37,019 nucleotides of DNA, from positions 1-37,019 of the IMG/VR virus record IMGVR_UViG_3300019765_000010; one strand, written 5' to 3'. Both the position numbers and the translations under genes were made by a program. Source of the DNA: a virus. Lineage: Duplodnaviria; Caudoviricetes. The notes below the pieces were generated by a model. It saw only the letters and a program-made list of their open reading frames with translations. It was not told the DNA's origin and did no database searches. Positions within the stretch are counted from its first letter, which is position 1; the number at the start of each line of letters is the position of its first letter. Below are positions 1-37,019 of the stretch, in pieces.

Positions 1-1097
1 ACCTTATCAAACACAGGCACACAAACCAATCCAAACGTCTTCTCAGCGCCTCCTAGGCGGATCACACGCCCGATTGACTGGGAGATTCCGATGTAGTCCA
101 TGTTCCGCATGAATAGGACTGCTTCCAGACCGCTGACGTTGATGCCCTCAGACAGGATGCTGTGGTGCAGAACCACAAACTTTTTCTCAGGGTCTTTGCC
201 CCAGGTGTTCAGAGTGTCAAAGAATACCTCACGATTGACCTTCTGACCATCAATAATTGCACCAGTCTTGCTAGTGATATACATGCAAGAATATCCACGT
301 TCTTTGAGTTGAAGTGCAAAGTCAGACTCACTCAGAAGTTTGACAATTTGCTTGGTAGAACGTGCGGCAATCAGAATCTTATTCAGAGAGTTCTCATCAA
401 TCGTCTCAAGCAGATTCTGACAATCAGACTGGCGAAAATCACCCTGAGGAAGTTCCTTGACAACAACCTTAGGAGGAAGAATGTAACCTTCTTCTACCAG
501 TTTAGGTGCAGGAACATTACAGATGACCTGACCATAAACTGCACCGTCATTCATTCCTGGCTTGAAAACAGTAAGAGAATGCTTAGGAGTAGCAGTGAAG
601 AAGTAACACCGATCAGACTCAGAAGCAAAGTGTTCCGTAGCAGGGAAAAAGTTTCTCTGCACAGAATTATGCGCCTCATCAAAGTAAATCGTATTGACCT
701 CAATGTCTGCCTCCTGCAAACGATGCAAAGAATGATAAGTGGTGAAGATGATTACATTCTCACCAGCAGTTCTAGCAGTATTTACAAACAGATTGATTTT
801 TTCTGCTTTTGTTGTGGAGAAGTGTGAAGTCTCACCACTATGAACGTGCAGAATGTGAGCATTATGAGAAGGAGTAACCAACTCAAGAAACTCAGAACAA
901 AGTTGCTCAGCAAGCAAAATACGAGGAGCAACAACAACAAAAGTTTGCCCGTGATGCCTGACTTCCATGTTAGTAATGGCGTCATCAATCATACAAATAG
1001 TCTTGCCACCACCCGTAGGAATGATCACTTGACCTTTGTTATTCTGCCACATCGCATTGACTGCTTCACGCTGATGGGGTCGCAAAGTGATGGTCAA
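1..1097 (-). CDS. SF2 DEAH-box helicase (ResIII/type III Res-like), 3' end truncated by the window edge
   Basis: Not in the ORF track; translated by hand from TTG at 1097 (GGAGG at 1102-1106). It reads LRPHQ...IPTGGGKT (motif I)...VVVAPRILLAEQ...FTTYHSL...YFDEAHN (motif II)...FTATP (motif III). Confidence 0.9.
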   Translation of the reverse strand, partial: MTITLRPHQREAVNAMWQNNKGQVIIPTGGGKTICMIDDAITNMEVRHHGQTFVVVAPRILLAEQLCSEFLELVTPSHNAHILHVHSGETSHFSTTKAEKINLFVNTARTAGENVIIFTTYHSLHRLQEADIEVNTIYFDEAHNSVQRNFFPATEHFASESDRCYFFTATPKHSLTVFKPGMNDGAVYGQVICNVPAPKLVEEGYILPPKVVVKELPQGDFRQSDCQNLLETIDENSLNKILIAARSTKQIVKLLSESDFALQLKERGYSCMYITSKTGAIIDGQKVNREVFFDTLNTWGKDPEKKFVVLHHSILSEGINVSGLEAVLFMRNMDYIGISQSIGRVIRLGGAEKTFGLVCVPVFDK

Positions 1098-1120
1098 GTG
1101 CCCTCCGTATCAATACATGT

Positions 1121-1173
1121 ATTATAGCAGAAAACCGCCCACCAGGAAACCCAGTGGACGGTCTGCGAACTGG
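1121..1173 (-). promoter_or_regulatory. Stem-loop plus extended -10 promoter (TGCTATAAT) upstream of the helicase
   Basis: Minus strand reads CCAGTT..ACCGTCCACTGG-GTTTC-CTGGTGGGCGGT-TTTC-TGCTATAAT. The hairpin has 12 bp including 3 G-U pairs, and there is no canonical -35. Confidence 0.65.
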
Positions 1174-1176
1174 ATG

Positions 1177-2235
1177 TCAGTTCTGGAGTGTTACCAAATC
1201 ACCACGATCAAGGTCTACCAGATGTGGCAATCGATAACCATAAGACAAGTAAGAACGAATCCGTGATGCTTCATTCTTACCTAGAATTTTACCAAAGTTT
1301 TCAATGTAATCTTCAATCTCATCCATACGCTCACGAATCAGATGCAGAACTCCAATCTCATCGTCTACATTGTTTGTATTCACATAGAAGTGAATAGTTG
1401 TAGAGATTCCATTTGCAGCATCTTCGAAGAACTGTGGAAAAAAGTCACGATAAACATGAACTGGACCCATAGCACTTACAAGACGATCAACACTAGAACC
1501 ACGAACATCAGCAGCAGTGCTTTGAATCTTGATTCCTTTCTTGGAGAAGAAGCGAATACCCTCACCACGGGTAAAGTTTGCAAGGAAGGTTTTCTTCTCA
1601 GTTGCGTTGTAGATTGCCTTTACAAGGCGTTCTTGAGTATCGGGAGTCTCAAAATCTGCGTACTCTTGTACCCAGTTACGAACTTCAGTTTCAGTTACGC
1701 GAGCATCTTCACGCAAAGAGTTTTGTTCGATCACCCACAAAATACCCCGTGCTTTGTAATCATCAAAGCAAGATGATGTACCTTCGGGACGAGGTTGATA
1801 CTTCAACCCAATCTCATTGATGACATCATTCTTTGAGAATCCCACTTTGGGAACTACTTTCAGAACAGGAACATAAGGAACTTGATGCTCATCAAACCAA
1901 CGGAAACGGTGGTTTCCATTCACAGGTTCATCATCATCATCAAAGACAAAAGGAGGAAGTTTGTTGATATTCCAACCAGGAGTCAGGTTCTTGTCAACGA
2001 TGTCATATACATTTTTATCATTACCCCGAACACGACCCACATTTGCCTGTCCAAGTTTGCGAGCAGCATCAACAGCAATAACTGTACACGATACTACTTC
2101 ACAAGTTTTGTATTCAAGAGTCTTGATAATTTCCTTATGATACATCTCAGCGAGTTCATAGAGGATACCAGATTCCTTAAAATTGTCCCAAGAGATAAAA
2201 CCACTGGGAATCGTAATTTCGTTAAAGATAGTCAT
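1177..2235 (-). CDS. Hypothetical protein with ParB/Sulfiredoxin-like N-terminal motif
   Basis: Long ORF; likely start ATG 2235 (MTIFNE). PPFVF...EPVNGNHRFRWF...YVPV resembles the ParB/Srx GxxR nucleotide-binding motif. Confidence 0.55.
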   Translation of the reverse strand: MTIFNEITIPSGFISWDNFKESGILYELAEMYHKEIIKTLEYKTCEVVSCTVIAVDAARKLGQANVGRVRGNDKNVYDIVDKNLTPGWNINKLPPFVFDDDDEPVNGNHRFRWFDEHQVPYVPVLKVVPKVGFSKNDVINEIGLKYQPRPEGTSSCFDDYKARGILWVIEQNSLREDARVTETEVRNWVQEYADFETPDTQERLVKAIYNATEKKTFLANFTRGEGIRFFSKKGIKIQSTAADVRGSSVDRLVSAMGPVHVYRDFFPQFFEDAANGISTTIHFYVNTNNVDDEIGVLHLIRERMDEIEDYIENFGKILGKNEASRIRSYLSYGYRLPHLVDLDRGDLVTLQN

Positions 2236-2295
2236 TGTTTGCCTTTGGCATAGTGTGTATGTGGTTGTTTTGGCGAATCGCCCAACCACAAATGC

Positions 2296-2324
2296 AATAT
2301 ACGATGAATCTACTGCTTTGTCAA
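2296..2324 (-). promoter_or_regulatory. Sigma70-type promoter
   Basis: TTGACA-17 bp-TATATT upstream of the ParB-like ORF. Confidence 0.8.
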
Positions 2325-2336
2325 CCCCCTGAACGA

Positions 2337-2822
2337 TTAGAAGAACTTATCTAAAGATGCTTCGCTAGGATCGGTGTTCGGTTCTGGTGGAGTGTAATCC
2401 TTTGGTTTTGGTATCTTGCCCAAACCATGATCCTCTAAACCAACTTCTTCATTAAAAGAATAATCATACTCTAATGCATCAGCACAAACATAATGTGGAT
2501 GAGTTGTATCGACACCAAGATTGACACATAATTCCTTATGATTATCTTCCATCATTTCGACTGCATACAACATATTGTTCAGAATATGCTCTTCAGTATG
2601 ATATTCCAATAGTTTTTTCTTGAGTGCAATCAAAAAGTTTCCACATCCAGCAGAGTTGTCAATAAAAGTGCTCTCTGGATCTTGTAGTAATTCAATATCA
2701 ATATCATTGACCATACTCTCAACAAGTTCCATCGGTGTGAATACTTCTTGAGTTACTTTAATTCTTTCATCAGATCTTTCAATTGTAGATCCAACATCAA
2801 TATTATGTTTATTCTTTGCCAT
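2337..2822 (-). CDS. N6-adenine DNA methyltransferase, SAM-binding half (motifs X, I-III)
   Basis: QEVFTP (motif X), FIDNSAGCGNFL (motif I), LYAVE (II) and CADAL (III); no NPPY motif. Confidence 0.8.
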   Translation of the reverse strand: MAKNKHNIDVGSTIERSDERIKVTQEVFTPMELVESMVNDIDIELLQDPESTFIDNSAGCGNFLIALKKKLLEYHTEEHILNNMLYAVEMMEDNHKELCVNLGVDTTHPHYVCADALEYDYSFNEEVGLEDHGLGKIPKPKDYTPPEPNTDPSEASLDKFF

Positions 2823-3393
2823 CACGTTCTTCGATACATTTAATATAAGTAGAGATCAAATCATTCTTTCCAAAATGATATCGACCATTACACTGACCTG
2901 CTGCTTCTCTAAACTTATCAGCAAATTCTACCATATTATCTACTACCTTAGGATCTCGAACTTTGATAAAGTGATGTCCTTTAGCATAGTGAGTAAAGTT
3001 TTCTGTTTTAACTCTACCACTAGGTCCACAACCATATTCACCAACAAATACATCTGCTTCTTCTCTTCTCTCGTAAGGAAGAAACTCAAAATCAGGATGT
3101 TCTCTCATCATAGGAATTTCACCAACTCCTATTGCAAATCGTGAAGTATTTTTTACTTTCCAGTATTGTTTTACAGCACTAATACCACCAGGAAAAGTAG
3201 AAGGATCGAGATCTTCATCAACATCGCAATGAAGATGACCTACAATTTTATTTAAGGAAGAAGGTTTTCGTACTGAAGTAGGAAGAACAGCACGAATATC
3301 ATCAGTATGCTCTGACAACTTATTGAGAAACTTAATAGCAAGATTTCCACCAACACCATATGGTGGATTAATGATGGCTAAGCTAAATCTCAT
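2809..3393 (-). CDS. N6-adenine DNA methyltransferase, catalytic/TRD half
   Basis: Begins MRFSLAIINPPYG (motif IV), then FLNK...AVLP...TFPG; no SAM-binding motif I. Confidence 0.8.
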   Translation of the reverse strand: MRFSLAIINPPYGVGGNLAIKFLNKLSEHTDDIRAVLPTSVRKPSSLNKIVGHLHCDVDEDLDPSTFPGGISAVKQYWKVKNTSRFAIGVGEIPMMREHPDFEFLPYERREEADVFVGEYGCGPSGRVKTENFTHYAKGHHFIKVRDPKVVDNMVEFADKFREAAGQCNGRYHFGKNDLISTYIKCIEERDGKE

Positions 3394-3419
3394 ATTTTTT
3401 CTTCAAACCTAACAAAGAT

Positions 3420-3448
3420 ACTCTAGCAACGATAGAGTACCTTGTCAA
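3420..3448 (-). promoter_or_regulatory. Sigma70-type promoter with overlapping inverted repeat
   Basis: TTGACA-17 bp-TAGAGT; TACTCTA-N7-TAGAGTA inverted repeat at 3419-3439. Confidence 0.65.
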
Positions 3449-3457
3449 GCCCCTTTA

Positions 3458-5767
3458 TCAACGAGTATGAGATACGTTAACAAATGCAGGTATTGCCATG
3501 TTACTTACAGTAGATCCAATTCCAACATGTAAGTAGTTATTCTCTTCACCCGTAATACCTGTTGCAGCAATACTTACAGAAGAGAAAGTGGTTGCTGAAC
3601 CAATTGCACCCAATCTTATTTGTCCAGAGAGGATTGCTTGTGAAGAATGAGTTTCAATTCCTGTTATAGAGTTAAGATTAACTACACCACTTACCATTAA
3701 ATATGGTGTAGTTGAAGATGGATCTAAATGTTTAAACTCAACATATCCAGTTGCTGATATATATCTTCCAAATTCATTTCCACCTAGTAATCCACTAGAA
3801 ACTCCCACAAAACATCCTAGAATATCAGTACTTGTCCAGTCCTCTCTTGTCGATGAAAATACGGGAGATGAATATGATTGCCCATAGAATTGTGACGGAC
3901 TATAAGGGAAGTGAAGCATTGTAAATCCATCATAATTATTTGTTTGATCATTGACTCTAAGTCTAAATCCTCGTTGACCAATACCAGTAGAAAGATTAGT
4001 AAAACTTACTCTAGTTGTTGTTGCCCAAGAAGGAACATCAAATGAAATACTTGCAGTTGTTCCAATTCCAACCCAATTGGGATTATTATTCGCAGTAGTT
4101 CCAACTCCAACAGAGGTTGGTATTGATGTGATGCCAGTAATAGTTGATGATCCAAAAGAAACTGCTCTATTAAATTCTGCAGTTTGATTGACAATTAGTT
4201 TTAATTCTGTTCCGTCAACTTCATCCGTATATGTTGCACCTGTTCCTATTCTTACATCTTTATTGATGGTTAAATCCTGATCAAGAACTAAATTTCCTCG
4301 GATAGTACATCCAGTTCCAATAATTAAACTATTATCTCCAAAAAGCGTTGTTATTGTTCCGATTGCAACAGTTTTGCCAACACCTGCACCACTAAGATTG
4401 ATACCATTAAATCCAACTTCTTGAATTATATGTAATTCTCTTAAAGTGGTAATACCAGAAGTTGAATGTAAATTTTGGTCGGGATTAATTGGAAAAGTTT
4501 GAGTTCCTCCAGTAAGTGTAAATGGACTACCATCAGAATTAATAGTCAAAGAACCTGTTACAGAAGAACCACCACCAATTTTTGCACTTCCAATGACTTC
4601 TAAAGAATGACCATCTGCTGGATCAATATTTTTATTGATCGCTACTTTTCCTTCATTAGTAATTGTGAATACTCTAGAGTTATCCCTTTTAAGAACAATA
4701 CCTCCATCTCCACTATTAGTTGTAGTTACATCAAATTGAATATCCTTTCCAGAATAATTTTTTAGTGATAAAATATCTGTACTGGAATCATATTTTATAT
4801 CTGCTTGTTCAACAGTGCTACTTCCTAAAGTAAGTTTTGAATTACTATTAGAACCAGATGTCAGTTTTACTGCAGCATTAGCATTATTGTATACTTCTAT
4901 TGCTTCTGATGGATTGGTAGTACCAATTCCAATATTACCTGCTTTAATTACGGAAACATTGTTATTTGTTGTTACTGCTGCTCCAACCTGAATTGCTTGT
5001 TCTGGAGATTCTGTTCCTATTCCAATATAAGTAGCTTTTAATCTTGATACAGTTGTAACTCCAACAGTAATATCTGGAGTTCCTGTCAATGTTTGGGCAG
5101 TTGATGCAGTTCCAGTAAGAGTTCCAGTAACTGTTAACGCCGATCCAATGTTAACATTATTAAATGTACTAATACCAGTAGTAATATTAATATTGGAAGT
5201 AACTAGATTTGGTAAATGATCATCTCCAATAACGCCACTAAGGTCATTAACATCAACTGTTCCTGAGAATGAGGATGCAGTTATAATTCCCGTTGCCTTT
5301 ATATTACCACCAGTAACTCCAATACCAGTTTCACCGACAATAGATGGATTTCCACCAACTGTAAGTTGATACTCAGTAGGTGCATCTGTATGTATTCCTA
5401 CATTTAGAGAAGTGCTTATGCCATAGGCAGTTGGATTGACAATCCAACCAACTGTCGAATAACCAACAACATTACTAATACTTGGAGAAGTTCCAATCTT
5501 TATATTTGGAGCAAAAATCGTATTAGTTGAAGGATCAAAAGTAATTCCAGTTCCAATTAATACATTATTTTGAAACGTTGAAATGCCTGATGAAAAATAT
5601 CCAGAAGCAGATGCAATACCAGAAATACTAGCATTTCCCCTCAAGTCAAGATTATTTGTAGGAATGTTCGTGCCAATACCAATTAATCCATTCGTATTTA
5701 CAACGAAGTTATCATTATCAACTTGTACACCATTACGAAAACTAAATGACTTCTTATAATTTGCCAT
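3458..5767 (-). CDS. Virion structural/tail fibre-like protein (GIGT-repeat cyanophage family)
   Basis: 769 aa and G/T/S/I rich, with repeated (V/I)GIGT and GI(S/T)T motifs; late promoter upstream. Confidence 0.75.
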   Translation of the reverse strand: MANYKKSFSFRNGVQVDNDNFVVNTNGLIGIGTNIPTNNLDLRGNASISGIASASGYFSSGISTFQNNVLIGTGITFDPSTNTIFAPNIKIGTSPSISNVVGYSTVGWIVNPTAYGISTSLNVGIHTDAPTEYQLTVGGNPSIVGETGIGVTGGNIKATGIITASSFSGTVDVNDLSGVIGDDHLPNLVTSNINITTGISTFNNVNIGSALTVTGTLTGTASTAQTLTGTPDITVGVTTVSRLKATYIGIGTESPEQAIQVGAAVTTNNNVSVIKAGNIGIGTTNPSEAIEVYNNANAAVKLTSGSNSNSKLTLGSSTVEQADIKYDSSTDILSLKNYSGKDIQFDVTTTNSGDGGIVLKRDNSRVFTITNEGKVAINKNIDPADGHSLEVIGSAKIGGGSSVTGSLTINSDGSPFTLTGGTQTFPINPDQNLHSTSGITTLRELHIIQEVGFNGINLSGAGVGKTVAIGTITTLFGDNSLIIGTGCTIRGNLVLDQDLTINKDVRIGTGATYTDEVDGTELKLIVNQTAEFNRAVSFGSSTITGITSIPTSVGVGTTANNNPNWVGIGTTASISFDVPSWATTTRVSFTNLSTGIGQRGFRLRVNDQTNNYDGFTMLHFPYSPSQFYGQSYSSPVFSSTREDWTSTDILGCFVGVSSGLLGGNEFGRYISATGYVEFKHLDPSSTTPYLMVSGVVNLNSITGIETHSSQAILSGQIRLGAIGSATTFSSVSIAATGITGEENNYLHVGIGSTVSNMAIPAFVNVSHTR

Positions 5768-5783
5768 CTTATACGTTTTTTAG

Positions 5784-8700
5784 TTATTTATTAATATCAT
5801 TAAGTTTTTGTTCTAGATTATCAACCTTTGTAGAAAGTTCCTTAATTGCCTCTACAAGCAGTGGTACTACCTTATGATAATCTACTGCAAGATATCCATT
5901 ATCTCTTGTTACAACTGCTTCTGGAAGCACCTGCTCAATTTCCTGTGCGATCAGACCAACATCATGTCCAGTCTTATTAGATTTTTCATTCCAATCAAAT
6001 GTGTTGCCACTAATCGAAACGACCTTATTAAGTGGTTGCTCGATTGTATTGATATTATCTTTCAATCTTTCATCAGAAGTCCAGAATGCAGTAATGTCAT
6101 CGGTGACACTTAAGAATCCTGCAATTGTAGTATGAGTGTTAATCGCAACGGAATTAGTAACTCCCATGAAAGTCCCACCTAAGGTCAAACTTGGGAATTT
6201 TCCATTTCCACCTAAAGTACTAGATCTTACTGTAAGAATACCGGAAGAAGGAGAAACACTATTATTATCAAACTTGACGCCAGCAAATTCAGAACTTCCA
6301 TTTACAGTAATTCCTTCACCAATGTTAACTGATTTTGCAATACCAACTCCACCTGATACTATCAGTGCGCCTGTTGTTTCATCAACAGATTCTATATCAT
6401 TATTAATTTCCAAATTGTTTCCAATAACTTTTACGTCATTGTTAAATGTTACCGGACCATCAAACTGAGAAAGAATTTGTTTAGATTTTCCACCTTCAAC
6501 TTTAAGTCTTTCTTTGATTGTAATTTCATCAAAAATTGAACTTAATCTTGAAGGATCTTCACCAGTTACTGTTGGAACTGGTGCGTCAAAAGTTTTTTCT
6601 TCACCTGTTGCTGAAGTAACTCTCTTATTACCAATAAAGAAGTCACCATCATTGTTCATGCCAGTATAAACAACTGCTCCGCATGATTTTTCTTTTGATT
6701 GTGATAAGAATTCTTCTCTTTCAGTAAGTGATCTAACTTGAACTTGTGGAAGACCTGTTGAATAGTTTCCTGGACCGTATCCAAGATATTCAAAGGTATG
6801 ACCAGATGCACGAATAATAGATGGTCTTCGGAATTCAATAGGAATTGGTTTAATCTTCTTAATTTTAGATCCATTAGCATGATTTGTTTTTTGAGTTCCA
6901 AAATAACCACGAATAACTGTAATTGTTGCGGGTGAAGAGAAAGCACCCGAAATTCTCATAATCTCACCATCAATTTGAATATAATCACCCAATTTAAATC
7001 TATTTGGAATAGAACCGGAAGCAACAGATATTGTAAATGAAGACTGATCAACAATATCTTGAGTTAATGTTGCTGTTTCTCCAGCATACAGAGAATTGGA
7101 GCGAATACCAAAGTTTTGATTTCCTGCCTCACTTACTGCTTCATTGGAATCAAGAGCATGTTTAAGAACTTTTCCTCCATCAACACTAAATGTTGATGCT
7201 GAATCTGATGTTTGTACGGTAAATGTATTGATACCGACCTTACTCTTAACGATATAAGATCCTACTCTATTATTGTTAGAATCTAAGATAGAAACTCTAT
7301 GTCCAGCAAGCAATCCATGTGCAGAACTGCAATTGAATGTAATAATATTATTTGTTCCAGAAACACTTAAACTTGTGGTGGCAATACTCGTTGCTGTCTC
7401 ATTAACATATAGATATTGATCTGTAGTAAATTCAGGATCTCCTGCCGTCATTGCAATGGAAACTTGATCTTTTCCTGGAATACTAGTGATGCAATAATGT
7501 CCATCAGATACTGAACCATCTCCAGTAACTTGAACAATTGTATTCGTTGGATCTGAAATGTTTGAAGAAGCAACAGCGATTTCTGCTTGTGTTCCTGCAT
7601 TGAATCCTAGTTTAGGATCATCTAAGTAATATGTTCCAGCAGAGTATCCAGAACCCGAAGATATAATATCAACGGTGCTAATAGAATTAGATTGTACAAC
7701 TACTTTAGCAGTCGCACCATTCCAAATTGTTCTGGAACTATTATTATAGATCTTAACGTTATAATAAGTTCCATTGACATAAGTAGTTCCTGCAGTGGAT
7801 ATTGTAACATCAACAAGTCCAGAGAGATTATGATCTTTCTCCAAGGTAAATGTTGTGATACCTGCAATATTATCTCTAGCAATACTAGAAATATTCTTAC
7901 CATGATCAAATTTTGTTATAAAGTCATCAATTGCTTCCCTAGTGATACTTTTCTTAAGATCGTTAGTAATAACATCACCAATTGGTGCTCTTTTTGCAAA
8001 AGATCTTGATGCATTAGGATTATCATTCGGATTATCCCTATCATTTTCTGGATAAAGGTTTACTACATTTTGACTGAAGTTTTCAGTAGAAAATTCTCCA
8101 CTTGAAGTATCGATAGTATTATTTGCTTTAACGGCATAGATATGATAAACTCCATCTTGAGTATCTTCGACATAATCAGATAAAATTTCATTTCTATAAA
8201 CATAGAGATTTGTTTGCAAATCTTTGCGCTCGAATCTTGGAAGTGATATATTTCTAGTGTTTGAATCATTCTGGAATGCCTGAATTGGCGAAGTTACTGG
8301 ACTATGATTAACTCCAAATACATCAGTGGTTGAATATGTAAATTGATTTGTACCTATTCCAGTAACAACAAACTTGCCATTATATCCTAAATTATCTTCA
8401 CCAGCAGTATTATCACCACTTTGAACACCTTTAATAACAACGGTGTCATTAACATTTAAATTGTGTGGTAAATCTGTTACTGCAGTAATTTCATTTGATG
8501 AAACAGAACATGTGCTGATAAACCTAGGATTTCTCTTATAATCGTATAAATGAACACCACCACTCTCAATTGTAGTAGCAGTAAATTCTGAAGTAGTTGG
8601 TGTTATTGAAATATTTGTGGAACTAGATTCTTGAATAACAAATCCATCTTCTGGATTTTTAGAATTACGTGCTTCTCTTGGAATTACGACTCTTAAAATA

Positions 8701-11135
8701 TATACCTTTTCATCTAAACTTCGCGTATCTTCTTTTCTCTTAATAGACGATATTTTTGTTTTCGCACCAATTCCAGCAGATCCAAGAGTAACTATTGAAT
8801 TGTAAACATCACTGTTCGCTTCAGTATGAATAAACCATTTGTTATTTGTAGGGTCAAATTGAACAGGAGATCCAACTTCTCCTGGGAATTTATCAGAAAC
8901 TCTACTTCTTATGGTTAGGTCAGTTCCACCAAAACAAGTTTTAACAACATTATTTCTAGCATTTGTCACAGAGGTGGCCAATTTAAAAGTATTAGCACCA
9001 GTTTTTATGGTATAATATGTATTATGATCAATTAAATCTTCTGGAATATTTCCAGTTTTACTAAAAACTAAAACCTTTTCTTCGGTATTCAAATTATGAC
9101 TTGACGAAGAGGTGAAAGTATATCCATTTGCTGCTGATGGAAAACCAGTTATTGTAATTTCTTTAGTAGAACTTGTTGTTCCTTCTGCAGTTCTAGAACT
9201 TGTCGAAATTACATTATCGCACATGTAGATGGATGCAAAACTTACACCATATCCAGTTGTTGCACCAAAATCTACATATAATTTATCCCCCATTCTCGCA
9301 CCAACTTTGTATCCTTGAGTAATCACTGGTGGTGGATTATCTTCACCTTCAAATCCACTAACATAAAGATGACTTGAGATACCGACAGATTGTGTGGTTG
9401 GTACATCAAGAGCAAACCAATCAATATTCTTTTCTTCCGTTACAATTGCTCTGGGTGGAATAATTGCGGTTATATACGCATGATCATCTTTACTAAATGC
9501 CTCTGGTCTGAATCCATCAGACACTAAAGCCATTTGACCAAAGTTTGAGTTTGAGTTTGTAATAGAAGCATCACCACCACTAAGACATTCAAAGTGTTTA
9601 TTGAATCCAATAGCAAAAACAGAAACAATCTGCATAACAGAATTGTTACTTATTTTGATATGTGATGTTTCCCAACCACTTCTGTAAACTGCTTCGCTAT
9701 CTAAGTGATAAACTTTGTCTGGATTTGTTGATGCAGAGTTTCCTGAAAGTTCTGCACCCCTTTGAGTTGTAAGAACGATACCGTCATAATCTCTACCACT
9801 CTTATTATATTTTACAAATGCTCTATCATCTTTTTGGAGGGAAATTGCAGTGAACTGTGCAACAACCATGGAACGGAAACCAGTTGCCTTTGTTCCATCG
9901 GCGTGCATTCCGTTCATACCATAAACAGAACGCAGTGAAATATTGAAGATATATGGAGATGCACCTTTAACAGTGTCAGTTTCAACAGTAACTGTTTCAT
10001 CCCCACTCAGTGATGCAAAAGATGCAGGCATCAGTGGATCTGGTGCAGGAATTGCATATGTAAACTGCGTCTTACTTTGAACGGCAGTTACTACGGTAGA
10101 AATATTATAGTCTGAAGAAACTTCTCCAGGAACTCCAACACCATCGATTTTGATTGGAGTTCCTGCAGTTAAACCGTGTTCAGAACCTGTGGTTACTGTA
10201 ACAACGGAAGTTGATTCTTGACCATCTCCAGAAATAATATTTGTAATTGAAATTGGATCTGCAGAAAATGCCCCAACAATTTCATATTCTGGTCTTTCCT
10301 TTGCAAATCCATCTGGTTCTGATGGCCACTTCTCATCAATACTTCTATCTGAAGTTCCTGAACCAGAAGATTCTCCATAGGCATTTGACAACTTGGCATA
10401 ATACATGTCAAGGTCAGTAATAGTATAGTTGGTACTTAATTCTTTTGGAATATTAACACCATCAGCATATTCAAAACAAGTTAATTTGTGGTGAGAGAAT
10501 GTTGGTCTGGCAACATCCGTAAAATTGGTTGGACTTGTATATGCAGTTGTTGATTCCTTAGCATCAAAGATAGAAAATTGCCAGAAATAACAGTTGCCAG
10601 TAATTCTAAAAATTGCAGATTTATCTAATGCTCCAAGATCTTCTGTTGGATTTGGAACATACTTTGGTATAATTTTTGTTTTTCTAAGGTCTAATCCAAT
10701 AATTGAAGTTCCTCTAGGAACAATTACTCCGCCATAAACACTATTGAATTTGTAAAGTACATTATCCTCTTGCTCTAAATCAAAATTGGTTTCGAGATTT
10801 AAGTCAATATTCTCAAAAGTTGTATATGTAGTTCCATTTGGTTTTAATAATGTTGCTGCCCCTGTACCATAAATTCCCCATCCAGGTCTATTATCTACAA
10901 TATGATCTCCAGGAAAAAGTAATATAGTTGTTCTGTCTGTTTTATCATTACCAATACCTTTTTGGTATGAAAAACGAGCAGATTCTATTAAGGCTCTTTG
11001 AATTGTTTTAAAAGGTCTCCCTAAAGAGTTGCCTTGATTGGTTATACTATCTGTAGAATCTAGGTCACTTGGGTTTACATATAAAATACGTCCTTCAGTA
11101 TTCTTGATAAAATTATCTAACTTATTCAGAGGCAT
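5784..11135 (-). CDS. Large tail fibre/structural protein with C-terminal intramolecular chaperone (Peptidase S74)
   Basis: 1783 aa with the cyanomyophage-type N-terminus (ILYVNPSDLD..RPFKTIQRAL) and repeated HGL/HNL beta-barrel units. C-terminus: SDERLKDNI...GLIAQEIEQVLPEAV...VDY..VVPLLVEAIKEL. Confidence 0.85.
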   Translation of the reverse strand: MPLNKLDNFIKNTEGRILYVNPSDLDSTDSITNQGNSLGRPFKTIQRALIESARFSYQKGIGNDKTDRTTILLFPGDHIVDNRPGWGIYGTGAATLLKPNGTTYTTFENIDLNLETNFDLEQEDNVLYKFNSVYGGVIVPRGTSIIGLDLRKTKIIPKYVPNPTEDLGALDKSAIFRITGNCYFWQFSIFDAKESTTAYTSPTNFTDVARPTFSHHKLTCFEYADGVNIPKELSTNYTITDLDMYYAKLSNAYGESSGSGTSDRSIDEKWPSEPDGFAKERPEYEIVGAFSADPISITNIISGDGQESTSVVTVTTGSEHGLTAGTPIKIDGVGVPGEVSSDYNISTVVTAVQSKTQFTYAIPAPDPLMPASFASLSGDETVTVETDTVKGASPYIFNISLRSVYGMNGMHADGTKATGFRSMVVAQFTAISLQKDDRAFVKYNKSGRDYDGIVLTTQRGAELSGNSASTNPDKVYHLDSEAVYRSGWETSHIKISNNSVMQIVSVFAIGFNKHFECLSGGDASITNSNSNFGQMALVSDGFRPEAFSKDDHAYITAIIPPRAIVTEEKNIDWFALDVPTTQSVGISSHLYVSGFEGEDNPPPVITQGYKVGARMGDKLYVDFGATTGYGVSFASIYMCDNVISTSSRTAEGTTSSTKEITITGFPSAANGYTFTSSSSHNLNTEEKVLVFSKTGNIPEDLIDHNTYYTIKTGANTFKLATSVTNARNNVVKTCFGGTDLTIRSRVSDKFPGEVGSPVQFDPTNNKWFIHTEANSDVYNSIVTLGSAGIGAKTKISSIKRKEDTRSLDEKVYILRVVIPREARNSKNPEDGFVIQESSSTNISITPTTSEFTATTIESGGVHLYDYKRNPRFISTCSVSSNEITAVTDLPHNLNVNDTVVIKGVQSGDNTAGEDNLGYNGKFVVTGIGTNQFTYSTTDVFGVNHSPVTSPIQAFQNDSNTRNISLPRFERKDLQTNLYVYRNEILSDYVEDTQDGVYHIYAVKANNTIDTSSGEFSTENFSQNVVNLYPENDRDNPNDNPNASRSFAKRAPIGDVITNDLKKSITREAIDDFITKFDHGKNISSIARDNIAGITTFTLEKDHNLSGLVDVTISTAGTTYVNGTYYNVKIYNNSSRTIWNGATAKVVVQSNSISTVDIISSGSGYSAGTYYLDDPKLGFNAGTQAEIAVASSNISDPTNTIVQVTGDGSVSDGHYCITSIPGKDQVSIAMTAGDPEFTTDQYLYVNETATSIATTSLSVSGTNNIITFNCSSAHGLLAGHRVSILDSNNNRVGSYIVKSKVGINTFTVQTSDSASTFSVDGGKVLKHALDSNEAVSEAGNQNFGIRSNSLYAGETATLTQDIVDQSSFTISVASGSIPNRFKLGDYIQIDGEIMRISGAFSSPATITVIRGYFGTQKTNHANGSKIKKIKPIPIEFRRPSIIRASGHTFEYLGYGPGNYSTGLPQVQVRSLTEREEFLSQSKEKSCGAVVYTGMNNDGDFFIGNKRVTSATGEEKTFDAPVPTVTGEDPSRLSSIFDEITIKERLKVEGGKSKQILSQFDGPVTFNNDVKVIGNNLEINNDIESVDETTGALIVSGGVGIAKSVNIGEGITVNGSSEFAGVKFDNNSVSPSSGILTVRSSTLGGNGKFPSLTLGGTFMGVTNSVAINTHTTIAGFLSVTDDITAFWTSDERLKDNINTIEQPLNKVVSISGNTFDWNEKSNKTGHDVGLIAQEIEQVLPEAVVTRDNGYLAVDYHKVVPLLVEAIKELSTKVDNLEQKLNDINK
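5785..5791 (-). promoter_or_regulatory. T4-type late promoter (ATAAATA)
   Basis: ATAAATA overlaps the upstream stop codon, just before the 769 aa gene. Confidence 0.7.
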
Positions 11136-11167
11136 GGTATTACAACTTCTGGGGGATTTCTATGTTT

Positions 11168-11174
11168 TATTTAT
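11168..11174 (-). promoter_or_regulatory. T4-type late promoter (ATAAATA)
   Basis: ATAAATA about 33 nt upstream of the 1783 aa gene. Confidence 0.7.
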
Positions 11175-11479
11175 CCCAGATAATCTTCTTCGTCAGAAAA
11201 AAACCCAATCAAATCCTCAGGCAAAACTTCGGGATTTAATATGTCTATAGGGTCAAAGCATGGATGTGCCTGTTCTAGGATCAAATAATTTGATCCTTTG
11301 TATACATCATCAACTTCATAACTTTTATTTTTATTTGCTTCTTCTACTAAATTTCGATCATATAAATGACCATCAGGCATTTCATCAAATGTAAATGGTA
11401 CATCATTTAGGAAATACATATTAACTATGATTTTTTCATTATTATACCAACAGTGTTTTGTACTTACTGTATATGACAT
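11171..11479 (-). CDS. Hypothetical cyanophage protein
   Basis: 102 aa acidic ORF with ATAAATA upstream at 11497-11503. Confidence 0.75.
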   Translation of the reverse strand: MSYTVSTKHCWYNNEKIIVNMYFLNDVPFTFDEMPDGHLYDRNLVEEANKNKSYEVDDVYKGSNYLILEQAHPCFDPIDILNPEVLPEDLIGFFSDEEDYLG

Positions 11480-11510
11480 AACACTTTTTTAAATATTATT
11501 TATTACTTTT

Positions 11511-11807
11511 TTACAATTCTGAATAGTATTCCTTGTATACATTGGCATCATCATCGTCTAATGCCATTTCTACTTTTTCTTCAAGAACCCAAGAATCTTC
11601 ACTTTCTAGAAAATTGATCATTTTATCCCAAAGTTCAGGTGGAAAGTCATCGATGAACATTCCCCAAGTTCCAGGATTCTCGTCATCACCATCAGGTTCC
11701 CAAGTACAGTATTTGATGTTATTTTGATATTCGTAAAAAAGAAAGTCAAATACGTTGGATTGGTCTTCTTCGGTCTGGCAGTAAATTTTAAGGTTATTGA
11801 GTCTCAT
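11511..11807 (-). CDS. Hypothetical acidic protein
   Basis: Likely start ATG 11807 (MRLNNLKIYC); the longer track start overlaps tRNA-Leu. Confidence 0.7.
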   Translation of the reverse strand: MRLNNLKIYCQTEEDQSNVFDFLFYEYQNNIKYCTWEPDGDDENPGTWGMFIDDFPPELWDKMINFLESEDSWVLEEKVEMALDDDDANVYKEYYSEL

Positions 11808-11825
11808 TTGTTTATAAAAACAAAG

Positions 11826-11910
11826 TGCGAGTAGGGAGACTTGAACTCCCACGACCATAATGGTCAACAGATTTTAAGTCTGGTGCGTCTACCGATTCCG
11901 CCACACTCGC
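11826..11910 (-). tRNA. tRNA-Leu (UAA)
   Basis: GCGAGTG acceptor, GGCGGAATCGGTAGACGC D-arm, CT-TAA-AA loop, long variable arm, GTTCAAG T-loop; CCA not encoded. Confidence 0.95.
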
Positions 11911-11914
11911 AAGG

Positions 11915-11986
11915 TGGGTGAAGAGGGGATCGAACCCCCGACCGCCTCCGTGTAAAGGAGATGCTCTACCTCTGAGCTATTCACCC
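11915..11986 (-). tRNA. tRNA-Val (UAC)
   Basis: GGGTGAA/TTCACCC acceptor, TT-TAC-AC anticodon loop, GGTTCGATCC T-arm. Confidence 0.95.
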
Positions 11987-11995
11987 GATGGGACA

Positions 11996-12024
11996 ATCAT
12001 ACCAAATGTGGTGCTGATTGTCAA
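11996..12024 (-). promoter_or_regulatory. Sigma70-type promoter inside the tRNA cluster
   Basis: TTGACA-17 bp-TATGAT, ending 9 nt before tRNA-Val. Confidence 0.8.
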
Positions 12025-12025
12025 G

Positions 12026-12098
12026 TGGGGGTCGCGAGGATCGAACTCGCCTTAGCCGAATTATGAGTTCGGTGCATTCACCAGATTGCTAGACCCCC
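12026..12098 (-). tRNA. tRNA with CAU anticodon (elongator Met or Ile2)
   Basis: GGGGGTC/GACCCCC acceptor and CCGAA-CT-CAT-AA-TTCGG anticodon arm. It lacks initiator hallmarks (no C1:A72 mismatch, no 3 consecutive G-C pairs). Confidence 0.9.
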
Positions 12099-12102
12099 CT
12101 GA

Positions 12103-12174
12103 TAGGAGTACTGGGAGTTGAACCCAGACTAACCCGTTATAAGCAGGCCGCTCTAACCATTAAGCTATACTCCC
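12103..12174 (-). tRNA. tRNA-Ile (UAU)
   Basis: GGGAGTA/TACTCCT acceptor, TAGCTTAATGGTTAGAGC D-arm, GCCTG-CT-TAT-AA-CGGGT anticodon arm, GGTTCAAC T-loop. Confidence 0.9.
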
Positions 12175-12183
12175 AAAAAAACA

Positions 12184-12357
12184 CTACTGTGCTTCGTTAT
12201 TATCCTCAGTGTATATTCGCAGCAGTTCATCGTCTGCGGGTACTAATACTGCTGCCTTTCCGTCTTCTCTAACCACTCCTATTGTCTCTCCCTTTTCAAC
12301 TCGTTCAAAAAGTTCATCGAATCGATTTTCCCATTCTTGCACTGTGAAAATTTCCAT
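12184..12357 (-). CDS. Phd/YefM-like (antitoxin fold) small protein
   Basis: MEIFTVQEWENRFDELFERVEKGETIGVVREDGKAAVLVP matches the Phd/YefM N-terminal pattern; ATAAATA at 12366-12372. Confidence 0.65.
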   Translation of the reverse strand: MEIFTVQEWENRFDELFERVEKGETIGVVREDGKAAVLVPADDELLRIYTEDNNEAQ

Positions 12358-12376
12358 AGTTGGTTTATTTATTGTA

Positions 12377-12571
12377 TCATGAAACTGCAAGTTCTGCGTA
12401 TTCGATCTGATCATCATTTAGGTTATCAGTAACAACCTCAAGAACATTCATGAACTCATCCACACTATCACATTGTACCATACGCTCATCGCCTTGATCA
12501 CTCAGAAGAAGAAATGATCGAGAGCAGATGTCGATCACAATACCTTCAACATATTCTGCTGTGTTGTTCAT
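12377..12571 (-). CDS. Hypothetical cyanophage protein
   Basis: Likely start ATG 12571 (MNNTAEY), downstream of a consensus promoter. Confidence 0.75.
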   Translation of the reverse strand: MNNTAEYVEGIVIDICSRSFLLLSDQGDERMVQCDSVDEFMNVLEVVTDNLNDDQIEYAELAVS

Positions 12572-12594
12572 GGTGTTCCCTTGATTACCCACAT

Positions 12595-12623
12595 ATTATA
12601 GAGCATATGGGCAGGAGTGTCAA
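12595..12623 (-). promoter_or_regulatory. Perfect sigma70 consensus promoter
   Basis: TTGACA-17 bp-TATAAT. Confidence 0.9.
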
Positions 12624-12633
12624 CTGTGCCAAT

Positions 12634-14238
12634 TTAAGAACTGACAGGAACTCTTCTAATCAGGCGAACATGTTTTGTCTCGGTTTTGCTGTATCCAGCA
12701 GCAGTTCCGAAAGATGTTTCGGAAGTTCTTTGTCCCACCGATGCACTTCCTGTGGTGCCAGTATTTTCACAACTGTCTCCAGTAGATGTCCAATACTGAT
12801 TTAATGTATTTAAATTTTGAAAAAGTATAATTTCTTCAGGTCCACCTATATTGAAGGGATTGGCAGAATGATCATCAAGAGTTTGATTTTGGGCAACATT
12901 TCCAAAGATGGTTATTTCATTTCTTGCTGGAATATACCAATCGGTTTTTCCATTTATATTGGCATTTTGTGCAAATTGGAATATTGGATGATTAGAACTA
13001 TCTGATCCAATAACAGATTGATAAGTATTCCAATAACCATCATACGTGGACTGAGCACTTGTTTGTGTGGATTCTGCTCCATCACAATCGGCAGTCGTTT
13101 TATATTGCCCAGTTGTCTCTCCAGAATCTTTTGGTGCTAGGAAAATATAATATTGTGGATTTGTTCCAGTACCTTGTTCCCACGAGTCATAAGCATATTG
13201 AGATATTCCAAGATAATATCCACCTTCACTTGGAACATAAGAACCAACGACAAAAGATCCTGCAGCTAAACCCTCAGTAAATTCTATATTATCTAGACTT
13301 CCAACAGAACCTTTATATCCAAACAATGGTTCATTTTTAATAAGATCTCTTAGTGCTCTATCAGATTGTACTTGACTGTTCATTTTTTCCTGGTCATGCT
13401 TTAAAGACCAAAGCATTAATTCTTTTTCAGTTTTTTTATCTTTTATTTGATTTACTTTATCTGTTAAAGCAGATCTATTAATAATCTCTTCTCTATGACC
13501 ACCAATTTCTGCAATTAAAGCATTTATTTGGGCATTATATTGTGAGCAGTTATTCTGGGTAGTAAAACCGTTGTAGTCAAATCCTGTAAATCTTTTAAAA
13601 GGACCATATCCATATGGTATAGCACCAAAATCTTCATATGCTTCTATTTCAGCATCAGTCATATAATTTTGTTCAAGTAGTTCTGTCTTATATCCCGAAC
13701 CAGCATTAGAAGATGTTAATCCTACTTCCGTATCTTGTGAAAAAGGAGTATCTGAACCATAATTATTTAAATTGGTGTAAATGCTAACACCAACATAATC
13801 TGGAAGTATGTTACTTCCACCAGGAGTTCCTACACCAATAATTATTCCATTTGAACTTGCAGCACCTACAACACAAGAACAAAGGCCAACGCCACAGTTA
13901 TTAAGGATGATATCTGCTATTTGTCTCTTCTTCTCATTTATAGCAGTTAAATTCAGTGCAATCGGCATATCAGCAACTCGTGCTAATTCAGTATAAGCTG
14001 TAACTTCTTCTTGTGCAATTTGAATCAATTCATTTTTTTGAACAACATTATCTTTTACTTGTGTTTCTTTTCTTTCAACCGATTTCGAAAACCTACCAGT
14101 ATTTTCATCTTTGTTATATGTAACTTGATCATAAAATTTTGCAGGAACTGTTCCTGGAGTTTGATTAACCTCAAACTCCTCCTCATCTTTAATATCTTCG
14201 TTCAAACTTTGAACAACTCTATTTGCCGCATCAGACAT
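12634..14238 (-). CDS. Baseplate-region structural protein with C-terminal DUF1566/Lcl-like (C-type lectin fold) domain
   Basis: Coiled-coil N-terminal half; C-terminus DWYIPARNEI...YWTSTG...K..VRLIRR resembles the DUF1566 pattern. Confidence 0.6.
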   Translation of the reverse strand: MSDAANRVVQSLNEDIKDEEEFEVNQTPGTVPAKFYDQVTYNKDENTGRFSKSVERKETQVKDNVVQKNELIQIAQEEVTAYTELARVADMPIALNLTAINEKKRQIADIILNNCGVGLCSCVVGAASSNGIIIGVGTPGGSNILPDYVGVSIYTNLNNYGSDTPFSQDTEVGLTSSNAGSGYKTELLEQNYMTDAEIEAYEDFGAIPYGYGPFKRFTGFDYNGFTTQNNCSQYNAQINALIAEIGGHREEIINRSALTDKVNQIKDKKTEKELMLWSLKHDQEKMNSQVQSDRALRDLIKNEPLFGYKGSVGSLDNIEFTEGLAAGSFVVGSYVPSEGGYYLGISQYAYDSWEQGTGTNPQYYIFLAPKDSGETTGQYKTTADCDGAESTQTSAQSTYDGYWNTYQSVIGSDSSNHPIFQFAQNANINGKTDWYIPARNEITIFGNVAQNQTLDDHSANPFNIGGPEEIILFQNLNTLNQYWTSTGDSCENTGTTGSASVGQRTSETSFGTAAGYSKTETKHVRLIRRVPVSS

Positions 14239-14258
14239 TTTTCAATTACTCTTTAATA

Positions 14259-15080
14259 TTAGTTATTTAACTGACTTTTAAGTTCTTGAACCTCACCTTT
14301 TAGAGATTCGATTTGAGTCTGTTGCTCCTTGATTGCTTCAGTTAACAAGGCAACCATTTTTTCATAATCTACTTTTTTAACATCAAAATCGATACCATCT
14401 ATTTTATCTGTTGAAACAACCTCAGGAACTACTTTTTCAACATCTTGAGCAATAAAACCAATACTTCGAGTAACTACTTTCGTTTTTAACTCTTTATCTC
14501 GTCTAGTTTTCTTTGCATAATCTCTATCCCATCTGAAAGATATTCCATTTAGTTTTGTTACCTTATCTAAAGCACCTTCTATTGGAATAATTGTTCTCTT
14601 AAGTCTAATATCGGAATGTCCATGAGCTTTATCTTCAATTGGCAAACCATTTATTGTCCAAACTCCTGTTAAAATTCCAGCTCTGGCATCTAATCCTGGT
14701 GCTATGGATGAAGAAACAACAGATGTTCCAACAATTTTTTGCAAAACTCCAGTAAGATTACTCAGTACAGCAAGTGATTTAAAAGCACCACCTAAAGCCA
14801 TTGTTACTCCACTGCTAGAGTAAAATCCAATATGCTTTGTAATGCTGGCATTAACCAAATTTACAGTTCCTGGAACACAGTGTAGTGCAAAAGGACTATC
14901 TGGATTCATTCCAATAACAGCTGCTCCAGTTTGATATCCCGCTACTGATGTCATTCCCATGTAAGAACGATAAAAATCAGCACTTCCTGGAGGAATTACT
15001 AGGTTTGGAACTAATAATGGATGTACCCCTAATGGACCAGGAACACATATTCTATTTGTATTAAATTTGTCTACTTGCAT
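14259..15080 (-). CDS. Short spike/fibre protein with intramolecular chaperone (Peptidase S74)
   Basis: HSDIRLKRTI...LNGISFRW...GFIAQDVEKVVPEVV...VDYEKMVALLTEAIKEQQ. Confidence 0.8.
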   Translation of the reverse strand: MQVDKFNTNRICVPGPLGVHPLLVPNLVIPPGSADFYRSYMGMTSVAGYQTGAAVIGMNPDSPFALHCVPGTVNLVNASITKHIGFYSSSGVTMALGGAFKSLAVLSNLTGVLQKIVGTSVVSSSIAPGLDARAGILTGVWTINGLPIEDKAHGHSDIRLKRTIIPIEGALDKVTKLNGISFRWDRDYAKKTRRDKELKTKVVTRSIGFIAQDVEKVVPEVVSTDKIDGIDFDVKKVDYEKMVALLTEAIKEQQTQIESLKGEVQELKSQLNN

Positions 15081-15090
15081 TTGTTTTGCC

Positions 15091-15672
15091 TCATTTGCAT
15101 ACTTTTGAGATTCCTTCTATTAAAGATGTGAAATCTCCATTCAATAATGCCTTAAGATTGTTAATAGCAGAAAAAGATGCGTTTTTCACCTCTCCAGCAA
15201 TAGTGATTGATGCACCAGCAATATCAAGATCAACTTCACCTCGTATACAAGTTTTTGAACCAATAAATCTTGCTTGTTCTCCAGCAGTAACATTGACAGA
15301 TCCATTTCCATTAAGAACGATAGATCCATTTTCGGAATCTCCTTCAGCAACCATATAAATGTTTTTACCTTTGAGGTAAATACTTCCATTTTTTGCACTT
15401 ATAACAATATCGCCATTATGTGCCAAAATTTGTTTTGCTGGCGATTCTTCACCATCCTTAGTTTTTGGTCGCAAACTTACACCACATACCTCAGTTTGAC
15501 ACTTTGGCGTTACATTGATTGAATTGCCAGATTCACAAAAATGTAATTGGTGATTGGATGCTGTGGCAATAGTCAGTTCAGATCCATCGTCTTTCTCTTC
15601 AGGTCCACCTGGACCCCAAAACATAATTCCATAATCATTATCTGCTGTTTTTATCGGAGTAGATTTTGCCAT
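15091..15672 (-). CDS. gp5 C-terminal-like beta-helix (spike) protein
   Basis: Start ATG 15672 coupled to the upstream stop (TAATG); periodic G-x-I-x-I repeats (NGDIVISAKNGSIYLKGKNIYM); lies downstream of the gp5-like genes. Confidence 0.55.
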   Translation of the reverse strand: MAKSTPIKTADNDYGIMFWGPGGPEEKDDGSELTIATASNHQLHFCESGNSINVTPKCQTEVCGVSLRPKTKDGEESPAKQILAHNGDIVISAKNGSIYLKGKNIYMVAEGDSENGSIVLNGNGSVNVTAGEQARFIGSKTCIRGEVDLDIAGASITIAGEVKNASFSAINNLKALLNGDFTSLIEGISKVCK

Positions 15673-18600
15673 TATAGAACACAATCAATAACTTGAATAA
15701 GTTGTGCTGGATCAAGATCGCCAATAGTTTTTCTATTTTCTTCTGCAGTTTGTATATACTCTTCAACAGGAGTGAACGATAATCTAGTTCTTGCTTTGAA
15801 CCCAACACCAGTGGAACTATTTATTTCAATAACTGGAAGAGATGTTAATCCACAAACTTCGTCTAAAACTTCCATTGCTATAATTTGTCCAAGATCATTC
15901 ATTTGAACACTCACTCTCAAATTTTCGACGTTTGGAGTAATTGTAATCTCATCTTCCGGTGAATAACCATTTCCAGTATTTAAAATATCAATATCAGTAA
16001 AACATCCAATAAATGATCTTTCAATTGAACCCTCCGGTCTATTCTCTGGTCTTGATGTATATCCCACGCCAGGATTAACTATAATAACATCTTTAACAGG
16101 TTTTCCTGGGTGGCAGTTTGACCTATCTCCTGCAGTTTTAAATGTAAATCCTCTAACGTATGATGAAATAAGTGTTCCTGGAGGTGCATTTTTTAAATAA
16201 ATTTCTGGTTGATATAAAATTGGTTGTCCGGTATCCACAATTGCATCTGCAAAAAATTCAGTTGTAGATACTACAAAATCTTCTCCAATTATATCTAATG
16301 CCGTAAATTTGGCATTAGTATCATCACCCTCTCCATCATAAAATATTATTCTTTGTTGTTTTTGATTTGGTGATGAACCAGCATCAACAATACGTGGATC
16401 ACGTCTTCTATTCAAATTTTCAAAAATAATAGGACCATATTTTTTTCTTGGTTCAACTGATGCAACAACTTGCTGTGATCCTTTTGGTGTATATCTTATC
16501 TCTCGTTGGGAGGGTGAAGCAGCTGCCTGTGTGAGTTGGGTAAAAGCAGAAGTATCAATATCTCTGGTGACAACTAAATCCCCAAGAGGAAGACCTGGAA
16601 TTCTTATTCCAGTAACTGCAAGTCCTGCTTGGTCTTGATAATCTTTCCAATCAAATTCGAATCTAACTGAATATGGTGAACCTCCTTCCAATCCTCCCGT
16701 TAACAGGTAGTATTCTCCACCTTCTTTTACAAATAAAGTTCCTCTATTTGCAGAAACAACTGAGACTCCAGTCTGTGATTGACTTCCAATTACAGGAACT
16801 GCTTCTTGAGAATCACGAACTGCTTTTACAGCAGTTCTACCAAACCAAATATCAAAACCCCTTGCTGTTTTATTCTTAACAATAACTTTTCCGTTTTCAT
16901 CCCTAAATGGTTGAAAGACTCCTCCACTTCCACCATGTGCTGCTCGTTGAGTTACTTCTGTAACTTCAATATCATAATCAGCATTATCGTATGGAACATT
17001 AAATCTGACCTGATAGTGCTTTTTATCAGGAGTCATATCGATTGTGCTATTAAGACGTATCGGTTGGAAGTCTGGAGCATTAGGAGCACCATTTAAGACA
17101 TCAAATCCAGCACTAACTTCTAAAGCTATTCCAGTATCAGTGTCATTATCAAATACATGATAAACATCTCCCTCATAAATGCATTTTCCATTTTCGTTAA
17201 ATGATCCAGTAGTATTTGGATTAAATCCAAATGTGCCAAAATTTGGATCAAAGGAAAAGTTACCATTATTAAGTTGATTTCCGTTTATTCCTCCAGAATT
17301 TCCTATCGGAGAAAAAGTTATTGGATCTAGAGTTAATGTAGTATCCCGATCATTGTCCAGTTCAACATACCCAGAAGCAAAGTTACCATTCTGACAATCA
17401 TCTATAAATGCAACAAATGGTGGAGAAGTATATCCACCACCCCCACTTCTTAAGTTGACACCAACAATTTGTCCAATTTCATTAACAATAACATCACCTA
17501 CAGCACCAGCACCACCTCCACCAAATATTTGCATTTTTGGTGGTCCGCAGTTTGGATCTCCTGCATAACATGTAAATTGATCGGCAATATTAGGATCAAC
17601 ATCTCCAAATTTTGTTCCAAAAAGTTCCATATCACCTAAACCGCTATCACCACCAAGCCATCTATCAAATCGATTCAATAAATCAGCACTTTCTCCTCCA
17701 GAAAGATTAAGACCATTCAAGAAATTTTGATACTTATCTGCTGCTGCTTCTTCTCCTCCACCCCACCATAATGCTCCGCGTGTTTTGACTGATGGACACT
17801 TAATTCCTCCAGATGTACATAAAAATGCTTCGTATCCAAGAACCAAATCAATATAATAAAATATTTGTCCAGCAATTCTACTTTCTTCGCCAAGAATATC
17901 TCCTAAACCATCTAATATTGGTTGAAGTGCCTTATCAATTCTATTTGCAATATTGTTTATCAAAGCATTTGTGAATTGTTCTGCAGCACAAAATGGTGCA
18001 TTAATCCAATTACCTATCAGTGAAAATAAGAATTCTCCAACTAGTTTGGAAAGACCGTTTATAACATCATTAATTTTACAGAATAATGTATCAATAATTT
18101 GTTTAATTGTTATACCTTGTATATTTTGAGCCATATCTGGCAGTATTTCTTCAAAAAATGCCTCTAACTTGTCTTTTATAATTTTAAGTAGCCAATTTCT
18201 TGCTCTTTGAATAAGAATTTTTAATGCGCCAGCAATTAATTCTGTCGCATTTGATACTGATTCATTTATTCCGGAAATTGTATTTAATGTGGGAGTTACG
18301 TATTCATTGTAATACCTTTTTGCATCTTTTAAATCTTGGAATACTGTTTGTAATGCGACATTAATTGTTCCAAGAGTATTCTTTCCACAAGGATCTATTG
18401 TGTGTTTATTTGCTATTGCTTTTTGAAAATATGCATATGATTCACTGTTTATGAAGGTTTTACATTCTTCAATGTTCTCCCTCATCCAATTCATATCCAT
18501 GTCTCTTCGATTGCACCCCTTTTTAAGGAGGTCATTCGTAATTCCATCCAAAGTATTTTGAGCTTCGTCGATGACAGCCTGAAATCCAGTAACATCTTCG

Positions 18601-18713
18601 GATAGATTTTGACTCTCTGCCAGAGATTGGAGGGACTTTAATTCGTCAATTCTATTTTGTAGTTCTTCTTGTTGTTTTTTTAATTCTTCAAAAGAATATT
18701 CTTCTTCTGGCAT
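15672..18713 (-). CDS. Baseplate hub gp5-like protein (middle/C-terminal part)
   Basis: 1013 aa. A Cys-containing helical region is followed by CGPP..IFGGGGAGA...GGGYTSPP and ends in QVIDCV, as in cyanophage gp5-like proteins. Confidence 0.6.
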   Translation of the reverse strand: MPEEEYSFEELKKQQEELQNRIDELKSLQSLAESQNLSEDVTGFQAVIDEAQNTLDGITNDLLKKGCNRRDMDMNWMRENIEECKTFINSESYAYFQKAIANKHTIDPCGKNTLGTINVALQTVFQDLKDAKRYYNEYVTPTLNTISGINESVSNATELIAGALKILIQRARNWLLKIIKDKLEAFFEEILPDMAQNIQGITIKQIIDTLFCKINDVINGLSKLVGEFLFSLIGNWINAPFCAAEQFTNALINNIANRIDKALQPILDGLGDILGEESRIAGQIFYYIDLVLGYEAFLCTSGGIKCPSVKTRGALWWGGGEEAAADKYQNFLNGLNLSGGESADLLNRFDRWLGGDSGLGDMELFGTKFGDVDPNIADQFTCYAGDPNCGPPKMQIFGGGGAGAVGDVIVNEIGQIVGVNLRSGGGGYTSPPFVAFIDDCQNGNFASGYVELDNDRDTTLTLDPITFSPIGNSGGINGNQLNNGNFSFDPNFGTFGFNPNTTGSFNENGKCIYEGDVYHVFDNDTDTGIALEVSAGFDVLNGAPNAPDFQPIRLNSTIDMTPDKKHYQVRFNVPYDNADYDIEVTEVTQRAAHGGSGGVFQPFRDENGKVIVKNKTARGFDIWFGRTAVKAVRDSQEAVPVIGSQSQTGVSVVSANRGTLFVKEGGEYYLLTGGLEGGSPYSVRFEFDWKDYQDQAGLAVTGIRIPGLPLGDLVVTRDIDTSAFTQLTQAAASPSQREIRYTPKGSQQVVASVEPRKKYGPIIFENLNRRRDPRIVDAGSSPNQKQQRIIFYDGEGDDTNAKFTALDIIGEDFVVSTTEFFADAIVDTGQPILYQPEIYLKNAPPGTLISSYVRGFTFKTAGDRSNCHPGKPVKDVIIVNPGVGYTSRPENRPEGSIERSFIGCFTDIDILNTGNGYSPEDEITITPNVENLRVSVQMNDLGQIIAMEVLDEVCGLTSLPVIEINSSTGVGFKARTRLSFTPVEEYIQTAEENRKTIGDLDPAQLIQVIDCVL

Positions 18714-18738
18714 TTATCAAACGCTTTTTATTTTTTTT

Positions 18739-18745
18739 TATTTAT
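18739..18745 (-). promoter_or_regulatory. T4-type late promoter (ATAAATA)
   Basis: Lies in the 31 nt gap between the two gp5-like ORFs. Confidence 0.65.
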
Positions 18746-19275
18746 CAACTCATTTTTATAGAGTTATTCATATTTGCAATTACACCTTCAAAAAGACTTC
18801 TGTCAACTCCTGTTCCGGCAGCACTTTCTTTTGCTGTTGGTGCAGGTGCTCCAGTTCTTGATGTGCAAGGATTATTTGCACGTTTTTGACTATAAGTATC
18901 AACTATTTGACCGTTTGTTGTTTGTTGTCCTTGTGAAGCAAGAAGTGTTCCAGTATTTGTTCTGGCAAGAACTCCAGTAATTCTTGGAATTAGACCTTCA
19001 CTATCCATAAAATATCCACAAACATTTTCTCCACCACGAATACCATGAGATAGACGAGTTTTAGTGCCATGAGTTGTTGGCATTACAATTGTGGCATATC
19101 TTAAATCTTTATTTGGTATAGTAGCATCAACAGAATCACATCCTTTACCATTTGGTAAAGTTGAGAAAAAGATTCTCACCTTTACTCTAAATCCATGTCC
19201 TCCCGTGCTTGTTTCATTATCCTCTGCATCAGGAATTACTTGACCTTCCCAGTATCCTTGCGGTTGTTGCATCAT
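18745..19275 (-). CDS. gp5 N-terminal OB-fold domain protein
   Basis: WEGQV...FRVKVRI...DLRYATIVMPTT...GGENVCGYFMD...PRITGVL matches the Gp5 OB-fold pattern. Confidence 0.75.
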   Translation of the reverse strand: MMQQPQGYWEGQVIPDAEDNETSTGGHGFRVKVRIFFSTLPNGKGCDSVDATIPNKDLRYATIVMPTTHGTKTRLSHGIRGGENVCGYFMDSEGLIPRITGVLARTNTGTLLASQGQQTTNGQIVDTYSQKRANNPCTSRTGAPAPTAKESAAGTGVDRSLFEGVIANMNNSIKMS

Positions 19276-19277
19276 AT

Positions 19278-20516
19278 CTAACCTATTCCTTTCTGATTAC
19301 CGTAAGTATCTCTGACAATTGTTAAAGAAGTATAAGAATCAGTTCCGTTAAATTGATGGCACAAATTCAAAATCAAATAATTTCCAACATTGGAAGGTCC
19401 TAAAACCTTTGAACTCGAAGTAACTTTTTCAAACTGACATCTTATCAAATTTCCTGCCTCCAAACTTGGATTGCAAGGTATCAAAATATTTATTGCCTGA
19501 GACATCAAAATATTATATCTCATAACAGATTTTGCTAAAATGTCCGATGGATCACTTTCTAATTCCTTACTAACTTTTGAGTCATTCATTCCTCTAGGAA
19601 TAGACATTGTATATAAACGAGTTGTATTATTTGTTGGGTTCTCGATTGATTCAAATCTACCATCACTTTCAATTCTATAAAATTTGGATTTAACAGTCTG
19701 CTCATCTTCATACATAAATCTAAATTCTGCAAAATATGCTCCAGATTGTATTAATTTGGATACACTAGGATCTTTTTTTGTTGGAGTTCCAATAATTTTA
19801 TATGCGTTTTTATTTGAAATTAAATCAGATTTAAAAACATCGGTATGAAAGTATGGGTTGTTTTGATTAACTGGAGTTTGATCCATTAGAGAATCAATGG
19901 ACCTGAAATGAAATCCACTCTTAGTCTCATAAGCAAAAAATCCAGGAAGTCCTCCAACCCGTGTTGATAGAGATGCTAAATGTGTAATAATATCATATGG
20001 TTCTCGATTTGATCCAGTGAAAGATTTTGGATTTGAAGAATTTTCAATATCAAGTTCTTCTGTAGACATATTAAGTTTTTCTGTTACAATTTTTTTAACA
20101 GAATTACTAATTTGACCATAAAATTTTTCAAAAACATTATTTTCATAATTCAATTTGTATGTGGGAGAAACTAATCTTAATGCTCCATATTCAGTAGTAG
20201 AATCACTTGACAAAATAACAGAATCATCAATTTCTAAAAATTTCCTGCCCTGAAAATCAATAGATCCCATAATGTTTTCAAATTTAAATTGAACTGATCT
20301 ATCAGATCCACGTATAACAGAATCTCGTAGTGTTCCTGTCCTCTCCTGAATATCAAATGGATCTATTGCACTATTTCCAGTATCGGCATAAGTTAAATTT
20401 GCAGTAATAAATGGAGACAATACACTCTCATAGTAATTAAATGTAGCAACTTTTGTCTCAAAAGAAATTCCACCTATTGTTATTACCCTATTTGCTTGTA
20501 AATTTGCTATTGACAT
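19278..20516 (-). CDS. Baseplate hub protein (gp27-like)
   Basis: YYESVLSPFITA...GFFAYETKSGFHFRSIDSL...LEAGNLI...GNYLILNLCHQF...LTIVRDT; immediately upstream of gp5-OB. Confidence 0.7.
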   Translation of the reverse strand: MSIANLQANRVITIGGISFETKVATFNYYESVLSPFITANLTYADTGNSAIDPFDIQERTGTLRDSVIRGSDRSVQFKFENIMGSIDFQGRKFLEIDDSVILSSDSTTEYGALRLVSPTYKLNYENNVFEKFYGQISNSVKKIVTEKLNMSTEELDIENSSNPKSFTGSNREPYDIITHLASLSTRVGGLPGFFAYETKSGFHFRSIDSLMDQTPVNQNNPYFHTDVFKSDLISNKNAYKIIGTPTKKDPSVSKLIQSGAYFAEFRFMYEDEQTVKSKFYRIESDGRFESIENPTNNTTRLYTMSIPRGMNDSKVSKELESDPSDILAKSVMRYNILMSQAINILIPCNPSLEAGNLIRCQFEKVTSSSKVLGPSNVGNYLILNLCHQFNGTDSYTSLTIVRDTYGNQKGIG

Positions 20517-20520
20517 CTAA

Positions 20521-22128
20521 CTAACCTAATGGAATTGGCATCGGAACTACTTGCTTTTTAATTACAAAAATTCTTTGTAGTGCTACAGTTGAATTTTCAC
20601 CTTCACTCATATCTTCTCCTATACTTCTATTTAACCGCACTGGCATCAATTCTGAACCACCTTGACCACCTTGACGATTAATTGCTGTCACATTACCACC
20701 AAATCGAAAATAATTATTCATTACTTGACTTGGTTTTGGGTATGCGTATTTCCTATCATACGTCATTGCTCCACCGTTCGGATAATATTCAAAGTGAACA
20801 TGAGGTCCAGTTGAATCTCCTGTGCTACCTTCCAGTCCCAATAACTGCCCAGCTTTAATTTTTTGACTTGTTTGAACATTAACTGATTGGAGGTGACCAT
20901 ATCTAGTTTCTGCTCCATCATCATGCTTCAAGACTACAGAATATCCATATCCATCATCTAACCAACCAGAATGTATTACATGTGCATTTTGAGCAGAAGA
21001 GACTGGAGTTCCTGATCCTGCTGATACATCAACACCATTATGCCATCTAGTGCCGCCATAGATGGGATGCGGCCGCATCCCAGCATAACTAGTGATAGTA
21101 GCATTTGATGGTAATGTTCCGCCAGTAACTTTTGCTTGTGGCGCAATACCAATTAGTCCACCTGGACCTAGACCACCTTGACCTGGAGTAGTAGACCCTG
21201 AACCAACTACCACTAATCCTTGTGCCTCTTTTAATTTATCAACAACATCTGCAAAATTTCTTTTGTTGATCTTATCCTTTCTTAAGAGTGCTCTTTGAAG
21301 TTTTACATTAGTTCCAAATTTAACAAAACTATTAGAACTTCTTTGCGAACCTTTCGTAGCAAGACTTGCAGAAGTTGAAGATCTCGAAGAACTTTGTTGT
21401 CCTCCAACTGTTCCTCCCTCTCGCATCTTTTGGACTGGAGTCACTGTCGGAGCACTATTTTGTTGAACTGGAGATATAGGTGTAGATTTGGGAGGATTGG
21501 GAGTTAACTCTGGTTGAGTTGGAGGTTCTGATGGTTCAATCGGAGTTGTATCAGAATTCTCTTCTTGCGAATCTAAATTTGTTTTTCTTATTTCTGCATT
21601 AATATCGCTCAATAATTTATCCTGCTCTCCATCTAAAGTGGATAATTCATCTTTAATTCCTTTTAAGTTTTTTTCAGTATCTTTTTGCTTACTTTCAGTG
21701 AAGAAATTAACTATATCTATAATTCCAAGTATACCTTTTCCTATTGCTTCCAGTATAAATTTTGTCCCATCAATAATCCACGGATTATCGTCAAAAAATG
21801 TTTTAATTGAATCTATGATAGATGGTAAATTATTAAGAATGATTCCTGCTAAAATCAATCCAAAGAATTCCTTTATTTTATCAAAGAAACTCATCGGTGC
21901 TTTTGCAATTCTCGATGCCACATTACCTATAGACCTTCCAAAAGATTTAAAAGGTGCTTCTATTCTACTTTCTTCACTAATTCTATTTTTTCTTTCAGAC
22001 TCCTTTCTAATAAAAGTTTTTTTGGATTTTTTTAATTGTATAAGTTTTTTATTCGAATCAATTAATAGACTCTTAATATTAGTTGCATTTAGTTTTAGTT
22101 TTTCTGATTCTTGTTGTAATATTTTCAT
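20521..22128 (-). CDS. Tail/baseplate-associated protein with M23 family peptidoglycan endopeptidase domain
   Basis: Coiled-coil N-terminus; HNGVD (HxxxD), YGHL and GSTGDSTGPHVHFE (HxH). Confidence 0.9.
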   Translation of the reverse strand: MKILQQESEKLKLNATNIKSLLIDSNKKLIQLKKSKKTFIRKESERKNRISEESRIEAPFKSFGRSIGNVASRIAKAPMSFFDKIKEFFGLILAGIILNNLPSIIDSIKTFFDDNPWIIDGTKFILEAIGKGILGIIDIVNFFTESKQKDTEKNLKGIKDELSTLDGEQDKLLSDINAEIRKTNLDSQEENSDTTPIEPSEPPTQPELTPNPPKSTPISPVQQNSAPTVTPVQKMREGGTVGGQQSSSRSSTSASLATKGSQRSSNSFVKFGTNVKLQRALLRKDKINKRNFADVVDKLKEAQGLVVVGSGSTTPGQGGLGPGGLIGIAPQAKVTGGTLPSNATITSYAGMRPHPIYGGTRWHNGVDVSAGSGTPVSSAQNAHVIHSGWLDDGYGYSVVLKHDDGAETRYGHLQSVNVQTSQKIKAGQLLGLEGSTGDSTGPHVHFEYYPNGGAMTYDRKYAYPKPSQVMNNYFRFGGNVTAINRQGGQGGSELMPVRLNRSIGEDMSEGENSTVALQRIFVIKKQVVPMPIPLG

Positions 22129-22131
22129 TTA

Positions 22132-24171
22132 TCAATCTCCAAATCTATATCCTTGAATTTGATAATAATTTAATGCTACATTTAGGTATTCATTAGTTGA
22201 ATCATGTGAAGATATTACTGGAATTTTTTCATTTTTGTCAGTGAATGTTGGCAATTCAATATCATCCGGACCAGAATTCATTACAATTGGTGGAAGTTCA
22301 ATTAATCCTTTCTTTCCTTCATTTTTTTTAATATTTCTTGATACTGGTTTTGGAGTTATTGATGGTTTCATTCCACCCATTCCACCACTATCAGTATCAG
22401 AATACCCTGCACCAAAAAGACTTATAATACTTCCAAGGAAAGGTTGCTTTCTTTGATCAGATACCGAAGTTCCACTTAAGTAACGTTTTTGTTTTTGTGC
22501 GCTTTCAACAAACATATTTCTAAAATCCTGAAGTGCTGTTGCAAACTCATCATTTACTGCAAATTGATTCTTAAATAGTTTTTCTTGTATATCAACACCA
22601 TCACTAAAATCAGACCAAGATCTTCCACCATCATAGTTTATATTATCAAGAACTGGTCTGAATTTGTTAGAATCTATTTTATTGACTACGTATTCATTAC
22701 CTTCAGCAATAACAGGAACACCACCTTGAGCATGTGATGGTCCTTTTAGCATTCCACTTAGATAACTTGCAGGAGTATTTCCTCCTTCCATAAACGGAAT
22801 GACTCCACCATCTTTGTATTTCTTTGGATCTCCTTCTTTGGACATTTGTTCCATTGCAGGATCTTTCTTTTTGCCTCCAAAGAATACATCGTAAAGTTTT
22901 CTTCCTGCAAAATCACCAGCAATGCCACCAATAAATGTTCCAATTGGTCCACCAATAAATGTTCCAATTGCTGCAAGTAAACCAGCACCAATTGCACCAA
23001 ATGCTGCTCTGCCTGGATCTTCTCCAAGTGCGACCGACAGTGCAAAATCCATTAATACGCCAATAACTGGAATTCTCTTTAAAATTGGGCGAGCAAATCT
23101 TAAGAAGGATTTTAATATACTTTTTTGTCCAAAACCCATACCTATGGATCTCAGAATTCTTCTTCCCATCAATTTTGCATTAACTTCAACACCTTGAAGT
23201 GCTCTGTTTAAAATTCCTTTTTGTCTTTTAATTACATCAAATTGTCTATCATATTTTATAGTTCCTCCAAGTCTACTTCTTCTCGATAAAGTTCTAGTTT
23301 CGACAGTTCTTGTAATATCAACGTTACCCCTTCTTTGCCCTGCGGCGTTTCTGAATAATCCTCCACGTCCTCTTTGTGCTCCTGATTGACCGCCAGAACT
23401 AGTACCTCCGACACGATTTCTTGGTAAAATTCTTAAAAACTGTAATAGTTTTCCTATACCACGAACAACTCGAACAACCTTATAAAGAACTCGTAGTGCA
23501 AGACCACCTATAAGTATACCTGCAAATATTTTCCAATTCTCTGCAAGAAATGTAAATACCTTTCCTACTTTTTCTCTGTTTTCTTTATCTTTTAACCAAT
23601 CAAATGCCGCATTAACTACAATTCCAGTCAGAATCAAACTAAAAAATTCAAATATTTTATCAAATATTCCTTTTACTGGTTTTGCAACTTTAGTAAATGC
23701 ACTGGTAATATTTTTTCCAATCTTACCAACAGTTTCTAAAGATTTTTCCTCTCTCCCTCTTCTAGATGCCTCTTTTTGTTTTTTTGTAGATTTTAATATT
23801 TTACTTTCTTGTTCGATTCTGTTTTTGAAATCCAAAGAAAGTTGTTTTTGGATTTCGACTAAAATTTCGTTAGTTTGTCTTAACGAACTTGCAATTGATG
23901 GAATATACGCATTAACAACCGATTGGTCATTCTGAACTGGTTGACGACCCTCTGCTTGTATTCTTCTTTCATTTTGAACTGGTTGAAGACCTTCTACTCT
24001 TATTCTTCTGGATCTAAACTTAAAAGTAGATGATTTTAATTTTAATGCTTGTTTAGATCCACTAACAGGAGAAGATGCCGCAGATGTTCCGCGCAAAACT
24101 GAAGAAGAAATATTCTTCTTACTAAGTTTTGGTATGGATGGTGCTCTAAGAATGGGTTGATTAAATTCCAC
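22132..24171 (-). CDS. Tape-measure/gp29-like tail protein
   Basis: Helical, with hydrophobic segments and a Gly-zipper (IGTFIGGPIGTFIGGIAG), then GPSHAQGGV...EGNEYVVN; next to gp51 and gp26. Confidence 0.6.
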   Translation of the reverse strand: MEFNQPILRAPSIPKLSKKNISSSVLRGTSAASSPVSGSKQALKLKSSTFKFRSRRIRVEGLQPVQNERRIQAEGRQPVQNDQSVVNAYIPSIASSLRQTNEILVEIQKQLSLDFKNRIEQESKILKSTKKQKEASRRGREEKSLETVGKIGKNITSAFTKVAKPVKGIFDKIFEFFSLILTGIVVNAAFDWLKDKENREKVGKVFTFLAENWKIFAGILIGGLALRVLYKVVRVVRGIGKLLQFLRILPRNRVGGTSSGGQSGAQRGRGGLFRNAAGQRRGNVDITRTVETRTLSRRSRLGGTIKYDRQFDVIKRQKGILNRALQGVEVNAKLMGRRILRSIGMGFGQKSILKSFLRFARPILKRIPVIGVLMDFALSVALGEDPGRAAFGAIGAGLLAAIGTFIGGPIGTFIGGIAGDFAGRKLYDVFFGGKKKDPAMEQMSKEGDPKKYKDGGVIPFMEGGNTPASYLSGMLKGPSHAQGGVPVIAEGNEYVVNKIDSNKFRPVLDNINYDGGRSWSDFSDGVDIQEKLFKNQFAVNDEFATALQDFRNMFVESAQKQKRYLSGTSVSDQRKQPFLGSIISLFGAGYSDTDSGGMGGMKPSITPKPVSRNIKKNEGKKGLIELPPIVMNSGPDDIELPTFTDKNEKIPVISSHDSTNEYLNVALNYYQIQGYRFGD

Positions 24172-24346
24172 CAGATTGCTGCTGCTCTAAACGTTGTTTT
24201 TCAAGATAATTTTGAAGTAATGCAACATATACTTCTCTTTCCCATGGAAGCATATTTTCAATCTCAGTTAATGAATATTTATGGTACTGTATCAAGGCAA
24301 AGTTCGTCTCATAGTATGACTCTAAAGAGTTATGAGCCATACTCAA
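24161..24346 (-). CDS. gp51: Baseplate hub assembly catalyst gp51
   Basis: YYETNFALIQYHKYSLTEIENMLPWEREVY. Confidence 0.85.
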   Translation of the reverse strand: MSMAHNSLESYYETNFALIQYHKYSLTEIENMLPWEREVYVALLQNYLEKQRLEQQQSGGI

Positions 24347-25065
24347 CTGAAAAAACTTGCTAGTCCCTCCAGAATGATATTATTTGTAACACCAGTATTT
24401 GGATTTTTGACCTTGACTGAATGAGAAAGTTTTGGCATCGTTGTAAAGAAGGTTTCAATTTCTTTAAACTGCTTGGTATTCATTTGTTCAATGAATTCTT
24501 TTAATTCTTTTTGTGTAGAGTCAGATGCTGGCCAAGACTCCTCTTCATTATAGATCATATCAATACAAGATACAATCATATCCAAAGATTTGTCAACATC
24601 GGCATCATCTTCATTATATTCAAAATTACTTTGAACAAATTGATCCAGTGAAGGATACTTCAATTTCAAAAACAAGTTGTCATCCAGTTTAATTGTATCA
24701 GCATGTTTTTTATCCTTTTGAACTTTAATCGTATCAATATCAATATCTAATGTGACTTTAGTTTCATTATCATCAGGACAAGTTACATTAACTTCAATTT
24801 TTTCTCCAACAGATTTAGATCTAATATTCAAGAAAATATATTCGATATCAAAAGTCGCTAAATTAATAACCTTGATTCCGCGTGTAATAATACAACTATT
24901 TAAAATATCAACAACTGCATCAGTAATCTGTTTCATGTCTTCAGATTCAAGTGCCATAAGAAGAATTTTTTCTTCTCTAACTAAAAATGGTCTGTATTTA
25001 ATCTTTTTTCCAGTCGATGGAATCTCCAACTCATATGTTGGAGTACTAATTTTTGGTAAAGGCAT
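24343..25065 (-). CDS. gp26: Baseplate hub subunit gp26
   Basis: MPLPKI..PTYEL..PSTGKKIKYRPFLVREEKILL...FDIEYIFLNIRSKSVGE...LEGLASFF; ATAAATA at 25094-25100. Confidence 0.9.
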   Translation of the reverse strand: MPLPKISTPTYELEIPSTGKKIKYRPFLVREEKILLMALESEDMKQITDAVVDILNSCIITRGIKVINLATFDIEYIFLNIRSKSVGEKIEVNVTCPDDNETKVTLDIDIDTIKVQKDKKHADTIKLDDNLFLKLKYPSLDQFVQSNFEYNEDDADVDKSLDMIVSCIDMIYNEEESWPASDSTQKELKEFIEQMNTKQFKEIETFFTTMPKLSHSVKVKNPNTGVTNNIILEGLASFFS

Positions 25066-25134
25066 AATAACCCATTATAAGTTCAGTTGTGATTATTTAT
25101 TATCCCCCAAGATAAAAGAATCTGCAAAATAGAG

Positions 25135-25959
25135 TTAAAAAAGAGGATTGTCTCGAAAAGGAATAACTGGTTTTTCGATTCCGGATGGTGTCCCTTTGAG
25201 GGTTTTACCATTTGTACCCGCTACTTTTCGAACCTTACCTTCAACTCCTGGAACTTTTTGTGCTCCACCACCAAAATCAAATTCCGGTGTAACATATTCC
25301 TCATAAGATACACTATAATAATCATAATTAAAAGTAACTGATACTTTCATTATCTCCCCTTGTCCGTAAGAAATTGGAGTACTTGATATGGATTTTACAA
25401 AAGCATTTCTCAATTTATATCTTAACAGAGACTGAGTATCTTTTTCAAATTTTATAATAGTCACTCCCTGCGGATGTTTATATGAACCTGGATAATTCAT
25501 TCTTCTATAATATCCAAGATCAAAACTGGACATGCTAATACCACTACCATTAGAAGAATAATCCATCCATGCTTCAAAAAATCTATTGACTTTGTAATTT
25601 TTATCAGCATAAAAAGTCAACTCAATATCGGTATATATTCTGCTATGAGCAAATTCTTCAGTCAAACCCATGAAATTATCTTTTACTTCAGAGGTTGCAA
25701 AAGCAGATGCGGGAATAACTGCATCAGAACATAATAAATTCAAATCTCTCGTGTAAAAATCTTTATTTACCTGTGCATCAGAAAAAAACTTTTGGATTGT
25801 ACGATCCCTCTCTACGTTCGGGGGAATTGGAAATTCTGAAATTTGTAATTGATAATAATTAGTGGTTGCTAAATTGCCAAATAAGGTTTTGACCTTATTC
25901 ATACCAACATTCGCAAACGCAGAAATTCCCAAGTCCGGACTACTACTGGGTATTGACAT
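25135..25959 (-). CDS. Tail tube initiator gp54 / gp19-fold protein
   Basis: LLCSDAVIP...IELTFY...FFEAWMDY...YKLRNAFVKSISS...VSVTFNY tube-fold pattern. Confidence 0.7.
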   Translation of the reverse strand: MSIPSSSPDLGISAFANVGMNKVKTLFGNLATTNYYQLQISEFPIPPNVERDRTIQKFFSDAQVNKDFYTRDLNLLCSDAVIPASAFATSEVKDNFMGLTEEFAHSRIYTDIELTFYADKNYKVNRFFEAWMDYSSNGSGISMSSFDLGYYRRMNYPGSYKHPQGVTIIKFEKDTQSLLRYKLRNAFVKSISSTPISYGQGEIMKVSVTFNYDYYSVSYEEYVTPEFDFGGGAQKVPGVEGKVRKVAGTNGKTLKGTPSGIEKPVIPFRDNPLF

Positions 25960-26000
25960 CTAAATATTTTTATGGTTTTTTATTATTAAATATTTAGATG
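25957..26000. promoter_or_regulatory. Symmetric pair of late promoters (CTAAATA) in the divergent intergenic region
   Basis: CTAAATA at 25960-25966 (+) and 25991-25997 (-), within a perfect 13 bp inverted repeat. Confidence 0.7.
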
Positions 26001-26435
26001 TCATATAAAGGAAAATATAGTCCTTCATATCCAAAAAAATATAAAGGAAATCCAACAAACATAATTTACCGTTCTTTATGGGAACGAAAATTTATGGTTT
26101 ATTGTGATAAGAATGAAAATATCTTAGAATGGGGAAGCGAAGAGATTGCTTTGCCATATCGTTCTCCGGTTGATAATAAAATACATCGATACTTTCCTGA
26201 TTTTTATGTGAAGTTGAAAGAATCGACCGGTCAAATAAAAAAAATGTTAATTGAAATAAAACCCCAAAAACAAACTACTCCTCCCACAAAACCAAAAAGA
26301 AATACAAAAGGATACATTTATGAAGTATATGAGTATGCAAAAAATCAAGCAAAATGGAAAGCAGCAGAAGAGTTTTGTAGAGATAGACGATGGGAATTTA
26401 AAGTATTAACAGAAAACGAACTCGGTATTAAGTAA
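25998..26435 (+). CDS. gp4: Head completion nuclease gp4
   Basis: YKGKY.P..PKKYKG.PTNIIYRSLWERKFM..CD...WGSEEI..PY.SPVD..HRYFPDF...IEIKP...NQAKW. Confidence 0.95.
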   Translation: MSYKGKYSPSYPKKYKGNPTNIIYRSLWERKFMVYCDKNENILEWGSEEIALPYRSPVDNKIHRYFPDFYVKLKESTGQIKKMLIEIKPQKQTTPPTKPKRNTKGYIYEVYEYAKNQAKWKAAEEFCRDRRWEFKVLTENELGIK

Positions 26436-26812
26436 TGCAGTATCCTGCCGATACAAAAAATAATCGTCTACGCCAAGCTATGGACGAATTGATTGGTATA
26501 GAAGATCCTGATATGTTATTTGGGAAAATTATTGAACTAATAAAAACAACAGGAACAACATCTCCAAGTGTTGATAATTATTATACCTTTCTTTATGATG
26601 CAAAGACATCAAATATTGTTTATGATGAGCATCCGTTGGTTTATGTTACTGAAATTTTTTCCTGGGGATTTCGTGGAATCAACCTACACTGGGGAGATAT
26701 TAGGCAATATACAACAAATCAAGTTGTTGGTCCAGTATATTTTGTGAATGAAGAGGAATTGAGAGATTTGGAAACACTACCATATAAGAAAATTCGTGGT
26801 TTTGGAGTCTAA
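26435..26812 (+). CDS. gp2: DNA end protector gp2-like
   Basis: YYTFLYDAKT...YDEHPLV...GFRGINLHW; follows gp4. Confidence 0.75.
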   Translation: MQYPADTKNNRLRQAMDELIGIEDPDMLFGKIIELIKTTGTTSPSVDNYYTFLYDAKTSNIVYDEHPLVYVTEIFSWGFRGINLHWGDIRQYTTNQVVGPVYFVNEEELRDLETLPYKKIRGFGV

Positions 26813-26839
26813 ATAATTAAAAGGACCAAAAAGAGATAA

Positions 26840-28753
26840 ATGTCCAATCATTTAGAAAATTTATTCAAAGATCAGATTATTAGGACAGTACCAGCCACAG
26901 GAGCGGGATCAGCAGGAAGAACTATTGATGAAAGTTATCCTCTTGATACGAAGATTTCTGGTCCAAACTCAAAAACTGAAAGTTTTAACGTTGAAACTGG
27001 TCCTGTTTCTGTCCAATCTGCTAACGGTTCTTATCAGTTTTTTACTACTGGTGCGGGTAATGTTAAATTTAACATTCATAAAGCCGAATCTCAATATGTA
27101 GATGCCTACGTTGCGCGCAATGCCGGCATTTCTAACCGTAGATTTGACTCACAAATAGTAGACCCAAAGTCATTGGAAATAAATGATGCCTCTTATCCAA
27201 GAGTTTATTATATGAAAATAGATGATAATCAACTTTTTAACTCCATTAAATCTGCAGGCAAAACAATACCAGGAACAAAGATCCATCAAATAGATAATAA
27301 CTTTGATGGTGCAGAGATTGATGTAGCTGTTACAAAGAATGGCATCAACTACGTTGCAGTAGCTATAGAAAAAAATGGAAATTATTCTTCGCTTGAAGAA
27401 GACCTTCTTGGTGGTGCTCAGAATCAATCCAGTCTTGCAGCAAGACCTGAAATGACAGCATTTTGGAATGACTTAACAAACAAAGATCCAGCATTAAAAC
27501 GGGAGATAAAAAGTGCTGATGATAAGTTTATTCAAAAAGGAAAAAACCAGGCTGCTGGATATCACCTACCGAACGTGCAGAACCTACAACAATGGGAACA
27601 AGACGCCATAAAACGGTTTCCAACGACTATTGCATATAATAAAACTCCTTCCACTCCAAGTAACACAAATGCACCAGGTCAACAACCATCTGGTCCTCTA
27701 GCAAGTGTTATACCTCCCACACCGATAACCACTCCTTATAGAGAAGGACCACCAATTCCCTCAGCTGTGAACGTGGGAGTGAAAGATTTTAAAACTTTAA
27801 TTTATCCGATGGCAATTGCGAACCATATTGGAATAAATTCCACCGGAGAGGGAATAGATTATTTTAGACTCGAAGTCAAAGAATATGTTCCTGTAAGTGG
27901 TACTGGAGATTCTACCCTTGGAAGCGTTATTTCTAGTGGCGGATTAATAAGAGAGCAGGGACAGGGACAACTAAATTCTAATAACAATTCTCTAAAACAG
28001 GTTAAAACAAAAAACACGATAATTCTACCAATTCCTTCAAATATCAACGATTCAAATAATGTTTCCTATACAGAAAATGATCTTGATGCTGTGAGTGCTG
28101 CTTTAGTTGGGGGATATACAAATATTCTGAACAGTGTAAGCATGTCAAACCCAAGTGGTGCTATTGACGTTATTAAGGATCAATTCAATAATTTTTACAA
28201 AGAACAATCAGGTGTACTTAGAACAGCAATAAACGCATCTCTACAAGCACAGGTTGCAAATTTATCTCCCTTTGGTGTTAATAATGTAAGTGCAGAGTCT
28301 CTTCTTGCAAGATCTACTGGTGCAATTTTAAATCCAAATAAAGAACTATTGTTTAATGGTGTCACAACAAGAGCATTTAAGTTTTCATTTAAATTAACGC
28401 CAAGAAATAAGAATGAAGGTATAGTAGTAAAACAAATAATAAGAACACTAAAACTAAATATGGCACCAAAAGTTACAACAGGTGGAAATCAGTTTTTAAG
28501 AACACCAAATGTATTTGATCTTTCATATCGACGAGGAAAAGATATGCATCCATTTCTAAATCGATTTAAACAGTGTGCATTAACAAATATGAATGTCAAC
28601 TATACAGGGGATGGTGTTTATTCTACATACCATGACTCTACACCAGTTTCTATGGTAATGAATTTAACATTTAAAGAACTTGAACCAATTTATGACATAG
28701 ATTATGGTGATACTAATGATACAAATTCTCAAGATATAGGAGTAGGATTCTAA
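26840..28753 (+). CDS. gp48: Baseplate tail tube cap gp48 with long N-terminal extension
   Basis: IILPIP..INDSNNVSY...LNPNKELLFNGVTTRAFKFSFKLTPRN..E...CALTNMNVNYT...LTFKELEPI; CTAAATA at 26809-26815. Confidence 0.9.
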   Translation: MSNHLENLFKDQIIRTVPATGAGSAGRTIDESYPLDTKISGPNSKTESFNVETGPVSVQSANGSYQFFTTGAGNVKFNIHKAESQYVDAYVARNAGISNRRFDSQIVDPKSLEINDASYPRVYYMKIDDNQLFNSIKSAGKTIPGTKIHQIDNNFDGAEIDVAVTKNGINYVAVAIEKNGNYSSLEEDLLGGAQNQSSLAARPEMTAFWNDLTNKDPALKREIKSADDKFIQKGKNQAAGYHLPNVQNLQQWEQDAIKRFPTTIAYNKTPSTPSNTNAPGQQPSGPLASVIPPTPITTPYREGPPIPSAVNVGVKDFKTLIYPMAIANHIGINSTGEGIDYFRLEVKEYVPVSGTGDSTLGSVISSGGLIREQGQGQLNSNNNSLKQVKTKNTIILPIPSNINDSNNVSYTENDLDAVSAALVGGYTNILNSVSMSNPSGAIDVIKDQFNNFYKEQSGVLRTAINASLQAQVANLSPFGVNNVSAESLLARSTGAILNPNKELLFNGVTTRAFKFSFKLTPRNKNEGIVVKQIIRTLKLNMAPKVTTGGNQFLRTPNVFDLSYRRGKDMHPFLNRFKQCALTNMNVNYTGDGVYSTYHDSTPVSMVMNLTFKELEPIYDIDYGDTNDTNSQDIGVGF

Positions 28754-28754
28754 A

Positions 28755-29408
28755 ATGGGTTATTTCAGAGAACTTCCAAATTTAGAGTATCAATCATTTT
28801 TAGATAATAGAAATTCATCTGAAGATTACCTTTTAGTCAAGAATTTTTTCCGTAGAGTTAAACTTCGAGATGATCTTAAAAATATCTTTACATTATTTGA
28901 TAAGTATACTATATCTGACAATTCAAGACCAGATAATGTAGCAGAAGAATTGTTTGGAGATCCAACTTTAGATTGGGTGGTTTTAATAATTGGAGGGATA
29001 ACCAATATTTACGATCAATGGCCACTATCAAACAATGATCTTTACAATTTGACAGTGGAAAAATATGGTATTGAAAATATCAATGCAACTCATCATTATG
29101 AAACAACATTTGTTGTTGATGAATATAATAGACTCATTATGCAAGATGGATTAACTGTAACCGAAGATTTTACAATACCTGATCCATCTGATAGCAATTT
29201 AACAATTAATCCTACCATTGCAATAACAAATTTAGAATATGAAATTAGAAAAAATGATATTAAGAGACAAATATATGTTCTAAAATCAGAATACCTGAGT
29301 AAATTTTTGGACGATTGTCGTAGTTTTTTACTTTATACAAAGTCTAGTGAATACGTCAATGAAAGATTAATTAAAACGTTTAATACAAAAATTACAGAAC
29401 TAGATTAA
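28755..29408 (+). CDS. gp53: Baseplate wedge subunit gp53
   Basis: MGYFRELPN...RPDNVAEELFGDPTLDWVVLI...QWPL...HHYET...NLEYEIRKND.KRQI. Confidence 0.92.
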   Translation: MGYFRELPNLEYQSFLDNRNSSEDYLLVKNFFRRVKLRDDLKNIFTLFDKYTISDNSRPDNVAEELFGDPTLDWVVLIIGGITNIYDQWPLSNNDLYNLTVEKYGIENINATHHYETTFVVDEYNRLIMQDGLTVTEDFTIPDPSDSNLTINPTIAITNLEYEIRKNDIKRQIYVLKSEYLSKFLDDCRSFLLYTKSSEYVNERLIKTFNTKITELD

Positions 29409-29429
29409 AAAGGGGAGGTTTCCCTCCCC
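29407..29429 (-). terminator. Rho-independent terminator after gp32
   Basis: GGGGAGG-GAAA-CCTCCCC followed by TTTTT on the minus strand. Confidence 0.9.
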
Positions 29430-29439
29430 AAAAAAATAT

Positions 29440-30393
29440 TCACTCTTCAGCAAGTCGTGCGAAGTAGGACAAAGTATCATCATCAGTAGAACTGTCTGGT
29501 GTAATATCAGGATCGTTAAATCCACCACTATTACCTGACAGAGAGTTCAGTTCTTCTTTCATGGACTGAGGCATAGAATTGCTCTCACCACGATTCTGCT
29601 GACGGAACTCTTCTTCTTCCTCAATAGTTTCTTGATCCTGGAATTTAGGAGTGCCTTTGATGCCAAGCACATAATCAAGACGCTTTTTCAAGTCATCATA
29701 TGATTTAAACTGGTCGGGAGCAACAAACTCTTCCAGAGAATATTCTTTCTTCCAGATTGCCTCCATGGCATCATCGTCGTCGAGAAGTGCATCCTGACGT
29801 GCAAACTCAGAAGAATCGTAGTTACGATAACCAGCAACGTTCTTTGCTTTCAGTTTAAAGTTAGCACCTTGCCAGAAGTCAAAGGGATCAATTGCTTCCT
29901 CATCTTCAAACTCAGGTTGCATAGCAGCAGTCAATTTGTCAAAGATCTTCTTACCGAACTTGTACAGGAAGACTTTACCTTCGTTCTCGGGATTAGCAGG
30001 ATCTTTAACCACATAAATGTTAGTAACATAAGTCAGTTTACGCTTCTGCTTACGTGCGGCATCCTTGCCAGCATCGGTGCCGTTATTCCACAGCATCGTG
30101 TTGTATTCAGACACAGGATCTTTCTGACCCAGAGTAGTCAGAGAGTTTTCAATGTACCAACCGCCAGGACCCTGGAAGGCGTGGGAGTACAGTTTGACAA
30201 ATGGTAGATCTTCGCCGTTAGGTGCGGGCAGGAAACGAATAACGGCATAACCATTTCCTCCTTTATCACACTCAAGTTTCCAGAGACGCTCATCTCCAGA
30301 ACTACCTGTGTTGTTCATTTTTTCGACTTCTTTGACCAGTTTGGCGGTCAGAGAGCCCAGTTTGGATTGCTTCTTAAGGTCAGCAAAAGACAT
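29440..30393 (-). CDS. gp32: ssDNA-binding protein gp32
   Basis: Start MSFADLKK at 30393 (GAGG SD); GNGYAVIRFLPA, HAFQGPGGWYIENSLTT, YKFGKKIFDK; acidic tail. Confidence 0.97.
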   Translation of the reverse strand: MSFADLKKQSKLGSLTAKLVKEVEKMNNTGSSGDERLWKLECDKGGNGYAVIRFLPAPNGEDLPFVKLYSHAFQGPGGWYIENSLTTLGQKDPVSEYNTMLWNNGTDAGKDAARKQKRKLTYVTNIYVVKDPANPENEGKVFLYKFGKKIFDKLTAAMQPEFEDEEAIDPFDFWQGANFKLKAKNVAGYRNYDSSEFARQDALLDDDDAMEAIWKKEYSLEEFVAPDQFKSYDDLKKRLDYVLGIKGTPKFQDQETIEEEEEFRQQNRGESNSMPQSMKEELNSLSGNSGGFNDPDITPDSSTDDDTLSYFARLAEE

Positions 30394-30437
30394 TTGGATT
30401 ACCTCGGATAAGTTGGATTCGGGTGATTTACTTGGAT

Positions 30438-30466
30438 AGTATAGCAAGAATGCTCTCAGGCGTCAA
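30438..30466 (-). promoter_or_regulatory. Sigma70-type promoter for gp32
   Basis: TTGACG-17 bp-TATACT with TG extension. Confidence 0.8.
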
Positions 30467-30788
30467 TATATTCCTTGAGAGATTTGATTGTGGCATTCAT
30501 ACTATCAAATAAGGTTTGCATATCAGTCTCTGGTGGGAAACCCATCATGGAAACTGATTTGCGAAGATTCTCTTTCATCTCAATCGCTTGTGGATCTTCT
30601 GAAAGAGATAACCTAGTATACATCACTCTTTGCTTTTCTAGCAAGTTTGTGAGTATTTCAACGTGTTCAAGTTTATCTTCACGGGTCATTTCTCCAAAAG
30701 AAAATAAACTGCCGTAAATTTTTTCTTGGAGTCTATTAATTTCATTCAATTCTTCTTGAATTATCTCTGATTCAAAAAAATTACTCAT
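30456..30788 (-). CDS. DUF1825-like protein
   Basis: Start MSNFFESEIIQEE; LLEKQRVMYTRLSLSEDPQA. Confidence 0.75.
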   Translation of the reverse strand: MSNFFESEIIQEELNEINRLQEKIYGSLFSFGEMTREDKLEHVEILTNLLEKQRVMYTRLSLSEDPQAIEMKENLRKSVSMMGFPPETDMQTLFDSMNATIKSLKEYIDA

Positions 30789-31377
30789 GTAAAATTTCCC
30801 GTAAAATTTTTTTAAACTTGAATACATCAATATTTATGAAAGGCGTATATTTTTTCAATTTCAAACTAACAGTTTCCCAAACGGGGTCTGACAATTTTTT
30901 ATCGAAATTTTTTGAAAACCCAAAAATTTTCTCATAAACCACAAAAGTCTCAAGACTTACGTCTCCACCAAGATACTTTTTTAATAGGATTGGATGTCCT
31001 TTCGAACAATCGAATAGATTCTCTAATTCGTTGTTCAAGAGTAATTCGTTGCTTTGTTCTTTGAACAAGTAAGTCAAACTCTGTTTTCTCTTTGTCCAGT
31101 CGGCGTAAGTCCTTTCGCCAGAATTGATAATTTCTCCAATCCATAGATTTTGTGGGTTGTCGGAAGCAGCAAAATTTGATACTAAAAATTGTACAACTTC
31201 CTCATCAGAATATTTGCGGGAAGTTTTTTCAAACCAATACTTATCTTTCCTCTTATTGAAAGATGTTACACTAGCACGGGTTTTTGCACCATACTTGAAA
31301 AAATCATACTTTGGATTTGTAAAATGATTTTTAAGTGAAAGGTAATGTTGATATGTTTCAAAGGGAGTCACTTTCAT
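30781..31377 (-). CDS. gp59: Helicase loader gp59
   Basis: YLSLKNHFT...YDFFKY...FNKRKDKYWFEK; lies between gp33 and gp32. Confidence 0.92.
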   Translation of the reverse strand: MKVTPFETYQHYLSLKNHFTNPKYDFFKYGAKTRASVTSFNKRKDKYWFEKTSRKYSDEEVVQFLVSNFAASDNPQNLWIGEIINSGERTYADWTKRKQSLTYLFKEQSNELLLNNELENLFDCSKGHPILLKKYLGGDVSLETFVVYEKIFGFSKNFDKKLSDPVWETVSLKLKKYTPFINIDVFKFKKILREILHE

Positions 31378-31558
31378 TTTCTACCAATTCAAGGTCTTCA
31401 ATACAATCTACCGATACTTCATGATCGGCAATTTTATACCAATATTTAAGTTGACCAAGAGTATCTTCATAATACCCCAGATATGCCAAATCTTCAGACT
31501 GGTTTTCTCGTAACCAAGCCTGAAGACGATGATGCATTAGTTCATCACGAGAAATCAT
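31358..31558 (-). CDS. Hypothetical protein
   Basis: 66 aa ORF overlapping gp33 (ATGA) and gp59. Confidence 0.7.
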   Translation of the reverse strand: MISRDELMHHRLQAWLRENQSEDLAYLGYYEDTLGQLKYWYKIADHEVSVDCIEDLELVENESDSL

Positions 31559-31815
31559 AATGGTAATTTTGCTCTCGAAGTTCGTTTCATAAAATTAAGT
31601 CTCGTAGCATCCCACTTCAGTTTTTCCTTCAGCGGTTTGGATACAAGTTTCGTTACCGATTCTACCTCAAGTTCGTTCACTTCGCAATAGTGAACGATAG
31701 CATCAATATAATTGATTTTTTCTTCGGCAACAATTTTTTCAATTTCTAATGCAAATTTAGAAGGTGTGAGAAATTTTTTCTCAATCGCCTGTTCTAGTTC
31801 TTTATTCGGTTCCAT
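31555..31815 (-). CDS. gp33: Late transcription coactivator gp33
   Basis: Start MEPNKEL; FALEIEKIV...NYIDAIVHYCE...LKEKLKWDATRLNF. Confidence 0.9.
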   Translation of the reverse strand: MEPNKELEQAIEKKFLTPSKFALEIEKIVAEEKINYIDAIVHYCEVNELEVESVTKLVSKPLKEKLKWDATRLNFMKRTSRAKLPL

Positions 31816-32482
31816 AGAGTTCCAGTTTATCTCTAACAAACTTTCTAATGTATTCGGTGAGAAGTTTGATGTACTTTGATTTGTCTCGTTCTTCATAGAC
31901 GACGCATTCTCCATTTTCGCAAGCCATAATAATTACAAGTTTTTTAACTGAAATACCAGTCAGTTCGTACAGCATACAACCATATGCCATGCACTGCACA
32001 AAATAGTGATCGATCCACTCCCGTGGTTTTGGTTTCTTGGATGTTTTGAAATCAATTATTGCTAGTTCGCCTTCATATTCGGCAATACAATCAACCGTTC
32101 CGGCAATACCAAGTTGTTTACTATATAGGGAACCCTCAAGTGCATGGATATTATCAATCTTGTTTAGTTTAGATTTAGAGATCTTAAAAAGAAAATCTGA
32201 AATAGGTTGAACCTTTGGCAGTTCTTCATTCTTTAAAAAGTGTTCAGTTAGAGTATGCATATCCGTACCACGACTTGTAGCAGCTTTAGTGATACGATCT
32301 GCCTCCTCGTTTCCTACTTTCTTTCGCCATTTTACAAAGATCTCTTTATTAAAATGACTAGTCACCGAAGTGATGGAGACCAGTCGGAGGAGTTCTTCTG
32401 CATCAGGAACAGAGTAGTATCTTACTCCATCAATAGTCTCCCTCTCAAGTTGAGGGAGGTTAATATCAACATGATTAAACAT
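31802..32482 (-). CDS. PD-(D/E)XK exonuclease (Cas4/RecB-like)
   Basis: SITSVTS...RGTDMH...IAGTVDCIAEY..ELAIIDFKTS...YFVQCMAY. Confidence 0.9.
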   Translation of the reverse strand: MFNHVDINLPQLERETIDGVRYYSVPDAEELLRLVSITSVTSHFNKEIFVKWRKKVGNEEADRITKAATSRGTDMHTLTEHFLKNEELPKVQPISDFLFKISKSKLNKIDNIHALEGSLYSKQLGIAGTVDCIAEYEGELAIIDFKTSKKPKPREWIDHYFVQCMAYGCMLYELTGISVKKLVIIMACENGECVVYEERDKSKYIKLLTEYIRKFVRDKLELYGTE

Positions 32483-33243
32483 TAAAAACCAGAATCAATT
32501 TTTGCAGTTAGGTATTCTTTGACAAGACCGGAACGAACAATATCATCAATATCAAATTCAATAATACCAAAAGATGGCATTTTACGCAAGATGTTCATGA
32601 AATCAACGATACCATTTCTTTCATTTGACTTATTCAAATCAGACTGGCGAGCATCACCACAGAAACAAATTTTTGTATTTTCACCAACACGAGTGATAAT
32701 AGAATCTAGTTCATGGAAGTTAAGATTCTGAAACTCGTCAACAATGATAATCGAATTATCGAGAGTAGTTCCACGAAGAAATGATGTACTCCAGAACTTA
32801 ATTGTTTCTTGTGCTTTGAGATTGCCATAGAGCATCTCAAAATCTGCATCACTTGGCATCTGGAACATATACTTCACCATATTCTTATAAGGAATTTGGT
32901 AAATATCTGCCTTATCGTCATGATCTCCAGGAAGAAAACCAATTTCTCTCGTAGCAACAAGTGATCTTACAAGATAAATTCTCTCATAAGGTGTTCTTTC
33001 ATCAAGAACATCTCGTAGTGCATTAAAAAGAGTGATGAAAGTTTTTCCAGTCCCAGCACAACCATATGCAACTATATGTTTTCCTTCACCATACTCTTTA
33101 AATAGATTTTTTTGATTTTCTGTAAGAGGTTCTATATCAACCAAATATTCCGAACTTAAGGGTTTTTTCCTTTTCATCTGCTTGGTTGTAAGACCAACTC
33201 CAATTGGTTGGTCATTTGCAGATGCTCTTTTTCTTCTTGCCAT
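32482..33243 (-). CDS. phoH: PhoH family ATPase
   Basis: GCAGTGKT, REIGFLPG, FLRGTT, IIVDEFQN, ITRVGE, GDARQSDL, DIVRSGLV. Confidence 0.97.
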   Translation of the reverse strand: MARRKRASANDQPIGVGLTTKQMKRKKPLSSEYLVDIEPLTENQKNLFKEYGEGKHIVAYGCAGTGKTFITLFNALRDVLDERTPYERIYLVRSLVATREIGFLPGDHDDKADIYQIPYKNMVKYMFQMPSDADFEMLYGNLKAQETIKFWSTSFLRGTTLDNSIIIVDEFQNLNFHELDSIITRVGENTKICFCGDARQSDLNKSNERNGIVDFMNILRKMPSFGIIEFDIDDIVRSGLVKEYLTAKIDSGF

Positions 33244-33245
33244 AC

Positions 33246-33491
33246 TTAGATTTTTGAAATATTTGATCCGGGAACTGATGCAGCTTTAGAAAGAACATCG
33301 TTCCATCCTGGGTTTTTCTTACGAAGTTTATCTTTCCACTCTCCAACTTCACCAATAGAAGGTGCGTTTTCTGGAGTATAGTATCTCTCCCAATCAGGAT
33401 TATCTTCTCTCCACTGATCCCAAGCATGAACGCTCATTACAACGTCTTTGGTTTCACCAGTTTCTTTATGTTTTACAGGATATGTTGCCAT
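33246..33491 (-). CDS. Conserved hypothetical protein (FmdB-like N-terminus without Cys)
   Basis: MATYPVKHKETGE...GWNDVL; CTAAATA at 33513-33519. Confidence 0.75.
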   Translation of the reverse strand: MATYPVKHKETGETKDVVMSVHAWDQWREDNPDWERYYTPENAPSIGEVGEWKDKLRKKNPGWNDVLSKAASVPGSNISKI

Positions 33492-33515
33492 AGTTATAAA
33501 TTCAATTAAATGTAT

Positions 33516-34025
33516 TTAGAAGTAGTTTATGATGACATTAAATCTAAATTTTTGATCCGTACATGAATAAGAACGATGAGGAACAGAAGGATCAAATAAA
33601 ATTAGACGATTTGCTTTACTTTCAATTTTACCATAACCCATAATTTCAGTAGATCCATTGCAATCATTCAAACTAAAAAGTACTCCTTTGTGAGGAAAAT
33701 CTGCATCCTGGTGCCAACGATGAGCAACATTATGTGAAGTTTGTGGATAGCAATTTATTTTTGAGCGGATTATTGCTTTAACATAAAATTCTTCATGAAA
33801 CTTGGAGAATAATTTTTCTCCAAAATCTTTAAAAAACTCACTTTTCGGAACAAAATTGTCATATATCATATGCCCAAACAAAATGTGATTATTTGGTTCT
33901 GGTGTATTTAATTTTACGATACTTTCTGGTATTATATAATGAGCTTTTCTAGCAATATTTGCAAGATATGAAAGATCATTATAATCTAAAAAATCATCAA
34001 TAATAACGGGATCTTTAGAGTCCAT
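33516..34025 (-). CDS. 2OG-Fe(II) oxygenase superfamily protein
   Basis: IIDDFL...WHQD (HxD)...NRLILFD...PH...RFNVIINYF; TAATG coupling to the thyX stop. Confidence 0.8.
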   Translation of the reverse strand: MDSKDPVIIDDFLDYNDLSYLANIARKAHYIIPESIVKLNTPEPNNHILFGHMIYDNFVPKSEFFKDFGEKLFSKFHEEFYVKAIIRSKINCYPQTSHNVAHRWHQDADFPHKGVLFSLNDCNGSTEIMGYGKIESKANRLILFDPSVPHRSYSCTDQKFRFNVIINYF

Positions 34026-34657
34026 TACCACTCCATTGCTTCTGCAACAGCGGGAAACTGTTCAATAAAGATTTCCTTAGCGCCTAGTGCAATATCCATG
34101 TGCTCCTTCTGTGTGCCATTTGCAGAACGCAAATCGATATAATGAATCCATGAGCGCACAGAACCCGTCATGTAGATTCTTGTTGGTGTTGCCAAAGGAA
34201 GCACAAACCGAGCACACTCCTTTGCAATTGATGCATCAAGCATCTCTTTATAGAGTTTCATTCCTTCTTCAAAGTGCTTTTGCATTTTGATTTGGAACTC
34301 CTGACGGACAAACGGATCAATATCATCAATAGAATTCTGACGATTCTTGGTGTCTTGCCTGCGTAGTTCAGGTAGAGGGATCGTCTCCGCGAGTAGGGAA
34401 GAATCAGCATACCGTTGTGAAAATTCTTGATATGTAAAGGATCTATGACGAAGCACTTGAGCTGCCACACCCCTGGTGGTATTGATTTCCAGGGTCATAA
34501 ATGCCTGCTCAAAAATGCTCCAGTGTTGGTGCTTCACACAATACTTAAGGAGTCCAGAGAACTTCTCATTCTCCTGGTTATTGGGGTTGGAGACACGGGC
34601 ACAATATGCCATGTGTTTTTCTGCATCAGGAGTTACACTAATCAGTTTTACGCTCAT
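34025..34657 (-). CDS. thyX: FAD-dependent thymidylate synthase
   Basis: HWSIFE; RHRSFTYQEFSQR (RHR-x7-SxR motif); ECARFVLP; TQKEH. Confidence 0.97.
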   Translation of the reverse strand: MSVKLISVTPDAEKHMAYCARVSNPNNQENEKFSGLLKYCVKHQHWSIFEQAFMTLEINTTRGVAAQVLRHRSFTYQEFSQRYADSSLLAETIPLPELRRQDTKNRQNSIDDIDPFVRQEFQIKMQKHFEEGMKLYKEMLDASIAKECARFVLPLATPTRIYMTGSVRSWIHYIDLRSANGTQKEHMDIALGAKEIFIEQFPAVAEAMEW

Positions 34658-34851
34658 TTCTTACCAAATCCTTTGAATGTTTTTGCATCAATTCTATCAA
34701 TTTCTTCTTTGATAGATTTAATATTTTTCCTGTATTCCAAAATCTCTTCATCAGAATACAAGTGTTCTTGCTTAATCAATCTATTAAGCAATTTTAGAAG
34801 TTTCTTCGCTCTATTTGTGTTACTAATCCGGGTATCCATCATCATCCTCAA
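34654..34851 (-). CDS. Hypothetical coiled-coil protein (start uncertain)
   Basis: RAKKLLKLLNRLIKQEHLYS...KGFGK; overlaps the thyX start (ATGA). Confidence 0.65.
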   Translation of the reverse strand: MRMMMDTRISNTNRAKKLLKLLNRLIKQEHLYSDEEILEYRKNIKSIKEEIDRIDAKTFKGFGKK

Positions 34852-34990
34852 AAATTTCGTCGTAATCTTGTAAGATTGTTTTTGGAGATTCTTTTACATA
34901 AGCATCAACATCAGAATACACTTCTGCTTTCAAACCATCAACAAGTAATTCTAAATTACGAACAATTAGTTTTAGTCGTTCTCTGTCCAT
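34823..34990 (-). CDS. Conserved hypothetical cyanophage protein
   Basis: Start MDRERLKLIVRNLELLVD...DDDGYPD; TGTTATAAT extended -10 at 35014-35022. Confidence 0.75.
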   Translation of the reverse strand: MDRERLKLIVRNLELLVDGLKAEVYSDVDAYVKESPKTILQDYDEIFEDDDGYPD

Positions 34991-35023
34991 ACATAATTGA
35001 TATTCCACAATTAATTATAACAC

Positions 35024-35050
35024 AAAAAAGAGGGGTGATCAATCCCCTCT
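35024..35050 (-). terminator. Rho-independent terminator
   Basis: AGAGGGG-ATTGATCA-CCCCTCT followed by a T-tract. Confidence 0.8.
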
Positions 35051-35068
35051 ACATTTTATATTTTAGTA

Positions 35069-35239
35069 CTAATTTAGAATTTTGCGACAAATACGTTTAC
35101 ATGTTGCCTGATCATCATCGCACTCAATTAGACAGTCAAAATAATCATTAACAAGATCGAGTTCCTCATTACATCGGGTTAAGGTACACTCAATATGCAT
35201 CCACTCTGCTAATTGATTGCGAGAAATGATATTGTGCAT
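35069..35239 (-). CDS. Small Cys-rich protein (CxxxC...CxxxC)
   Basis: MHNIISRNQLAEW...YFDCLIECDDDQATCKRICR; GGAGGTGA SD directly upstream; CTAAATA at 35323-35329. Confidence 0.8.
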   Translation of the reverse strand: MHNIISRNQLAEWMHIECTLTRCNEELDLVNDYFDCLIECDDDQATCKRICRKILN

Positions 35240-35393
35240 ATCACCTCCATGCAATTTTACACATTACAAAAATGACAAAAGAATTTGATCTCAGGTCATA
35301 ACTGTACCTCTGAATTCTACCATATTTAGAACGATTGTGTGTAAATTAATACAGTCAGGTAATAAAAATTTATGCCTACGAGTTTATACTCAT

Positions 35394-35424
35394 AAAAAAA
35401 AAGAGAGGTTAATTAACCTCTCTT
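35394..35424 (-). terminator. Rho-independent terminator closing the riboswitch operon
   Basis: Perfect palindrome AAGAGAGGTTAATTAACCTCTCTT followed by a T-tract on the minus strand. Confidence 0.85.
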
Positions 35425-35508
35425 AATTAGTAAGATTTCTCCATATATGATAGTTATAAATGCAATACAAAATAGAGATAGAATTCCTGCTACTTGTAGT
35501 GCTTCCAC
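35413..35508 (-). CDS. 31 aa single-pass membrane micropeptide
   Basis: Not in the track. GTG start; MEALQVAGILSLFCIAFITIIYGEILLIKRG; fills the gap between the DUF4278-like gene and the terminator. Confidence 0.6.
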   Translation of the reverse strand: MEALQVAGILSLFCIAFITIIYGEILLIKRG

Positions 35509-35512
35509 AACA

Positions 35513-35677
35513 TCACTTCTGATAAGTATGACCGCGATAGCAAAATGTTCCATGAACTTCATCAACATTTTGCTTGCACTCAAACTTTACACCACGATAT
35601 GTGGTCATAGCAATTTGTGCATCGTGCAGTGCTGCTGCTTTTTGAATCTGCTTTTTGATCAGAGAAAGTGTGTTCAT
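35513..35677 (-). CDS. DUF4278-like small protein
   Basis: Not in the track. AGGAG SD; MNTLSLIKKQIQKAAALHDAQIAMTTYRGVKFECKQNVDEVHGTFCYRGHTYQK has two YRG motifs. Confidence 0.8.
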   Translation of the reverse strand: MNTLSLIKKQIQKAAALHDAQIAMTTYRGVKFECKQNVDEVHGTFCYRGHTYQK

Positions 35678-35715
35678 TGTAGGTTCTCCTGAAAGAGTAG
35701 GGTGAATTTAATCTC

Positions 35716-35896
35716 CCGTTCCTTCAGTCGTTTGCGTCCCATGGACATTCAGGTGTTGCTTCTTGAATTACTTCAATAAGCTCAACCTTAACTTGATTAT
35801 TTAAATTTTCATTAGCATTAATGCGACTAATCATGTCAGCAGCATCAGTACAATGAATACTCGAATAAAATAATAAATCAAACATGGGATGAACGC
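35716..35896 (-). promoter_or_regulatory. Second glnA-type glutamine aptamer, interrupted by an ORF-containing P2 loop
   Basis: CGTTCA-TCCCATG...[139 nt]...CATGGGA-CGCAAACGACTGAA-GGAACGG; same flanking blocks as aptamer 1. Confidence 0.6.
35724..35885 (-). CDS. 53 aa ORF nested in the riboswitch aptamer
   Basis: Not in the track. MFDLLFYSSIHCTDAADMISRINANENLNNQVKVELIEVIQEATPECPWDAND; GGAG 10 nt upstream of the ATG. Confidence 0.7.
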   Translation of the reverse strand: MFDLLFYSSIHCTDAADMISRINANENLNNQVKVELIEVIQEATPECPWDAND

Positions 35897-35897
35897 T

Positions 35898-35938
35898 CCG
35901 TTCCGCGACTTACTTGCGTCCCCGAAGGGATGAACGAC
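35898..35938 (-). promoter_or_regulatory. glnA-type (class I) glutamine riboswitch aptamer
   Basis: TCGTTCA-TCCC-TTCG-GGGA-CGCAAGTAAGTCGC-GGAACGG. P1 is CGTTC/GAACG and P2 has a cUUCGg tetraloop; it starts right at the predicted TSS. Confidence 0.8.
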
Positions 35939-35946
35939 CTGTGTAT

Positions 35947-35975
35947 ATTATAACTTATACATTCTATCTAGTCAA
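35947..35975 (-). promoter_or_regulatory. Sigma70-type promoter for the riboswitch operon
   Basis: TTGACT-17 bp-TATAAT. Confidence 0.85.
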
Positions 35976-35982
35976 GTTCTTT

Positions 35983-35998
35983 TGTAACATATGATACA
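35983..35998. promoter_or_regulatory. NtcA-type binding site
   Basis: TGTA-ACATATGA-TACA is a perfect TGTA-N8-TACA, 7 bp upstream of the -35. Confidence 0.7.
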
Positions 35999-36059
35999 AT
36001 TTTATAAAATCTTTACAGATCAAAATTTTTGGCGAATTTTTTTTCCCCGATCTGGGAAA

Positions 36060-36314
36060 TCACTTTCGCTTTTTGGTTTCGGGTGGTTTAACGCCCCACA
36101 ACTTAGGATTGATTCTTCCTTCAGTCTGATTCATGGTCACAAAATCTTTCCTATACTTATCATAATAATGGTCAAAGATTTCTACTTGTTTTGCTGCAGC
36201 AGCAATGTCATAATGTGACACTCCATCAATTTTATATTCTACTAGAAATGAGTTGTTAGGAAGTGTTCGATCTTCTGCAGGTTCTTTACCACAATCTTCA
36301 AAAAGTAGTTTCAT
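36060..36314 (-). CDS. Conserved hypothetical cyanophage protein
   Basis: Start MKLLFEDC; DRTLPNNSFLVEY...IFDHYYDKY...GRINPKLWG. Confidence 0.75.
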   Translation of the reverse strand: MKLLFEDCGKEPAEDRTLPNNSFLVEYKIDGVSHYDIAAAAKQVEIFDHYYDKYRKDFVTMNQTEGRINPKLWGVKPPETKKRK

Positions 36315-36319
36315 AAGTT

Positions 36320-36919
36320 TCAAGAACGACCTCCCCAATTAATGTCAGGATATGCTTCACTAACAACATCTTTTGTAATTTTATATCTTTCAGAAAGTTT
36401 TTTATCTTTAACCAAACAAATAATTTCTGCTTCAAGTGGATGCAATCCTTCAAGAAGATTAATAAACATAGATTCACGTCTAATTGAAGACAAATTTTGA
36501 TTACCACCTTTAACAAAATGATAAAAGTTTTTTGCTTCTCTACGAATTGTAGTTCTTGCTTGAGTATCACTCACTCCCATCGAAAAAGAACCCTTCTCAT
36601 ACATTAAACGAGTTGCTTCATCAATTTTTGTTGAAAGAGTTCCACTATAAGAAGTTTGGTCCGCATATCCAGAATACGGAACTTCTCCATCAGGAAGAAG
36701 CGAAATAACAGTTTCATCAAAGTTCCAAATAAACAGTGAAACTAGTGAATCATGCCTATACTTTTTAAGTACCTCTATTTTTTTTGCTTTTGTCCTTTGT
36801 TTAGAAGTTAAATCAAATACCTCAAACGCAAGGGGATTATTTGGAAGATCTTGAATTGGTGTAGAGGTACTTCTCTTTTTAGTCGTTGTTGTCGTCTTCT
36901 TCGATTTGGTTGTCGTCAT
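36320..36919 (-). CDS. Conserved hypothetical T4-like phage protein
   Basis: Start MTTTKSKK; FIWNFDE...LLPDGEVPY...RRESMFINLLEGLHPLEAE...AYPDI. Confidence 0.8.
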   Translation of the reverse strand: MTTTKSKKTTTTTKKRSTSTPIQDLPNNPLAFEVFDLTSKQRTKAKKIEVLKKYRHDSLVSLFIWNFDETVISLLPDGEVPYSGYADQTSYSGTLSTKIDEATRLMYEKGSFSMGVSDTQARTTIRREAKNFYHFVKGGNQNLSSIRRESMFINLLEGLHPLEAEIICLVKDKKLSERYKITKDVVSEAYPDINWGGRS

Positions 36920-37019
36920 AATAGTTTTCAAAATTAAATGCAATGACCTCATCAGGAATCAGGTTACCCTGATTATCAAACATTTCGGGGTGAGGTCTTG
37001 GTACTTCCCGATAGTTCAT
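36879..37019 (-). CDS. Hypothetical protein, probably 5'-truncated by the window edge
   Basis: Open frame from the edge: MNYREVPRPHPEMFDNQGNLIPDEVIAFNFENYYDDNQIEEDDNND*. Confidence 0.65.
   Translation of the reverse strand: MNYREVPRPHPEMFDNQGNLIPDEVIAFNFENYYDDNQIEEDDNND

Follow-up and report, generated by a model that had tools for sequence, protein, structure and literature searches.

The stretch of viral DNA analysed here (hereafter the window) spans the 37,019 nt of IMG/VR record IMGVR_UViG_3300019765_000010, a linear record whose open reading frames (ORFs) look T4-type, with a putative single-stranded DNA-binding protein, PhoH and ThyX among them. Four tRNA genes lie on the minus strand at 11826-12174. 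The same strand carries a small unit composed, in this order, of a promoter match, a double aptamer with a nested 53-codon gene, a DUF4278-like gene, a 31-amino-acid ORF and a terminator match. The sigma70-type promoter candidate (35947-35975; TTGACT, 17 nt, TATAAT) lies about 10 nt upstream of the aptamer and is a consensus match only, with 11 of 12 positions in agreement. The -10 box lies at the centre of an inverted repeat (35943-35960) that also occurs upstream of the aptamer in other loci (L007, L008, L033, L038); the arms of the repeat change together between phages, and it may be an operator, a cruciform or an RNA hairpin in read-through transcripts. Late-promoter-like loci (L017, L021) carry a hairpin just upstream in place of this repeat.

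The first-pass annotation had described a glutamine aptamer (unit 1) followed by a second one (unit 2) with a gene in place of its tetraloop, and all the elements it listed were found on the minus strand where it had placed them. The 5' half-motif CGTTCATCCC occurs twice in the window (35936-35927 and 35895-35886; chance mean 0.03, no two copies in any of 100 shuffles), as does the 3' half-motif GGGACGCAA-N5-14-GGAACGG (35922-35898 and 35740-35716; 0 of 100 shuffles). The outer aptamer begins with the P1 5' strand CGUUC and A6 (35931-35936, partner 35721-35717), followed by P2a (35919-35930), a 4-bp stem with a UUCG loop forming an empty gene slot (slot a), and by J2/3 (35911-35918), in which C21, G22 and C23 precede the AGUA strand of a loop-E motif and C23 (35916) has its partner in G60 at 35716. 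The 5' strand of a shared, covarying P3 (35906-35910) pairs with 35730-35726. The inner, circularly permuted P1 hairpin (35890-35904) consists of GAACG (35903-35899), a GAG loop and CGUUC (35895-35891), and it includes the inner-core G60 (35898), partnered by C23 at 35734. The long-range stem P2b (35737-35889) pairs 35889-35883 with 35743-35737 and closes a 139-nt coding loop, while the final strand (35716-35736) holds the inner J2/3 (C21, G22, C23), the P3 3' strand, the GAA of loop E, the outer P1 3' strand and G60.

The nested gene (35885-35724; 53 aa, PHROG 504) starts with an AUG in the 5' arm of the 7-bp P2b stem, and its tail (PWDAND-stop) falls in the 3' half of the aptamer, the stop codon coinciding with the last base of P3 and the loop-E strand. 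Its candidate Shine-Dalgarno (SD) sequence, GGAG (35899-35896), is located 10 nt upstream of the AUG in the inner P1 hairpin and overlaps the end of unit 1. Downstream, an anti-aptamer strand (35696-35689) overlaps the AGGAG (35690-35686) of the DUF4278-like gene (35513-35677; 54 aa, PHROG 545), the presumed target of the riboswitch. This gene had been named in the first reading and is present, with a PF14105 match (E 5e-4, 20.8 bits) below the Pfam cut-off of 25.3. The third gene, a 31-aa hydrophobic ORF (35413-35508), ends in the hairpin of a candidate intrinsic terminator (35401-35424) which closes the unit; relatives (L063, L080) encode comparable peptides after their DUF4278-like gene.

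In Rfam, unit 1 scored below the gathering thresholds of both RF01739 (25.7 bits against 35, E 0.012) and RF01704 (23.2 against 33), and the scan returned no match to unit 2; the RF01739 model cannot span an interlocked form. The folding z of the region is -3.6, and P2b has pair probabilities of 0.6-1.0 in the predicted fold of the window.

Homologous loci and the pairing of the two units

Homologues were collected by a protein search (58 loci) and by a junction-pattern scan covering 120 of an estimated 5200 viral stretches. These 178 loci and the window were parsed into 148 distinct complete double aptamers, 105 of them from the motif scan, the remainder being duplicates, truncated or chance matches; the parser demanded the core motifs, so that their invariance among the 148 is partly by construction. 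Relatives of the nested protein were present in 254 records, every one labelled Synechococcus, Prochlorococcus or "cyanophage", and a gene-free double aptamer used as query matched 435 phage records, all cyanophages or marine viruses. None of 120 junction-pattern hits in bacterial genomes, of which 5 of 64 parts were scanned, was a complete double aptamer. On the sequences compared, the architecture is widespread in cyanophages. Phage Syn9 has both slots filled, by genes annotated as gp196 and gp197, with gp198 downstream. Decayed forms (L313, L379, L049) show a lost 3' half, a changed position 23 and a frameshifted nested ORF.

Unit 2 had been drawn as a self-contained aptamer, a view which the comparison overturned: each of its halves pairs with the opposite half of unit 1, 5' with 3' and 3' with 5'. 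A long-range pair between positions 23 and 60 is conserved in the glutamine riboswitch (PMC6212724), and its glutamine-II equivalent is C19:G41 (PMC6698751). Read crosswise, 23-60 is Watson-Crick in 148 of 148 outer and 146 of 148 inner cores, against 128 and 127 when read within units, and the outer pair occurs as both C-G and G-C. An independent count of 30 gene-free loci gave 30/30 for both crosswise pairs against 22/30 for each within units, and 108 further distinct loci fetched by protein, partly overlapping the first set, gave 108 outer and 104 inner against 66 within units. A P1 change found in L421 led to a scan for P1 variants, where 126 loci were reduced to 71 distinct complete ones (39 incomplete or chance, 16 duplicates). 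All 71 pair positions 5 and 55 crosswise, through three different substitution patterns, and the uncompensated pattern was present in six stretches of the whole collection, none of them complete. Moreover, the unit 1 strand after AAGUA is complementary to the unit 2 strand before GAA, and both covary as an inter-unit P3 (variants AGUCG/CGACU, AGUCA/UGACU, GGACG-type, and 8-9-bp forms with non-canonical pairs); none of 10000 shuffles of partners reached the observed pairing. Folding energies favour the interlocked arrangement over the tandem one in 147 of 148 loci. All these counts come from related sequences, and at least five kinds of change agree; whole-structure scores fail to separate the topologies (both 0/500), which only the 23-60 rows and P3 do.

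Given the crosswise 23-60, 5-55 and P3 pairs, the arrangement is therefore an outer glutamine-I aptamer with an inner, circularly permuted aptamer in its P3, and comparative evidence indicates that the two units are interlocked, not tandem. The inter-unit P3, a second gene slot in unit 1 and the helix pairing over the downstream SD were absent from the earlier drawing. The outer core comprises a P1/P2/P3 three-way junction with loop E, in which P2 and P3 covary and the AGUA and (G/A)AA strands are present. The inner core has no loop E and no 3' pseudoknot helix, position 60 running instead into a 3-6-nt loop and the P1 5' strand, and for lack of these two elements it may not bind. In glutamine-II, C1, G18/22, C39/58 and G40/59 are the ligand contacts (PMC6698751). 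With the numbering carried over from that model, the contact bases are kept in both cores (as C1, G2, G22, C58 and G59 in the outer one), and the units are probable glutamine sensors.

Genes within the P2 loops

Across the sequences compared, either P2 loop is a short hairpin or a whole gene (147 cases) from one family of small two-cysteine proteins. The gene is in P2b only in 79 of the 148 loci, in both slots in 29 and in P2a only in 10, and 30 loci have neither; since these 30 lack any nested gene, it is dispensable for the switch. The slot-a ORF, found in 39 loci, encodes 59-69 aa. Every one of the 147 long loops contains an ORF starting near the stem base, one of which is frameshifted (L049). 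No more than 8 nt separate the AUG from the stem base in 104 of 108 slot-b and 39 of 39 slot-a loci, and the reading frames terminate in P2 or P3, not within the loop. Pairing takes in the whole AUG in only 42 of 104 slot-b loci; by a contiguous-stem count it takes in none of the AUG in 22 of 39 slot-a loci. The 7-bp P2b stem proposed in the first reading persists in part: 4-5 bp are conserved (pairs 1-4 in 108/108 slot-b loci, pair 5 in 99, pair 6 in 55), while the full stem occurs in only 41 of 108 and the exact heptamer pair in 21 of 108. Pairs 3 and 4 show changes on both sides among gene-bearing loci.

Slot filling has changed at least 14 and 16 times on a tree of 73 downstream proteins, a poorly resolved one (9 of 69 branches starred). 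One subfamily of nested proteins is found in both slots, an exchange which recombination between the repeated halves may explain. The empty loops vary freely and share no common scar. In one clade, a recurrent 22-nt near-palindromic hairpin, possibly a protein-binding site, sits in either empty slot (L079, L085, L091, L097, L101, L116, L122, L124 and others), and a P2a loop of intermediate size, 47 nt, recurs elsewhere (L113, L464, L467, L480, L509 and others), perhaps left over from a lost gene or an independent module. In the called genes of proteins P0001 and P0133 the slot-a and slot-b ORFs are in one frame through the inter-unit junction, as natural fusions or assembly artefacts.

The proposal that a real gene is nested in the P2 stem of the aptamer was borne out, the long-range pairs covarying while the loop evolves as protein. 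In the ORF interior, dN/dS has a median of 0.31 for slot b, with all 177 pairs below 1, and is 0.14-0.16 for slot a, a pattern indicating that the nested genes are under purifying selection. Each of the 146 intact nested proteins carries two cysteines and no more, spaced 30-39 residues apart, and 141 of the proteins link at E<1e-3. The protein of the window is predicted to form a two-helix hairpin (pLDDT 82), in which the two invariant cysteines may provide a disulfide staple. The nested proteins have no Pfam match and match only the unnamed PHROGs 504, 6471 and 13397; a fold search returned only uncharacterised cyanophage proteins and nothing in the PDB at E<=0.001, and the 458 and 392 relatives retrieved, like the Atlas clusters, are all without a name. 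The top hit among the relatives, P0121, is a repeat protein without the cysteine pair and was treated as spurious. In 211 of 215 untruncated protein-fetched loci both aptamer halves flank the gene, two of the remaining four being compensated P1 variants and two decayed; the family was not found free-standing among these 215.

Sequence comparison indicates that coding has shaped the RNA. The length of the P3 3' strand is compatible with the reading frame in 107 of 108 gene-bearing loci against 31 of 40 empty ones, the U of the stop codon is kept in 108/108 against 32/40, and G/A variation at position 51 switches the stop between UGA and UAA. GGAG is present in the inner loop of 33 of 34 gene-bearing loci of the window's class against 0 of 13 empty ones, an association which comprises only three independent pairs (p 0.25); in the long-P3 class it occurs in 0 of 31.

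Extra folding specific to the nested ORFs was considered and rejected: their median z is -2.5 in slot b (40 of 103 sampled) and -3.4 in slot a (20 of 34 sampled), downstream control genes behave alike (-2.7; 40 of 111 sampled), and P2 also closes in 774 of 900 codon-shuffled versions. The DUF4278-like coding sequences thus fold more stably than their synonymous shuffles, as much as the nested genes do.

The best-matching RNA data sets are freshwater metatranscriptomes, four assemblies of which cover both aptamer halves and the downstream gene, including one exact contig of 283 nt. No near-identical piece listed from them spans the middle of the ORF. These contigs carry neither strand nor expression level, and their joints are no evidence of splicing.

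Proposed control of the downstream and nested genes

Glutamine riboswitches are already known as ON switches upstream of DUF4278 genes, and an ON mechanism has been postulated for gifB (PMC6212724). In the predicted ligand-free fold of the window, 35727-35720 pair with 35696-35689, over the downstream AGGAG, with probability 0.9-1.0. The aptamer folds about 12-14 kcal/mol above this ligand-free fold, in a model which ignores tertiary contacts and the ligand; the median gap among homologues is 4.9 (45 of 137 sampled), and the aptamer 3' strand pairs downstream in 41 of the 45 sampled free folds. Position 51 covaries with its partner in this helix, A51 facing U in 37 loci and never C, and G51 facing C in 38 or U in 21, with 52 of 148 loci not classifiable. 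Both the ligand-free pairing and this covariation match the mechanism postulated for gifB, and the covarying helix predicts that glutamine would turn the DUF4278-like gene on. When the aptamer fold was forced, the SD window was freed in only 14 of 45 loci, with 28 equal and 3 worse.

An optional insert of about 30 nt, made up of GGATC, a variable and often GNRA-looped hairpin and then (A/G)AAGG, separates the 3' end of the aptamer from the downstream SD in L005, L008, L009, L011, L021, L029, L037, L071, L082, L104, L131 and L145, as well as in Syn9 (L300, about 1678-1705), and is possibly a further structured module.

By its sequence, the nested gene overlaps the core at three points: the SD candidate falls in the inner P1 loop, the AUG in P2b and the stop codon in P3/loop E, which leaves no room on the RNA for a ribosome and the folded aptamer together. 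With the gene lying within one hairpin of the sensor RNA, host-nitrogen sensing and nested translation would compete on the same mRNA. We hold it reasonably probable that the interlocked cyanophage leader is a two-output nitrogen switch, in which glutamine turns the downstream gene on and holds the start region of the nested gene shut. Without glutamine, the aptamer 3' strand would pair with the strand overlapping the downstream SD (OFF). Since P2b closes only after the whole gene has been transcribed, the nested gene would probably be loaded mainly during transcription, at low glutamine. On reaching the nested stop, a terminating ribosome would open the OFF helix and could pass translation on downstream by coupling. 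Glutamine occupying one core or both would fix P1, P2 and P3 in place, expose the downstream SD and keep ribosomes from starting again on the nested gene. To a broader version we give roughly even odds: an interlocked two-site aptamer with exchangeable P2 gene slots, where the ligand would turn enclosed genes off and the downstream gene on, nested ribosomes would reset the sensor, and many of the glutamine riboswitches published as "tandem" would turn out to be interlocked dimers.

Predictions made without ligand already show P2b shut, both in the window and in 27 of the 33 gene-bearing loci sampled, and glutamine may therefore contribute little to keeping the nested gene repressed; this predicted closure would argue against a simple OFF switch and makes glutamine-independent kinetic control the main rival. 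The riboswitch would then govern the downstream gene only, and the P2 loops would be tolerant parking slots behind a strong promoter, with nested translation confined, regardless of glutamine, to a short co-transcriptional window set by P2 closure. We regard this as rather unlikely, though it accommodates a P2b predicted closed in both states, the presence of all four slot combinations (79, 30, 29 and 10 of 148) and the variable pairing of the AUG, and glutamine-II is described as tolerating both an altered P1/P2-equivalent loop and division into two pieces (PMC6698751). Against it, the AUG keeps close to the stem base (104/108 and 39/39), the stop falls in P2 or P3, and no free-standing member of the family was found in 215 loci; a neutral passenger, moreover, would have no need to overlap the ligand core. 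It is distinctly improbable, in our estimate, that the outer core alone binds glutamine, or that the RNA binds another ligand or a protein, with the inner core as a structural relic: the inner junction without loop E and the low Rfam scores would suit such a relic, but it would not need the compensatory changes which uphold inner P1 and inner 23-60, and the ligand-contact bases are retained.

The remaining two rivals concern the architecture itself. Two independent tandem aptamers, the second with a gene in P2, would fit the window taken alone, where P1 and 23-60, given identical halves, suit both topologies and only 1.6 kcal/mol separates the two folds, and published alignments treat such halves as single aptamers. 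The crosswise pairing refutes this arrangement comparatively and leaves it very little probability: within units, 23-60 is mismatched in 20-21 of 148 loci and 5-55 in 71 of 71 variant loci, and the window's class has no intra-unit P3. Scarcely credible, finally, is a gene that is an excisable insert, an intron or DNA cassette whose removal restores a compact aptamer. Empty and filled slots do coexist, one subfamily occupies both, and RNA contigs show joints across the loop; yet these joints are marked "between: not known", end at ten different places in the loop region and are compatible with relatives that carry other loops, the empty loops vary without a common scar, the stop codon lies in the aptamer outside the loop, and recombination between the repeated halves would explain slot exchange.

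Relation to known RNAs and significance

Coding sequence is tolerated in peripheral loops of structured RNAs, such as the homing endonucleases of group I introns and the tag of tmRNA; unlike these, the leader involves no splicing or resume codon, and start and stop overlap the sensor core. Further mRNAs with ends pairing around a small ORF are hok and the MS2 maturation gene. In type I toxin mRNAs, among them H. pylori aapA3, folding kinetics and a structure that sequesters the SD restrict how much of a small hydrophobic protein is made (PMC6733600), as may happen in the leader, but the closing helices here are parts of a presumed metabolite-binding core. The closest relative is glutamine-I (glnA motif, RF01739; Synechocystis gifB/IF17 leader), with which the leader shares P1 CGUUC/GAACG, P2, loop E, P3, the 23-60 pair, a predicted anti-SD helix at the 3' end and a DUF4278-like gene downstream (PMC6212724). 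Here, in contrast, P3 ends in a second, permuted aptamer, a gene occupies the P2 loop, the hosts of the element are phages and scores fall below Rfam gathering. Glutamine-II (RF01704) has the same ligand core without loop E, forms a strand-exchange crystal dimer and functions as two pieces (PMC6698751); the leader has no pseudoknot P2, and strand exchange is built into one natural RNA via the shared P3. Tandem glnA-type units also adjoin, and the part of the 2010 alignment compared contains half-units with the same P3-region sequences, there set out as separate aptamers with P3 unpaired, whereas the units described here covary crosswise and share one predicted expression platform. Neither nested genes of this kind nor interlocked glutamine aptamers were described in the literature searched, which included few subscription papers, so an earlier mention is possible.

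Riboswitch aptamers are usually viewed as compact elements that contain no coding sequence and precede the gene under their control. The leader would be a glutamine-riboswitch variant that is unusual in two respects, the interlocking of its aptamers and the placing of genes within P2: the sensor wraps around a gene, and two sensors appear fused by strand exchange. Standard scans miss this architecture, and an estimated 5200 viral stretches carry the junction motif. Cultured phages such as Syn9 carry it, which makes it directly testable. If the proposal is true, riboswitch searches should permit gene-sized loops and permuted units, tandem glnA alignments would need re-reading, and lytic cyanophages would gain a readout of the nitrogen status of their host.
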